The notes beneath the pieces were generated by a model, which saw only the letters and a list, made by a program, of their open reading frames with translations, was not told where the DNA came from and did no database searches. Positions 1 to 38,772 of a stretch of DNA of 38,772 nucleotides are shown here, piece after piece; positions within the stretch are counted from its first letter, which is position 1, and each line of letters starts with the position of its first letter. The position numbers and the translations under genes were made by a program. The stretch lies in the UHGV virus genome UHGV-0236456; one strand, given 5' to 3'. Source of the stretch: a virus.

Positions 1-12826: not shown

Positions 12827-14196
12827 TAATAATCCTCTTGCCAGTCAGCACCAGCATAGTTATCAAACCGTGAGTATTGGCCGTTAAAAGCCAATCTCAC
12901 CGTGCCAATTGGGCCATTTCGTTGCTTTCCGATAATTACCTCGGCAATGCCCTTCATTTCGCTATCCGGGTGATAAACTTCGTCGCGATACAGAAACATG
13001 ATCAGGTCTGCGTCCTGCTCAATTGCTCCTGATTCACGTAAATCTGAATTTACCGGTCGTTTGTCCGCACGCTGTTCAAGCGATCGATTAAGTTGTGACA
13101 ATGCCACCACCGGTACTTGTAATTCCTTCGCCAACGCCTTCAGTGAGCGAGAAATCTCGGCAATTTCCAGCGTTCGGTTATCTTGCAGCTCGGGGACGCG
13201 CATAAGTTGCAGGTAGTCGATCATAATCATGCTCAAACCACCATTTTCTTTATAAACACGACGAGCGCGGGAACGAAGCTCTGTAGGTGTCAGGGCGCTT
13301 GAGTCATCAATAAAAATATTCTGCTTGTCCAACAGAATACCCATTGCGCCAGAAACCCGCGCCCAATCCTCGTCGTTAAGTTGCCCTGTCCGAATACGAG
13401 TCTGATCAACGCGTGCAAGAGAAGCCAGTGAGCGCATCATCAGCTGGTGGCTCGGCATCTCAAGGCTAAAAACCAATACGGGCTTATCGTTACGAACTGC
13501 GGCATTTTCGACGAGATTCATCGCAAACGTGGTCTTCCCCATAGATGGGCGGGCGGCGACAATGATGAGATCGGACGGCTGAAGCCCTGCCGTCTTCTTA
13601 TTGATATCGGTAAATCCCGTATCAAGCCCCGTTACACCATCATGTGGTCGCTGAAACAACTCTTCTATGCGAGATACCGTTGCATCGAGAATGCTGGCGA
13701 TATCTTTTGGACCACTACCGCTCTTTTGTCGTTTTTCAGCTATTTCAAAAACGCGGCGCTCGGCCATATCCAGCAATTCATTGCTGCCCCTGCCATCCTG
13801 CGCATATCCAGCTTCGGCTATTTCATTTGCGACGGAAATCATTTCACGAACAACCGCGCGTTCACGAACGATATCCGCATAAGCACAAATATTTGCCGCG
13901 CTGGGCGTGTTCTTTGACATCTCCGCAAGGTACGCAAAACCACCGGCGCGTTCTAATTTACCGTTCTGTTCAAGTGCTTCAGCAAGTGTTATCAAATCAA
14001 TCGGTTTGCCATGACTTAATAACCTCTCCATCTCACTGAAAATTTCACGATGAGCACTGGTATAAAAATCATCAGCAACTATACGATCTGCAACTTCATC
14101 CCAGCGGCAGTTATCAAGCATTAAGCCACCAAGTACAGCTTGTTCTGCACTAAGGGAATTTGGCATGGATTCAAGAGGGGATGCAGACATTAGCAC
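12826..14196 (-). CDS. ban: replicative DNA helicase, DnaB family (P1 Ban-like)
   Basis: 456 aa; Walker A GKTTFAMNL, DnaB N-terminal domain, conserved C-terminal RecA-like motifs; full-length colinearity with DnaB. Confidence 0.95.
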   Translation of the reverse strand: MLMSASPLESMPNSLSAEQAVLGGLMLDNCRWDEVADRIVADDFYTSAHREIFSEMERLLSHGKPIDLITLAEALEQNGKLERAGGFAYLAEMSKNTPSAANICAYADIVRERAVVREMISVANEIAEAGYAQDGRGSNELLDMAERRVFEIAEKRQKSGSGPKDIASILDATVSRIEELFQRPHDGVTGLDTGFTDINKKTAGLQPSDLIIVAARPSMGKTTFAMNLVENAAVRNDKPVLVFSLEMPSHQLMMRSLASLARVDQTRIRTGQLNDEDWARVSGAMGILLDKQNIFIDDSSALTPTELRSRARRVYKENGGLSMIMIDYLQLMRVPELQDNRTLEIAEISRSLKALAKELQVPVVALSQLNRSLEQRADKRPVNSDLRESGAIEQDADLIMFLYRDEVYHPDSEMKGIAEVIIGKQRNGPIGTVRLAFNGQYSRFDNYAGADWQEDY

Positions 14197-14476
14197 TCCA
14201 CCCAGGCGTGCTGAATGTCAGATATAATCGGCATACTCAAATCACTCCTAACGATATGAGTCATCACCAGAAAATCAGGATTAATGCGCCGGACTCTTCC
14301 CGGCTGTCACACCGAATCGCCAGGATGGTGAATCCCTTTACCCGAGAAACAACAAACGGTGGCTTGCACATTCCGGCTACCTGGTTCGTTGCCTGAGCTA
14401 GGGGCAAGGTTCCCCCCTTTTAACGTCACCAGACCGCTAACGACGCATGTGCCAGACGCCGTGTTACAACCAAATA

Positions 14477-14552
14477 TGGTGGCCCCTACCGGACTTGAAC
14501 CGGTGACCGTGCGATTATGAGTCGCCAGCTCTAACCACTGAGCTAAAGGGCC
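14477..14552 (-). tRNA. tRNA with CAU anticodon (tRNA-Ile2/lysidine-type or Met)
   Basis: 76-nt cloverleaf read manually: acceptor GGCCCTT/AGGGGCC, anticodon loop CUCAUAA, T-loop GGTTCAAGTCC, 3' CCA; closest to E. coli ileX-type. Confidence 0.85.
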
Positions 14553-14579
14553 GGATTACTGCCAATTTTGCTTACGCTT

Positions 14580-15407
14580 TTATTTCACCGGAACAAACGG
14601 AACAGCGGTATTACTGGTCATATACTGCGGTAATGTACCGTTCCATTTGTTGATCGCTTCCAACTCCATAACACCGGGGTTCTGGCGCAGAGCTTCACCA
14701 CGTAAACGAATGGCATCAGCTTCGGCCTGGGCTTTTGTGCGAATAGCATCAGCCTGTCCGGCAGCTTCCGCGCGCAGCATGTTGGCCTCTGCTTCACGTT
14801 GTTTGACCTCTTGCTCGCGTTGCAGGGTTTTTTGGTTTGCCGTGACTTTGGCGTTAATACTGTCAATAACTGTTGGCGGGTATTCTGGCTTACCTACATA
14901 AGAGAGGCTCATCACCTGAATGCCGATTGGCGTCATTTCTTCCTGAATGTCTTTAAGGGCTGCATCAAGCAATTCAGATTTGCCACCGTCGATAAATTTG
15001 TCGGTGGTCATTTTGCTGGCTAACCGGTTCAGAGCATCTGCAACCTTCTGGCGTAGATCGGTATCAGTAATATCATCTACACCTTTGCGATAGGTCTGAA
15101 ATACCGTTGTGACTTTTGCTGGATCAACCTTGTAGGCTACGCCGATGTGGTAACCAATGGTTGTTCCGTCGCTCATCTGGAAGCTGAACGGCTCATCGTA
15201 TGTCTTCATTTGCTTAAAGGTCGGGAAGATATAAACTTCAGTATTCAAGCCTGTCCAGTAGCGACCAACGCCAACTACTTCACCGATACCTTTATCATCC
15301 CCCAGCTTATTTACTTTGATCCCTACGTTACCTGGCTCTACCCGATCGCATCCGGTCAGACATAAAGAACCCAAAATAATCGCTGCACTAATCAACGTTT
15401 TTTTCAT
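14580..15407 (-). CDS. SPFH/band-7 (prohibitin-like) lipoprotein
   Basis: Lipoprotein signal MKKTLISAAIILGSLCLTGC (lipobox LTGC); SPFH core then Ala/Glu/Gln-rich coiled coil; 275 aa. Possibly P1 plp (unverified). Confidence 0.8.
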   Translation of the reverse strand: MKKTLISAAIILGSLCLTGCDRVEPGNVGIKVNKLGDDKGIGEVVGVGRYWTGLNTEVYIFPTFKQMKTYDEPFSFQMSDGTTIGYHIGVAYKVDPAKVTTVFQTYRKGVDDITDTDLRQKVADALNRLASKMTTDKFIDGGKSELLDAALKDIQEEMTPIGIQVMSLSYVGKPEYPPTVIDSINAKVTANQKTLQREQEVKQREAEANMLRAEAAGQADAIRTKAQAEADAIRLRGEALRQNPGVMELEAINKWNGTLPQYMTSNTAVPFVPVK

Positions 15408-15624
15408 TAATTAATTTCCTGGTTTTTTCACGAAAAAAGACTACTGCGAAAGCCGGGTAAATGAGCGCGAGAAGGACTCCCAACAATACAAGTATTGTGC
15501 TGTTAGATGAGATCATATTTGGCAAAAGCCAAACATACAGAACCAGTGACACAATCAAACAGAGGACGGCATAAATATATAACCGCACCCATAGCGTTCG
15601 ACATTTGTTCGAATTGTTCTGCAT
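15388..15624 (-). CDS. small integral membrane protein (two predicted TM helices)
   Basis: 78 aa with two hydrophobic stretches; overlaps the SPFH gene start by 20 nt (coupled). Possibly P1 upl (unverified). Confidence 0.5.
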   Translation of the reverse strand: MQNNSNKCRTLWVRLYIYAVLCLIVSLVLYVWLLPNMISSNSTILVLLGVLLALIYPAFAVVFFREKTRKLINEKNVD

Positions 15625-15799
15625 CCTCTCACTCCATTATTTAACGAATAAAAAAGCTGCGGTGCCGGGTGCCTCCCGGTGTCCTTTGGCTGGTTATCCA
15701 CCGTGGACGGGGAAACAAGGAGAAATGAATGGACTGATATAACCATTTCCCCGCGTGCGCTTAGCCGCATTCACCGCAACGGAAAGAGCATTCTTGGTG

Positions 15800-16552
15800 G
15801 ACCTGTAGATTGGGATATGAACCCGTTACAGGAGAATGCTCTTACCTGTTACGTGCTCCGTTTCGTGGAGCTAACGGCGGGTGATCGGGCCGCACCAGGC
15901 TGGACTTATTTCAGCGTTATGCTCATGCCAGAGAATCAAACTGTGATGGTCGGTGCTGAACTCCGACACAGGGTTGTAGCAAGCCCCGCAAAGCGCGCAC
16001 TACTGTAGTTGCGGCACATCAGCCTGTGCATTCACCACAATGTTGAGAACACTGGTTGTCACGCTGCAACGCAACATTTATTCGTAGATTGGGATATGAC
16101 CCCGTTACGCCAGTGTTCTCAACGTTGTAGTGCCGGTTACGGTTCCGGCCAGGCCTCTTCCTCAACGGGGTGTTCTCCATACGGACTACCGTTTATTGGT
16201 CGTTCCTGCGGTTTATGTTGTGAAGCCAGATGCTTATCTTCTGGTTGCTTCAAAGAGCTGCACTTCATCACAACGGTAAGAGCACTCGATGCATTTAAGC
16301 CAAGCCCCATAAGGGAGAATGCCCTTACCTGTTGTGTTGTGATGACCGGTGCTGATCTCCGGCTTGCGGTTATTTCAGACTCTCACGGGCGTTTAATTGC
16401 CCCGCCGAACAGCTCTTTTCCGCAATAGCTGCAATGTCTTTCGCGCATCAGCCTGCGCATTCATCACAACGGTAAGGGTACTTCGTAGGGATTCGAACCC
16501 TCTGCCAAGCTCGGCGATCTCCGACGTCGCAAAATACCCTTACCTGTTGTGC
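15800..16552. repeat. array of short repeated modules and nested inverted repeats containing degenerate tRNA T-arm-like fragments
   Basis: Repeats read directly: CATCAGCCTG(T/C)GCATTCA at 16018 and 16447; GTAGATTGGGATATGA(A/C)CCCGTTAC at 15805 and 16083; CACAACGGTAAG(A/G)G at 16269 and 16465 with inverted partners CCCTTACCTGTTGTG at 16322 and 16537; 18-bp inverted repeat 16038-16055/16110-16127. Confidence 0.5.
16481..16534 (-). pseudogene. tRNA-like fragment (T-arm GGGTTCGAATCCC) enclosed by a 16-17 bp inverted repeat; probably a tRNA remnant
   Basis: Minus-strand sequence contains a canonical T-loop but no D-arm or complete anticodon arm. Confidence 0.3.
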
Positions 16553-16628
16553 TGGTGCCGATTAACGGAATCGAACCGCTGACATCCTGCTTACAAGGCA
16601 GGCGCTCTACCAACTGAGCTAAACCGGC
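16553..16628 (-). tRNA. tRNA-Thr (UGU)
   Basis: 76-nt cloverleaf: acceptor GCCGGTT/AATCGGC, D-arm GCTC/GAGC, anticodon loop CUUGUAA, T-loop GGTTCGATTCC, CCA end. Confidence 0.85.
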
Positions 16629-16630
16629 AT

Positions 16631-16706
16631 TGGCGATGGTGGATGGATTTGAACCATCGACCCGTTGATTAACAGTCAACCGCTCTAACCGCTGAGCTAC
16701 ACCATC
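16631..16706 (-). tRNA. tRNA-Asn (GUU)
   Basis: 76-nt cloverleaf: acceptor GATGGTG/CACCATC, anticodon loop CUGUUAA, T-loop GGTTCAAATCC, CCA end; 2 nt from tRNA-Thr. Confidence 0.85.
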
Positions 16707-17374
16707 ACTTGCCGGGTACGTCTCCGGCGAGGGCTTCCACCTCCGTATGCTTTTCGGCGCACCGCGCCCTGGCTGCAATTCGGTAACAGGGGATGCATAA
16801 CCCTGGCTTCCAGCGTGATTAGCGCTTTCAGCATGACGGGATATACCCGTAAATTCGTGGAACTGTACCCAAAGTGCTGTTAAGCACCGCTGTTACGCTG
16901 AAAAGAAGACGCAACAGGAAAGGACGCTGACCAACAGATGGCCCCTTCTCGTTCATCTGGTTAATCACACCAGCGCCCTTACCTGTTGTGCCTCCCCGTT
17001 CCCTAATACACAGACGGGGACACTCTGCGGTCGATTTTTTGACGGGGGACGACTCATACCCCGTGGCGTCTGGCTTCTTAGGCCGCTACCATCATCAGAT
17101 CATCGTTTGCATTTACTTTAATGGTCAGTTTCTAAACCGCCGCAAAGTCGCTAACCATGACGAAAACCCTGAAAAAAACGCCCACCCGAAGATGGGCAAA
17201 CTGGAAGCTCGTAACGCACTTCGGTGTTGCCACTTAGGCGTATGGTCAACCTGGCAACTCGGCGTCATGAGGGGGAAGGAGTCACTACCCCGCCATACTT
17301 GCCGCCGCGCCTGTCGCGGCTAACAGCTAAATCGCTCTATAAATCACGATTCATTGAGGCGATATTACACTAAT

Positions 17375-17391
17375 AAATTTATTAGAGCAAT
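17375..17391 (-). promoter_or_regulatory. C1 operator, perfect 17/17 match (AAATTTATTAGAGCAAT = reverse complement of ATTGCTCTAATAAATTT), within a 16-bp palindrome CTAATAAATTTATTAG
   Basis: Read in sequence; overlaps the 3' end of the methyltransferase gene and heads the tRNA/helicase transcription unit. Confidence 0.6.
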
Positions 17392-19400
17392 ATTGCTATA
17401 ACGTCATGAGCAACACCTCGAGTGTCCCCCTTACAAGACACAGAACGTCTGGCAAAAAGAGGTTCCACTCTGAAGCCACTGTCCTGATAAAGTTCTCTGA
17501 TGTTTGGCGCGCCACTGTTAGTAATGAGAACCTTTGCACCTCGGCGATGAGCATCCGTCAACAGAGACGCCAGGCGTTTTTGCTCTTCAAACTTAAAGTC
17601 ATGACCGGAATAGTTCGTGAATCCCTCTGTATTTGGGAGCGGTTCATACGGCGGATCGCAAAAGATGACATCTCCTTCTCCGGCAGCTTCAATCACCGCA
17701 GCAAAATCACCACATACAAACTCAGAACGCCCTTCCGCACCAAGGAAGGCTTCCATCTCCTGCAATGGGAAATACGGAGTTTTATACTTCCCATAACCGA
17801 CATTGAACTCACCGGCTTGGTTGTAACGCGTCAATCCGTTAAAACAATGTCGGTTCAGGAACAAAAACGCCGCTGCGCGATGTAAATCATCATAGACTTG
17901 TTTGTTAAACGCATTCCGTACTGCCAGGTATCCTTCCTGCGTGTTGTAGTCCTGGAAGAAACGATGTGCCAGAGTGATAAGTGAATGCGCCTCGCGTTGC
18001 AGAGTCTTGTAAAAGTTAATCAGGTCAGCATTCACATCATTTAGCAGATTTTCCTGGTATCCGGCATTCATGAAGACAGCTCCGCCACCAACGAAAGGCT
18101 CAATCAGGCGCTTCCCTTCTGGCAAATAGCGAAAGATTTGTTCCAGAACACCAAATTTTCCACCAGCCCATTTGAATATGGACCGTTCGAATTCTGCCGC
18201 TGGTTTAACTTTTCGCTCTTTTGTTTCACTCCCTTCCTTCTGCCGACATGCAGCCTTGGCAATCCGATCGCCAATCCAGCGCATTACTGGTATCGCCATA
18301 CTATTGCCGATCGCTTTGTAACGCGGTCCGTCAGCTGCAAGCATCGCGGCCTCTTCTTCGCTCAAATCAGGATAGTTTTTGCGAAGGTATGCCAGTTCAT
18401 CTGAAGAAACTTTTTTACGCTTTTCCGTAGGGATCAATGTATGTCCATCAGGAAAACCTTGCAGCCTTTCACATTCGACAGGGATAAGACGGCGCATTCT
18501 ACCGTCGACGAGCAATACAATTGGTGCTTCATGGTTACATGTCAAAGTTGGTGCCGAATTATCGGTTTTTATCTCAGCCCCTCCTTGCCCATGTGCCATG
18601 GCAACTATGTTTGTATCATCGCAAGATCTGATAGCGATGTTTGAAGTATATCTGGTAGTTTCCTTCCCCTCGCCTCTGCTCGGCGCAATATTCCGGCGCA
18701 CGCCTTCGAACTCAAAAAGTACCGTTGCGGGATCGAGGTCTGTTCGAGCACTTGCGACAACAAACACGCGTCGGCGTCGTTGTGCCACTCCGAAGTATTG
18801 GGCATCAAGGATTCTCCAGGCCACCTTTCGCTGCGGTCCATAAATACAACCACACTGCGGCCACTTTGGAGCATGGCAACCGGTTTTGCCATCCCACCGC
18901 CAGAACGCGTTACTTTTTCCTGATTCAGGTCGATCACCTGGTTCAAATGGCGCATCTTCTCCAGCCAATCCGGCAAGGAAACATCCGAAGGCGTTATCTG
19001 CCGATGACAGGACTCCTGGGACATTTTCCCAGACGATAACTGTCGGTTTGAGGAAGGACTCAGACCGTTTGTCGTCAATTGCATTTGCAAGCTCCACATA
19101 CTTCAAAGTTAGCGCGCCGCGTTCATCATCAAGCCCACCACGTAAGCCCGCGATACTGAATGCCTGACAAGGCGTACCCCCGACGAGCACATCAGGGGAT
19201 TCGATTTCCCCAGCCAGGACTTTTTTGGCAAGTTTTGTCATGTCGCCAAGGTTGGCGACATGGGGCCAGCGGTGCGCAAGAACGGCAGATGGAAAAGGCT
19301 CGATTTCAGCAAACCACGCCGGACGCATACCCAACGGTTCCCAGGCAATACTCGCGGCTTCAATTCCACTGCAAACAGATCCATAGCACAGCTCTTTCAC
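17382..19400 (-). CDS. dmt: bifunctional DNA methyltransferase: N-terminal C5-cytosine MTase fused to C-terminal Dam-like N6-adenine MTase
   Basis: N-terminal [12 protein letters not shown] (PCQ) and VWENVPG (ENV) motifs; C-terminal [11 protein letters not shown]...DPPY motifs colinear with Dam; 672 aa. Confidence 0.9.
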
Positions 19401-20302
19401 TGCTTAGCCTCTCCACCAAGGGCATTTACCAGAGCATCAACCAGGCACGAAATTTCACTGGTCAACAGGAAGAAATCTGCGTCCAGTCGCTGCGCAACAT
19501 CTTCACTATCAATATCAGAGTTCTGCTCAAGCAATTCATCCGCAAATTTGACGCTGGTAAGGCTGAAGTTATGGTCCAGTGTAAATTTAATGCGGTTCTG
19601 CCAGTCGAGTGCCAACTTAGTAACGAGCTTGCCAGCTTCCAGGTGTGTGGAAATTTCATCGCTTCCCAAATCCTGCTTTTTCACTCGGGCAATACCGCCA
19701 TCCTCAAGCACTGCCTTAAGTTCTGCCGCATCCCCCATTTGAAATCCCTGTGGAGCACTACCATCACGTACCCAGTCGGTCAGCGTTAATTCAATGGGAT
19801 TTTCAACACTCAGGGGAACAACAGGAAGAGAACCCAGAGACTTACGCATAAGCGCGAGCATATCCTCTGCCTGCCGCGCGCTGGCATTGATATAGATACG
19901 TTTAGTTGAACCGTCGTAGATCGCCTGGATAACAGAAAACTTTGAAAAAGCCCGTGGCAGAAGAGAATGCAGAACTTCGTCTTTCAGGGAGTCCTTCTCT
20001 GTTTTCTTCAGTTTACGCGCTTGTTCTTGCTCAAGTTTTTCAATTTTTTCTTGAATAGCTCGCTGGATAACCGGCGGGGGAAGAATTTTTGTTTCGCGCT
20101 TTGCTTCAACAAGGATAAAACCATTTCCATGCATAGCGATAACTTCGGAATTATCACCAAATGGAGATACAAAACCGAACTTGGCCATATCCTGACTACC
20201 GCATGGCGTGAAAAGGATCATTTTCTTTTTATCTTCTAAGTCGGTCAGATCCGCCTCACGAGAAAGTTTATAAATAGTAATGTTTTTCCAGTGCTTAAAC
20301 AT
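19397..20302 (-). CDS. hrdC: RdgC-family recombination-associated protein
   Basis: Start moved to internal Met ([16 protein letters not shown]); strong colinearity with E. coli RdgC as I recall it ([48 protein letters not shown]); ~301 aa. Confidence 0.85.
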
Positions 20303-20579
20303 GTTGTAACCCTTGAATATCAACCACAGAAAGCTCGTCTTTGTAGAAAAAGGCCAGGTTGTGGCACCCCCTCGTTTGAGCGTATGAGCTGGGACCAATT
20401 TCGTTCTTCCAGACAAATGGCTTCAAATCCGTACGGCGAAGCATAAAAACGCGATTTGTTCCGCTCTGATTCCCAATGAGGCAAAAGCCTTCTTTCACCT
20501 TGATAGCCTGCAAGTTGTCGAGTTCACCGCTGGTTACACGGCTATCGAACTCCTTGCGGCTTATTAGCTCCATCTGCAT
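20295..20579 (-). CDS. hypothetical protein (~94 aa)
   Basis: Start set at Met preceded by GGAG SD ([11 protein letters not shown]...); stop overlaps rdgC-like start; first gene after operator at 20651. Confidence 0.5.
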
Positions 20580-20650
20580 CTGACGACTCCAAACAAATGC
20601 CCATTGAAGGGCGATGGCTGAATGGTACCGAAAACACGATATAAAAAACA

Positions 20651-20667
20651 ATATTTATTAGAGCAAT
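20651..20667 (-). promoter_or_regulatory. C1 operator-like site (ATATTTATTAGAGCAAT, 16/17) in divergent promoter region
   Basis: Read in sequence; between minus-strand dmt operon and plus-strand PAAR-like operon. Confidence 0.55.
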
Positions 20668-20748
20668 TTTGCAATAAGTAAACGCCATACAGACCACAAA
20701 TAACCTAAGTTAAAATAACGAAAATCAGAGCAAATCATTGGTGATGAC

Positions 20749-21033
20749 GTGGCAAGTATTGCAACAAAAGACAGCATTTGTTCGGGGCACGGAGGATTCC
20801 CATCCAGGCCTCCCGTAGAGAGCGAATCACTACTTAAAGTCAACGGAGTCGAAGTGTTAGTTGATGGTAAGCAATATGCACAGCATACCGATGGGAACAG
20901 CACGCACGGCGGGCAAGCTATATCAACCAGGGCATGGTTTACCGTCAACGGGAAAGGGATCGTATGCGTTGGTGATCCTGTTTCATGCGGCTCTACCGTT
21001 GCAGCCGGAGACGGCCTGGTTCAGGTAAGTTAG
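20749..21033 (+). CDS. PAAR-like small protein (spike-tip sharpening protein family, tentative)
   Basis: 94 aa, GTG start; ICSGHGG...VNGVEVLVDGKQ...THGG...VNGKGIVCVGDPVSCGSTVAAGDGLVQV pattern resembling PAAR/gp5.4-type proteins. Confidence 0.55.
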   Translation: MASIATKDSICSGHGGFPSRPPVESESLLKVNGVEVLVDGKQYAQHTDGNSTHGGQAISTRAWFTVNGKGIVCVGDPVSCGSTVAAGDGLVQVS

Positions 21034-21041
21034 GAGATATC

Positions 21042-21830
21042 ATGCTGGAAAAAGACTACCAGTTATCCGCATATAAAAAATTGGCCGCCGCCGGTGGGAT
21101 GAAAACACCTGGTGCCATAACATCGGCACGAAACAGTGCTAACACAGCAAAACTGCTTGCAGAAGAATTGACCGGATTAATTCTGGATACAATTGTCTAT
21201 CCCGACACTATTACCAGCTATGTTTCAACGATCAGAACAACCGCAACCGGTTTAACGAATATTGGAGGACTGGCAACTCAGCACGCGGACCTGTTGGCTG
21301 GTTATGCTGATCTGTCAATGCTCCTTCAACTCGATATTGGTTGGGATGTTTACTGTCGTGCTAATGAGCGAGAAGTTTCAGAACTGCCGATCTCTATTGC
21401 CATTGGTGACGCGACTACAACGAAATCGCTTGAGGACGCTGTAAATGCGCTTAATACGTCGAGTTTAGTCGCTGCTATGGAGGACATTAACCAGACCCTT
21501 AACACAGGCTCAGGAAGCTCGTCAGGCTCTGATTCAGGTGGCTGCGCAGTCACTCCCCCACCAGCACTGACAGAACAACAAGTTGAAGCACTGAAGGAAG
21601 CTACTGAACAATTTGGTGCTTTTTTCGACCAGACAACAGTACCGGTAGCAGCATTGCAACAGCAGTATGAACGAGCGAAGGAAAGCGCCAGCGTAGCCAT
21701 AACTGCTTATAACCATGCTATCGGTACCGCGCTTGCGGAAGCATCAGCAAATAAGGCCAGCACAGCCAGCGCAGTTGCCGCTTTGGTTCCTGATTCTGTT
21801 CTTGATGAATTAAACAAAGCGGCACAGTAA
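21042..21830 (+). CDS. hypothetical protein with Ser/Gly-rich linker (262 aa)
   Basis: Start at ATG 21042 preceded by TAGGAGAT; no recognised motif. Confidence 0.55.
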   Translation: MLEKDYQLSAYKKLAAAGGMKTPGAITSARNSANTAKLLAEELTGLILDTIVYPDTITSYVSTIRTTATGLTNIGGLATQHADLLAGYADLSMLLQLDIGWDVYCRANEREVSELPISIAIGDATTTKSLEDAVNALNTSSLVAAMEDINQTLNTGSGSSSGSDSGGCAVTPPPALTEQQVEALKEATEQFGAFFDQTTVPVAALQQQYERAKESASVAITAYNHAIGTALAEASANKASTASAVAALVPDSVLDELNKAAQ

Positions 21831-21869
21831 CAAAGGACTTCATTGATAATTTTTCTTCAGGAGGAAGAC

Positions 21870-22292
21870 ATGTCATTCTTTTCTACGTTAAAAACAGCTT
21901 TGTCTTTGAAGGAGAAACTTGCTGCTACTGGTGTTCTTGTTCTGATTTGCGCACTTGTTGGTGCTGGGTTTGCATGGGAACGTCATCAGCTAAAGCAAGC
22001 CATAGAGAAAATTGGCAGTCTTAATCAGGCTGTTAAGGAACGTGATAAGTCAATAATGGATCTTAACCAGACCATTGAGACGATGAACAAAGCAGAGCAA
22101 CATTTTCACAGCCAGGAAGTGAAAAATGAATCAGAACAAGCCAAGTATGCTGACAGGCAAATGGAACGAAAAGCTGAAGTTCAGAAACAACTGGTTGCGG
22201 CGGGTAATGTTCGCCAGCGTATTCCTGCTGACACTCAGCGGTTGCTCCGGGAGTCGATCAGCGAATTTAACGCCGACGCCGACAAAGGTTAA
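21870..22292 (+). CDS. i-spanin-like (Rz-like) type-II membrane protein
   Basis: SD AGGAGGAAG; N-terminal TM helix (AATGVLVLICALVGAGFAW) followed by coiled-coil periplasmic domain; 141 aa. Confidence 0.55.
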   Translation: MSFFSTLKTALSLKEKLAATGVLVLICALVGAGFAWERHQLKQAIEKIGSLNQAVKERDKSIMDLNQTIETMNKAEQHFHSQEVKNESEQAKYADRQMERKAEVQKQLVAAGNVRQRIPADTQRLLRESISEFNADADKG

Positions 22293-22458
22293 CCACCCTG
22301 CCCCCAAAAGTGCATTTATGTGCAGGATGCCAGAGTTTAGCAGTGAATATTTTGATGATCTGCCAGCGTATATCCTCGATACAGAAACGATGCTGATGGG
22401 GATTAACAGGAAGAATCGCAACGTTAATGATTACAACCGAGCTATTAGCGGTAACTAA
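22207..22458 (+). CDS. o-spanin-like (Rz1-like) outer-membrane lipoprotein, overlapping the 3' end of the i-spanin-like gene in another frame
   Basis: Lipobox LLTLSGC followed by Pro-rich mature region; start ambiguous (ATG 22147 or 22207). Confidence 0.45.
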   Translation: MFASVFLLTLSGCSGSRSANLTPTPTKVNHPAPKSAFMCRMPEFSSEYFDDLPAYILDTETMLMGINRKNRNVNDYNRAISGN

Positions 22459-22469
22459 AAGGGATTTTT

Positions 22470-22862
22470 ATGTCTGATAAAGTAACAGTAAAGCAAACTA
22501 TCAACAAAGCGACTTCAATCTACAAAATTGAGCAAATCACTGTTGGCAAGCCAGGATCTGAACAATACCGTCGTGCTTTCGAGCTTGCCGATCAGCTTGG
22601 TTTAAAACACCCGGATTGCATTGAGCATGTATTTCCGACCTATGCTGATGAGCAATGTACTCATGTTCTTACCGAAGAGGATTTTTTCAGCACTGAAGAA
22701 CGAGAAGGCGTTGATCGCTGCATTGGTGTGATTTGCTCTTCAGTGAGTTATGAGTTATTCCCTAATGTCCATGAAGATGGTGGTGTTGGATACCAATTCC
22801 TGTATGAAGGCGATGAGCTTAAATGTTATGAACATGGTCTTCTTATCGAAAGCGTAGAATAA
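22470..22862 (+). CDS. hypothetical protein (130 aa)
   Basis: SD AAAGGGA; acidic protein with several Cys/His; no recognised motif. Confidence 0.6.
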   Translation: MSDKVTVKQTINKATSIYKIEQITVGKPGSEQYRRAFELADQLGLKHPDCIEHVFPTYADEQCTHVLTEEDFFSTEEREGVDRCIGVICSSVSYELFPNVHEDGGVGYQFLYEGDELKCYEHGLLIESVE

Positions 22863-22876
22863 TATGACTTCCTTCC

Positions 22877-22901
22877 AACCGGCTTTGTTGGCCGGTTTAT
22901 T
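22877..22901 (+). terminator. hairpin AACCGGC-TTTGTTG-GCCGGTT followed by TATT; probable terminator
   Basis: Read in sequence downstream of 22470..22862. Confidence 0.4.
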
Positions 22902-23016
22902 CAACTTATCCACAGCATAGATCCAATAAACAGATCCTAAAGAGAACCTAGGAAGATCCAAAGAAGATCCCGGATCGCTGTAAGCCGCGTCATTACTGGC
23001 CTGAAATGGGATCAAC

Positions 23017-23121
23017 ATTGACTATACGCGATTTTATGTTGACTGTGCACGATTTATTGTTGACTGCACGCGATTTATTGTTGACTATACGCGACAGAAA
23101 CATTGACTGTAAGCGATTTTA
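23017..23121. repeat. oriR-type iteron array (five ~19-bp direct repeats, TTGACTNNNCGCGA core, ~21-bp periodicity)
   Basis: Direct repeats read in sequence immediately upstream of repA. Confidence 0.8.
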
Positions 23122-23197
23122 GAGTCTGAATATTCACAGCTGTTGATAACAGCCATCCAAATTGACGTCAGGCCGCGCCACACATGGAGAAACCGTG

Positions 23198-24082
23198 ATG
23201 CCGGAAGAAAGTAAAGGCTTCCTTAGCGTTGAAGAAGTTGCAGGAAATACAGGAGAAATCCACAGCCTGAAGCCCAATAACAACAGCACTATACAACCCA
23301 TCGCTTTGTTGCGCTTAGGTGTGTTTGTGCCAACCTTAAAATCTACCAATGTGGCGCTACGTCGCGGATCGTCAGTTACAACAAACACAACGAACGCAAC
23401 TGAAGAACTATCAAGCCTCAAAATTGTTGAGCAGGAAGGCTATGAGGGAATTGAAATTCATGGTCCACGCCTGGATATGGATACTGATTTTAAGGTGTGG
23501 GTGGGCATAACCTCCGCGTTGTTTGACTACGCACCTGATGATGACGGCATAATCACCCTGCCATTCTCCGAGTTTGCCGATCGATGCGGCTATCCACGTA
23601 AGCGCCTTTCAAAGGCGTTCCGTAAAAGTATTGATGACTCTCTGACACGCATTCAGCAGACAGTTGTCAAATTCCGCTTCCCGGCGGCAAAAGGTCATCT
23701 CAATAACATTAACGTCAACTTGTTGGCATATAGCAGCCTGAATACCGAGCTTGATGTTATCGAGATCCAGCCGCAGAAACAGCTATCTGAACTTTACTAT
23801 GTTGACTATAAGCGAATCCTGAAGCTGAAGATGCTGGATAAACTAGGGCGCAAAGAGACGGCCAAGGTACTGTATACATTCTTTGAGGCTCTACCCGCCA
23901 ACCCGGCACCTGTCAGCATTGAGCGCCTTAGAGCGAGGCTTAATCTCAAATCATCCGTTAGCGTGCAAAATAGCGTTATCAGAAAAGCCATGAAAGATTT
24001 GGAAGCTATTGAATATCTTAAATTTTCAGAGATAAAAAACGGCAGGAAAATCGGCTTCCAGATCCATAAGCGCAATCCATAA
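23198..24082 (+). CDS. repA: plasmid replication initiator RepA (P1 RepA-like iteron-binding protein)
   Basis: Start at ATG 23198 (GGAG SD); flanked by iterons on both sides; sequence colinear with P1 RepA as recalled. Confidence 0.9.
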   Translation: MPEESKGFLSVEEVAGNTGEIHSLKPNNNSTIQPIALLRLGVFVPTLKSTNVALRRGSSVTTNTTNATEELSSLKIVEQEGYEGIEIHGPRLDMDTDFKVWVGITSALFDYAPDDDGIITLPFSEFADRCGYPRKRLSKAFRKSIDDSLTRIQQTVVKFRFPAAKGHLNNINVNLLAYSSLNTELDVIEIQPQKQLSELYYVDYKRILKLKMLDKLGRKETAKVLYTFFEALPANPAPVSIERLRARLNLKSSVSVQNSVIRKAMKDLEAIEYLKFSEIKNGRKIGFQIHKRNP

Positions 24083-24345
24083 TATTGACTATATGCGATA
24101 GCGAGAAGTTGACTATAGGCGACATTCGTTGACGCTGGTGGATTTTTGCTGGCGTCAATATTCTGCAAGTCGCTATTGAGATGGCTTTTAGGGGCATTTC
24201 ATCGCGTATAGTCAACGTTTCTCCCGACAATATCTTACATAGTCGATCTTTGGTGGAGTTAAATCGACTACAGTCAACTTTTGACTGTAGTCACATCGCG
24301 CATAGTCAACTATTCACATTAACCTTCGCGCATAGTCAACATTTG
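24083..24345. repeat. incA-type copy-control iteron array (about nine iterons in both orientations)
   Basis: Repeats TTGACTATA(T/G)GCGA and inverted CGCG(T/C)ATAGTCAAC read in sequence directly downstream of repA. Confidence 0.75.
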
Positions 24346-24374
24346 CGCGGTTCTCATCAAGCAGTGGTATTGAT

Positions 24375-25184
24375 ATGCAAGAAGAGAAACAACACTACCT
24401 CTACGTTCTGGTGCCAGAGAACGGAGATACTTTTAAAATCGGCATTTCATGTGGTCCATTGGCACGGTTTAAAGGGCTACAAGTGAGTCCCGATTTTGCG
24501 CTTTCACGGGTCTATCGTGGTACGCGTTTGGCAATGGTTAATCTTGAGCGGGCTTTACACGCAACCTTTTTCCCCTGGAATGCGCCGTGGGAGAAAAGCG
24601 CCGGTGGCGGGCATACTGAATGGTTTACACGAGAGTGTCTTGATAAGGTTTTGGCTCATATCGAATATCTAAATGATATGTGGGGAGGGATTCTCGAGCG
24701 CATTAAGTCGAATGATTTACTTCAGCGTCCAGTAGATGCTGCTTGCTCTTTCGAAAAAGAGCTGGATGTTACTTCTATCGTGACTTTCAAAGATGACGCA
24801 GGAATGAGGGACGTGGCTTATGTCTCCATATCTGGCTATGAACCGGACGCGATCCGCGCTCAATGTGAATTGCTGAAAGCAATGTTTATGCTTCGGACTA
24901 AATATCCCTGGGATACAGGGCGGGTGTGCTTCCCTATGGAAGAGTTAACCGCCACCATTGATTCCCAGCTTTACCACGATAATCCAGAGAAGTTTTTTAG
25001 CCTTTTAGCCGGTAATGGGCTTAACTGTGTGTCCGGGCTGGGGCGAAGTAGAATCCAACATGCCTCGCTCTTCGGTCCCTTCTTTTACGATCGACACGGG
25101 TACTTTGAGGCTGAACTTCCGGCGCTTACGCGTGCTATAGATACTATCGATTTCGAACGATTATTCGCTGCTCTTAGCAAATAA
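24375..25184 (+). CDS. T5orf172/GIY-YIG-like domain protein (putative nuclease) with uncharacterised C-terminal domain
   Basis: N-terminal YLYVLVPENGDTFKIGIS...ERALHATF...GGGHTEWF resembles the GIY-YIG-like T5orf172 (MUG113) pattern; 269 aa; own terminator; sits between incA iterons and parA. Confidence 0.7.
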   Translation: MQEEKQHYLYVLVPENGDTFKIGISCGPLARFKGLQVSPDFALSRVYRGTRLAMVNLERALHATFFPWNAPWEKSAGGGHTEWFTRECLDKVLAHIEYLNDMWGGILERIKSNDLLQRPVDAACSFEKELDVTSIVTFKDDAGMRDVAYVSISGYEPDAIRAQCELLKAMFMLRTKYPWDTGRVCFPMEELTATIDSQLYHDNPEKFFSLLAGNGLNCVSGLGRSRIQHASLFGPFFYDRHGYFEAELPALTRAIDTIDFERLFAALSK

Positions 25185-25191
25185 CACTGAT

Positions 25192-25212
25192 GCCCCTGAA
25201 CGGGGCTTTTTT
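25192..25212 (+). terminator. rho-independent terminator (GCCCC-TGAAC-GGGGC + T6)
   Basis: Read in sequence immediately after the T5orf172-like gene. Confidence 0.6.
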
Positions 25213-25352
25213 GTGCCCTCCTTGTAACTCTCAATCGTGCAAAATGAACCAAACATGCAGAGAATGCTATGTACAAGCATCTACGCATACATTATTATTT
25301 TATGCAGCATTTTTAATTAAATTCAAAAATACAGCATAAAGGATGACTTTCG

Positions 25353-26549
25353 ATGAGTGATTCCAGCCAGCTTCACAAGGTTGCTCAAAGAGCAAATAGA
25401 ATGCTCAATGTTCTGACTGAACAAGTACAGTTGCAAAAGGATGAGCTACACGCGAACGAGTTTTACCAGGTCTATGCGAAAGCGGCACTGGCAAAATTGC
25501 CTCTACTGACTCGTGCGAACGTTGACTATGCCGTAAGTGAAATGGAAGAAAAGGGTTATGTTTTCGATAAACGCCCTGCTGGCTCTTCAATGAAATATGC
25601 GATGTCAATTCAGAACATCATTGACATATATGAACATCGCGGAGTGCCAAAATACCGGGATCGCTACAGCGAAGCGTATGTGATTTTCATCTCCAATCTT
25701 AAAGGCGGTGTGTCAAAAACTGTATCGACGGTTTCTCTGGCGCATGCAATGCGTGCTCATCCTCATCTTCTGATGGAAGATTTAAGGATTCTGGTTATTG
25801 ACCTTGATCCGCAATCTTCAGCAACGATGTTTTTAAGCCATAAACACTCTATTGGTATCGTAAACGCAACATCTGCACAGGCTATGTTGCAGAATGTAAG
25901 CCGTGAAGAGCTGTTAGAGGAGTTTATTGTTCCTTCTGTTGTACCTGGGGTTGACGTTATGCCTGCGTCGATTGACGATGCCTTTATTGCATCCGATTGG
26001 AGAGAGCTGTGCAATGAGCATCTACCGGGTCAGAACATCCATGCAGTCCTGAAAGAAAATGTGATTGATAAGCTGAAGAGCGATTATGACTTTATCCTCG
26101 TTGATAGTGGTCCTCACCTTGACGCCTTCCTGAAAAATGCTTTGGCCTCGGCCAATATACTGTTTACACCTCTGCCGCCTGCAACGGTTGATTTCCACTC
26201 ATCGCTTAAATACGTTGCCCGCCTTCCTGAGTTGGTGAAACTCATTTCGGATGAAGGCTGCGAGTGTCAGCTTGCAACTAACATTGGTTTTATGTCCAAG
26301 TTGAGTAACAAGGCAGACCATAAGTATTGCCATAGCCTGGCTAAAGAAGTGTTCGGTGGGGATATGCTTGATGTTGTCCTCCCTCGCCTTGACGGTTTTG
26401 AACGCTGCGGCGAGTCTTTTGACACTGTTATTTCAGCTAACCCGGCAACGTATGTTGGTAGTGCTGATGCATTGAAGAACGCGCGAATTGCTGCGGAAGA
26501 TTTTGCTAAAGCAGTTTTTGACCGTATTGAATTTATCAGATCTAACTGA
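25353..26549 (+). CDS. parA: type Ia partition ATPase ParA
   Basis: 398 aa; deviant Walker A KGGVSKT; N-terminal DNA-binding extension typical of P1 ParA/SopA; followed by parB and parS. Confidence 0.95.
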   Translation: MSDSSQLHKVAQRANRMLNVLTEQVQLQKDELHANEFYQVYAKAALAKLPLLTRANVDYAVSEMEEKGYVFDKRPAGSSMKYAMSIQNIIDIYEHRGVPKYRDRYSEAYVIFISNLKGGVSKTVSTVSLAHAMRAHPHLLMEDLRILVIDLDPQSSATMFLSHKHSIGIVNATSAQAMLQNVSREELLEEFIVPSVVPGVDVMPASIDDAFIASDWRELCNEHLPGQNIHAVLKENVIDKLKSDYDFILVDSGPHLDAFLKNALASANILFTPLPPATVDFHSSLKYVARLPELVKLISDEGCECQLATNIGFMSKLSNKADHKYCHSLAKEVFGGDMLDVVLPRLDGFERCGESFDTVISANPATYVGSADALKNARIAAEDFAKAVFDRIEFIRSN

Positions 26550-26565
26550 GGAGTAAGAAACCCCC

Positions 26566-27567
26566 ATGTCAAAGAAAAACAGACCAACAATTGGGCGAAC
26601 CCTTAATCCTTCAATATTAAGCGGATTTGATAGTTCTTCAGCCTCTGGCGATCGAGTCGAGCAGGTATTCAAGTTATCAACTGGTCGCCAGGCCACATTT
26701 ATTGAAGAGGTAATACCTCCGAACCAGGTAGAAAGCGATACCTTTGTTGATCAGCATAACAACGGGCGTGACCAGGCATCTCTTACGCCAAAATCATTAA
26801 AAAGTATCCGAAGCACTATTAAGCATCAGCAATTTTACCCTGCAATAGGTGTTAGACGGGCTACAGGGAAAATTGAAATTTTGGATGGTTCCCGGCGTCG
26901 AGCTTCTGCCATCTTAGAGAACGTAGGGTTGCGGGTTTTAGTCACGGACCAGGAGATCAGCGTTCAGGAAGCGCAAAATTTAGCGAAAGACGTTCAGACA
27001 GCATTGCAGCACAGCATTCGAGAAATAGGTCTGCGTTTGATGCGAATGAAAAATGATGGGATGAGTCAGAAGGATATTGCAGCCAAAGAAGGGCTGTCTC
27101 AGGCGAAGGTCACGCGTGCTCTCCAGGCTGCGAGTGCTCCGGAAGAATTAGTCGCCCTTTTCCCTGTGCAGTCGGAATTAACCTTTTCGGACTACAAAAC
27201 GCTTTGTGCTGTTGGCGACGAAATGGGGAACAAGAATTTAGAGTTTGATCAGCTTATTCAAAACATATCCCCGGAAATAAACGACATCTTATCCATTGAA
27301 GAAATGGCCGAAGATGAAGTTAAAAATAAAATCCTGCGCTTGATAACAAAGGAAGCCTCACTACTCACGGATAAAGGTTCTAAAGATAAGTCCGTAGTTA
27401 CTGAATTATGGAAATTTGAGGACAAGGATCGCTTTGCAAGGAAGCGCGTGAAAGGCCGTGCATTTTCTTATGAGTTTAATCGACTTTCAAAAGAGCTACA
27501 GGAAGAACTCGACAGGATGATTGGGCATATCCTTAGAAAGAGCCTCGATAAAAAGCCGAAGCCTTAA
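26566..27567 (+). CDS. parB: partition centromere-binding protein ParB
   Basis: 333 aa; SD GAGGAG; ParB-type HTH region; immediately upstream of parS-like site. Confidence 0.95.
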   Translation: MSKKNRPTIGRTLNPSILSGFDSSSASGDRVEQVFKLSTGRQATFIEEVIPPNQVESDTFVDQHNNGRDQASLTPKSLKSIRSTIKHQQFYPAIGVRRATGKIEILDGSRRRASAILENVGLRVLVTDQEISVQEAQNLAKDVQTALQHSIREIGLRLMRMKNDGMSQKDIAAKEGLSQAKVTRALQAASAPEELVALFPVQSELTFSDYKTLCAVGDEMGNKNLEFDQLIQNISPEINDILSIEEMAEDEVKNKILRLITKEASLLTDKGSKDKSVVTELWKFEDKDRFARKRVKGRAFSYEFNRLSKELQEELDRMIGHILRKSLDKKPKP

Positions 27568-27670
27568 ACTTTCGCCATTCAAATTTCACTATTAACCTAC
27601 TGTTTTTAAAGTAAATACCTATAAAATTTCAAGGTGAAATCGCCACGATTTCACCTTGAATTTTACCTTC
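27568..27670. other. parS: parS-like partition centromere (heptamer box A ATTTCAC/GTGAAAT, hexamer box B TCGCCA, AT-rich IHF-like spacer)
   Basis: Box motifs read in sequence directly after parB; arrangement matches P1 parS as recalled. Confidence 0.75.
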
Positions 27671-27771
27671 CTCCCCTACTCCCGAAAAAAATAAAAAAAT
27701 TGCTTGTCACGAGAAAGTCAACAAGTGACTTTCAATAAAATCTCTTCCGAAAAGGGATTCACACAAGTGCC

Positions 27772-29499
27772 TTGTGTTTAAGGAAGAGTAAATTGAGTAA
27801 CTTACGCGAATACCAGAATCGTATTGCAGATATCGCAAAACGCTCTAAAGCTGTGCTTGGCTGGGCAAGCACTGCGCAGTTCGGTACTGATAACCAATTC
27901 ATTAAAGATGATGCCGCGCGTGCCGCATCTATCCTTGAAGCTGCACGTAAAGACCCGGTTTTTGCGGGTATCTCTGATAATGCCACCGCTCAAATCGCTA
28001 CAGCGTGGGCAAGTGCACTGGCTGACTACGCCGCAGCACATAAATCTATGCCGCGTCCGGAAATTCTGGCCTCCTGCCACCAGACGCTGGAAAACTGCCT
28101 GATTGAGTCCACCCGCAATAGCATGGATGCCACTAATAAAGCGATGCTGGAATCCGTCGCAGCAGAGATGATGAGCGTTTCTGACGGTGTTATGCGTCTG
28201 CCTTTATTCCTCGCGATGATCCTGCCTGTTCAGTTGGGGGCAGCTACCGCTGATGCGTGTACCTTCATTCCGGTTACGCGTGACCAGTCCGACATCTATG
28301 AAGTCTTTAACGTGGCAGGTTCCTCTTTTGGTTCTTATGCTGCTGGTGATGTTCTGGACATGCAATCCGTCGGTGTGTACAGCCAGTTACGCCGCCGCTA
28401 TGTGCTGGTGGCAAGCTCCGATGGCACCAGCAAAACCGCAACCTTCAAGATGGAAGACTTCGAAGGCCAGAATGTACCAATCCGAAAAGGTCGCACTAAT
28501 ATCTACGTTAACCGTATTAAGTCTGTTGTTGATAACGGTTCCGGCAGCCTACTTCACTCGTTTACTAATGCTGCTGGTGAGCAAATCACTGTTACCTGCT
28601 CTCTGAACTACAACATTGGTCAGATTGCCCTGTCGTTCTCCAAAGCGCCGGATAAAGGCACTGAGATCGCAATTGAGACGGAAATCAATATTGAAGCCGC
28701 TCCTGAGCTGATCCCGCTGATCAACCACGAAATGAAGAAATACACCCTGTTCCCAAGCCAGTTCGTTATCGCGGCTGAGCACACGGTACAGGCGGCGTAT
28801 GAAGCACAGCGTGAATTTGGTCTGGACCTGGGTTCCCTACAGTTCCGCACCCTGAAGGAATACCTGTCTCATGAACAGGATATGCTGCGTCTTCGCATCA
28901 TGATCTGGCGTACTCTTTCGACCGACACCTTTGACATCGCTCTGCCGGTTAACCAGTCCTTTGATGTATGGGCAACCATCATTCGTGGCAAATTCCAGAC
29001 TGTATATCGCGACATTATTGAGCGCGTTAAATCTTCTGGTGCGATGGGGATGTTTGCTGGTGCTGATGCAGCATCTTTCTTCAAACAGTTGCCGAAGGAT
29101 TTCTTCCAGCCAGCCGAAGACTATATCCAGACTCCGTATGTTCACTACATCGGTACCCTGTTCGGTAACGTGAAAGTGTACGAAGTACCTGCTGGTATTT
29201 GTAAGAACTTAACGACAGAGAACATTCAGTTCAGCTCGATGGATGTGCTGTGCTACGTCCGTGATGAAAATCCGGGTAAAGCAGGCTTCGTGACTGGTGA
29301 TGCTGTCCCGGCCATCCCGTTCCAGCATCCGACCACTCCGGCGCTGGTCAACCGTACCACGCTGTGGGGTTCGGCTATCAACGATATGCACCCACGCAAC
29401 GGCGCTGATTACTTCACTCGTGTAACGCTGACAATGGCCAAAAAAGGCGGGCTTAACTTCATAAGCGGCGACACGATTGATGCCGGTGACTCTGAGTAA
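27772..29499 (+). CDS. putative major head protein (P1 gp23-like by size and position); start codon uncertain (ATG 27772 or downstream TTG)
   Basis: 575 aa ORF followed by a stable hairpin; assignment by size/synteny only. Confidence 0.6.
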   Translation: MCLRKSKLSNLREYQNRIADIAKRSKAVLGWASTAQFGTDNQFIKDDAARAASILEAARKDPVFAGISDNATAQIATAWASALADYAAAHKSMPRPEILASCHQTLENCLIESTRNSMDATNKAMLESVAAEMMSVSDGVMRLPLFLAMILPVQLGAATADACTFIPVTRDQSDIYEVFNVAGSSFGSYAAGDVLDMQSVGVYSQLRRRYVLVASSDGTSKTATFKMEDFEGQNVPIRKGRTNIYVNRIKSVVDNGSGSLLHSFTNAAGEQITVTCSLNYNIGQIALSFSKAPDKGTEIAIETEINIEAAPELIPLINHEMKKYTLFPSQFVIAAEHTVQAAYEAQREFGLDLGSLQFRTLKEYLSHEQDMLRLRIMIWRTLSTDTFDIALPVNQSFDVWATIIRGKFQTVYRDIIERVKSSGAMGMFAGADAASFFKQLPKDFFQPAEDYIQTPYVHYIGTLFGNVKVYEVPAGICKNLTTENIQFSSMDVLCYVRDENPGKAGFVTGDAVPAIPFQHPTTPALVNRTTLWGSAINDMHPRNGADYFTRVTLTMAKKGGLNFISGDTIDAGDSE

Positions 29500-29559
29500 T
29501 CAGGGGAAGTTCTCCGTTTAACATAGCGCCCCCGTGCGGGGCGCATAACAGGGAAAGTT

Positions 29560-31149
29560 ATGTCTCAATATTCAATTCAACAGTCATTAGGTAATGCATC
29601 CGGCGTCGCGGTTAGCCCGATCAATGCCGATGCGACGTTATCTACCGGTGTTGCATTAAATAGCAGCTTGTGGGCTGGTATTGGCGTATTTGCGCGTGGC
29701 AAGCCGTTTACTGTTCTTGCGGTTACTGAGTCCAATTACGAAGATGTTCTTGGCGAACCGCTGAAGCCGTCTTCCGGCTCACAGTTTGAACCAATTCGCC
29801 ATGTGTACGAAGCTATTCAGCAAACGTCTGGTTATGTTGTCCGTGCTGTTCCGGATGATGCGAAGTTCCCGATTATTATGTTCGATGAATCAGGCGAACC
29901 GGCTAACAGTGCGTTGCCATACGGTTCTGAAATTGAACTTGATAGCGGCGAAGCCTTTGCTATCTACGTTGATGATGGTGATCCGTGTATTTCACCTACC
30001 CGTGAGTTAACCATCGAAACGGCAACAGCGGACAGCGCGGGTAATGAACGCTTCCTCTTAAAACTGACCCAGACGACTTCGCTCGGCGTGGTAACGACCC
30101 TGGAGACACACACTGTGTCTTTGGCGGAAGAAGCGAAAGATGACATGGGCCGCTTGTGTTATCTGCCTACGGCTCTGGAAGCCCGTTCTAAATATCTGCG
30201 CGCGGTTGTTAATGAAGAGCTGATTTCTACAGCGAAAGTAACAAATAAAAAATCGGTGGCATTCACTGGCGGTACCAATGGCGATCAGTCGAAAATCTCA
30301 ACCGCTGCTTACCTGCGTGCGGTTAAAGTGCTGAATAATGCGCCGTACATGTACACCGCTGTTCTTGGCCTGGGCTGCTATGACAATGCGGCTATCACCG
30401 CATTAGGTAAAATCTGTGCAGATCGCCTGATTGATGGCTTCTTTGATGTCAAACCGACATTAAGGTACGCAGAAGCACTAACAGCTGTTGAGGGTACCGG
30501 TTTACTTGGTACCGATTATGTAAGCTGTTCTGTCTATCACTACCCGTTCTCCTGCAAAGACAAATGGACCCAATCCCGTGTGGTCTTCGGTCTGTCTGGC
30601 GCGGCGTATGCGGCGAAAGCTCGTGGCGTCAAGAAAAACTCTGATGTCGGCGGTTGGCATTACTCACCGGCTGGTGAAGAACGTGCCGTCATTGCTCGTG
30701 CGTCAATTCAACCGCTGTATCCGGAAGATACCCCGGACGAAGAAGCAATGGTCAAGGGCCGTCTCAATAAAGTATCTGTTGGCACCTCTGGCCAGATGAT
30801 CATCGACGATGCTTTAACTTGCTGCACGCAGGATAACTATCTGCACTTCCAGCACGTCCCATCCCTGATGAATGCAATCAGTCGTTTCTTTGTCCAGTTA
30901 GCCCGACAGATGAAGCATAGCCCGGACGGTATTACTGCGGCTGGCCTGACTAAAGGGATGACCAAACTTTTAGATCGCTTTGTCGCCTCCGGCGCTCTGG
31001 TGGCTCCTCGTGATCCCGATGCTGACGGTACAGAACCGTATGTGCTGAAAGTTACGCAGGCGGAATTCGATAAATGGGAAGTAGTCTGGGCCTGCTGCCC
31101 GACTGGCGTAGCCCGTCGTATCCAGGGCGTACCGCTGCTTATTAAGTAA
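29560..31149 (+). CDS. putative tail sheath protein (P1 gp22-like)
   Basis: 529 aa; SD AGGGAAAG; C-terminal region resembles conserved sheath C-terminal domain pattern (tentative). Confidence 0.65.
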   Translation: MSQYSIQQSLGNASGVAVSPINADATLSTGVALNSSLWAGIGVFARGKPFTVLAVTESNYEDVLGEPLKPSSGSQFEPIRHVYEAIQQTSGYVVRAVPDDAKFPIIMFDESGEPANSALPYGSEIELDSGEAFAIYVDDGDPCISPTRELTIETATADSAGNERFLLKLTQTTSLGVVTTLETHTVSLAEEAKDDMGRLCYLPTALEARSKYLRAVVNEELISTAKVTNKKSVAFTGGTNGDQSKISTAAYLRAVKVLNNAPYMYTAVLGLGCYDNAAITALGKICADRLIDGFFDVKPTLRYAEALTAVEGTGLLGTDYVSCSVYHYPFSCKDKWTQSRVVFGLSGAAYAAKARGVKKNSDVGGWHYSPAGEERAVIARASIQPLYPEDTPDEEAMVKGRLNKVSVGTSGQMIIDDALTCCTQDNYLHFQHVPSLMNAISRFFVQLARQMKHSPDGITAAGLTKGMTKLLDRFVASGALVAPRDPDADGTEPYVLKVTQAEFDKWEVVWACCPTGVARRIQGVPLLIK

Positions 31150-31158
31150 GGGAATACA

Positions 31159-31974
31159 ATGAGCAAAAACTTTTTTCAATCCGGGGCATTTTTGGGGAAT
31201 GGACTGTCCCGTTTCGCTTTGAACTCTGATCCTGTGCAGCTGATGGAGTCTGCCCGAGCAAGCGCCGAACCGCCAACAGATCCGGTTATTAATAATAATC
31301 CGGAACCGGCGGCACAGACTAACGATAACGTTCCATCTGCCCCGGCTCCAGAGCAAATCCTGGAAGGGAAAGACGGTAAAGAATGGACCGTCGAACAGGC
31401 GCACCAGATGATTCTGGAAGCTGCAAATCGAAGTGCTATGCAGAATGCGTTGAGTGATGCGGCCGACGCCGTTTTCGCCTGGGCTGATAGCGGTGATCTG
31501 ACTTTCGACTCCCTTGATGGTTTCGTTCAGGCTATCGCTGGTATCTCTGATGACGACGACTCCGAAGTTACAGAAGAACAGGACGATGCCTATAACGAAG
31601 CATGGGCAAATGTTGCTGACTTCCTCGCAGCATGCGGTGTAGATGATGACCTGATCGAAGCACTGGCTGACGATGAAGACGACGACGCAGCTGCTGATGT
31701 TGGTGCCTCTATCGCTGGTTTAGATAGCGACGACCGCGACGAACTGGAAGCGGCGTTTGTTGTTGCTGGCACTTCTGATGAAATGCTGACTGAAGCATTT
31801 AAGAAGGTTGTTCGTAACGGTGAGATCAAACTCATCCGTAAACGCCTGCGTAAAAAACGTCTGACTGCGGCTCAAAAATCGGCGCTGAAAAAAGCGCGTC
31901 GAAAAGCCCAGACCGGCGCGGCAAAACTTGCCCGCAAAAAGTCAATGAAACTGCGCCGTAAGCGCCTTGGCTAA
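31159..31974 (+). CDS. hypothetical virion protein with acidic core and strongly basic C-terminal tail
   Basis: 271 aa; C-terminus KLIRKRLRKKRLTAAQKSALKKARRKAQTGAAKLARKKSMKLRRKRLG. Confidence 0.6.
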   Translation: MSKNFFQSGAFLGNGLSRFALNSDPVQLMESARASAEPPTDPVINNNPEPAAQTNDNVPSAPAPEQILEGKDGKEWTVEQAHQMILEAANRSAMQNALSDAADAVFAWADSGDLTFDSLDGFVQAIAGISDDDDSEVTEEQDDAYNEAWANVADFLAACGVDDDLIEALADDEDDDAAADVGASIAGLDSDDRDELEAAFVVAGTSDEMLTEAFKKVVRNGEIKLIRKRLRKKRLTAAQKSALKKARRKAQTGAAKLARKKSMKLRRKRLG

Positions 31975-32009
31975 AGGAGGAGGCCGGAGAACTCCGGCCT
32001 TTAACTTGA

Positions 32010-32591
32010 ATGGCACCTATTCCTTATGGGGTTTACAGCCAGGCTGACGGTGTATCGCCATTTCTGAAAGTTACTTTAACGAACTCTCAGTACCAGGTTA
32101 CCGGATATATCAGCCAGGGGGCGGCAATGAACATGGCCCAGAATTGGGAAGCGCCGTTTACCGGTATGTCCATGGGATCTGTTTCTGGTGCTCTGGGTGG
32201 TTTTGTGCAAGTAGGTACTGAAACAACGTCGGTTGCCCGTTGGAATAGCTTAATGGTTTGGGAAGGGGGGACTCCGCCGACGTTCACGCTGCCTGTAACT
32301 TTCATTGCTTTGAACAATCCATTCATTGAAGTTTCAGGCGCTATTGCCGCGTTGACAGCCATGATTAGCCCGGAGCTAAAAGCGGCCAATGTTGGTGGTC
32401 GAATCCCGGAGCGCGTGACGCTAAACATTGGTCGCCGGATCAACATCACCGATGTCGCCATCCAGGACTTAAGTTTTGATCTCGATGCGCCAAGGGATAG
32501 TAATGGATATTTCCTGAAAAACACCGTCAACCTCCAGTTGACCGGTTCTTCGATATATAACAGCTCCGATATTGTTCGGGCGTTCCAGTAA
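32010..32591 (+). CDS. hypothetical tail/baseplate structural protein (193 aa)
   Basis: ORF track; within structural operon; no specific motif. Confidence 0.6.
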   Translation: MAPIPYGVYSQADGVSPFLKVTLTNSQYQVTGYISQGAAMNMAQNWEAPFTGMSMGSVSGALGGFVQVGTETTSVARWNSLMVWEGGTPPTFTLPVTFIALNNPFIEVSGAIAALTAMISPELKAANVGGRIPERVTLNIGRRINITDVAIQDLSFDLDAPRDSNGYFLKNTVNLQLTGSSIYNSSDIVRAFQ

Positions 32592-32602
32592 AAGGATTTT
32601 AT

Positions 32603-33112
32603 ATGGGGCACAATAACACTAAGGGAAACCGTAAATTTATTAAGGGCCGCTATACTGCCAACGCGGCCAAAGGCGAACGACTGGTATCTTCTGAATTCCA
32701 GCTCACTTTTGCAGGCTATGAAGATATCAGTGTACTTGTTCGTACGTCGCAAATCCCTGAAATGACTCGCGAGGATGTGGAGGACTATGGTCCGAATGGT
32801 GTGAAGTTCAACCAGCACGGACCAATTCGAAACTCTGGGGAAATCCAGGTCCAGTGCGTGGAGACTATCGAAGGCGATATTCTTCAGTTCATTAAGGATC
32901 GCATTGCGGCGAAGGACTATGTTGATATCACGATGGCTGCTACCCCTGAATCCAAATCTTCCGGGGTTAACGCTGTGACAAAAGCTGCTACAACAATTGA
33001 AATGTTGGACTGCAAAATCTACAGTGATGCAATCGACTTTAGTACCGAAGATGTGACTGCCGCTGTGCGCCCGTCACTTCGTATCGTCTACAACTGGATT
33101 GAGTGGGATTAA
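32603..33112 (+). CDS. putative tail tube-like protein (169 aa)
   Basis: IPEMTREDVEDYGPNGVKF segment resembles conserved region of contractile-tail tube proteins (tentative); followed by strong terminator. Confidence 0.6.
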   Translation: MGHNNTKGNRKFIKGRYTANAAKGERLVSSEFQLTFAGYEDISVLVRTSQIPEMTREDVEDYGPNGVKFNQHGPIRNSGEIQVQCVETIEGDILQFIKDRIAAKDYVDITMAATPESKSSGVNAVTKAATTIEMLDCKIYSDAIDFSTEDVTAAVRPSLRIVYNWIEWD

Positions 33113-33131
33113 GAGTCATCCCTTGTATTTT

Positions 33132-33156
33132 AAAGCTCCTTCGGGAGCTTTTTTTA
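33132..33156 (+). terminator. rho-independent terminator (AAAGCTCC-TTCG-GGAGCTTT + T-run)
   Basis: Read in sequence. Confidence 0.6.
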
Positions 33157-33283
33157 TAACTATTTTATATAAACATGCATCGATAACATTGTCTGGAGTT
33201 TTATGTTAGATTATTAATGTTCTAATAAACTACAATTATTGAGGTAGATGTTTGTGCCTGTACTGTTAAAGGGGGACTCTAAA

Positions 33284-33880
33284 ATGGCTGTGATTCCAAT
33301 GTCGTACTCCCCGGGTACTGTCGCTCGTCGATTTTCGATCCTGGACGGAGTTACCATCCAGGGTGTGCTTTACCAGGTTATATGGGATTCCAAAACCCCA
33401 TTTGCAGCTGTAATAGAGGCTGCGCCTTCTATTATCGATGGTGATATGCGCCATAAGGTTGTCGCCACTCTTGAACTTCAACGTCGCCCACAGCTTGAAG
33501 GCGTACTGGTGAGGAAGTTCTGGGAAGATAACGATGTTGCCCAGATTGAAGGTATCGTGGTTGATGGAATCGTCCGGGATGTCGGTTTAGCCACTTTTGT
33601 TTATGAAACCGTAGCTTCAAAAGCCGGAGTTGTTTTGCTAAGTGACAATGAGCAATACGAAGGCGGAAAGGCTCTTTGGCAGCACATCGCTCGTCGTTCT
33701 TCCGAACTAAAAGTTTTTATCCTTGACACCGATACTGCTCAGTATTACCCATTTGATGGCGAACGTGTTTGCTATGACGGGAAAAGTATTCCTGAATCCG
33801 AGATATGGAGTGAACATCCGGATCGAAGTAAGCATGGGGTTGTTCTTGTCGCAGAATCCATAACTGGAAAGGCGGCATAG
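33284..33880 (+). CDS. hypothetical protein (198 aa)
   Basis: Start at ATG 33284 with SD AAAGGGGGA after a 170-bp AT-rich leader. Confidence 0.55.
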   Translation: MAVIPMSYSPGTVARRFSILDGVTIQGVLYQVIWDSKTPFAAVIEAAPSIIDGDMRHKVVATLELQRRPQLEGVLVRKFWEDNDVAQIEGIVVDGIVRDVGLATFVYETVASKAGVVLLSDNEQYEGGKALWQHIARRSSELKVFILDTDTAQYYPFDGERVCYDGKSIPESEIWSEHPDRSKHGVVLVAESITGKAA

Positions 33881-34168
33881 CAGTAAAATTCCTTGCTCCT
33901 TAAAAGGGGAGAGGGTTAATCTAGATATGCTAAGCATAGATATGGCCTCAGATTAATGTTAAGCGTCTTGCAGGACGCGTAATGTTATCTGGGGCTTTCT
34001 TCTGTTATTTGTTTGAGTGCTAGGTAGCAAAGAGAGCTAGCATTCATCAGGCAAATCTATCAATAAATAGCGTTAGTTTTTGTTGTGTGTATGTTTCTTT
34101 ATTGTTATTGTGTTGTTTGTTTTTTGGACGACGCAATTCCTATAATCTATAGAATAAAGGAAGCATAT

Positions 34169-34456
34169 ATGGCTGATGTACGCATTACTTGCATTACCCT
34201 CTCCGGCTCGCAATCAATCCATGAGCATATTACTCATGTGGGAAGTCCTCAATTTAATACTAGCAATGGGAAATGGACTGTTGAGCAGGTAATTAATGCT
34301 ATTGATAATAATCTCCATACATTCTATGTAACAGATAATGCAGGTAATCGTGTAGAAGTTGGGGTTGTTAATCCTGGTAATGGTGGAAGGCAGTTTATTA
34401 GAACGTATGCAGACAATCGATGGAATAATAATTTACTATCGCTACCAGTCTGTTAA
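34169..34456 (+). CDS. DUF3892-like small protein (95 aa)
   Basis: SD AAGGAAG; RITCITLSGSQSIHEHITHVG...GKWTVEQVINAID...FYV...GNRVEVGVVN...FIRTYADNRWNNNLLSLPVC matches my recollection of the DUF3892 pattern; AT-rich gene. Confidence 0.6.
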   Translation: MADVRITCITLSGSQSIHEHITHVGSPQFNTSNGKWTVEQVINAIDNNLHTFYVTDNAGNRVEVGVVNPGNGGRQFIRTYADNRWNNNLLSLPVC

Positions 34457-34471
34457 TGTAATTTTATAAAA

Positions 34472-34500
34472 AGGCTGCAACCTCTGTTGCAGCCTTTTTT
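34472..34500. terminator. bidirectional rho-independent terminator (GGCTGCAAC-CTCT-GTTGCAGCC flanked by A-run and T-run)
   Basis: Read in sequence between convergent genes. Confidence 0.6.
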
Positions 34501-34525
34501 TAGCCATTATGACTGAGATAAGCCA

Positions 34526-35581
34526 CTATAAACTCTGAACAAGACGTTCGATTGCTGCACCATATCTTTCTAATGGTTCATTATTGATTTGTGGCTCAGT
34601 GTCATGGATCTGATATCTGCCTGGTTTTATATCAAATAGAGGTCTTCCTAGATGGGAAGATACTATAGCTACGGAATGGTTATCTGGCACAGTAAACGTT
34701 TTTAAATTTCCGCCTTGGAACGCTGTTGGTTTATTCGTCCGCAGATTTTCAGCTCTATCCCTGATTTCGTCGAACATTGCCGAAAACGCTTTACTTGCTC
34801 GTTTGTCATACTCTGTCGAACGATTAAAAACTAGAGAATGAATGACAGGAACCGCTAGACCAAACTGTTGACACCGATCGTAAAAGTTAACAGAACGATA
34901 ATCGTTTTGTACTCCAACGCCATAAACCAACTGGCTTAGGTTATCCACTGCTCGAGCCGAAGAACCATCACTTGAGCAAGGTATTATAATTGCATTTGCT
35001 GCTATCAGTGATAGTTCGGTATAGGCAGAGAAACTGGGATTGCAATCAATAAAGCAAATGGTTTCTTCGATACCTTGTTGTTGTGCACATGCAACAAGCA
35101 AATCTCGTAGCCACAGGTGGATGCTTTTCCATGAGTCAACTGGTAAGTTTACGCTGCTTAACTGATTGATTACTTGCGCCTGAACTTCCAGGCTTGGGTC
35201 GCCTGCAATCAAAAATACATTGTCAGGGACATGCTCGTTAATTTCAGAGACATGAATTAAGAAACTTGTTTCTGAACCGGTAAGCATGTGGGGGCTGCGA
35301 GTTCTTCTGTCAAAGTACCCACCGACAGTTTTTCGTTGTTGAATTAAGCTCGCGAGGTTAGCAGCACCAGTACCGTTACCGCCGAGCAATATTTCAGATA
35401 AGTTAGCCTGCGGGCACATATCTGCAAAAATAATACGCTTTTCTGGATTTTGCCTTGCGTATTCACAGGCCATAGCGAAAGATAAGTAGGTCTTTCCTAC
35501 GCCACCTTTATTATTCCAAATAGCATATGATTTCATGGTATCCCCGGCGTTATCTGCTGTTTGTGTGCCAGCATAAGTCAT
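34526..35581 (-). CDS. orphan ParA/MinD-family ATPase with extended C-terminal domain (alternative start at 35536)
   Basis: Deviant Walker A NNKGGVGKT near N-terminus, DMCPQANL and IDCNP motifs; no adjacent ParB-like gene. Confidence 0.7.
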   Translation of the reverse strand: MTYAGTQTADNAGDTMKSYAIWNNKGGVGKTYLSFAMACEYARQNPEKRIIFADMCPQANLSEILLGGNGTGAANLASLIQQRKTVGGYFDRRTRSPHMLTGSETSFLIHVSEINEHVPDNVFLIAGDPSLEVQAQVINQLSSVNLPVDSWKSIHLWLRDLLVACAQQQGIEETICFIDCNPSFSAYTELSLIAANAIIIPCSSDGSSARAVDNLSQLVYGVGVQNDYRSVNFYDRCQQFGLAVPVIHSLVFNRSTEYDKRASKAFSAMFDEIRDRAENLRTNKPTAFQGGNLKTFTVPDNHSVAIVSSHLGRPLFDIKPGRYQIHDTEPQINNEPLERYGAAIERLVQSL

Positions 35582-35845
35582 TATGCATCTCCATTACTAT
35601 CCATGAATTAAGTCAAAAAATATGTAAAAGTAGCAATGTATCACTCTTTTACTAATTATAAACGTTACAAGTTGTGATGGTTAGCTGTGTTTTTATCAGT
35701 ACAAGTTTTGATCTGGCTTTGGGTTTTTATATATGGATATGTCTCAACGATGCCCTGCAAAAAGTAATCGCTAACTGTAAAAAATCAGATTGCATCTCCG
35801 ACCTCAAACTGAAAACGCCAGGTGACTCCAGATTAGAGCAATCTA

Positions 35846-36691
35846 TCACCCTCTGAATCCTGCCGGTATACCCCATTTTTCGTTATCTTTATTTTTGGCT
35901 AAAACCGCATTAAGAGCTTCGTTTACCGTCATGCAATGCGGCAGATTATCGAAGTTTGATACCCCGCTAATATCAGGAGAACGCTTGTTCTTCAGGTAAG
36001 CATATTTCCGCGCTGCCGCCTCTACTTTCTGCTTGAACTCATGTTTTTGAGCGCGTTTTTTGGATAACCGCAGATTGTCAGCCTTTGCTTTTGCCTCAGC
36101 GATCCATGAGGTCAATTTTTTGAATCTGGTCGTTCCGGCACCGCCGGAAACTGATCTTTTTGTTTTTTTAACTTGTGACTTCTTATTCTTTATTGCCACG
36201 TCATCCTGACAGGGGGAGGGGGTATCATTTTGACATGGGGGTGTGGATAAAAAATTAAATAAAGACAATGTCTTAGCGAGAACAGCTTTAACCTTGGTTG
36301 CCGCTGAAGAGATCTTTAATTTGCTTTTAATCAGCGCATTTTTGGCTTGTTGTGCGAAGGCCAAAAAGGATGGTGTAAACCGGTACAGGTTAGCGCGACG
36401 TTCACGGTGATCGCCGATAACAATCTCTACAGACAGAATTCCTTTGTTTACAGCTTCACGGAATGCACGAACGACGGTTGATTGGCTATAACCAGTTTCT
36501 GCCGCGATCAGGCGGTGAGGCTTGTGAATGAAGTATTCACTGGTTGTTGCCGCTAGATTTGCACATTGCGACAGGATATGCCCGGCGCTACGGGATAGAC
36601 CGGAGTGTGTTACAAAGCAGGCCAATTCATAGCCAGAAAAAGTAAAATCGCTCATCGTTATACAGCTCAGGAAAGTGACTTTAGCCAGCAT
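35846..36691 (-). CDS. repL: RepL-like lytic replication initiator
   Basis: 281 aa; immediately downstream of kilA in same orientation, as in the P1 kilA-repL operon (memory); basic C-terminal half. Confidence 0.75.
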   Translation of the reverse strand: MLAKVTFLSCITMSDFTFSGYELACFVTHSGLSRSAGHILSQCANLAATTSEYFIHKPHRLIAAETGYSQSTVVRAFREAVNKGILSVEIVIGDHRERRANLYRFTPSFLAFAQQAKNALIKSKLKISSAATKVKAVLAKTLSLFNFLSTPPCQNDTPSPCQDDVAIKNKKSQVKKTKRSVSGGAGTTRFKKLTSWIAEAKAKADNLRLSKKRAQKHEFKQKVEAAARKYAYLKNKRSPDISGVSNFDNLPHCMTVNEALNAVLAKNKDNEKWGIPAGFRG

Positions 36692-36720
36692 TACAATGCT
36701 GGTGGTTCTTACTACGTCTG

Positions 36721-37521
36721 TTAGCGCGTTGCTGCGACAGGTACCAGCACACCAGCATCAAGCAATCGCTTCATCAGCCACTGCTGACCTTTGCCGGTTA
36801 TACGAGTCGTGAAAGAAATCCTGCTTCCATTGCTTGTATCGATCACGGTTTCTTTAAGGGTGAAATACCCACGGGATATGTATTCTTGTTTGGGGACGTT
36901 CCTGCGTTCACCGGTTGCGATCAGAATTCCGTTATCACGCAACCAGGTGAAGAGATAGTTTTGGCCCAGGCCGAGCACTTTGGCATAGTTGCCGATTAGA
37001 ACCCCGCTGGCGGTAGCAACGCGTTCGGCGAATTCGACTTTAGGTGCATCCATAAGCATTTTTTGCTCCAGCCGTTGCTTTTGCTCTGCCAGGTCGGCAG
37101 CCAAACGGAGAGCTTCAGGGAGACTCTGCGGAATAGCAGGTTGTAATCTTCCGGCTCGATAGTCGATAAATGTCTGGTTTACCTTCAGCCGAAACGCGGG
37201 AGAAATCCAGCCTGCGTACTCCACAGCGAGCAATTCATGGGCAAAAGTGCCGCCGCCACGGCCTTCGAACGAAACTATGCAATTCTGCATAGTTTCTTTT
37301 TCAAGCTCTTCGATGAGCTGTTTGGCTGACAGCGTTCTTAGCCATTGAGCTGGCGCTTTATGGGCACCGAGTCCGCTCGCTCTGTGTAGAGCATTAAGGT
37401 TGTAACGGCCAGCGCGGTCGGTCGTAATTTCAACACCACAAATAACAGGCAGAGTGGTTGAAGGATCGACATTTTGATGAAGGTTTGATATATTCATATC
37501 CGCATTGAATGTTTGTTGCAT
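36721..37521 (-). CDS. kilA: KilA-N/KilA-C domain protein
   Basis: 266 aa; SD GGAGA; C-terminal region shares a ~110-aa segment (PQSLPEALRLAADLAEQK...GKGQQWL) with the adjacent antirepressor, i.e. a KilA-C/antirepressor C-terminal domain. Confidence 0.85.
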   Translation of the reverse strand: MQQTFNADMNISNLHQNVDPSTTLPVICGVEITTDRAGRYNLNALHRASGLGAHKAPAQWLRTLSAKQLIEELEKETMQNCIVSFEGRGGGTFAHELLAVEYAGWISPAFRLKVNQTFIDYRAGRLQPAIPQSLPEALRLAADLAEQKQRLEQKMLMDAPKVEFAERVATASGVLIGNYAKVLGLGQNYLFTWLRDNGILIATGERRNVPKQEYISRGYFTLKETVIDTSNGSRISFTTRITGKGQQWLMKRLLDAGVLVPVAATR

Positions 37522-37590
37522 TTTTTCTCCAAATTTGCATCAACCTTCAATCACCAGCTCGAAATGGTGATTCTTTGCACTTAGAAAACG

Positions 37591-37607
37591 AAATTTATTA
37601 GAGCAAA
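37591..37607 (-). promoter_or_regulatory. C1 operator-like site (AAATTTATTAGAGCAAA, 16/17) upstream of kilA
   Basis: Read in sequence; position equivalent to the operator controlling kilA-repL in P1 (memory). Confidence 0.55.
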
Positions 37608-37685
37608 TTTTTCTGACTCGATCCAGATCGGGTTGGACGATCTGCTCAGAAACCTGCCAGTTTGCTGGCAGGTTTTTTTCTTTTG

Positions 37686-38747
37686 TTAACCTATTGCTAC
37701 TGGTTTTAACAAACCAGCATCAAGTAGCTTGCGAGTTAACCACTGCTGGCCTTTACCCGTTAATTGGGGCGTCAGCCGTATCTGGTAGCCATTTTCATCA
37801 TCCAGCACCACTTCTTTCACCGTGAAATACCCGGCGTTGATGTACTGTTGGCGCGGTACGTTTTTGCGCGCTCCAAAAGCCATGAGAATGCCATTCTGGC
37901 GCAACCATGAGAAAAGGGCGTTTTGCTTAAGTCCAACGACCTTTGCAAAGTTCCCGATCAGGATTCCATTGGCCACTGATACCCGGTCGGCAAAATCGAC
38001 TTTAGGGGCTGCGGCCACCAGCTGTTGTTCCAACTGCATTTTCTGTTCTGCTAACTCGGCAGCCAGGCGTAGGGCTTCTGGTAATGTTTGGGGGATTGCG
38101 ACCGGTTGCTGTTCTTTTTGCCGGAAGTAGCTGTCTTCCAGTTTTTCAAAGAATGCCCAAGCTTCATTTGTGTCCACGATCTTAGACATGCGTGCAGCGC
38201 CGCGCTCGGCCCAGAGAATTACCTGACTTGTATATTTGCTAACCAAGTGACTAATAGTCACTAGCCTTTTAAATTCCTTTAATTTTGAACCAGTTAAGAG
38301 ATAGTAATGCTTACCTTCTTCAAAGCGATCGGGGTTGCGAGACAAATTTTTACGAATATTCGCTTCATCGGTCCCATACCCCTTAGCAAGAGTCTCAGTT
38401 GTCACTACACGTACTCCCAGCCATTCCAGAACGGGAATTTCATCAGGCTGATTTTGAGCAACCACCAGCTCTGATTCCTGAACTGAAGGTGCATGAATTT
38501 TTTCTAATTTAACGTTATTTGCTTTCATTCTGTGTGCCTCCTTGCGTGCTTCGGCTGCGACGGTTGCGTAATTCAGATGACCCTGTTCGAGCAGGTATTC
38601 GCGGATATCAGACAACAGGATACGGTGAACCGCGTTCTTGTCCTTTCTCCGGTAAAGTTGTTTGGTGATCATGAAGTAGTTGGCAATAACGCCTGGTATA
38701 TCCCTGGTACTGATACAGGCAGTGTGCTGTTCAATTGCCTCGATCAT
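37686..38747 (-). CDS. ant: phage antirepressor (Ant-like; C-terminal KilA-C/antirepressor domain)
   Basis: 353 aa from first Met; reading frame stays open to the right window edge so the true N-terminus may lie outside; C-terminal domain paralogous to kilA C-terminus. Confidence 0.8.
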   Translation of the reverse strand: MIEAIEQHTACISTRDIPGVIANYFMITKQLYRRKDKNAVHRILLSDIREYLLEQGHLNYATVAAEARKEAHRMKANNVKLEKIHAPSVQESELVVAQNQPDEIPVLEWLGVRVVTTETLAKGYGTDEANIRKNLSRNPDRFEEGKHYYLLTGSKLKEFKRLVTISHLVSKYTSQVILWAERGAARMSKIVDTNEAWAFFEKLEDSYFRQKEQQPVAIPQTLPEALRLAAELAEQKMQLEQQLVAAAPKVDFADRVSVANGILIGNFAKVVGLKQNALFSWLRQNGILMAFGARKNVPRQQYINAGYFTVKEVVLDDENGYQIRLTPQLTGKGQQWLTRKLLDAGLLKPVAIG

Positions 38748-38772
38748 CTCTTCACGGGTGACTAATGACGTT

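Follow-up and report, generated by a model that had tools for sequence, protein, structure and literature searches.

HflK/HflC, prohibitin and erlin, each of which works with machinery for membrane proteolysis or quality control, are the closest structural counterparts of the phage SPFH protein considered here. HflK and HflC (334-419 aa) form a K/C heteromer, are anchored by an N-terminal TM helix, and have an extracytoplasmic SPFH domain with a long wall helix after it. Prohibitin and erlin show the same subunit plan on a non-cytosolic side of the membrane; they belong to eukaryotic organelles, have TM anchors and lack a small partner of the kind described below. A different arrangement occurs in the NfeD-stomatin operons (QmcA-YbbJ, PH1510-PH1511), in which an SPFH gene and a membrane-protein gene share one operon.

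For twenty years, papers on phage genomes have reported SPFH genes but assigned them no function, and according to a 2026 paper the reason why a phage carries one still 'remains unclear' (PMC13239085). In Kayvirus, mbpS and mbpV adjoin the lysis genes, between lysK/holA and tgl, and MbpV was likened to holins by the authors (PMC7150955). MbpS is a distant homologue (26% identity) of the SPFH protein described here, and its gene likewise adjoins a small membrane-protein gene, mbpV, on the upstream side; in contrast, MbpS is TM-anchored and not a lipoprotein, and MbpV combines a single TM helix with a long charged tail. The prophage 'HflK/C-like' protein PM0222 (25-35 kDa) of Pasteurella multocida was detected in outer-membrane vesicles of the lysogen, signals through TLR1/2 and contributes to virulence (PMC9872710). 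Literature searches on phage and prophage SPFH proteins yielded genome notes, the Kayvirus discussion and the PM0222 paper, none of them a functional study of the present family, and we found no published function for the pair.

A two-gene cassette replaces tciABC in a P1-like phage-plasmid

The DNA analysed was a stretch of 38,772 nucleotides (virus genome UHGV-0236456; hereafter, the window), which is an RCS47-type P1-like phage-plasmid. The following features are relevant here:

14580..15407, minus strand: SPFH/Band-7 lipoprotein, 275 aa, PHROG 200, predicted to face the periplasm (ORF list, Pfam, PHROG, AF2, Foldseek)
15388..15624, minus strand: two-TM inner-membrane partner, 78 aa, PHROG 1130 family, predicted N-in/C-in (ORF, PHROG, hydrophobicity and charges)
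15478..15522, minus strand: partner residues 35-49, predicted periplasmic turn with the sole conserved family motif (26-sequence alignment)
15348..15407, minus strand: lipoprotein signal peptide with lipobox LTGC (Cys20), followed by Asp (read off the sequence; Cys20 nearly invariant in 70 homologues)
14682..14876, minus strand: SPFH residues 178-242, a single long Ala/Glu-rich helix (DSSP on the AF2 model; aligned with HflK/C and prohibitin helices)
15388..15407, minus strand: overlap of 20 nt between the end of the partner gene and the start of the SPFH gene, with an A7 run (sequence)
14562..15649, minus strand: exchangeable cassette of a 25-nt leader with RBS, partner gene, SPFH gene and 18-nt tail (blastn against P1)
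14477..14552, minus strand: tRNA with anticodon CAT, P1 trnI, annotated as tRNA-Ile2 (ARAGORN; Rfam, 64.7 bits; P1 annotation)
16553..16628, minus strand: tRNA-Thr, upstream in the same operon (ARAGORN, Rfam)
16631..16706, minus strand: tRNA-Asn, upstream in the same operon (ARAGORN, Rfam)
17364..17391, no strand assigned: bivalent C1 operator Op72ab, overlapping promoter Pban at the end of dmt (motif matches; P1 Obanab/P1ban annotated at the homologous place)
12826..14196, minus strand: ban (DnaB-like helicase), downstream operon gene (ORF; DNA 98.8% identical to P1 ban)

The ORF list contained both genes of the pair, on the minus strand, where the first-pass annotation had located them, and the overlap that it had reported with a 78-aa two-TM membrane protein was also present: the partner stop lies at 15388-15390 and the SPFH ATG at 15405-15407, so that 20 nt are shared (ATGAAAAAAACGTTGATTAG). 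An AGGA occurs 9 nt 5' of the SPFH ATG and GGAG/GAGAGG occurs 5' of the partner ATG. As judged from this arrangement, the two genes are probably translationally coupled.

Comparison with P1 by blastn revealed that the pair forms a cassette of 1,088 bp in place of 716 bp of P1 (tciC-tciB-tciA). On either side of it (12002-14561 and 15650-16286), identity to P1 is 98-99%; the interior had no P1 match. The upstream junction is located 25 nt before the first gene in both the P1 and the window version, and the other lies just downstream of the last cassette gene and just upstream of the trnI 5' end. The replaced genes constitute region 7 (tciABC), one of eight variable regions of P1-like elements and absent in about half of them (PMC9603915). 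The corresponding region of P1 is not needed for plaque formation (PMC10695390), and any role of the cassette is therefore accessory. The GC content of the partner gene is 0.39 compared to about 0.5 around it, a difference in base composition that is not decisive.

With only 25 nt of upstream sequence of its own, the cassette appears to be promoterless. A sigma-70 promoter scan of 14100-17500 returned no promoter and also missed the annotated Pban, so the scan is uninformative on an internal promoter. Op72ab is intact, with an exact 17-mer match at 17375-17391 on the minus strand and a match with two mismatches at 17364-17380 on the plus strand. The cassette lies inside the ban operon, which begins at the promoter covered by this C1 operator. 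The ban operon is repressed in the P1 lysogen. The pair, the tRNA genes and ban share one strand downstream of the same C1-controlled promoter region, in line with the common transcription unit proposed by the first-pass annotation. Its description of the pair as flanked by tRNA genes held on the downstream side, where 27 nt separate the SPFH stop from tRNA(CAT), but applies loosely on the other side, where the upl/plp region comes first and some 930 nt separate the pair from tRNA-Thr and tRNA-Asn, likewise on the minus strand. Within 14200-17500, these three tRNAs were the only Rfam matches above threshold. A match to STnc100 just upstream of the cassette scored 37.8 bits, below the threshold of 47. 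Four hairpins in the ban-operon stretch 15650-17000 may be RNA processing sites or stable small RNAs.

The same annotation had equated the pair with P1 upl/plp. This identity had to be dropped, as both upl (192 nt) and plp (378 nt) map elsewhere, to the plus strand at approximately 15817-16008 and 16009-16428, and the pair itself has no P1 counterpart.

The larger gene encodes a complete SPFH scaffold subunit with a lipobox

The predicted SPFH domain was confirmed with the Pfam Band_7 profile (PF01145), which matched residues 22-208 over profile positions 2-176 of 176 with E=9.7e-31 and 107.6 bits, far above the cut-off of 23.6. Residues 1-274 also matched phrog_200 (E=2.3e-113). The N-terminus (MKKTLISAAIILGSLCLTGC) consists of an MKK n-region, a hydrophobic core and the lipobox L-T-G-C at positions 17-20, directly followed by Asp21. 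Taking a signal peptide that ends in the lipobox [LVI][ASTVI][GAS]C as the mark of a lipoprotein, the protein belongs to this class, as had been claimed; Cys20 is kept in at least 90% of the sequences of a 70-sequence alignment. An AlphaFold2 monomer model (mean pLDDT 80) placed residues 178-242 in one helix of 65 residues, in agreement with the C-terminal coiled coil noticed previously. On this model, the helix corresponds to the coiled-coil helix that forms the wall of SPFH cages. A conserved EKWNGxLP motif is located at the C-terminus.

Foldseek searches with the model yielded full-length matches to cage subunits of prohibitin, HflK/C, erlin and stomatin (E=2e-14 to 1e-10), and the probability was 1.00 for prohibitin, HflK/C, erlin, stomatin and flotillin subunits. 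The best matches were extracytoplasmic cage-formers with 260-300 aligned columns. Prohibitin and erlin were among these top matches (about 260-300 columns, E of about 1e-14 to 1e-12) despite a sequence identity of 13-19%, and QmcA-YbbJ gave a weaker structural match (E=3e-8). By sequence, the nearest solved relative is HflK (E=2e-4). The mature protein is a complete SPFH scaffold subunit, comprising the SPFH domain, the 65-residue helix and the C-terminal EKWNGxLP. It groups with HflK/C, prohibitin and erlin and not with stomatin/QmcA, it is predicted to face the periplasm, and its closest structural relatives suggest that it would assemble into a ring or cage.

According to the Lol rule of E. 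coli, an Asp at position +2 keeps a lipoprotein in the inner membrane. The Asp next to Cys20 thus suggests that the SPFH lipoprotein is retained there. Residues other than Asp (S, N, G, E, Y) are also seen at +2 among the homologues, and inner-membrane retention may therefore not apply to all members. In the window protein itself, an Arg at +3 might weaken it.

The kinship to HflK raises the possibility that a periplasmic SPFH assembly of the phage binds or encloses FtsH, or displaces HflK/C, and in this way alters membrane-protein turnover during infection. The sequence relation to HflK, the presence of HflK/C-FtsH and prohibitin complexes among the top structural matches, the extracytoplasmic orientation shared with HflK/C and the association of such cages with proteolysis or quality control all speak for such a mimic. 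However, the scores against the HflK and HflC equivalogs remained far below their cut-offs (TIGR01933, 23.3 vs 159.4 bits; TIGR01932, 24.7 vs 134.4 bits). Unlike HflK/HflC, the phage-borne protein of 275 aa is encoded by a single SPFH gene and anchored through a lipobox instead of an N-terminal TM helix. No second SPFH paralogue with a TM anchor lies side by side with it; its neighbour is the 78-aa two-TM protein, which has no SPFH domain and belongs to a dedicated set of two-TM partners of 62-84 aa. A conserved partner of this kind suggests that the module brings its own client. Family members also occur in haloarchaeal viruses, and to our knowledge archaea have no FtsH. Taken together, we consider an HflK/C mimic unlikely. 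A known anti-phage defence system was discarded as an explanation, since the SPFH protein had no match to any defence model in PADLOC-DB v2 at E<=1.

The partner is conserved solely in its predicted periplasmic turn

Residues 12-76 of the partner matched phrog_1130 (E=6.3e-16). The protein has two hydrophobic segments at approximately residues 17-33 and 46-62; both ends are positively charged and the turn is uncharged, which by the positive-inside rule indicates an N-in/C-in topology. In an alignment of 26 representatives with less than 70% identity, conservation was limited to Pro35, Ser39, Val46 and Gly49 (numbered as in the window protein) and the residues next to them, and the turn carries the family motif P-x-[LM]-[IVL]-S-[SAMT]-x6-V-x2-G. 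The family is fast-evolving, with its constraint restricted to the periplasmic turn, on the side of the membrane where the SPFH domain is predicted. Among related loci, partner identity amounts to 23-46%, yet the ORF is preserved. A search with the single partner sequence against 1.84 billion representatives produced only 10 matches at E<=1e-3; such searches are ill suited to proteins this short and this quick to diverge, and collection by synteny performed better. The matching RefSeq/PGAP records list no separate partner feature under the match. In PADLOC-DB v2, the sole partner match was PDC-M18B (E=0.022).

The arrangement of the pair had been compared to NfeD/stomatin operons. The comparison is apt in that an SPFH gene and a small membrane-protein gene are adjacent and coupled, but it goes no further than analogy. 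No NfeD domain (PF01957) was detected in the partner with Pfam at E<=1, and its 78 aa are fully used by two TM helices and short tails, which leaves no space for an OB-fold. In addition, the predicted orientation is opposite, periplasmic for the phage pair and cytoplasmic for NfeD-stomatin, and the lipid-anchored SPFH protein is nearer to HflK/C and prohibitin than to stomatin/QmcA. With the upl/plp identity also contradicted by strand and position (15817-16428), an NfeD/stomatin-type operon identical with upl/plp is hardly credible.

In its broad outline the partner also resembles a class II holin: it is small, has two TM helices in an N-in/C-in topology and ends in a charged tail. It could accordingly be a holin-like or permeabilising peptide that is restrained or organised by the SPFH scaffold, the pair serving as a lysis-timing device, and the lysis-gene neighbourhood of mbpS/mbpV and the likening of MbpV to holins (PMC7150955) point in the same direction. 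Pfam holin families gave no match to the partner at E<=1, though, and its conservation lies in the turn and not in the TM helices, which are what matters in holins. In all Gram-negative phage contexts that we examined, the annotated neighbours of the pair serve regulation, recombination or DNA metabolism and none is a lysis gene, and in the window, too, the pair does not lie in a lysis cassette. P1-type phages carry their lysis genes lydA/lydB/lyz elsewhere. We therefore regard a role in lysis timing as improbable.

The pair is widespread in temperate and virulent phages

A first script identified the pair in 71 of 80 close loci. Inspection by hand of one apparent exception, L083, showed that the partner is present in the same frame and had been skipped by the script; L084-L089 share the SPFH N-terminus of L083. 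The two remaining exceptions were explained by a contig edge and an IS21 insertion. With a second script, the partner ORF was found directly 5' of the SPFH gene in 148 of 166 phage loci. After clustering of the SPFH proteins at 70% identity, a two-TM ORF was present no more than 250 nt upstream in 15 of the 19 clusters, and an ORF with at least one TM in 17 of them. Many unrelated phages carry the two genes in this order, usually with an overlap; overlaps of 1-20 nt recur in related loci, and in one protein of 347 aa (P0001), loss of one A in the A7 run has fused partner and SPFH protein. The recurrence in 148 of 166 loci despite a partner identity of 23-46% shows that the pairing is not due to chance; the two genes constitute a real and widely conserved membrane module. 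The pair is ordinary in kind; new is that it represents an undescribed conserved module.

The module occurs across P1-, P2-, lambda- and N4-like phages, and in P88, Stx2 phages, Erwinia phage S6 and Pseudomonas phage 5400 the gene immediately 5' of the SPFH gene encodes a partner homologue. Strictly virulent phages of the Kayvirus, N4-like, rV5-like and FelixO1-like groups also have many members of the SPFH family. In phiEa21-4 and at locus L131, the SPFH gene has no adjoining TM partner, and in rV5-like phages another small gene is placed between partner and SPFH gene. In the P2-like P88, the pair is located between cox and replication gene A, in lambdoid phages between cI and xis/int, and in Pseudomonas phage 5400 downstream of cI. 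In the N4-like S6, the rV5-like 4MG and Hena1 and the FelixO1-like phiEa21-4, the SPFH locus is found among DNA-metabolism genes. By homology, these positions would correspond to early operons. Because both temperate and virulent phages have the pair at such positions, it is more likely to act in the infected cell than in the lysogen. The first-pass annotation had framed the pair in terms of a prophage function, with superinfection exclusion or modulation of host membrane proteases as candidates, and this framing was weakened by the 25-nt leader, by the repression of the operon in the P1 lysogen and by the pairs in strictly virulent phages.

The same data bear on whether the lipoprotein is a surface or virulence factor of lysogenic conversion, which would be made in the lysogen, reach the outer membrane or vesicles, and change host-cell interaction or serum/biofilm properties. 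TLR1/2 is the receptor for triacylated lipoproteins. If PM0222 is a member of the phage SPFH subfamily, the vesicle and virulence data on it (PMC9872710) would fit such a factor and would also argue against the inner-membrane location proposed above. The gene is furthermore common in E. coli, being found in 460 of 5,426 complete genomes (8.5%); the module also occurs on 352 PLSDB plasmids. In contrast, the cassette has no space for a promoter of its own and sits behind a C1-controlled promoter, the Asp at +2 favours inner-membrane retention in the enterobacterial members, and in the strictly virulent phages conversion cannot be the function. A role in lysogenic conversion thus appears quite improbable, more so than one in lysis timing.

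A putative periplasmic cage made early in lytic growth

The explanation that we favour, and to which we give about an even chance, is that the tciABC-replacing cassette supplies an envelope-acting periplasmic SPFH ring or cage together with its partner, made early in lytic growth. Partner and SPFH protein would be co-produced once C1 repression is lifted, a timing suggested by gene position. The SPFH lipoprotein would then be exported, acylated and held in the inner membrane through the Asp at +2, and the long helix would drive its assembly, on the periplasmic side of the membrane, into a ring or cage, as in HflK/C, prohibitin and erlin. The conserved periplasmic turn of the partner may be the docking site, or the partner may be the enclosed client. 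The most speculative step is an effect of this assembly on the infected cell's envelope, which it might change or protect, for instance by shutting out a second phage or a colicin-like agent, or by preserving membrane integrity up to lysis. Small membrane, periplasmic or lipoprotein products with which phages shield the envelope of infected or lysogenic cells include T4 Imm/Sp, P1 Sim and T5 Llp; they resemble the pair in functional analogy only, without homology. Exclusion, envelope protection and FtsH modulation are the candidate roles that we infer for the pair.

A broader version of this explanation would make the module a general phage device, shared by hundreds of temperate and virulent phages, that early in infection builds a cage against the cytoplasmic membrane from its outer side. 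Such a cage would keep out incoming DNA or toxins, as a previously unseen form of immunity to superinfection or colicins, or else it would trap a host inner-membrane machine, e.g. FtsH. In this version, tciABC would be the functional alternative of the module at the P1 hot spot. We consider this version rather unlikely at present. An exclusion or FtsH-directed device would matter for phage-plasmid ecology and for the choice of therapeutic phages; if it is neither, the pair is a routine accessory module. The dedicated two-helix partner, conserved only in its periplasmic turn, the gene positions in probable early operons and the exchange with tciABC make the question of SPFH function in phages testable.

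The proposed envelope role would be of the same general sort as homology suggests for the TerB-type tciABC cassette. Both cassettes are small dispensable gene sets in exactly the same slot, and for tciABC, too, a role is suggested only by homology, TciA being a TerB-family protein by this measure. There is no sequence or fold kinship between tciA-tciB-tciC and the pair. We take the tciB product to be a small membrane protein, its record saying only TciB-like/DUF3927, and TciA is presumably cytoplasmic. As the pair and tciABC alternate at one exact junction, P1-like phage-plasmids offer natural isogenic pairs for comparison.

An SPFH protein with a predicted lipid anchor

The SPFH gene was present as the first-pass annotation had described; it occupies 14580-15407 (minus strand) and encodes 275 aa. 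The Band_7 search that this annotation had proposed gave a match over residues 22-208 (Pfam, E=9.7e-31), and the protein also matched PHROG 200, 'lipoprotein' (E=2e-113). The N-terminal sequence, MKKTLISAAIILGSLCLTGC|D, has the textbook form of a lipoprotein signal peptide and contains the lipobox noted earlier (LTGC), the Cys of which is retained in at least 90% of 70 aligned homologues. An AlphaFold2 model built on this alignment (mean pLDDT 80) predicted a beta/alpha SPFH domain followed by a single long helix at residues 178-242, in agreement with the C-terminal coiled coil claimed from the sequence.

By sequence, the nearest solved structure was HflK (E=2e-4). The top structural matches were full-length subunits of prohibitin, HflK/C, erlin and stomatin cages (E 2e-14 to 1e-10, 260-300 aligned columns). 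Against the HflK and HflC equivalog models, the protein scored 23-25 bits, compared to cut-offs of 134-159. Judged by these matches and the sub-cut-off scores, it is classed as a member of the SPFH superfamily and not as an HflK or HflC orthologue. Unlike HflK/C, it comprises only one kind of subunit, with a predicted lipid anchor, and we consider it unlikely to act as an FtsH-directed mimic of that complex. No PADLOC defence model matched the pair. In several phage records the product carries the name 'serine protease', which probably goes back to the time when HflK/C were named as subunits of a protease.

A conserved two-TM partner

The small membrane protein overlapping the SPFH start was present as described (15388-15624, minus strand, 78 aa), and its stop codon falls within the SPFH gene, giving a 20-nt overlap. 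Each of the two genes is preceded by a Shine-Dalgarno sequence. The partner matched PHROG 1130, 'membrane protein', and comprises two hydrophobic segments; with Lys/Arg residues near either terminus and no charge in the turn, its predicted topology is N-in/C-in. The pair had been likened to NfeD/stomatin operons; since the partner has no NfeD domain, the module is not of this type.

The partner ORF is a genuine gene and is conserved. The annotations of P2-like phage P88 and of N4-like Erwinia phage S6 show the same order, a small two-TM ORF and then an SPFH lipoprotein, with an overlap of 4-16 nt. In Stx2 phages, an unannotated 62-aa partner ORF overlaps by 4 nt (locus L004, 3316-3504), and the ORF is likewise present in Pseudomonas phage 5400. 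A first script was run on 80 viral contigs whose SPFH protein shares 78% identity or more with that of the window, and found the partner upstream in 71. Manual inspection of locus L083 revealed the ORF in the same frame, skipped by the script, and L084-L089 have their SPFH N-terminus in common with L083. Of the remaining two cases, one was at a contig edge and the other had an IS21 insertion. One P1-like contig that is identical in other respects has lost the partner ORF: in locus L022 (about 1843-2865), a gene for an IS21-family transposase (340 aa) sits immediately before the SPFH gene. A second script, requiring a two-TM ORF of 50-95 aa ending at the SPFH start, found the partner in 148 of 166 loci, 80 of which had been picked around a 45%-identical Pseudomonas homologue. 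When SPFH proteins were clustered at 70% identity, 15 of the 19 clusters had a two-TM ORF at most 250 nt upstream, and 17 had an ORF with at least one TM. PLSDB and RefSeq records matched by a query covering both genes listed no feature other than the SPFH gene under that query.

In the same phage pairs, the partner diverges faster (23-46% identity) than the SPFH protein (46-93%). In an alignment of 26 partner types, each less than 70% identical to the others, the sole conserved positions form P-x-[LM]-[IVL]-S-[SAMT]-x6-V-x2-G, which runs from where helix 1 ends to where helix 2 begins, the predicted periplasmic turn. Such a periplasmic-side constraint would be expected if the partner contacts the SPFH protein, itself predicted to be periplasmic. 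The 20-nt overlap (15388-15407) contains an A7 run. In the database protein P0001 (347 aa, with 8 member sequences), partner and SPFH protein are fused in one frame because a single A is missing; this reflects a sequencing error or else slippage that occurs in nature.

Distribution and gene contexts

By tblastn, homologues of the SPFH protein occurred in 795 phage records. Carriers include strictly virulent groups (Kayvirus and other Herelleviridae, N4-like, rV5-like, FelixO1-like, jumbo and crAss-like phages) and, in addition, haloarchaeal viruses. Homologues from Gram-positive phages are anchored by a TM helix, and the product of the small gene next to them has one TM (MbpV-MbpS of Kayvirus), whereas the window pair has a predicted lipid anchor and a two-TM partner. 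The Kayvirus context suggested a lysis-timing device restraining a holin (PMC7150955), which we regard as very unlikely for the pair. All the Gram-negative contexts that were inspected place the pair with genes of regulation, recombination or DNA metabolism, in what homology to P2 and lambda identifies as early operons; early expression is our reading of this gene order. The P1-type cassette was found in 352 PLSDB plasmids, and a relative at about 85% nucleotide identity or above in 460 of 5,426 complete E. coli genomes.

The cassette replaces tciABC in the ban operon

Window positions 14400-16750 were 99.7-99.8% identical to RCS47-type P1-like phage-plasmids, while matches to classical P1, P7, D6 and SJ46 were confined to the flanks. 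Annotated records give the following order on the minus strand.

Features of the ban region
dmt
Pban, with the C1 operator (bivalent, intact) at the dmt end: exact 17-mer 17375-17391, second copy 17364-17380
17179-17266, minus, DicF-like region
tRNA-Asn
tRNA-Thr
16009-16428, plus, plp ('putative lipoprotein'), and 15817-16008, plus, upl, as annotated in P1/RCS47
14562-15649, minus, variable cassette
tRNA(CAT)
ban
dbn

In P1 the ban operon is known to be repressed in the lysogen, and the intact operator of the window fits the placement of the pair in one transcription unit with the tRNAs and the helicase. Three tRNAs on the strand of the SPFH gene do lie on either side of it, one 27 nt downstream; the upstream two are about 930 nt away, with the upl/plp region between. 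The DicF-like region lies between Pban and the tRNAs, as in the P1 annotation, and contains a clear intrinsic terminator (17198-17179) that Pban transcripts must pass to reach the cassette.

We mapped the junctions by blastn against P1. Positions 12002-14561 and 15650-16286 were 98-99% identical; the 1,088 bp between them have no P1 counterpart, and P1 carries 716 bp there, encoding tciC, tciB and tciA. In both versions the element-specific sequence begins only 25 nt upstream of the first start codon, so the cassette carries its own ribosome-binding site and has no room for a promoter. Equivalence of the pair to P1 upl/plp was rejected, as in RCS47 and P1 these lie on the opposite strand, at what is 15817-16428 of the window. 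tciABC is one of eight highly variable regions of P1-like elements and is lacking in about half; the survey is silent on what replaces it, and links homologues of the TerB-type cassette to phage and colicin resistance (PMC9603915). Since the tci/upl/plp region of P1 is not needed for plaque formation (PMC10695390), any role of the pair would be accessory.

A possible role at the envelope

Once C1 repression is lost, partner and SPFH protein would be co-translated, and the lipoprotein exported and then acylated. Asp at +2 would retain it in the inner membrane by the E. coli Lol-avoidance rule, with the caveats of Arg at +3 and non-Asp residues in other members. On the periplasmic face it may assemble a ring or cage, as does, to our knowledge, every structurally characterised full-length SPFH protein, with the partner as docking site or enclosed client. 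We favour a role in guarding the envelope of the infected cell, by excluding a second phage or colicin-like agent or by stabilising the membrane, because temperate phages and virulent ones alike have the pair in an early position and because it alternates with a TerB-type cassette; this is the weakest step of the proposal. A conversion or virulence lipoprotein, by analogy to Pasteurella PM0222 (PMC9872710), appears highly improbable, PM0222 being only a putative relative.

Phage SPFH genes are annotated as routine. They have been noticed since 2006 (PMC1524935), and a 2026 paper still considered their presence unexplained (PMC13239085). Our literature search on phage SPFH proteins found no description of a dedicated partner family, its periplasmic motif, a consistently early position or the exact tciABC/SPFH alternation in P1-like elements. 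The analysis turns a vague annotation into a testable two-gene module.

Structured RNA upstream of the cassette

Between Pban and the cassette, the minus strand contains four paralogous long-stem hairpins of 75-105 nt.

Long-stem hairpins
16890-16995, minus
16455-16552, minus, with T-arm-like GGGTTCGAATCCC
16258-16345, minus
15765-15858, minus

Each is closed by ACAACAGGTAAGGGC...GCCCTTACCGTTGT, with RNA fold z-scores of -4.5 to -5.7. A consensus stem of 18 pairs is common to all four; five of these pairs show compensatory changes, and the G-U pairs favour the minus (ban-operon) strand. In related phages a tRNA-Tyr or tRNA-Ser gene is annotated within the homologous tRNA region. The hairpins may be decayed tRNA genes or RNA processing elements of the ban operon. 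upl and plp are antisense to three of the four, and the plp-like ORF of the window has a TTG start and no convincing lipobox; both may be spurious ORFs over structured RNA, and we doubt that they are real genes. Compared to P1, the window has one extra 173-bp repeat unit (16287-16459). Immediately upstream of the cassette junction, positions 15658-15778 (minus) matched the Salmonella sRNA family STnc100 of Rfam at 37.8 bits (E=6e-6), below the gathering score of 47. This stretch ends in a stem followed by UUUUUUAUU and could be a terminator-like or sRNA element common to P1.

What the first reader, a model, noticed from the sequence alone, without database searches (positions are those of the whole stretch)
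15625..16552. ORF-poor mosaic of tRNA-like fragments and nested inverted repeats abutting the functional tRNA-Thr/Asn genes
Seen in sequence: ~0.9 kb between the small membrane-protein gene and tRNA-Thr has no convincing same-strand ORF but is built from short repeated modules. These are CATCAGCCTG(T/C)GCATTCA twice, GTAGATTGGGATATGA(A/C)CCCGTTAC twice, and CACAACGGTAAG(A/G)G paired with inverted CCCTTACCTGTTGTG at least three times (a fourth inverted copy lies at 16974). One hairpin cassette (arms 16465-16480 / 16535-16551) encloses a fragment with a canonical tRNA T-loop (GGGTTCGAATCCC), and an 18-bp near-perfect inverted repeat (16038-16055 / 16110-16127) flanks a 54-nt loop. Inference: decayed tRNA genes, a cluster of structured small RNAs or processing signals co-transcribed with the tRNAs, or the scar of replaced accessory genes (my recalled P1 map places tciA-C somewhere in this neighbourhood, and no such genes are present here).
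Basis: partly seen in the sequence, partly recalled or inferred. Interest (0 to 1): 0.55.

Follow-up and report, generated by a model that had tools for sequence, protein, structure and literature searches.

The report
Tandem tRNA-like RNA modules in P1
The "gene-poor mosaic" next to the phage's tRNA genes is a tandem array of two conserved structured-RNA modules, a long leader hairpin and a tRNA-shaped RNA with pairing loops; the tRNA-shaped module is found in prophages of many Proteobacteria, has no entry in the RNA family database searched, and has no known function.

Summary
The window is a P1-like phage-plasmid. The region lies on the minus strand inside the C1-controlled ban operon, directly after tRNA-Asn and tRNA-Thr.

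It consists of four tandem modules. Each has two parts:
- A roughly 20-bp leader hairpin with a conserved base (CACAAC-A-GGUAAG / CUUWCC-GUUGUG), a covarying mid-stem and a hypervariable tip.
- A cloverleaf-like "tRNA-like" domain: a 7-bp closing stem, AAU, a D-arm-like hairpin GCRCAGGCUGAUGYGC, a variable core, and a T-arm-like hairpin GCCGG-AGAUCAGCA-CCGGC. The two loops are complementary.

Homologues show strong covariation and far more G·U than A·C, which places the selection on the minus-strand RNA. Phage lambda has one such hairpin right after tR'. In other phages the same hairpin precedes real tRNAs in the same register.

The tRNA-like core occurs in prophages of Enterobacterales, Pseudomonas, Burkholderiales and Xanthomonadales. 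Rfam 15 does not hold it. The fourth domain scores as a sub-threshold relative of the Hfq-binding prophage sRNA STnc100/PasD.

The P1 "upl/plp" ORFs on the opposite strand lack support. The region is not a deletion scar. Function is inferred, not shown: processing and punctuation of the transcript, yielding stable small RNAs.

The parts
16465..16551 (-). Leader hairpin A. It has the canonical base CACAAC-A-GGUAAGGG / CCCUUACC-GUUGUG and starts 1-2 nt after the CCA end of tRNA-Thr. Its tip holds a T-arm-like GGGUUCGAAUCCC at 16488-16500.
   Evidence: MFE -40.3 kcal/mol, z = -6.1. Arms found. The stem covaries across 88 homologous arm pairs.
16338..16468 (-). tRNA-like domain 1, kissing-loop type. 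Closing stem UGUGAUG (16468-16462) / CAUCACA (16344-16338); AAU; D-like hairpin 16458-16443; 79-nt core; T-like hairpin 16363-16345. Loop-loop pairing joins GCUGAU (16452-16447) with AUCAGC (16356-16351).
   Evidence: Model R1 hits: 39.1 bits for the 5' half and 23.7 bits for the 3' half. 98% identical to copies in mEp460, IME207 and Stx phages. Family covariation.
16269..16336 (-). Leader hairpin B, with the canonical base. The same tip sequence occurs in a lambda-type late leader, locus L133.
   Evidence: MFE -33.6 kcal/mol, z = -5.7. Tip identity to L133. It is the most frequent tip class.
16219..16272 (-). tRNA-like domain 2, a minimal form. Closing stem UGUGAUG / CUUCACA and T-like hairpin CCAGA-AGAUAAGCA-UCUGG (16244-16226). 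It has no D-like hairpin.
   Evidence: R1 full-length hit, 19.9 bits, E about 1e-4. A homologue with compensating closing-stem changes is in L167. Its own fold is not significant (z = -0.4).
16133..16218 (-). Spacer 1. It holds a further T-like hairpin, GCCGG-AACCGUAA-CCGGC (16149-16132), that abuts hairpin C.
   Evidence: Read from the sequence. Not tested further.
16033..16132 (-). Leader hairpin C, a divergent form with 23-bp arms CACUACAACGUUGAGAACACUGG / CCAGUGUUCUCAACAUUGUGGUG. Its tip shares GUAACGGGKUCAUAUCCCAAUCUAC with hairpin D.
   Evidence: Inverted repeat I1, 91% complementary. MFE -49 kcal/mol, z = -7.7.
15942..16039 (-). tRNA-like domain 3, kissing-loop type. Closing stem UGUGGUG / CAUCACA; D-like hairpin 16029-16014; T-like hairpin 15967-15949. 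Loop-loop pairing of 5 bp.
   Evidence: R1 hits of 30.6 and 19.5 bits. The MFE is a cloverleaf-like multi-branch fold. G·U pairs in the closing stem form only on the minus strand.
15854..15941 (-). Spacer 2. It ends in the hairpin GCUCC-ACGAAAC-GGAGC. It lies roughly where P7, D6 and CMS-2020a carry a tRNA-Ser(UGA) gene, but shows no convincing homology to that gene.
   Evidence: Alignment A1. tRNA calls in the relatives.
15775..15853 (-). Leader hairpin D, with base CGUAAC-A-GGUAAGAG / CUCUUUCC-GUUGCG and the conserved U·U mismatch.
   Evidence: MFE -34.7 kcal/mol, z = -6.5. Arms found.
15650..15778 (-). Domain 4, STnc100/PasD-like. Closing stem UGCGGUG (15778-15772) / CACCGCA (15664-15658); AAU; small hairpin; core; CCGGG-AGGCA-CCCGG (15679-15665); then GC and a U6 tract (15655-15650), a possible terminator or Hfq site.
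   Evidence: Rfam STnc100 (RF02076) 37.8 bits, E = 5.8e-6, below the gathering score of 47, matching model positions 31-147. Relatives score 33-43 bits. Fold z = -3.7. R1 is not significant here (10.5 bits).
16553..16706 (-). tRNA-Thr(UGU) 16553-16628 and tRNA-Asn(GUU) 16631-16706, the functional tRNAs at the head of the array.
   Evidence: ARAGORN. Rfam tRNA 73.4 and 74.5 bits.
16908..16990 (-). Leader-type hairpin E, upstream of the tRNAs (CACAACAGGUAAGGGCGCUG... / ...CAGCGUCCUUUCCUGUUGCG).
   Evidence: MFE -37.9 kcal/mol, z = -4.4. Motif hits.
17359..17396 (-). C1 operator / Pban promoter region (ATTGCTCTAATAAATTT on the minus strand, within a 19-nt inverted repeat). This is the presumed start of the transcript that carries the array.
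   Evidence: Inverted repeat I2. Positional equivalence to the P1 Oban a/b operator and P1ban/P2ban features. Promoter activity was not tested here.

Best explanation
The region is non-coding. It is a tandem array of four structured-RNA modules on the minus strand. They are presumably transcribed with tRNA-Asn and tRNA-Thr from the C1-repressed ban-operon promoter.

Each module has two parts. The first is a roughly 20-bp leader hairpin, the same element that sits just after tR' in the phage lambda late leader. The second is a cloverleaf-like tRNA mimic: a 7-bp closing stem, AAU, a D-arm-like and a T-arm-like hairpin whose loops pair with each other, and a variable core in place of the anticodon arm. 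The last domain is a relative of the prophage sRNA STnc100/PasD and ends in a U tract.

Most likely mechanism (inferred, not shown): the hairpins are RNase III-type cutting sites, and the tRNA-like domains are recognised or trimmed like tRNAs. The long operon transcript would then be punctuated into mature tRNAs, discrete stable small RNAs, and a downstream mRNA with a structured 5' end. Some of the released RNAs, at least the STnc100-like one, may then act in trans.

The identity as a conserved RNA array is well supported. The processing enzymes and the biological role are not established.
For: - Context. The window is P1-like and the region lies between Pban/Oban and ban, on the strand of all flanking genes and tRNAs.
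- Hairpin stem, 88 distinct homologous arm pairs: 1473 Watson-Crick, 100 G·U and only 5 A·C cells. Compensatory pairs occur at five or more positions, and a U·U mismatch is conserved in 76 of 88.
- tRNA-like core, 50 diverse sequences: 98.6% of cells paired, 10 pairs changed on both sides, 122 such cells, covariation score 0.324 against 0.100 in shuffles (0 of 500 reached it) and at most 0.119 when partners are slid. There are 34 different closing-stem sequences. Loop-loop pairs change together: G-C 84, A-U 4, G·U 8, A·C 1; C-G 95, U-A 2; U-A 94, C-G 2.
- Relation to tRNAs. In other phages the same hairpin is followed, in the same register, by real tRNA-Arg(UCU) and tRNA-Gly genes. It is also followed by intermediates that have a canonical T arm, D arm and CCA but an oversized core.
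- Lambda. Reference lambda has the hairpin at 44787-44862, directly after the 6S RNA terminator. RNase III processing sites in lambda late RNA are on record (Daniels et al. 1988, cited in PMC7547250).
- Specificity. A model of the core hits the 38.8-kb window significantly only inside this region.
- Relatives differ by whole-module gains and losses.
- The fourth domain matches STnc100 with E = 5.8e-6. PasD2, a validated Hfq-dependent sRNA, starts exactly at the equivalent closing stem.
- Opposite-strand ORFs. They have no Pfam family. Variable sites by codon position are 4/6/4 and 4/2/1. The ORFs change length and start with module content. RefSeq annotates nothing at the one tip sequence queried in the roughly 500 P1-like E. 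coli replicons that carry it. No sigma-70-like promoter was found on either strand.
Against: - No transcript, cleavage or binding data for P1 were available, so processing by RNase III or RNase P is an analogy.
- I could not read the lambda RNase III cut coordinates, so their coincidence with this hairpin is inferred.
- The domains lack a tRNA T-loop consensus, an anticodon arm and a CCA end (11 of 189 have CCA). ARAGORN and the Rfam tRNA model reject them.
- Thermodynamic z-scores of domains 1-3 alone are not significant.
- The alignments used for pair counts were extracted with pairing criteria, which inflates the percentage paired, though not the diversity of pair types.
- Domain 4 is below the Rfam gathering score.
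- An open frame longer than 100 aa persists on the plus strand in all relatives, so translation of plp cannot be formally excluded.
Confidence: 0.68

Rival explanations
1. The tRNA-like domains are molecular mimics. They would bind or titrate a conserved tRNA-recognising factor, such as a host anticodon or acceptor-stem nuclease used in anti-phage defence, RNase P, or a modification or CCA-adding enzyme, rather than serving mainly as processing signals.
For: The two hairpins and their loops are almost invariant across Enterobacterales, Pseudomonas, Burkholderiales and Xanthomonadales, while the stems covary. This suggests a conserved binding partner. The architecture is tRNA-like and the element sits next to phage tRNA genes. 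P1 carries several copies.
Against: No partner has been identified. There is no anticodon-loop or CCA mimicry. The element sits in operon leaders rather than next to defence or anti-defence genes in the few contexts examined.
Confidence: 0.13
2. The modules act in cis on transcription, either as put-like processive antitermination or as attenuation. The shared GUUGUG segment would switch between pairing with the hairpin 5' arm and pairing with the 3' end of the domain. This would let RNA polymerase read through the terminators that lie between Pban and ban.
For: The modules lie in leaders of operons that contain terminators: the lambda late operon after tR', the early-left operons of mEp460 and a Pseudomonas prophage, and the P1 ban operon, which has an intrinsic terminator at 17198-17179 and a U tract at 15655-15650. 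In lambda the MFE and centroid folds choose the two alternative pairings. High sequence conservation would fit binding to RNA polymerase.
Against: The core model finds nothing in the HK022 early region that holds putL and putR. The boxA-like UGCUCUU in the hairpin arm covaries away. Lambda already has Q for its late operon. Four tandem copies are not expected for a polymerase modifier.
Confidence: 0.1
3. The region encodes the proteins Upl and Plp on the plus strand, as annotated in P1 and RCS47, and the repeats are incidental.
For: P1 and RCS47 annotate upl and plp here. PHROG families exist for the upl-like ORF. A plus-strand ORF of 88-143 aa is present in every relative examined.
Against: - Neither ORF has a Pfam family, and the PHROG hits to the upl-like ORF are near full length with very low E-values, as expected if the families hold only close P1-like copies; membership was not inspected.
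- The plp-like ORFs start at TTG, and their length changes with module content. P1 plp overlaps tRNA-Thr.
- Substitutions show no third-position excess.
- The 109-aa form is frameshifted in most relatives, and a 13-nt deletion hits the Upl start in Ro157c2YLVW.
- The P7 annotation and RefSeq PGAP call nothing here.
- No promoter-like site was found.
- G·U versus A·C asymmetry shows selection on the other strand.
Confidence: 0.05
4. The region is neutral debris: decaying tRNA pseudogenes and recombination scars with no present function.
For: There are tRNA-like fragments, such as the T-arm-like motif in hairpin A. Relatives show whole-module indels. Domain 2 is truncated and hairpin C is divergent.
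Against: Identity with lambdoid and Klebsiella phage copies is 98%. The core is conserved across bacterial orders with compensatory changes. The array is retained in roughly 10% of complete E. coli genomes through P1-like plasmids.
Confidence: 0.04

Closest known systems
Phage lambda late-operon leader, pR'-6S RNA-tR' to S, with its RNase III processing sites (Daniels et al. 1988, Virology 167:568)
   Same: The leader hairpin is the same element in sequence: lambda 44787-44862 has CACAACAGGUAAGAGCAUUG...CAGUGCUCUUUCCGUUGUG. It is followed by a domain closed by GUUGUGCUG/CAGCACAAC. A lambda-type leader (L133) even carries the tip of P1 hairpin B.
   Different: Lambda has one module and the window has four or five. 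The lambda domain lacks the conserved D-like and T-like hairpins (no R1 hit). I could not verify that the published RNase III cuts fall in this hairpin.
STnc100 (Rfam RF02076) and PasD1/PasD2, Hfq-dependent prophage sRNAs downstream of Q or stx
   Same: Domain 4 aligns to STnc100 model positions 31-147. It shares the GGUGAAU start, a small hairpin, CCGGGAGGCACCCGG and the closing CACC. PasD2 begins exactly at that closing stem. All are phage-borne and lie in operon leaders near tRNAs.
   Different: The score is below the gathering threshold (37.8 against 47). The window copy lacks the 3' seed region and terminator hairpin (model positions 148-206), and no sigma-70-like promoter site was found anywhere in the region. 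Domains 1-3 belong to a different subtype that Rfam does not detect.
Transfer RNA and known tRNA mimics: the tmRNA tRNA-like domain, bacterial Y RNA YrlA, plant-virus tRNA-like structures, and the stable RNAs (species 1 and 2) of the T4 tRNA cluster. The named mimics are from my own knowledge.
   Same: The shared features are a 7-bp closing stem, a short linker, a 4-bp hairpin with an 8-nt loop, a central arm, a 5-bp hairpin abutting the 3' strand, and loop-loop contact. Minimal members are 70-85 nt. The element occupies tRNA positions in phage tRNA clusters.
   Different: There is no T-loop consensus, anticodon loop or CCA. The D/T contact is a 6-bp Watson-Crick kissing helix. tRNA finders and the tRNA, tmRNA and YrlA models reject it.
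RNase III hairpin next to a tRNA in the E. coli metY-nusA-infB operon (Regnier and Grunberg-Manago 1989, cited in PMC5371410)
   Same: A long hairpin adjoining a tRNA inside a mixed tRNA/mRNA operon, where cleavage releases the tRNA (reference title).
   Different: There is no sequence relation. The host hairpin is single and lies downstream of the tRNA.

Membership tests
tRNA (RF00005) | Detected by tRNA covariance model or ARAGORN | tested here: not met
   Only the three real tRNAs are called in the window. Kissing-type domains in 20 or more loci are not called.
tRNA (RF00005) | Cloverleaf geometry: 7-bp acceptor, 4-bp D stem, 5-bp T stem abutting the acceptor 3' strand | tested here: met
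   Alignment A2 and pair counts. Minimal 70-85-nt members fold as cloverleaves.
tRNA (RF00005) | T-loop UUCRANY, 7-nt anticodon loop, 3' CCA | tested here: not met
   The T-like loop is AGAUCAGCA. The core is variable, from 3 to 259 nt. CCA follows in 11 of 189.
STnc100 / PasD (RF02076) | Score at or above the Rfam gathering threshold (47 bits) | tested here: not met
   Domain 4 scores 37.8 bits and relatives 33-43 bits. PasD2 itself scores 41.4 bits.
STnc100 / PasD (RF02076) | Core alignment: GGUGAAU, hairpin, CCGGGAGGCACCCGG, closing CACC | tested here: met
   cmscan alignment to model positions 31-147.
STnc100 / PasD (RF02076) | Own promoter, 3' seed region and Rho-independent terminator; Hfq dependence | tested here: inconclusive
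   No promoter-like site was found. A U6 tract follows the closing stem, but model positions 148-206 are absent. Hfq binding is not testable here.
Lambdoid late-leader hairpin | Base CACAAC-A(bulge)-GGUAAG / CUUWCC-GUUGUG with a continuous stem of about 19 bp | tested here: met
   Hairpins A, B and D, and E with one change, match. Hairpin C is divergent.
Lambdoid late-leader hairpin | Cleavage by RNase III | not testable with these tools
   Only the citation could be confirmed.
Kissing-loop tRNA-like phage RNA (defined here, model R1) | 7-bp closing stem + AAU + GCRCAGGCUGAUGYGC ... GCCGG-AGAUCAGCA-CCGGC, with complementary loops | tested here: met
   Domains 1 and 3 meet it in full. Domain 2 lacks the first hairpin (19.9 bits). 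Domain 4 does not meet it.
Protein-coding genes upl / plp | Conserved reading frame, third-position bias, homologues beyond near-identical copies | tested here: not met
   The numbers of variable sites are small (14 and 7), so the codon test is weak.
lambda nut site (boxA + boxB) | Conserved single-stranded boxA (YGCUCUUUA) followed by a boxB hairpin | tested here: not met
   The boxA-like UGCUCUU lies inside the stem and is replaced together with its partner: UACCCUU in hairpin A, and GCAGCUU and UGAUCUU elsewhere.
HK022 put RNA | Sequence or structure similarity to putL/putR | tested here: not met
   No R1 hit at E up to 0.01 in HK022 24000-31000. A functional analogy was not tested.

The most novel reading that the evidence does not exclude
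The kissing-loop tRNA-like RNA is a previously undescribed and widespread class of phage-borne tRNA mimic. Its chassis (closing stem, D-like and T-like hairpins locked by a 6-bp loop-loop helix) is conserved across Proteobacterial prophages because it engages a conserved host machine. Its variable core, and in enterobacteria the hypervariable tip of the attached leader hairpin, are swappable 'cargo'. On this reading the element is a natural counterpart of the engineered tRNA scaffold for expressing stable small RNAs. P1-like phages carry three or four such units in tandem where the reference annotation shows two hypothetical proteins.
Probability: 0.3. Interest if true: 0.8.

Novelty: new variant of a known kind. 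Interest (0 to 1): 0.68.

Why it matters
- **Annotation.** It replaces two long-standing hypothetical genes of a model phage, P1 upl and plp, with a conserved RNA array. It also flags similar doubtful ORFs: lambda orf-64 and mEp460_036/037.
- **One evolutionary unit.** It ties together the P1 ban-operon leader, the lambda late leader, the tRNA clusters of lambdoid and P22-like phages, and the Hfq-binding prophage sRNAs STnc100/PasD.
- **An uncatalogued RNA.** It exposes a strongly conserved, covarying tRNA-shaped RNA that Rfam 15 lacks and that occurs from Escherichia to Pseudomonas and Burkholderiales. Such conservation usually means a specific molecular partner.
- **Testability.** Finding the partner could explain how temperate phages process or protect long operon transcripts, or how they interfere with tRNA-directed host functions. 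P1 and lambda are the easiest systems in which to test it.

Tried and rejected
- **nut-like site.** The boxA-like UGCUCUU plus a following hairpin looked like a nut site. I rejected this because the boxA-like letters covary with their stem partner and are absent from hairpin A.
- **Hammerhead-like CUGAUG...GAAA in domain 1.** There is no stem II and no Rfam ribozyme hit.
- **Integron attC-like folded DNA site.** The arms do not fit RYYYAAC/GTTRRRY (own knowledge). G·U far exceeds A·C, which points to RNA rather than DNA.
- **Tips as guides or spacers.** No complementarity to their own flanks beyond chance: mean longest run 6.4 against 6.5 in controls. No matches outside hairpins among about 2 Mb of fetched phage DNA. 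Tip D matches only P1-like replicons in 5426 E. coli genomes. Short seed-type targets cannot be excluded.
- **Spacer 2 as a decayed copy of the P7/D6 tRNA-Ser.** The alignment is unconvincing.
- **put RNA membership.** No hit in HK022.
- **Rfam.** Nothing other than tRNA and STnc100 reaches an E-value below 0.005 in the region. Nothing covers eight diverse genomic copies, nor a minimal 76-nt copy apart from an 18-nt resemblance to rydB.
- **Literature.** A full-text search for the core sequences found no paper. The P1 genome paper (PMC523184) is not held.
- **Covariance model.** A model without the variable core splits each domain into two half hits, so it is a detector of the two halves rather than a full-length model.
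- **Weak R1 hit at 2953-3003(-).** It lies in ordinary coding-like sequence, and I judged it to be chance.
Full report
**Where the region lies.** The window is a P1-like (Punavirus) phage-plasmid. Bases 15400-17400 are 98-99% identical to phages vB_EcoM-813R1 and RCS47 and about 98% identical, with gaps, to P1.

In P1 the region lies in the ban operon. Reading on the window's minus strand, the order is:
- the C1 operator and Pban;
- a 'dicF-like region';
- tRNA-Asn and tRNA-Thr;
- the stretch in question;
- tciABC;
- tRNA-Ile(CAU);
- ban.

In this window, as in RCS47, tciABC is replaced by a 78-aa membrane protein and a 275-aa SPFH lipoprotein. P1 and RCS47 annotate two ORFs, upl and plp, on the opposite (plus) strand of the stretch. 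The P7 record annotates nothing there.

**Check of the observation.**
- The 25-nt repeat has 2 matches where shuffles give none.
- The minus strand folds much better than shuffled sequence (z = -7.3) and better than the plus strand (z = -3.9).
- Five long hairpins fold individually with z from -4.4 to -7.7.
- The 'fourth inverted copy' near 16975 has its own partner and forms a fifth hairpin upstream of the tRNAs.

**Anatomy.** Read 5' to 3' on the minus strand, the stretch is four tandem modules.

Each module starts with a leader hairpin. In hairpins A, B and D the base is CACAAC, a bulged A, then GGUAAG, paired with CUUWCC and GUUGUG. The stem continues for about seven more pairs and carries a tip of 30-60 nt. 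Hairpin C is a divergent version with 23-bp arms.

Each hairpin is followed by a domain that begins inside the last bases of the hairpin (GUUGUGRUGAAU). The domain is closed by pairing of UGUGRUG with CAYCACA 50-130 nt downstream.

In domains 1 and 3 the closing stem encloses the following, in order:
- AAU;
- the hairpin GCRCAGGCUGAUGYGC;
- a variable core;
- the hairpin GCCGG-AGAUCAGCA-CCGGY, which abuts the 3' strand of the closing stem.

Domain 2 is a minimal form without the first hairpin. Domain 4 has the same outline with different hairpins and ends in GC plus six U. Coordinates are given under 'parts'.

**The hairpin in other phages.** Among 123 instances there were 70 distinct hairpins. 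Their tips fall into 31 unrelated sequence classes between identical arms.

Over 88 distinct arm pairs:
- the 19 stem positions give 1473 Watson-Crick cells, 100 G·U cells and 5 A·C cells;
- several positions show three or four different pair types;
- one position is a conserved U·U mismatch in 76 of 88;
- the paired fraction of the variable part is 0.97, against at most 0.89 in 1000 shuffles.

The excess of G·U over A·C shows that selection acts on an RNA of the strand that corresponds to the window's minus strand.

The hairpin is also present in reference lambda at 44787-44862, directly after the terminator of the 6S RNA and before gene S. It is not annotated there. A lambda-type leader in locus L133 carries the tip of P1 hairpin B. 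Tips are therefore exchanged independently of their flanks.

RNase III processing sites in lambda late RNA were published by Daniels et al. 1988. I could confirm the citation but not the coordinates. That they fall in this hairpin is an inference, and whether it is the only long duplex in that leader was not tabulated.

**The domain is tRNA-like.** Four lines of evidence support this.

1. In several phages the same hairpin is followed, in the same register, by a real tRNA. Examples are tRNA-Arg(UCU) in L131, L156 and L163, and tRNA-Gly in L135. In these the first bases of the acceptor stem are the GUG of GUUGUG.
2. Other loci hold intermediates. L172 has the closing stem UGUGGUG/CACCACA, a canonical D arm, the canonical T arm GCCGG-UUCGAUU-CCGGC and CCA, but about 100 nt in place of the anticodon arm. 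L152 is similar. ARAGORN calls neither.
3. The geometry matches tRNA: a 7-bp closing stem, a 3-nt linker, a 4-bp hairpin with an 8-nt loop, a central region, and a 5-bp hairpin directly abutting the 3' strand. The shortest members are 70-85 nt and fold as cloverleaves with one central arm.
4. The two conserved loops are complementary (GCUGAU and AUCAGC), in the place of the D-loop/T-loop contact of tRNA.

**Covariation in the domain.** In 97 gap-free distinct copies the closing stem shows three or four Watson-Crick pair types at five of its seven positions. The T-like stem is 100% paired with CG-to-UA changes. The loop-loop pairs change together: when G20 is A, the partner is U in 4 of 5; both C21-to-U changes have A opposite; both U22-to-C changes have G opposite.

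On a 50-sequence alignment of diverse copies with the core removed, the pair-counting tool gives:
- 98.6% of cells paired;
- 10 pairs with changes on both sides, in 122 cells;
- a covariation score of 0.324, against 0.100 in shuffles (0 of 500 as high) and at most 0.119 with partners slid.

One caveat applies. The copies were extracted with the requirement that the closing stem pairs at 6 or more of 7 positions and that the T-like stem pairs fully. This inflates the percentage paired. It does not inflate the diversity of pair types, and it does not affect the loop-loop pairs, which were not selected for.

**Distribution.** It also reached the limit in one-genome-per-species bacterial contigs, where about 4 chance matches are expected for 596 Gbp by my calculation.

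The isolates include many Enterobacterales, many Pseudomonas species, Burkholderiales (Massilia, Pandoraea, Caballeronia, Janthinobacterium, Comamonas), Xanthomonadales, Halomonas, Chromohalobacter and Chitiniphilus. Metagenome bins labelled Flavobacterium, Coriobacteriia, Phycisphaerales and Acidobacteriota also carry it, but these may be mis-binned phage contigs.

Nearly all copies have the matching 3' half and a covarying closing stem, with 34 different closing-stem sequences in all. Only 32 of 189 distinct copies are preceded by the enterobacterial hairpin, so the two modules are separable.

The contexts examined are operon leaders:
- after tR' in lambda-like phages;
- between the repressor gene and the early-left genes in mEp460;
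- upstream of an early-type gene block that includes an Erf recombinase gene about 3 kb downstream in a Pseudomonas prophage, and downstream of an S24 repressor gene in another Pseudomonas locus;
- after the late antiterminator gene and a tRNA in a Klebsiella phage;
- before tRNAs in IME207.

**Relation to catalogued RNAs.** Rfam 15 finds only the three tRNAs and a sub-threshold match of domain 4 to STnc100: 37.8 bits against a gathering score of 47, E = 5.8e-6, model positions 31-147. The equivalent domain of P1, P7, D6, SJ46 and Ro157c2YLVW scores 33-43 bits. Rfam finds nothing on eight diverse genomic copies of the kissing-loop core. On a minimal copy it finds nothing except an 18-nt resemblance of the T-like hairpin to rydB.

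STnc100 and PasD are prophage sRNAs found near Q, stx and tRNA genes. [quoted passage not shown] PasD2 (NC_011601 741157-741328) starts exactly at the closing stem GCAUGGUGAAU. Its seed and terminator lie 3' of the tRNA-like core. Domain 4 therefore resembles the core of that family but lacks its 3' extension. No sigma-70-like promoter site was found anywhere in the region on either strand.

A covariance model of the kissing-loop core (R1), run over the whole window with filters off, gives significant hits only in this region:
- both halves of domain 1 (39.1 and 23.7 bits);
- both halves of domain 3 (30.6 and 19.5 bits);
- all of domain 2 (19.9 bits).

R1 does not hit lambda, the PasD2 locus or the HK022 early region.

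**Variation among P1 relatives.** Relatives differ by whole modules.
- P1 lacks domain 1 and hairpin B.
- P7 and D6 lack hairpin A and domain 1, have a different third domain, and carry a tRNA-Ser(UGA).
- Ro157c2YLVW and CMS-2020a add a tRNA-Tyr.

This pattern fits recombination between the repeated arms. It is not a one-off deletion scar.

**Are upl and plp genes?**
- Neither ORF has a Pfam family. The upl-like ORF matches two PHROG families at near full length with very low E-values, as expected if those families hold only close P1-like copies; I did not inspect their membership. The plp-like ORF matches none.
- The 109-aa upl-like ORF of the window is cut by a 1-nt indel at 15727 in most relatives. 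This leaves the 63-aa P1 Upl intact. A 13-nt deletion removes the Upl start in Ro157c2YLVW.
- The plp-like ORF always starts at TTG. Its length runs from 88 to 143 aa depending on which modules are present, and in P1 it runs into tRNA-Thr.
- Variable sites fall 4/6/4 and 4/2/1 on codon positions 1/2/3, with no third-position excess. The numbers are small.
- RefSeq annotates nothing at the one tip sequence queried (15795-15835, in hairpin D) in the P1-like replicons of 530 of 5426 complete E. coli genomes.
- No sigma-70-like promoter site is found on either strand between 14400 and 17450.

I conclude that translation is unsupported but not formally excluded.

**Mechanism.**

What is shown: a conserved, covarying RNA structure on the strand of the operon; kinship with the lambda leader hairpin; positional equivalence with tRNAs; and kinship of domain 4 with an Hfq-binding sRNA family.

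What is inferred:
- transcription from Pban after loss of C1 repression;
- cleavage of the roughly 20-bp hairpins by RNase III, by analogy with lambda late RNA and with the tRNA-adjacent RNase III site of the metY-nusA operon;
- recognition of the tRNA-like domains by tRNA-processing enzymes. P1 C4 RNA is a known RNase P substrate (my own knowledge).

One further feature is worth noting. The GUUGUG segment can pair either with the hairpin 5' arm or with the 3' end of the domain. In lambda the MFE and centroid folds choose different partners. Cutting the hairpin could therefore free this segment to complete the closing stem.

The biological role remains open. It could be transcript punctuation and stabilisation, trans-acting small RNAs, or mimicry of tRNA towards a host factor. 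I rank punctuation with release of stable RNAs first, because the modules sit in operon leaders and tRNA clusters of many unrelated phages.

**Verdict.** The element is a new variant of known kinds (tRNA-like RNAs and phage leader RNAs or sRNAs), and it corrects the reference annotation of P1. It points to a widespread RNA family that is not in Rfam 15 and that a full-text search of the held library did not find.

Noticed in passing
window 17162-17263 and 17179-17198 (minus strand): The segment that P1 annotates as a 'dicF-like region' is present between Pban and the tRNAs. It ends in a strong intrinsic terminator, GCCCAUCUUCGGGUGGGC followed by U7. Transcription must read through this terminator to reach the tRNAs, the array and ban.
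   Followed up: partly
window 14580-15624 (minus strand): Where P1, P7, D6 and SJ46 have tciA-tciB-tciC, this window has a 78-aa membrane protein and a 275-aa SPFH/Band-7 lipoprotein, as do RCS47 and Ro157c2YLVW. This is an accessory-gene swap just downstream of the RNA array.
   Followed up: partly
window 14477-14552 (minus strand): ARAGORN calls this tRNA as Met(CAU). It corresponds to P1 trnI, which is annotated as tRNA-Ile2 with a CAU anticodon that would need lysidine modification.
   Followed up: no
L007 1638-1725, L008 1638-1725, L006 2223-2310: P7, D6 and CMS-2020a carry an 85-87-nt tRNA-Ser(UGA) inside the array. It scores 43-47 bits on the Rfam selenocysteine-tRNA model, just under that model's threshold of 47. 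The D6 record notes that tRNAscan-SE did not assign it an amino acid.
   Followed up: no
NC_001416 44621-44815 (L243 322-516); L004 2378-2931: Lambda orf-64 overlaps the 6S RNA, tR' and the start of the leader hairpin. mEp460_036 and mEp460_037 are annotated across the tRNA-like RNA on the opposite strand. All three look like ORF calls over structured RNA.
   Followed up: no
L284 7126-7143; compare window 16226-16244: The T-like hairpin GCCGGAGAUCAGCACCGG matches positions 30-47 of the Rfam model of rydB, an E. coli core-genome sRNA (GCCGGAGAUAAGCGCCGG; 13.7 bits, not significant). Domain 2 has the same AGAUAAGCA loop. RydB might be a remnant of this family.
   Followed up: no
viral loci L131-L202 (hairpin tips): Within one tip class, variants appear to keep an internal stem through G·U-compatible changes: GGCAU, GACAU and GACGU opposite AUGUC, around a constant AGGGCUGUUCCACCCU hairpin (by eye). 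The tips may therefore themselves be structured RNAs under selection rather than filler.
   Followed up: no
L004 4980-5137: mEp460 has an isrK match (67 bits) and a C4 antisense RNA match (44.2 bits, cut by the end of the locus) in the start of the gene annotated as regulatory protein Rha. This is unrelated to the array.
   Followed up: no
window 16132-16149 and 16711-16728 (minus strand): Two further hairpins have the GCCGG/CCGGC stem of the T-like arm but other loops: GCCGG-AACCGUAA-CCGGC before hairpin C, and GCCGG-AGACGUAC-CCGGC just before tRNA-Asn. They may be remnants of additional domains.
   Followed up: no

Follow-up and report, generated by a model that had tools for sequence, protein, structure and literature searches.

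Phages P1 and P7 are the closest described systems: their genome records annotate three genes, uhr, hrdC and dmt (the latter named dam in P7), and two operators, Odmt and Oban. These records are GenBank AF503408 and AF234172, and the operon is said to figure in the genome annotation of Lobocka et al. 2004. The standard roles of such genes in P1 are the control of packaging by Dam methylation, possibly anti-restriction, and the modulation of RecA by RdgC. More specifically, dmt of P1 is under the control of C1, and its expression is induced when the phage enters lytic growth (PMC4713147); P1 requires Dam methylation at pac, with dmt being required in Dam- hosts, according to the review PMC12707154, citing Sternberg and Coulby 1990. 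When each gene was silenced by CRISPRi in a wild-type host, uhr, hrdC and dmt all proved to be non-essential (PMC10695390).

The window analysed here is the whole stretch of 38,772 nucleotides of virus genome UHGV-0236456, and the locus at 17382-20302 is part of the known uhr-hrdC-dmt operon of a P1/P7-like phage-plasmid (Punavirus) of E. coli. Over a region of 3.7 kb, the identity is 97-98% with P1 and P7, and it reaches 99.9% with many E. coli plasmids. All three genes lie on the minus strand: uhr, the first gene of the operon (20295..20579, 94 amino acids), is colinear with uhr of P1 and upf64.0 of P7; hrdC (19397..20302, with its ATG at 20302) encodes a protein of the RdgC family with 301 amino acids; and dmt (17382..19400), with a GTG start, encodes a bifunctional DNA methyltransferase of 672 amino acids. 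The genes are tightly packed: uhr overlaps the start of hrdC by 8 nucleotides, and the TGA of hrdC overlaps the GTG of dmt as GTGA, with the sequence GGAGAGG 7 nucleotides upstream of that GTG. The synteny with P1 and P7 extends further, in the order Odmt - uhr - hrdC - dmt - Oban - tRNA-Asn/Thr - ... - ban, where the DnaB-like Ban is found at 12826..14196 of the window; the neighbours comprise uhr, a UpfC-like gene, the tRNAs, an SPFH gene, Ban, Rep and a T5orf172 gene. The three genes, their order and overlaps, the C1 operators and the succession of a C5 and a Dam domain in the last protein are all shared with the operons of P7 Dam and P1 Dmt.

The initial annotation had seen here an orphan C5 and N6 phage methyltransferase sharing an operon with an RdgC homologue, and this core reading is right; the pair is real but ordinary, since the operon is already described. 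The gene order needs correction. The RdgC homologue exists (PF04381, E 5.6e-98), but it does not follow dmt: it lies upstream on the coding minus strand. Furthermore, an operon of two genes is incomplete, as uhr, behind a C1 operator, heads it. That the three genes are co-transcribed is suggested by their overlaps and by the P1 annotation. Uhr itself matches PHROG 2213 (E 8e-64) and neither a Pfam nor an NCBIfam family; the label of this PHROG, nucleoside triphosphate pyrophosphohydrolase, was not retained, having no backing from either collection. We assign a probability of about 0.85 to the overall reading, namely a C1-controlled uhr-hrdC-dmt operon in which the Dam half of Dmt serves GATC methylation at pac, the C5 half is predicted to be active, and HrdC is the RdgC-like member. 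The re-identification of a textbook phage operon carries little weight alone. It also brings out that the C5 half of a very widespread gene of E. coli phage-plasmids is conserved, and yet comes in swappable cassettes, and that a homing intein is spreading through the catalytic site of Dmt.

The window contains 8 matches to C1 operators, for 0.33 expected. One of them, at 20651..20667 (minus strand, ATTGCTCTAATAAATAT), has 1 mismatch to the 17-bp C1 consensus and is Odmt, or Op68 of P1: it is located about 70 nucleotides upstream of the uhr start, which is where the records of P1 and P7 have Odmt/Pdmt. At the other end of the operon, the bipartite operator Oban (Op72a/b), which belongs to the tRNA-ban operon downstream, spans 17364..17391, its half-sites being a perfect consensus match at 17375..17391 (minus strand) and a match with 2 mismatches at 17364..17380 (plus strand). 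Half-site a includes the final codons and the stop codon of dmt, in the sequence ...ATATTGCTCTAATAAATTT, and the end of dmt is annotated likewise in the records of P1 and P7. A C1 operator before uhr and a second one over the dmt stop point to a lytic-cycle operon. While the operators are found here, the control that they exert is taken from work on P1, and C1-repressed, lytic-cycle expression would follow by analogy: in the prophage, C1 at Odmt would hold the operon off; induction or infection would allow transcription from Pdmt, which the P1 annotation sets directly downstream of Odmt; and the three genes would then be translated as a coupled unit through their overlapping stop and start codons. 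A scan with the sigma-70 consensus did not recover Pdmt, and the promoter is therefore placed by homology to the P1 annotation only.

Dmt has 97% identity with P7 Dam (AAQ07538) and 91% with P1 Dmt (AAQ14041), and 100% identical proteins exist in the databases. It is composed of a complete C5-cytosine methyltransferase domain (amino acids 1 to about 389, 18234..19400, minus strand; PF00145, TIGR00675) and a complete Dam-type N6-adenine domain of the D12 class (amino acids about 403 to 672, 17385..18194, minus strand; PF02086, TIGR00571). Between them, a charged linker (amino acids 390-402, 18195..18233, minus strand), with pLDDT below 50 at these residues, separates the end of the C5 homology from residue 405, where the alignment with E. 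coli Dam starts. The claim that a single protein of 672 amino acids, read from the frame 17382..19400 on the minus strand, carries both motif sets stands, with Pfam matches far beyond chance, and the motifs PCQ, ENV, FKWAGGK and DPPY are all where they had been placed. Mapping by profiles gives PF00145 followed by PF02086, both above their cut-offs. This order had tentatively been thought to be the opposite of that of P1 Dmt, which is mistaken: in the 754 amino acids of the P1 protein, the match to PF00145 (8-135 onward) precedes the one to PF02086 (493-725), so that P1 Dmt also has the C5 domain first and nothing is inverted. A possible false lead is thus corrected. Compared with P1 Dmt, residues 1-240 are identical at 239 of 240 positions and the Dam half at 263 of 268, the only difference between the two systems being in the cassette between motifs VIII and IX. 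Both halves are under purifying selection, with dN/dS of 0.14-0.24 in the C5 core and 0.08-0.11 in the Dam half.

The Dam half matches PF02086 over amino acids 411-644 (E 1.2e-57) and TIGR00571 with 253.9 bits, for a cut-off of 114.85. Its motifs are FKWAGGK at amino acids 409-415 (18156..18176, minus strand), DPPY at 582-585 (17646..17657, minus strand) and FxGxG. It has the same fold as E. coli Dam (PDB 2G1P/2ORE/4RTJ) and T4 Dam, with DPPY, FxGxG and KWAGGK in common; with E. coli Dam it shares 40% identity over 263 amino acids (E 1e-58) and a Foldseek TM-score of 0.9. Six of the eight listed DNA-contact or intercalating positions of the E. coli enzyme are identical, K9, N120, L122, R124, N126 and Y138 being K410, N521, L523, R525, N527 and Y539 in Dmt. 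The two that differ, Y119F (F520) and P134G (G535), are the same substitutions in P1 Dmt. The domain is a member of the family only, and not an equivalog of host Dam, as it scores 248.6 bits with NF008152, for a cut-off of 441; its GATC specificity therefore rests on the conserved contact residues and on the P1 data. For the P1 enzyme this specificity has been demonstrated, and the record of P1 Dmt annotates GATC methylation. By analogy with P1, the most likely function of the Dam half is to methylate GATC so that pac can be cleaved. In P1, the PacA/PacB terminase needs methylation of the pac hexamers that contain GATC in order to cut; the Dam activity of the phage would then make packaging independent of host Dam, and link it to how far newly replicated DNA has been methylated. 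Unlike E. coli Dam, this half is fused to a C5 domain, and its expression under C1 would be restricted to the lytic cycle.

The C5 half matches PF00145 with 122.9 bits (E 2.4e-35, cut-off 22) and TIGR00675 with 112.9 bits (cut-off 100.65). The catalytic cysteine lies in motif IV, Pro77-Cys78-Gln79 (19164..19172, minus strand), and motif VI, ENV, occupies amino acids 125-127 (19020..19028, minus strand). Motifs I (VCSGIEA), VIII (QRRRR), IX and X (GNS) are also present, and the order is canonical; motif I has the form CSGIEA, a variant of this family that hardly changes among 148 relatives. In the AlphaFold model, the C5 core has pLDDT above 90, and Foldseek aligns it to M.HhaI with E 1.4e-13 and a target-normalized TM-score of 0.63-0.65; sequence matches to the solved structures M.HhaI and M.HaeIII cover only amino acids 51-131. 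The domain had been called Dcm, a label that is too specific. E. coli Dcm and M.EcoRII, which target CCWGG, belong to the same C5 superfamily and have the same catalytic motifs. As an orthologue of E. coli Dcm, however, the C5 half was rejected, with 19.9 bits for a cut-off of 710 in NF007772 and 24% identity over generic motifs only; since it fails this subfamily model, a CCWGG target cannot be assumed. In addition, Dmt differs from Dcm and M.EcoRII in having no vsr partner and an unrelated target-recognition segment.

We predict that the N-terminal domain is an active 5-methylcytosine transferase. There is the alternative that it is a catalytically silent relic, Dmt working as a Dam enzyme only while the variable segment drifts free of constraint. 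The P1 record says "perhaps" of an m5C function of Dmt, and the literature searched contains no report of m5C activity; in CRISPRi screens the gene proved dispensable, the variable segment is both hypervariable and modelled with low confidence, and the catalytic motif accommodates an intein in many alleles. On the other hand, all six diagnostic motifs are intact, together with every residue that is invariant in the 148 diverse relatives (P77, C78, Q79, E125, N126, V127, Q207, R209 and R211), the C5 core is under the purifying selection noted above, and nearly all dmt genes of the IMG/VR loci surveyed are full-length reading frames, with few truncated. The variable segment is swapped in whole in-frame cassettes with sharp borders, which is not decay, and inteins typically occupy functionally essential residues, the splicing restoring the cysteine. 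We consider a silent C5 half unlikely. The most likely role of an active one would be to methylate the DNA of the progeny in advance, protecting it from restriction in the host infected next; the target would be determined by the exchangeable segment that lies between motifs VIII and IX.

This target-recognition segment (amino acids 241-302, 18495..18680, minus strand) is a cassette of the P7 type. It is the sole block that differs from P1 Dmt, with 13 of 59 residues identical; AlphaFold gives it pLDDT below 50 at residues 243-291, and no characterised relative of it was found. The cassette is 62 amino acids long in the window and in P7, and 144 in P1. At the nucleotide level, dmt of the window is a mosaic: codons 1-240 are like those of P1, with 1 nucleotide of difference, and the cassette is like that of P7, with no synonymous differences. 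Among P1-like phage-plasmids, Dmt alleles have at least three types of cassettes (62, 144 and 252 amino acids) on backbones that are at least 97% identical, a module of about 75 amino acids being common to the 144 and 252 types. For each type there are alleles that have an intein at the catalytic Cys and alleles that lack it; this intein is an insertion of 341 amino acids (Hint and LAGLIDADG) that many other alleles have between Pro77 and Cys78. Alleles of 862 and, with the intein, of 1013 amino acids are among those known. In the window, dmt has no intein and reads ...GGTACGCCT|TGTCAG... uninterrupted, the empty insertion site being the bond between codons 77 and 78 (19170|19169). The sequence GGAACACCT is a variant counterpart of this empty site. 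In the literature searched, neither the cassette alleles nor the intein of Dmt was described.

It is tempting to conjecture that the segment is an exchangeable specificity cassette, and Dmt a polymorphic device, at the level of the population, for anti-restriction or self-marking; we advance this tentatively, at somewhat less than even odds. Bacillus phages SPR, phi3T and rho11s offer a comparison, with multispecific C5 enzymes that owe their specificity to exchangeable or tandem target-recognition domains. Like Dmt, these are orphan C5 enzymes borne by phages, silent in the lysogen and variable between motifs VIII and IX, the relationship in sequence being shown for the core motifs only. If each cassette has its own m5C target, Dmt would be comparable to these enzymes; long cassettes might have several targets, and the C5 activity of alleles with an intein would need protein splicing. 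The window would then hold one defined allele, with a P7-type cassette, no intein and a P1-like N-terminal backbone. That the long alleles are multispecific is a guess from their length and their repeated TL-like motifs; the cassette of the window, the shortest, has a single such motif.

Turning to HrdC, the match to PF04381 covers its full length, the RdgC equivalog NF001462 of NCBIfam gives 379 bits for a cut-off of 330, and the identity with E. coli RdgC (PDB 2OWL) is 62% (E 3e-113). The binding of a ring to double-stranded DNA, which inhibits the function of RecA filaments, is known for E. coli RdgC only; by analogy, HrdC would form a dimeric ring on duplex DNA and lower the activity of RecA during lytic replication. 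Unlike its E. coli counterpart, HrdC is encoded by a phage and would be repressed by C1. We infer both this role and any functional coupling with Dmt. One such coupling would be a unit in which HrdC delays the RecA-dependent processing of replicating DNA until it is methylated. The GTGA overlap, which couples translation, is in its favour, as is the adjacency of rdgC and dmt in diverged Salmonella and Citrobacter phage-plasmids, where Dmt is far more distant from the protein of the window (51-53% identity in the Dam half and 65-72% in the N-terminal C5 core). However, gene order within one phage lineage can be merely inherited, rdgC is unlinked to dam in E. coli, and hrdC and dmt are individually dispensable: we consider such a unit improbable.

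Finally, the absence of a restriction endonuclease gene nearby holds, none being found within about 5 kb on either side, so that the adjacent cognate endonuclease of a type II restriction-modification system is lacking. That Dmt might still provide the modification for a system with its endonuclease encoded at another place on the element can be dismissed as highly improbable: gene tables of PLSDB are incomplete and P1 carries a type III res/mod system at another locus, but that system has its own Mod subunit, about 81% of the record of a plasmid with 99.9% identity was examined and lists no endonuclease, PADLOC finds methyltransferase models only, with "orphan methyltransferase" as the best match of the Dam half, and an operon that is repressed in the lysogen could not shield the host from an endonuclease residing there.

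Two annotated elements of the P1 and P7 records complete the comparison. The DicF-like RNA that is annotated downstream of dmt in P1 has no Rfam DicF match in 16700..17420, with E up to 1. The record of P7 predicts an internal late promoter, LPdam2, upstream of the Dam half: its sequence is kept in the window, where it is a weak match to the consensus.

Sequence comparison shows that the DNA studied here comes from a P1/P7-like phage-plasmid. Phages P1 and P7 share 97-98% identity with region 17000..20700, and many E. coli plasmids of about 95 kb share 99.9%; in PLSDB the region has 683 matching records. On either side lie matches to tail, ban, rep, par and head genes of the P1 type. The locus is the long-annotated Dmt operon of P1 and P7, and is already known. 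It consists of three genes on the minus strand: uhr (20295..20579, 94 aa), hrdC (19397..20302, 301 aa) and dmt (17382..19400, 672 aa, with a GTG start). The ATG of hrdC and the stop codon of uhr overlap by 8 nt, and the GTG of dmt overlaps the TGA of hrdC as GTGA, with GGAGAGG 7 nt upstream. The core observation of the initial annotation, a double methyltransferase encoded together with an RdgC homologue, is real and its reading essentially correct: the coordinates of the gene pair are exactly those of hrdC and dmt, but hrdC was placed after dmt and is in fact upstream. All three genes are non-essential in a wild-type host by CRISPRi (PMC10695390). PHROGs and the RefSeq phage annotation label Uhr (20295..20579, minus strand) a nucleoside triphosphate pyrophosphohydrolase, a label that looks unsupported since the protein has no match in Pfam or NCBIfam.

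Dmt matches the C5-cytosine family PF00145 (E 2.4e-35) and, at residues 411-644, the D12 N6-adenine family PF02086 (E 1.2e-57) in Pfam; in NCBIfam, it exceeds the cut-offs of both the dcm superfamily and the Dam family. The motifs PCQ, ENV, FKWAGGK and DPPY, claimed from the start for a single 672-aa protein, are all present. The C5 half contains motifs I (VCSGIEA), IV (PCQ, aa 77-79), VI (ENV, aa 125-127), VIII (QRRRR, aa 207-211), IX (aa 303-318) and X (GNS, aa 365-367). Its family is very large, with 4261 representatives at E ≤1e-30 in a search of 1.84 billion, and the residues that never vary among 148 diverse aligned members are exactly the catalytic ones, all of which are found in the window protein. 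The Dam half contains DPPY, EPFVGGG and FKWAGGK; residues 405-670 align with E. coli Dam (E 1e-58, 40% identity), keeping its residues K9, N120, L122, R124, N126 and Y138, and the substitutions Y119F and P134G relative to EcoDam are common to the window Dmt and P1 Dmt, which the P1 record annotates as methylating GATC. The AlphaFold model has a mean pLDDT of 83.5, with both catalytic cores above 90 and values below 50 only at residues 243-291 and in the linker 390-402; Foldseek matches it to EcoDam (TM 0.9) and M.HhaI (E 1e-13). Measured against P7 and P1, dN/dS ranges from 0.14 to 0.24 in the C5 core and from 0.08 to 0.11 in the Dam half; on these small counts, both halves look constrained. 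The P7 record also places a predicted late promoter, LPdam2, within the coding sequence, ahead of the Dam half (18394..18412, minus strand); its sequence is conserved in the window and is a weak match to the consensus. If LPdam2 is real, a Dam-only product might result late in infection.

Two further details of the initial annotation have to be corrected. P1 Dmt, 754 aa long, has the C5 domain followed by Dam, as in the window, and the opposite order, tentatively suggested for it, was wrong. The C5 half is also no Dcm orthologue, as the label had it: its identity to E. coli Dcm is 24%, restricted to generic motifs, and it scores 19.9 bits with the Dcm model, whose cut-off is 710.

The Dmt of the window shares 97% identity with the P7 protein, named Dam, and 91% with P1 Dmt. 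Everything that sets it apart from P1 falls within aa 241-302; this stretch separates motif VIII from motif IX and is the target-recognition region of C5 enzymes. The first 720 nt of the gene have a single difference from P1, and no synonymous change separates the segment between the two motifs, or cassette, from that of P7: by its sequence, the window dmt is a mosaic of P1-like and P7-like parts that switches abruptly at codon 241.

The target-recognition segment (18495..18680, minus strand) comes in three or more exchangeable cassettes, of 62, 144 and 252 aa, on backbones at least 97% identical. At a threshold of at least 90% identity, the P7-type cassette is present in 184 PLSDB records and the P1-type in 257; the third, 252 aa long, yields a protein of 862 aa, for example in pM121-2, and has a module of about 75 aa in common with the P1-type cassette. 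In a sample of 80 IMG/VR loci whose HrdC is at least 98% identical, all six combinations of cassette and intein are present. Without an intein, there are 34 loci with the P1-type cassette (754 aa), 17 with the P7-type (672 aa, the class of the window allele) and five with the M121-type (862 or 807 aa); with one, nine P7-type (1013 aa), eight P1-type (1095 aa) and one M121-type (1148 aa). At loci L065, L085 and L087, the linker and the start of the Dam half differ (…AAYQQAKNHEATERRVKLTAEFDRPIFKWVGGK…); mosaicism therefore extends past the C5 cassette.

Most P7-type relatives in the databases are 1013 aa long and carry a 341-aa intein (Hint_2 and LAGLIDADG_3) that begins with Cys and ends with His-Asn. 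Its insertion point falls precisely at the bond joining Pro77 to the catalytic Cys78 of PCQ (window 19169|19170, codons 77/78). Intein-bearing alleles are 1013, 1095 or 1148 aa long; the intein occurs in 133 plasmids of PLSDB and at 20 of the 80 IMG/VR loci. It also sits at this site in seven of the 150 best representatives of the family, among them proteins without a Dam fusion. In the window the site is empty and reads GGTACGCCT|TGTCAG, the left flank being 19170..19178 (minus strand). In all 20 occupied alleles sampled this flank is GG(A/G)ACACCA (GGAACACCA or GGGACACCA), synonymous with the GGTACGCCT of the window, and none of the 20 has the window-type flank. The difference may reflect co-conversion of the flank, or a variant homing site, perhaps one that resists cleavage. 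This polymorphism of intein and putative specificity cassette is the modest upside of the locus; we found no paper on the cassette alleles, the intein, their combinations or the empty-site flank in the literature searched, which was that available without subscription, and claim no novelty.

That no restriction endonuclease gene lies nearby, as first reported, is borne out: there is none within 5 kb on either side, and PADLOC returns methyltransferase models only, the best being "orphan methyltransferase". Nor does one appear in the gene tables, themselves incomplete, for the roughly 81% that was examined of the record of a plasmid with 99.9% identity.

PF04381 covers the whole of HrdC (E 5.6e-98). 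The protein shares 62% identity with E. coli RdgC (2OWL, E 3e-113) and also passes an NCBIfam RdgC equivalog model, which confirms the proposed homology. In Salmonella pCFSAN058588 and Citrobacter pNY2385-2, rdgC also adjoins a dmt, whose product is 51-53% identical to that of the window in the Dam half and 65-72% in the C5 N-terminal core.

The operon would be transcribed from its promoter Pdmt upon derepression of C1; dmt is C1-controlled and induced in the lytic cycle (PMC4713147). The Dam domain would then methylate GATC on replicating phage DNA and so license pac cleavage, as shown for P1 and expected here from near identity: P1 packaging depends on pac being Dam-methylated, and P1 cannot do without dmt in Dam- hosts, according to PMC12707154, citing Sternberg and Coulby 1990. 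The C5 domain would add 5-methylcytosine at a motif set by the cassette, probably as a pre-emptive shield against restriction in the next host. By analogy with work on E. coli RdgC, we infer that HrdC moderates RecA, restraining it during lytic replication.

The 17-bp C1 operator consensus has eight matches in the window, against 0.33 expected. The match at 20651..20667, with one mismatch and about 70 nt upstream of uhr, occupies the position of Odmt (Op68) and Pdmt in the P1 and P7 records. Oban, the bipartite C1 operator of the downstream tRNA-ban operon, lies at 17364..17391, with a perfect match at 17375..17391 that overlaps a partner at 17364..17380. The final codons of dmt, stop included, fall inside the first half-site of Oban (…ATATTGCTCTAATAAATTT), and the operator and the C-terminus of Dmt therefore constrain each other. 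Further matches, with one to three mismatches, at 1176..1192, 3268..3333, 6941..6957 and 37591..37607, fit the scattered arrangement of the C1 regulon in P1.

Downstream of dmt are tRNA-Asn, tRNA-Thr, an SPFH gene, a tRNA(CAT) and the DnaB-like ban gene. The SPFH/Band-7 gene (275 aa) and a 78-aa membrane-like ORF lie between tRNA genes (14580..15624, minus strand) where P1 has tciA/tciB/tciC, upl and plp, an arrangement suggestive of a cargo swap. A T5orf172 (GIY-YIG-related) gene (24375..25184, plus strand) separates rep from parA; missing from P1 and named "GIY-YIG nuclease family" in the RefSeq record of a near-identical plasmid, it may represent an insertion of the homing-endonuclease type. 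A UpfC-like protein of 94 aa, encoded divergently from the dmt operon (20749..21033, plus strand), matches the PAAR motif weakly (E 1e-5, narrowly missing the Pfam cut-off), and its relatives are annotated "PAAR domain-containing protein".

Follow-up and report, generated by a model that had tools for sequence, protein, structure and literature searches.

What does a gene for a putative nuclease do between the copy-control iterons and the partition operon of a P1-like phage-plasmid? The replication and partition of the P1 plasmid are a textbook system, and the P1-like phage-plasmids of the p0111 type are common ESBL and mcr carriers in Escherichia coli and Salmonella. Roughly half of the natural P1-like elements carry the nuclease gene at this place. 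Databases and one paper already record this gene and its lack in P1, without assigning it a function. The apparently new findings are the presence of orthologues at the same position in several replicon types, the predicted Rep-WH1-like fold of the C-terminal domain, the population-genetic evidence that the gene is dispensable and its position at the edge of a replicon cassette.

We analysed this locus in the virus genome UHGV-0236456, a stretch of 38,772 nucleotides that is called the window below. Over this region the sequence equals that of phage phi456 (100% identity), and the identity to SJ46, RCS47, JL22 and others is 98.5-99.9%.

The nuclease gene and its catalytic domain

The first-pass annotation of this DNA had described an open reading frame of 269 codons with the motifs YLYVLVPENGDTFKIGIS, ERALHATF and HTEWF, a separate C-terminal domain and a rho-independent terminator, and each of these was found again. 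The gene and its two domains are located as follows.

24375..25184, plus strand: T5orf172/GIY-YIG nuclease gene, 269 aa (ORF, Pfam, PHROGs, promoter scan)
24375..24689, plus strand: N-terminal catalytic domain, aa 1-105 (T5orf172 motifs)
24756..25181, plus strand: C-terminal domain, aa 128-269, predicted winged helix, closest to WH1 of the initiators of iteron plasmids

The ATG at 24375 is the first possible start codon downstream of an in-frame stop and is preceded by a weak Shine-Dalgarno sequence. Comparison with Pfam showed that aa 8-85 match T5orf172 (PF10544) at 27.5 bits, above the gathering cut-off of 20 (E 4.7e-6), in line with the T5orf172 assignment made earlier; MUG113, like Tox-URI2, scored under its Pfam cut-off. 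In PHROGs, the protein matched phrog_2876 (function unknown) over its full length and, more weakly, phrog_681 ("endonuclease", E 5.5e-9), and RefSeq already labels it a GIY-YIG nuclease family protein. Residues Y10, K21, G23, R31 (24465-24467), E58, L61 and E82 (24618-24620) are invariant in the family; across 17 relatives R31 and E82 were invariant and H62 almost so. Judging from their positions in the motifs (KIG...R and TEWF), R31 and E82 are probably the catalytic arginine and the metal-binding glutamate, the latter corresponding to E180 of Odn.

The search for a sigma-70-like promoter between the end of the last iteron (24340) and the ATG found none, so that the gene does not form an autonomous unit equipped with a promoter. 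Of the self-contained moron proposed earlier, the terminator remains; the G+C content of the gene (47.5%) is like that of its neighbours (repA 45.6%, parA 45.1%, window 47.6%), and the flanking repA and iterons are replaced as well.

The C-terminal domain

Structure models built on four sequences showed a stand-alone protein of two domains, a nuclease domain with a predicted GIY-YIG alpha/beta fold and a separate putative DNA-binding domain. The best structural matches of the latter were RepE of F, RepA of pPS10, Pi of R6K, the MSBI1.176 Rep and domains 2-3 of RctB, although the domain is a single WH1-like one, without the WH1 and WH2 architecture of the Rep_3 initiators. It is presumed to be the targeting or DNA-binding module of the protein. 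Kinship in sequence with RepA was considered and rejected (BLASTP E 3.1, hhalign probability 0.2%, with an empty profile search of the PDB), and the comparison of the domain with Pfam, including the Rep3 models, gave nothing at E<=10. The zinc-finger domains CapR, DUF723 and DUF4397 were not detected in the nuclease with Pfam.

The two halves of the protein have diverged to different extents: between lineages the N-terminal domain is 60-64% identical and the C-terminal part 28-32%. The window and the diverged locus L003 have iterons in common and RepAs that are 84% identical, yet their C-terminal parts are only 32% identical, which argues against recognition of the cognate iteron by this domain.

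The replicon cassette and its junctions with P1 DNA

The gene had been described earlier as a ~1-kb cassette inserted into P1 DNA between the incA iterons of P1 and the parA promoter. The results of our blastn comparison showed that the match between the window and P1 ends at 23000 and restarts at 25251. The intervening 2,250 bp (23001..25250) stand where P1 has 1,491 bp comprising the incC iterons, repA, incA and a 170-bp spacer. The insertion of 1 kb was therefore rejected, since the entire block is non-P1. Together with about 300 bp of diverged left flank, this block is a complete non-P1 replicon cassette of the p0111 type, containing origin iterons, repA, incA-like iterons and the nuclease gene with its terminator. 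It is the p0111 replicon type, already known among P1-like elements. Its features and those of its edges are the following.

22700..23000, no strand: graded left edge of the cassette, with the 3' end of upfA and the left half of oriR; P1-homologous, ~84% identical
22907-22915, no strand: DnaA box TTATCCACA, in the left edge, beside GATC repeats
23016..23121, plus strand: five origin iterons of the TTGACTATACGCGA type with 21-bp spacing, counterpart of P1 incC (repeat families D1-D3)
23198..24082, plus strand: repA, p0111-type Rep_3 initiator, 294 aa (ORF, RCS47 annotation, Pfam)
24083..24344, no strand: incA-like control array, with two iterons in the orientation of the origin (24084-24122) and at least four inverted ones (24202-24340)
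25192..25216, plus strand: intrinsic-terminator-like hairpin GCCCC-TGAAC-GGGGC followed by TTTTTT, which closes the cassette
25251..25352, plus strand: abrupt right junction, with P1-identical DNA again 67 bp past the nuclease stop (Ppar and parA leader)
25270-25298, plus strand: Ppar, promoter-like (promoter scan, P1 annotation)

Because the homology to P1 is broken over 23001..25250, repA and both sets of iterons are non-P1. The RepA of the cassette is 42% identical to that of P1 and matches Rep3_C above the Pfam cut-off (27.3 bits) and Rep3_N just below it (22.0 bits); the search of the PDB with a RepA profile gave no match. The iteron of the cassette is TCGCGCATAGTCAAC and that of P1 is CCCTCCAGCACACAT; the cassette pattern was found 11 times against 0.9 expected. 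Since both RepA and the iteron sequence are non-P1, the repeats upstream of the nuclease gene are the p0111-type counterpart of incA, and not the incA of P1 as had been assumed. The last control iteron ends about 34 nt upstream of the ATG of the nuclease gene. Candidate iteron copies to the right of the gene (25233-25247 in the window and past the stop codon in L050, another locus carrying an orthologue) failed a threshold of at most three mismatches, and the idea was dropped.

The two edges of the cassette differ. The left one is graded, with 49 mismatches to P1 in its last 300 bp and 0-2 mismatches per 200 bp further left, whereas the right one is abrupt, with two mismatches in the following 200 bp; the nuclease gene thus lies at the boundary of a recombination tract. 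The terminator hairpin has a dG of -11.9 kcal/mol (z -2.45 against shuffles), and a comparable hairpin with a T-tract was found downstream of the orthologue in L052. No RNA family was found by Rfam in 22500-25600. The gene between incA and parA is not the only break in synteny with P1, contrary to the earlier statement that each other gene has a counterpart in P1, since 14562-15657 and 33155-35831 are also non-P1 replacements, in addition to repA and the iterons.

Distribution and orthologues at the same position

The nuclease is encoded by 401 PLSDB plasmids, all at >=90% identity and nearly all from Escherichia or Salmonella, and a RepA of the type of the cassette (>=80% identity) by 398 PLSDB plasmids, so that the linkage of the two genes is about 1:1 over ~400 plasmids. 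The whole cassette was present in 391 of the 404 matching PLSDB records, and the partial matches listed were record ends or short fragments. In a published survey, about 24 of 55 P1-like plasmids, those of the p0111 type, carry the nuclease gene (PMC9603915). Orthologues in P1 itself or in most P1-like plasmids would have been at odds with the earlier description of an extra gene; P1 lacks the gene, and that survey places it in somewhat under half of these plasmids.

Outside this clade the family is very small. Word-indexed searches of 5.8 billion proteins recovered the window type and one diverged relative, P0004 (44% identical), and scans of genome contigs and viral contigs recovered the window type only. 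A HMMER scan of 1.84 billion representatives gave 154 proteins, nearly all of which matched in the N-terminal domain only. P0010 (27% identical to the window protein) matched over its full length; P0012 (25% identical to the window protein and 40% to P0010) matched in the N-terminal domain in the scan and over its full length in a later alignment. Neither PLSDB nor the phage collection contained genes of the P0010 type.

The genes of P0004, P0010 and P0012 all lie between a Rep_3 repA and parA in other P1-like phage-plasmids (L003, L050/L051 and L052, respectively). These orthologues (44%, 27% and 25%) start 25-33 nt past the last inverted iteron and precede Ppar, next to iterons of three types. 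Among the 1.84 billion representatives scanned, the full-length family was restricted to the repA-parA interval of P1-like plasmids. The RepA of L050 is 83% identical to that of P1, and an IncY-like replicon can therefore carry such a nuclease gene.

Cassette exchange and plasmids without the gene

Comparison of two independent pairs of backbones showed that the swapped block extends from the origin iterons to 62-84 bp past the nuclease stop. These pairs are the window and P1 (23001-25250 of the window) and L003 and L050 (8831-11019 versus 6656-8944). The backbones of L003 and L050 are alike (99.7% identity for ParA and 99.5% for gp23), while identity falls to 40.5% for RepA and 28.7% for the nuclease. 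The nuclease gene sits at the sharp edge of the replicon cassette, which has changed backbones at least twice.

In the annotated P1 reference, incA (which ends at record position 61487) is followed by Ppar/parA with no CDS in between, in agreement with the earlier statement that P1 lacks the gene at this place. A remnant of the nuclease gene was sought in the 213-bp incA-Ppar spacer of P1 and this possibility was discarded, as both blastx and blastn were empty. Two Salmonella plasmids are also without the gene, L055 (RepA 90% identical to that of L050) and L056 (RepA 98.6% identical to that of L052). In L056, a deletion of about 880 bp joined the first 10 codons (MNQTNDLYLY, compared with MNQINELYLY) to the T-tract of the terminator. 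Because L056 lost the gene by deletion and orthologues occupy the same position elsewhere, the presence of the gene may be old and its absence in L056 secondary. Plasmids with and without the gene can thus be paired at RepA identities of 98.6% (L052 and L056), 90% (L050 and L055) and 83% (L050 and P1). No allele lacking the gene was seen among the ~400 p0111-type plasmids. Maintenance and propagation of the phage-plasmid do not need the nuclease gene.

Selection and divergence

On 46 loci of the window type, the pN/pS of the nuclease gene was 0.31, against 0.021 for repA, 0.002 for parA, 0.055 for parB and 0.155 for upfA, and its 30 nucleotide variants encoded 25 protein variants. Three independent nonsense alleles were found, S112* (five loci), Q228* (on one contig, as long as SJ46) and W68*; about 15% of the sampled loci have such an allele and about 85% of the alleles are intact. 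Truncated or frameshifted products were also frequent in the protein database (205 members for P0002 and 229 for P0003). From the pN/pS of 0.31, the nonsense alleles and the losses, we conclude that the nuclease gene is dispensable, evolves quickly and has been lost repeatedly. The open reading frame and its motifs have nevertheless been kept across a deep divergence (25-44% identity, four lineages), on whose branches synonymous sites are saturated.

The divergence of the nuclease was out of step with that of RepA. Between the window and L003, the RepAs are 84% identical and the nucleases 44%, and between L050 and L052 these values are 43% and 40%, respectively. This fits some independent movement or turnover of the gene.

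Proposed role and alternative explanations

We propose that the protein is a site-specific nuclease that cleaves sibling P1-like plasmids in which its gene is missing or the cassette is a different one, leading to exclusion or gene conversion, and we give this proposal an even chance. It is put forward because the anatomy and the evolution of the gene best fit the precedents of the homing endonucleases and of Odn. A weapon or a selfish homing element acting between related plasmids is more likely than a simple 1-kb insertion, and is preferred because the gene is dispensable and fast-evolving, encodes an initiator-like targeting half and lies at the right end of a swappable cassette. The domain architecture, the conserved catalytic residues, the fixed position, the dispensability, the rapid evolution and the place at the cassette edge were seen directly. 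Nuclease activity, its target and the role in conflict are what we infer. Dispensability and fast evolution are as expected of a conflict or selfish gene, and the position at the cassette edge matches the pattern of T5orf172 homing genes at the boundaries of genetic exchange (PMC10448857). Of the roles suggested in the first-pass annotation, the homing-type nuclease and inter-plasmid competition remain the best supported.

A free-standing endonuclease composed of a T5orf172 catalytic module and a WH1-fold targeting module would cut the rival P1-like plasmid at or near the iteron/ori-par junction. The cut rival would then be lost (exclusion) or be repaired from the nuclease-bearing plasmid, and repair would copy the nuclease gene and the linked replicon cassette into the backbone of the rival, as in homing or marker exclusion. 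A narrower version, which we regard as rather doubtful, is that the WH1-like domain would mimic Rep and guide the nuclease to the iteron/ori-par region of siblings whose cassette is different or has no nuclease; this would amount to a nuclease-mediated incompatibility that eliminates competitors and drives whole cassettes to turn over and spread among backbones (IncY to p0111, and others), and would be the plasmid counterpart of the arms race of ICP1 Odn against PLE.

Several points stand against the proposed cutting of sibling plasmids. The C-terminal domain has no sequence similarity to RepA (the hhalign value given above), whereas for Odn the identity to its RepA is 42%. The sporadic presence and absence expected of active homing is not seen in the p0111 type, since the gene is nearly fixed there (~391 of 404 records). 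The sole informative allele without the gene, that of L056, is a deletion and not an empty target site, and a promoter was not found upstream of the gene. Finally, the exchange of cassettes can be accounted for without a nuclease, through ordinary recombination under selection to escape incompatibility (PMC10879196).

An alternative that we consider unlikely is an accessory function in the control of replication, in which the WH1-like domain would bind the control iterons or the WH1 of RepA and tune copy number, handcuffing or the transcription of par or rep; the GIY-YIG module would then be domesticated, as in CapR of PLE, or supply a nick. The location of the gene agrees with this, directly after the last control iteron and in the orientation of repA and parA in four lineages, as do its 1:1 linkage with repA and a predicted fold that is that of the Rep dimerisation/DNA-binding domain (compare Rep dimers). 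Lacking its own promoter, the gene is also probably transcribed by read-through that starts at the repA promoter, which RepA represses, and CapR offers the precedent of a T5orf172 homing nuclease turned repressor (PMC10448857). However, a pure regulator would not need R31, E82 and the whole set of motifs, which are invariant; selection is relaxed, and nonsense and deletion alleles recur in otherwise intact plasmids; P1, L055 and L056 replicate and partition without the gene; and the C-terminal domain falls to 32% identity where RepA (84%) and the iterons are conserved.

A moron beneficial to the host, acting in Odn-like or restriction-like fashion as a defence or exclusion system against unrelated phages or plasmids, seems to us improbable to the same degree. 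It would agree with the fast evolution of the C-terminal domain, with the swapping of defence genes by P1-like elements (PMC10879196) and with the occurrence of a distant relative, P0015, in a chromosomal island that also encodes WYL/WCX, Mrr_cat and Hypoth_Ymh proteins. Comparison of four orthologues with the 5,027 PADLOC models gave no match at E<=0.1, though, and NCBIfam gave none; among the representatives scanned, full-length members occur only in the repA-parA interval of P1-like plasmids, in a strictly conserved position unlike the variable defence hot spots of these elements, and its G+C content is not foreign. We consider it highly unlikely that the gene is a decaying relic, once a homing endonuclease or something else, that is now neutral in the p0111 lineage of E. 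coli and kept by linkage to repA and par. The pN/pS of 0.31, the variety of protein variants, the three nonsense events and the abundance of broken products all point in this direction, but this pN/pS is still well under 1 and most alleles are intact. Moreover, the survival of the open reading frame and its motifs to 25-44% identity requires long-term selection or repeated re-invasion, which disfavours a relic.

If the protein does cut rivals or promote conversion, as in the preferred reading, this would account for the sharp edge of the replicon block and for its being a hot spot of recombination. Plasmid incompatibility would then have an additional, active layer that relies on a nuclease, and the principle of Odn, an initiator-type targeting domain on a nuclease, would extend from a phage-satellite pair to plasmids. 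If it is a decaying homing endonuclease, it would be an ordinary case of a selfish gene carried along by an essential module.

Comparison with known systems

Odn (Gp88), the origin-directed nuclease of the vibriophage ICP1, uses a RepA-like domain to direct its nuclease to the iterons of its rival, which escapes when its iterons change or its replication module is exchanged (Barth et al. 2021, PMC8263062). The window protein resembles Odn in the fusion of a T5orf172 domain with conserved Arg and Glu to an initiator-like domain, and the swap of the victim's replication module parallels the swapped replicon cassettes described here. However, Odn has its targeting domain at the N-terminus; this domain belongs to the RepA_N type and shares 42% sequence identity with the RepA of the victim. 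In the window protein the targeting domain lies at the C-terminus, resembles Rep_3/WH1 in its predicted fold alone and has no similarity in sequence to the RepAs tested. Odn comes from a lytic phage and is directed against a satellite, whereas the window gene, which encodes a putative nuclease, lies inside the plasmid's own replicon, beside its own iterons.

Putative T5orf172 homing endonucleases are found at the boundaries of genetic exchange in ICP1, T5-like and other phages (Barth et al. 2023, PMC10448857). The window protein shares with them the Pfam domain, the free-standing form, the proximity to essential genes, a DNA-binding part that is exchanged as a module and the location at edges of recombination tracts. 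It differs from them in that 87% of these enzymes use CapR, DUF723 or DUF4397 zinc fingers (PMC10448857), none of which was detected in it, and in that its gene lies in the plasmid-maintenance region of a phage-plasmid and is fixed in one replicon type, whereas homing genes are sporadic. Compared with CapR of PLE, a domesticated relative of these homing endonucleases which shows that such genes can be recruited for regulation in a mobile element, the window protein keeps all its catalytic motifs and has no zinc finger, while CapR is a zinc-finger repressor.

The arrangement of an N-terminal GIY-YIG domain, a linker and a C-terminal DNA-binding domain in a free-standing protein is also that of I-TevI and the T4 Seg proteins (PMC8263062 and general knowledge), for which localised gene conversion or marker exclusion is the expected outcome. 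The Rep_3 initiators give the best structural matches of the C-terminal domain, and the adjoining repA encodes a member of this family; the window protein differs from them by its one WH1-like domain, the lack of a Pfam Rep3 match and of profile-profile similarity, and the fusion to a nuclease. The family described here is thus set apart from the known T5orf172 homing and origin-directed nucleases by another targeting fold, the reverse order of domains and its home in the replicon of an iteron plasmid.

Wider T5orf172 relatives

A general tie of the wider T5orf172 relatives to replicons was considered and rejected, since their contexts were mixed and anecdotal, and two of the contigs were too short. 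The island around P0015 is defence-like in its gene content. P0018 adjoins relaxase/primase genes, and P0024 adjoins HTH_36 and ParA-like genes.

Nuclease gene in related plasmids and phages

In the Salmonella plasmid L056 (NZ_CP077703), which lacks the nuclease gene, only codons 1-10 of the nuclease ORF were found, fused to its terminator T-tract (positions 5490-5535). This junction is a deletion scar of the nuclease gene, and the RepA encoded beside it is 98.6% identical to the RepA of L052, a P1-like lineage that carries the gene. In the IncY-like lineage L050, short similar strings (CCAGCACACAC ... CACAGCACATCC) were observed on both sides of the nuclease gene, at 7962-8001 and 8900-8935. 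These strings fell short of the iteron-match threshold; they could be the microhomology footprint of an insertion or a deletion.

The T5orf172 gene of phage phi456, which is 100% identical to the window over the nuclease region, is labelled 'terminase small subunit' in the deposited annotation (GenBank OR339795.1, 40441-40782 region), and this label is a misannotation.

In the metagenome contig L060 (4431-6813), an HTH_36 protein, possibly a replication protein, is encoded between two T5orf172/MUG113 genes, and a ParA-like ATPase gene lies a few genes upstream of this group. This gene order hints that T5orf172 nucleases travel with replication modules in other mobile elements too.

Iteron-like and stem elements

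The iteron pattern gave 11 hits in the window when 0.9 were expected by chance; a single stray hit is therefore compatible with a chance origin. Iteron-like 15-mers were observed within repA (23801-23815) and in the 5' part of parA (25521-25535), with two and three mismatches to TCGCGCATAGTCAAC, respectively. A conserved element, TTGACGCTGGTGGATTTT...GCGTCAA, with a 7-bp stem and a long loop, was observed at 24128-24160, in the stretch that separates the direct control iterons from the inverted ones, and is shared with the 44%-diverged P1-like lineage L003 (about 9915-9935).

Segments without a P1 match

The P1 segment compared does not reach window 1-5485, and the P1 match was missing from three short segments (16287-16452, 18495-18678, which falls within the dmt methyltransferase gene, and 38097-38772). 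The P1 megablast match was also absent across 14562-15657, and a 2.7-kb non-P1 block was found at 33155-35831.

Features of the two longer segments
14477-14552, tRNA (CAT) gene, adjoining 14562-15657
14580-15407, minus strand, SPFH/Band_7 protein of 275 aa, inside 14562-15657
34085-34456, DUF3892 ORF, in 33155-35831
34526-35581, minus strand, ParA-like AAA_31/CbiA ATPase ORF, in 33155-35831

The SPFH/Band_7 gene occupies the P1 position of tciA/tciB/tciC, and the 2.7-kb block that of rlfA/rlfB/pmgF. No Pfam match was found for the ORF at 33248-33880 of this block, and the ParA-like ATPase ORF is the second ParA-type gene of the window.

What the first reader, a model, noticed from the sequence alone, without database searches (positions are those of the whole stretch)
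33881..35845. AT-rich two-gene module: DUF3892-like small protein convergent with an orphan ParA-like ATPase
Seen in sequence: a 95-aa protein with an HEHITHVG...NNLLSLPVC pattern (DUF3892-like, from memory) and a 351-aa ParA/MinD-family ATPase (KGGVGKT, DMCPQANL, IDCNP) with a long unassigned C-terminal domain and no ParB partner. The two converge on a shared bidirectional terminator in a markedly AT-rich stretch with long AT-rich leaders, and a weak operator half-site (35826-35842) lies in the ATPase promoter region. By position these may be P1 rlfB/rlfA, whose functions are unknown. A second ParA-type NTPase on a plasmid that already has a canonical ParAB-parS system suggests a non-partition role (inference: exclusion, replication control, or a defence-type NTPase).
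Basis: partly seen in the sequence, partly recalled or inferred. Interest (0 to 1): 0.5.

Follow-up and report, generated by a model that had tools for sequence, protein, structure and literature searches.

The report
Orphan ParA-like ATPase cargo cassette
A P1-like phage-plasmid has swapped P1's rlfA/rlfB genes for two unrelated accessory genes: a small DUF3892 protein, and a partner-less ParA-like ATPase that in other temperate phages sits right behind the repressor gene, where phage-exclusion genes are usually found, so it is an untested exclusion candidate and not a second partition system.

Summary
The features are real and sit at the stated coordinates. They are a 95-aa DUF3892 protein (Pfam E=1.7e-15), a convergent 351-aa ParA/MinD-fold ATPase, a shared bidirectional terminator, the most AT-poor-in-GC stretch of the window (39.6% GC), and the 11-nt core of a C1 operator.

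- The genes occupy P1's rlfA/rlfB slot but are not homologous to them. This slot is a published hypervariable hotspot, and P1's own RlfA/RlfB match the PADLOC candidate defence system PDC-M04.
- The "C-terminal domain" is the rest of a single ParA fold carrying insertions.
- The two genes are not a conserved pair. They co-occur only in one ~99%-identical cassette carried by about 40 P1-like plasmids. None of 82 genomic loci and none of 75 non-P1 viral loci with the ATPase has a DUF3892 gene nearby.

The ATPase belongs to a highly conserved, always partner-less clade.
- Its hallmark is a Dx**C**PQ motif in place of the catalytic DxDPQ.
- In 59 of 75 non-P1 viral contigs it lies just downstream of cI, co-directional with it. 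This is the rexAB/bstA position.
- A distant subfamily sits on 3–6 kb ColE1-type plasmids.

My best reading is two independent cargo genes, with the ATPase acting in exclusion or competition against other mobile DNA. That function is inferred, not shown.

The parts
33170..35832 (.). Variable 'rlf' slot relative to phage P1, lying between the bplB terminator and the C1 operator after repL. In P1 the same slot holds pmgF, rlfB and rlfA.
   Evidence: Alignments with P1 NC_005856: identity ends just after the bplB terminator on the left and inside the operator (ATTGCTCTAAT) on the right. The literature lists rlfA-rlfB-pmgF as hypervariable region 5 of P1-like phage-plasmids (PMC9603915; PMC6906374).
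33248..33880 (+). 210-aa ORF (RefSeq aa from 33284). The N-terminal ~65 aa are homologous to P1 PmgF and are followed by a C-terminal extension. This gene is not part of the cassette.
   Evidence: BLASTP against P1 PmgF gives 43% identity, E=4e-16. It matches phrog_7522 over its full length and phrog_7349 over the N-terminus. The gene is shared with phages 673R5, SJ46 and RCS47, which carry other cargo downstream.
33876..34045 (-). Remnant of a hok/sok-type locus, sok-like and below threshold, in the leader upstream of DUF3892.
   Evidence: Rfam sok RF01794 scores 26 bits (gathering score 59), E=0.004. Positions 33910-33998 are 88-90% identical to mok/hok regions of lambdoid phages and 97% identical to other P1-like phages. 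No Hok ORF is present.
34005..35760 (.). The ~1.76-kb DUF3892 + ParA-like cassette proper. It replaces about 330 bp that encode a small membrane protein in the closest P1-like phages (673R5, phi456).
   Evidence: Three-way alignment: homology with 673R5 and phi456 runs up to about 34004 and resumes at about 35753-35768. The block is 39.5% GC. It is 99-100% identical in about 40 P1-like plasmids of Escherichia and one of Salmonella, never occurs on an E. coli chromosome, and is absent from the phage collection.
34141..34163 (+). Putative DUF3892 expression signals: a perfect -10 TATAAT (34141-34146) with a poor -35, and the Shine-Dalgarno sequence AAGGAAG (34157-34163). A 16-nt palindrome at 34137-34162 overlaps both.
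   Evidence: Read directly from the sequence; palindrome I3. The promoter scan did not flag the site, so its function is inferred.
34169..34456 (+). DUF3892 protein, 95 aa. C8, H23 and C95 are invariant across the family.
34465..34502 (.). Bidirectional intrinsic terminator shared by the two convergent genes.
   Evidence: Inverted repeat I2, 17-nt arms, 94% complementary, 4-nt loop. Folding energies and z-scores on both strands.
34526..35581 (-). Orphan ParA/MinD-fold ATPase, 351 aa as the ORF reads. The conserved protein probably starts at Met16 (ATG at 35536), giving 336 aa. Motifs: deviant Walker A K25GGVGK30T; switch I D54-M-C56-P-Q, with Cys where ParA and MinD have the catalytic Asp; Walker B FIDCNP.
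35582..35845 (-). 264-nt AT-rich leader (34.5% GC) between repL and the ParA-like gene. It has a -10-like TATAAT at 35660-35655 with a poor -35, and no strong terminator after repL, so read-through from the C1-controlled kilA-repL operon is possible.
   Evidence: Sequence; GC content; no promoter-like site on the minus strand in the scan. The direct repeat TACAAGTT(G/T)TGAT occurs at 35666 and 35700. The mode of expression is inferred.
35766..35795 (-). A scar: the first 10 codons (MQSDFLQLAI) of the small membrane-protein gene that fills this slot in phages 673R5 and phi456.
   Evidence: Alignment; contained in the 49-aa ORF 35727-35876(-).
35826..35842 (-). Counterpart of the P1 C1 operator Op55/Orlf. 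The 11-nt core ATTGCTCTAAT is intact and the last 6 nt have diverged.
   Evidence: P1 annotation, alignment and motif counts. P1's own Op55 also differs from the consensus at 5 of the last 6 positions.

Best explanation
The interval is one 1.76-kb accessory cassette in the known hypervariable 'rlf' cargo slot of a P1-like phage-plasmid. It carries two independent accessory genes that end at one bidirectional terminator.

Gene 1 is a stand-alone DUF3892 protein. This small domain recurs in accessory regions of satellites, islands and transposons.

Gene 2 is a member of a distinct, strongly conserved clade of partner-less ParA/MinD-fold ATPases.
- It keeps the ATP-binding and sandwich-dimer motifs: the signature Lys, the P-loop Lys and the Walker B Asp.
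- It has an invariant Cys where ParA and MinD have the Asp needed for ATP hydrolysis.
- I therefore infer a slow-hydrolysing, ATP-'locked' dimer that needs no ParB-type activator.

Gene 2 is not a partition protein for this plasmid, which has its own ParAB. In lambdoid prophages it occupies the cI-proximal rexAB/bstA position. In P1-like elements it occupies a slot that otherwise holds a candidate defence system. From this I infer that the resident element expresses it to interfere with other incoming or competing DNA elements, that is, superinfection exclusion, defence or plasmid interference. The likely route is ATP-dependent binding to DNA or the nucleoid, or to a conserved replication or segregation factor.

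Shown: the anatomy, the family membership, the lack of a partner, the contexts and the purifying selection.
Inferred: impaired hydrolysis, the timing of expression, and the exclusion function.
For: Slot and cassette
- Breakpoints against P1, 673R5 and phi456.
- The slot holds different cargo in P1/P7, SJ46, RCS47, 673R5 and phi456. It is described as hypervariable in PMC9603915 and PMC6906374.
- P1 RlfA and RlfB match PADLOC PDC-M04A and PDC-M04B at 1e-95 and 1e-51.

Independence of the two genes
- None of 82 genomic and none of 75 non-P1 viral ParA-like loci has DUF3892.
- DUF3892 loci elsewhere have other neighbours: an FRG-domain protein matching PDC-S15, DUF2188, or a 229-aa protein without Pfam hits.

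No partner
- No neighbour family occurs in more than 8 of 82 genomic loci, and the commonest ones are IS transposases.
- Immediate neighbours range from housekeeping genes to a type III restriction enzyme and a tape-measure protein.
- There are no iterons or tandem repeats near the gene.

Not partition
- The window has a canonical ParA and ParB.
- Relatives lie in integrated prophages and in 3-6 kb ColRNAI plasmids.

Immunity-region position
- 51 of 75 non-P1 viral loci have a CI-like repressor gene directly upstream and co-directional. Another 8 have one gene in between.
- Named examples are phi297, Klebsiella phage ST11-VIM1phi8.2 and a Serratia prophage.
- The cI-to-N interval is a documented hotspot that holds the abortive-infection gene bstA (10.1101/2020.07.13.199331).

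Selection
- Protein identity of 85-89% against 74-76% nucleotide identity, confined to the coding sequence.
- 55-60% identity across phyla and into archaea.

Fold and motifs
-.
- Own knowledge: Ala mutants at this Asp (Soj D44A and D40A, MinD D40A) bind ATP and dimerise but do not hydrolyse.
Against: - No PADLOC model matches either protein, and I found no paper reporting a phenotype. The literature searches found only a remark that phi297 has parA without parB (PMC3564109).
- In this window the gene follows repL, behind a C1 operator remnant and with no convincing promoter of its own. It may therefore be expressed in lytic growth and not in the lysogen, which fits a replication-linked role better than a lysogen-protecting one.
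- Very high conservation across phyla is unusual for proteins that sense phage components.
- Many genomic copies are not in recognisable defence islands, and several are pseudogenes.
- The effect of Asp-to-Cys on hydrolysis is inferred from other family members, not measured.
- The cI-adjacent counts include related prophages, so they overstate the number of independent events. About 25 distinct architectures are seen.
Confidence: 0.45

Rival explanations
1. The two genes form a functional two-component system. DUF3892 would be a sensor or regulator and the ParA-like ATPase an effector or switch, acquired and kept together.
For: They always travel together in the P1-like cassette and share a terminator. 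DUF3892 is repeatedly found beside variable larger partners: an FRG-domain protein matching PDC-S15 45 nt downstream in viral contigs L200/L201 and adjacent in a Salmonella island, and a convergent 229-aa protein in satellites. Burroughs & Aravind predicted DUF3892 to be a conflict-system domain (cited in 10.1101/2022.04.27.489752 and 10.1101/2025.01.14.632903).
Against: The association is seen in one ~99%-identical block, which is effectively a single acquisition. None of 157 other ParA-like loci has DUF3892. The genes are convergent with separate leaders, not an operon. The conserved unit of the ATPase is its coding sequence alone.
Confidence: 0.12
2. The ParA-like protein is a real positioning or partition ATPase. 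It might be a backup or ParB-independent segregation function, or it might position replicating phage DNA.
Against: There is no ParB, no adaptor and no centromere-like repeat in any context. The gene occurs in integrated prophages, in multicopy ColE1-type plasmids and as single chromosomal genes among housekeeping genes. The element already has ParAB. The catalytic Asp is replaced throughout the clade. It scores far below the NCBIfam ParA cutoffs, 39.9 bits against 180.
Confidence: 0.1
3. It regulates replication or the lysis-lysogeny programme, a Soj-like switch acting on an initiator such as DnaA or RepL, or on repressor function. In other words, it is truly 'replication-linked'.
For: It lies directly downstream of repL/oriL, co-directional, behind a C1 operator remnant and without a strong promoter or terminator in between. 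In lambdoid phages it sits in the regulatory immunity region beside cI. Own knowledge: Soj regulates DnaA, and ATP-locked ParA-type dimers act as switches.
Against: Most P1-like phages, including P1 itself, lack the gene, so it is dispensable for the life cycle. The same clade occurs in non-phage contexts: flanked by IS elements, next to housekeeping genes, and on tiny plasmids.
Confidence: 0.15
4. The cassette is neutral hitch-hiking DNA with no function for the element.
For: It is AT-rich foreign DNA in a recombination hotspot. Remnants of other cargo lie on both sides. Some genomic homologues are pseudogenes.
Against: Both ORFs are intact in about 40 plasmids from humans, pigs, poultry and the environment. 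There is strong purifying selection, 87% amino-acid against 75% nucleotide identity. The active-site motifs are invariant across phyla.
Confidence: 0.05

Closest known systems
ParA/Soj/McdA-type deviant Walker A ATPases (ParA/MinD superfamily)
   Different: It has no ParB, adaptor or centromere. The switch-I motif is DxCPQ, not DxDPQ. About 90 extra residues are spread as insertions. It also carries clade-specific invariant motifs: PCSSDGSSARA, NRSTxY...ASKAF and PDxHSVAIVxSH. It scores far below the NCBIfam partition-ATPase cutoffs.
Lambda rexAB and Salmonella BTP1 bstA (cI-proximal prophage exclusion or abortive-infection genes)
   Same: Same genomic position and orientation in lambdoid prophages, immediately downstream of cI and ahead of the leftward early genes, in 59 of 75 non-P1 viral loci (10.1101/2020.07.13.199331 for bstA and the hotspot).
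   Different: No sequence or fold relationship. The similarity is positional only, and no exclusion phenotype has been tested.
P1 rlfA/rlfB (P7 rapA/rapB), matching PADLOC candidate system PDC-M04
   Same: Same slot between repL/Op55 and pmgF/bplB, and likewise AT-rich cargo of unknown function.
   Different: The proteins are unrelated. rlfA and rlfB form a co-directional two-gene operon, whereas here the two genes are convergent.
BcsQ (cellulose secretion ParA/MinD-like ATPase)
   Same: Some database entries name homologues 'BcsQ'. Own knowledge: BcsQ also has Cys at the equivalent switch-I position (DACPDN) and behaves as an ATP-bound dimer.
DUF3892 (PF13031) conflict-system-associated domain
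   Same: The small protein is a full-length member. Its contexts (satellite, Tn7-like cargo, an island with an FRG-domain protein matching PDC-S15, DUF2188) match the published prediction of a role in biological conflict.

Membership tests
ParA/MinD superfamily (deviant Walker A ATPases) | Deviant Walker A xKGGxxK[ST] with an N-terminal signature lysine | tested here: met
   N24-K25-G-G-V-G-K30-T31 is invariant in alignment A2. 119 of 120 close homologues carry KGG[VIT]GK[TS].
ParA/MinD superfamily (deviant Walker A ATPases) | ParA/MinD three-dimensional fold | tested here: met
   [not shown]
ParA/MinD superfamily (deviant Walker A ATPases) | Switch I / Walker A' motif D-x-D-P-Q, whose second Asp is required for ATP hydrolysis | tested here: not met
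   The motif is D54-M-C56-P-Q. In a pairwise alignment C56 lines up with the second Asp of the window's own P1-type ParA, IDLDPQ. Cys is present in 119 of 119 close homologues and 86 of 93 scorable representatives.
Plasmid/chromosome partition ParA (ParABS type I) | A cognate ParB or adaptor gene adjacent, usually downstream in an operon | tested here: not met
   The gene ends at a terminator facing a convergent DUF3892 gene. No neighbour family is conserved across 82 genomic and 75 viral loci.
Plasmid/chromosome partition ParA (ParABS type I) | Centromere-like repeats (parS or iterons) nearby | tested here: not met
   No tandem repeats and only short two-copy direct repeats in 33881-35860.
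Plasmid/chromosome partition ParA (ParABS type I) | A score above the curated family cutoffs (NCBIfam NF041546 ParA_partition, TIGR03453, SopA) | tested here: not met
   39.9 bits against a cutoff of 180, and 20.7 bits against 348.
Plasmid/chromosome partition ParA (ParABS type I) | Required for stable inheritance of the replicon | not testable with these tools
   This needs plasmid-loss assays. Indirectly, the element has its own ParA and ParB, and relatives sit in integrated prophages and multicopy plasmids.
DUF3892 (PF13031) | A full-length match to the Pfam model above the gathering score | tested here: met
   57.7 bits against 22.3, profile positions 1-71 of 71, E=1.7e-15.
P1 RlfA/RlfB | Sequence homology to P1 RlfA (DUF3800) or RlfB | tested here: not met
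   BLASTP E=0.55, and no alignment at all. The Pfam and PADLOC hits of RlfA and RlfB (DUF3800, PDC-M04A/B) are absent from the window proteins.
Known anti-phage defence systems (PADLOC-DB v2.0.0) | A match to any model of a known or candidate defence protein | tested here: not met
   No families matched either protein at E<=1.
Prophage cI-proximal exclusion genes (functional class, e.g. rexAB, bstA) | Located immediately downstream of the repressor gene and co-directional with it | tested here: met
   This holds for homologues, 51 + 8 of 75 non-P1 viral loci. It does not hold in this window, where the gene follows repL.
Prophage cI-proximal exclusion genes (functional class, e.g. rexAB, bstA) | Confers resistance to superinfecting phages | not testable with these tools
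   This needs plaque or efficiency-of-plating assays.

The most novel reading that the evidence does not exclude
The DxCPQ ParA-like clade is a previously unrecognised single-gene system directed against other mobile elements. It would act as an ATP-locked, ParB-independent ParA-fold dimer that temperate phages (from the cI operon), phage-plasmids and small plasmids deploy to block the establishment, replication or segregation of incoming phages or plasmids. That would make it a new mechanistic class of exclusion built on the partition-ATPase fold.
Probability: 0.25. Interest if true: 0.75.

Novelty: new variant of a known kind. Interest (0 to 1): 0.45.

Why it matters
If the exclusion reading is right, a partition-type ATPase fold has been repurposed as a stand-alone weapon between mobile elements. 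It would be missing from current defence catalogues, yet it is present in prophages of Escherichia, Klebsiella, Salmonella, Serratia and Pseudomonas, and on small clinical plasmids.

Two results stand regardless of function. First, the 'second ParA' of these P1-like plasmids should not be annotated as a partition protein. Second, the P1 rlf slot behaves as a cargo hotspot: P1's own rlfA and rlfB match a candidate defence system. That makes the hotspot a practical place to look for new phage-plasmid accessory functions.

Tried and rejected
- Homology to P1 RlfA and RlfB: rejected.
- A conserved partner gene or small ParB: none found by clustering neighbours in 82 genomic and 85 viral loci.
- Co-occurrence with DUF3892 outside P1-like elements: none. 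The DUF3892 HMM was built only from relatives of this protein, so very divergent DUF3892 members could have been missed.
- Known defence models: no PADLOC hit.
- Centromere-like repeats: none.
- A shared leader or promoter travelling with the ATPase gene: none; homology is confined to the coding sequence.
- Structural neighbours of DUF3892: none significant. Sequence search of the PDB also found nothing.
- Rfam: only sub-threshold hits, namely a sok remnant and terminator look-alikes.
- Literature: no functional study of this ATPase clade or of DUF3892. Burroughs & Aravind 2020 could not be opened.
- One viral-contig scan failed and was repeated.
- A defence-island context for genomic copies: 10 tight neighbours were mostly housekeeping or mobile-element genes, and only one was a type III restriction enzyme.
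Full report
**1. What is there**

The window is a P1-like phage-plasmid. The interval is 100% identical to E. coli MS6198 plasmid pMS6198C and 99% identical to about 40 other P1-like plasmids of 90-120 kb. These come from Escherichia coli, E. fergusonii, E. albertii and one Salmonella. The block never occurs on an E. coli chromosome and is absent from the GenBank phage set.

The 95-aa protein (34169-34456, +) is a full-length DUF3892 (Pfam E=1.7e-15). The 351-aa protein (34526-35581, -) matches AAA_31 and CbiA, and matches the NCBIfam ParA models only far below their cutoffs.

The two genes converge on a strong hairpin at 34465-34502 that has runs of A and T on either side. It folds well on both strands (z -4.4 and -5.2). 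The interval is 39.6% GC, the second lowest of 737 equal-sized windows in a 47.6% GC window. A canonical P1-type ParA (398 aa) and ParB (333 aa) lie at 25353-27567.

**2. The slot**

In P1 and P7 the DNA between repL and bplB holds rlfA, rlfB and pmgF. Alignment with P1 shows identity up to the bplB terminator on one side. On the other side identity ends inside the C1 operator Op55/Orlf: the shared ATTGCTCTAAT core is followed by unrelated sequence.

So 35826-35842 is the positional counterpart of an annotated P1 operator. Its 11-nt core is highly non-random, with 6 copies in the window against 0.01 expected. P1's own Op55 is nearly as divergent in its last six bases.

The window proteins are not homologous to RlfA or RlfB. 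The 210-aa ORF at 33248-33880 is a PmgF homologue with an extension.

Comparison with closer relatives, phages 673R5 and phi456, narrows the cassette to about 34005-35760. It replaces roughly 330 bp that encode a small membrane protein, and the first ten codons of that gene survive at 35795-35766. A sok-like remnant lies on the left.

The slot carries different cargo in different P1-like elements:
- rlfAB in P1 and P7;
- a Lom-like protein in SJ46;
- an IS605 orfB in RCS47;
- a small membrane protein in 673R5 and phi456.

Two published comparisons list the slot as hypervariable (PMC9603915, PMC6906374). [quoted passage not shown] P1 RlfA and RlfB match the PADLOC candidate defence system PDC-M04A/B at 1e-95 and 1e-51. 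The slot therefore behaves like a cargo and defence hotspot.

**3. Are the two genes a pair?**

Within P1-like plasmids they always co-occur, but as one ~99%-identical block, which is effectively one acquisition. Outside that block they do not co-occur.
- I fetched 80 genomic loci (out of 345 species genomes with a hit, from 185,579 searched) plus a few others. Clustering neighbours within 5-8 kb left 82 non-redundant loci. None has a DUF3892 gene, and no neighbour family is present in more than 8 of them. The commonest neighbours are IS1595 and IS1-type transposases.
- Among 85 viral-contig loci, only the 10 P1-like ones carry DUF3892.
- DUF3892 homologues elsewhere lie in a capsid-encoding satellite-like element, in a Salmonella island beside an FRG-domain protein, and in Tn7-like cargo beside DUF2188. 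None is near a ParA-like gene.
- DUF3892 plus the FRG-domain protein (PADLOC candidate PDC-S15) recurs in two element types.

I conclude that the two genes are independent cargo genes. A functional link is a minority possibility.

**4. The ATPase**

*Conservation.* It belongs to a compact clade: 166 clusters at 50% identity with E<=1e-30 among 1.84 billion representatives. The clade is unusually conserved, at 55-60% identity from E. coli to Desulfovibrionaceae, Acidobacteriota, Patescibacteria and several archaeal MAGs.

Against relatives that are 85-89% identical in protein, nucleotide identity is only 74-76%. That homology starts just before Met16 and ends at the stop codon. This indicates strong purifying selection on the coding sequence alone, and it suggests that Met16 (35536) is the real start.

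*Motifs.* The signature Lys, the P-loop Lys/Thr and the Walker B Asp are invariant. The switch-I motif, however, is D-x-C-P-Q. The Cys aligns with the second Asp of DLDPQ in the window's own ParA. It is present in 119 of 119 close homologues and 86 of 93 scorable distant representatives.

From established work on Soj (D44A, D40A) and MinD (D40A), which I cite from memory, loss of that Asp gives ATP-bound dimers that hydrolyse poorly. I therefore infer a slow, switch-like ATPase. That would fit the absence of any ParB-type activator.

**5. Context as a clue to function**

In 51 of 75 non-P1 viral loci a CI-like repressor gene lies directly upstream and co-directional. The repressor is either an HTH plus S24 peptidase or a short HTH protein. 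In 8 further loci one gene intervenes. Named cases are Pseudomonas phage phi297 (71% identity), a Serratia prophage (85%), Klebsiella phage ST11-VIM1phi8.2 (35%) and two metagenomic prophages.

Two subfamilies, about 87% and about 35% identical to the query, occupy the same slot between the same flanking gene families. This is the rexAB position of lambda. The cI-to-N interval is a recognised mosaic hotspot that also houses the abortive-infection gene bstA (10.1101/2020.07.13.199331).

The distant subfamily is also common on 3-6 kb ColRNAI-type plasmids of Klebsiella, Salmonella, Enterobacter and Acinetobacter, which are multicopy and need no partition system. Other genomic copies are single genes among housekeeping genes, next to IS elements, or beside type III restriction-modification genes. 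Several are pseudogenes.

None of this fits a partition role. It fits a self-sufficient accessory gene that benefits the element carrying it.

**6. Limits**

No PADLOC model matches either protein, and I found no experimental paper. A review only remarks that phi297 has parA without parB (PMC3564109).

In this window the gene sits behind repL and an operator remnant. Its leader has a TATAAT with no good -35, and there is no clear terminator after repL. Expression may therefore be C1-controlled and lytic, which keeps a replication-linked or regulatory role in play.

The very high conservation argues for a universal ligand such as DNA, a nucleotide or a conserved host factor, and against a phage-specific trigger.

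**7. Verdict**

The cassette is ordinary in kind: AT-rich cargo in a known hotspot, already labelled 'ParA family protein' and 'DUF3892 domain-containing protein' in RefSeq.

The ATPase clade has three features that are not described in the literature I could search:
- it never has a partner gene;
- its catalytic Asp is replaced by Cys;
- it recurs at the cI-proximal exclusion position.

These make it a reasonable candidate for a new exclusion function that can be tested directly.

Noticed in passing
L001 (P1 NC_005856) 5241-6409 = record 51740-52908: P1 RlfA and RlfB, annotated as 'possibly associated with lytic replication', match the PADLOC candidate two-gene defence system PDC-M04A (1e-95) and PDC-M04B (1e-51). 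RlfA is a DUF3800 protein. A full-text search for 'PDC-M04' returned no papers.
   Followed up: partly
window 33876-34045 (-), especially 33910-33998: A remnant of a hok/sok-type locus. Rfam sok scores 26 bits (below threshold). An 89-nt stretch is 88-90% identical to mok/hok regions of Rac-like and lambdoid phages and 97% identical to other P1-like phages. No Hok ORF is present.
   Followed up: partly
window 35766-35795 (-): The first ten codons (MQSDFLQLAI) of a small membrane-protein gene that is intact in phages 673R5 and phi456. This is a scar marking the right edge of the cassette replacement.
   Followed up: yes
window 33248-33880 (+): The gene in the pmgF position encodes 210 aa. Its N-terminal ~65 aa are 43% identical to P1 PmgF (98 aa), and the rest is an unrelated extension (phrog_7522). 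The gene is shared with SJ46, RCS47 and 673R5.
   Followed up: partly
window 34137-34162 and 35666-35712: A 16-nt palindrome (TTCCTATAATCTATAG / CTATAGAATAAAGGAA) spans the -10 and ribosome-binding site of the DUF3892 gene. Two copies of TACAAGTT(G/T)TGAT lie 34 nt apart in the ParA-like leader. Either could be a regulator binding site or a chance match.
   Followed up: no
L014-L016 (Salmonella island) and L200/L201 (viral contigs): DUF3892 is followed by a co-directional FRG-domain protein that matches the PADLOC candidate PDC-S15 (1e-35), 45 nt downstream in L200/L201 and adjacent in the Salmonella island. This pair recurs in two different element types, whereas the pairing with ParA-like does not recur.
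   Followed up: partly
L083, L084, L085 (one Vicinamibacterales MAG chromosome): Three identical frameshifted copies of the ParA-like gene lie in one genome, each next to an IS1595-family transposase. In four alphaproteobacterial loci (L028, L035, L045, L057) the gene is flanked by the same transposase family and a 144-aa protein of unknown function.
   Followed up: no
window 1176-37607 (8 sites): Eight matches to the 17-nt C1 operator consensus with at most 3 mismatches, against 0.33 expected. They include an overlapping divergent pair at 17364-17391 and the kilA-repL operator at 37591-37607.
   Followed up: no
[not shown]
   Followed up: partly
L101 (K. pneumoniae 4,991-bp ColRNAI plasmid) and about 110 similar plasmids: A subfamily 35-38% identical to the ATPase is one of only about six genes on many 3-6 kb multicopy plasmids of clinical Enterobacterales and Acinetobacter. 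The others include Rop, an HTH protein, DUF2251 and DUF6530.
   Followed up: partly
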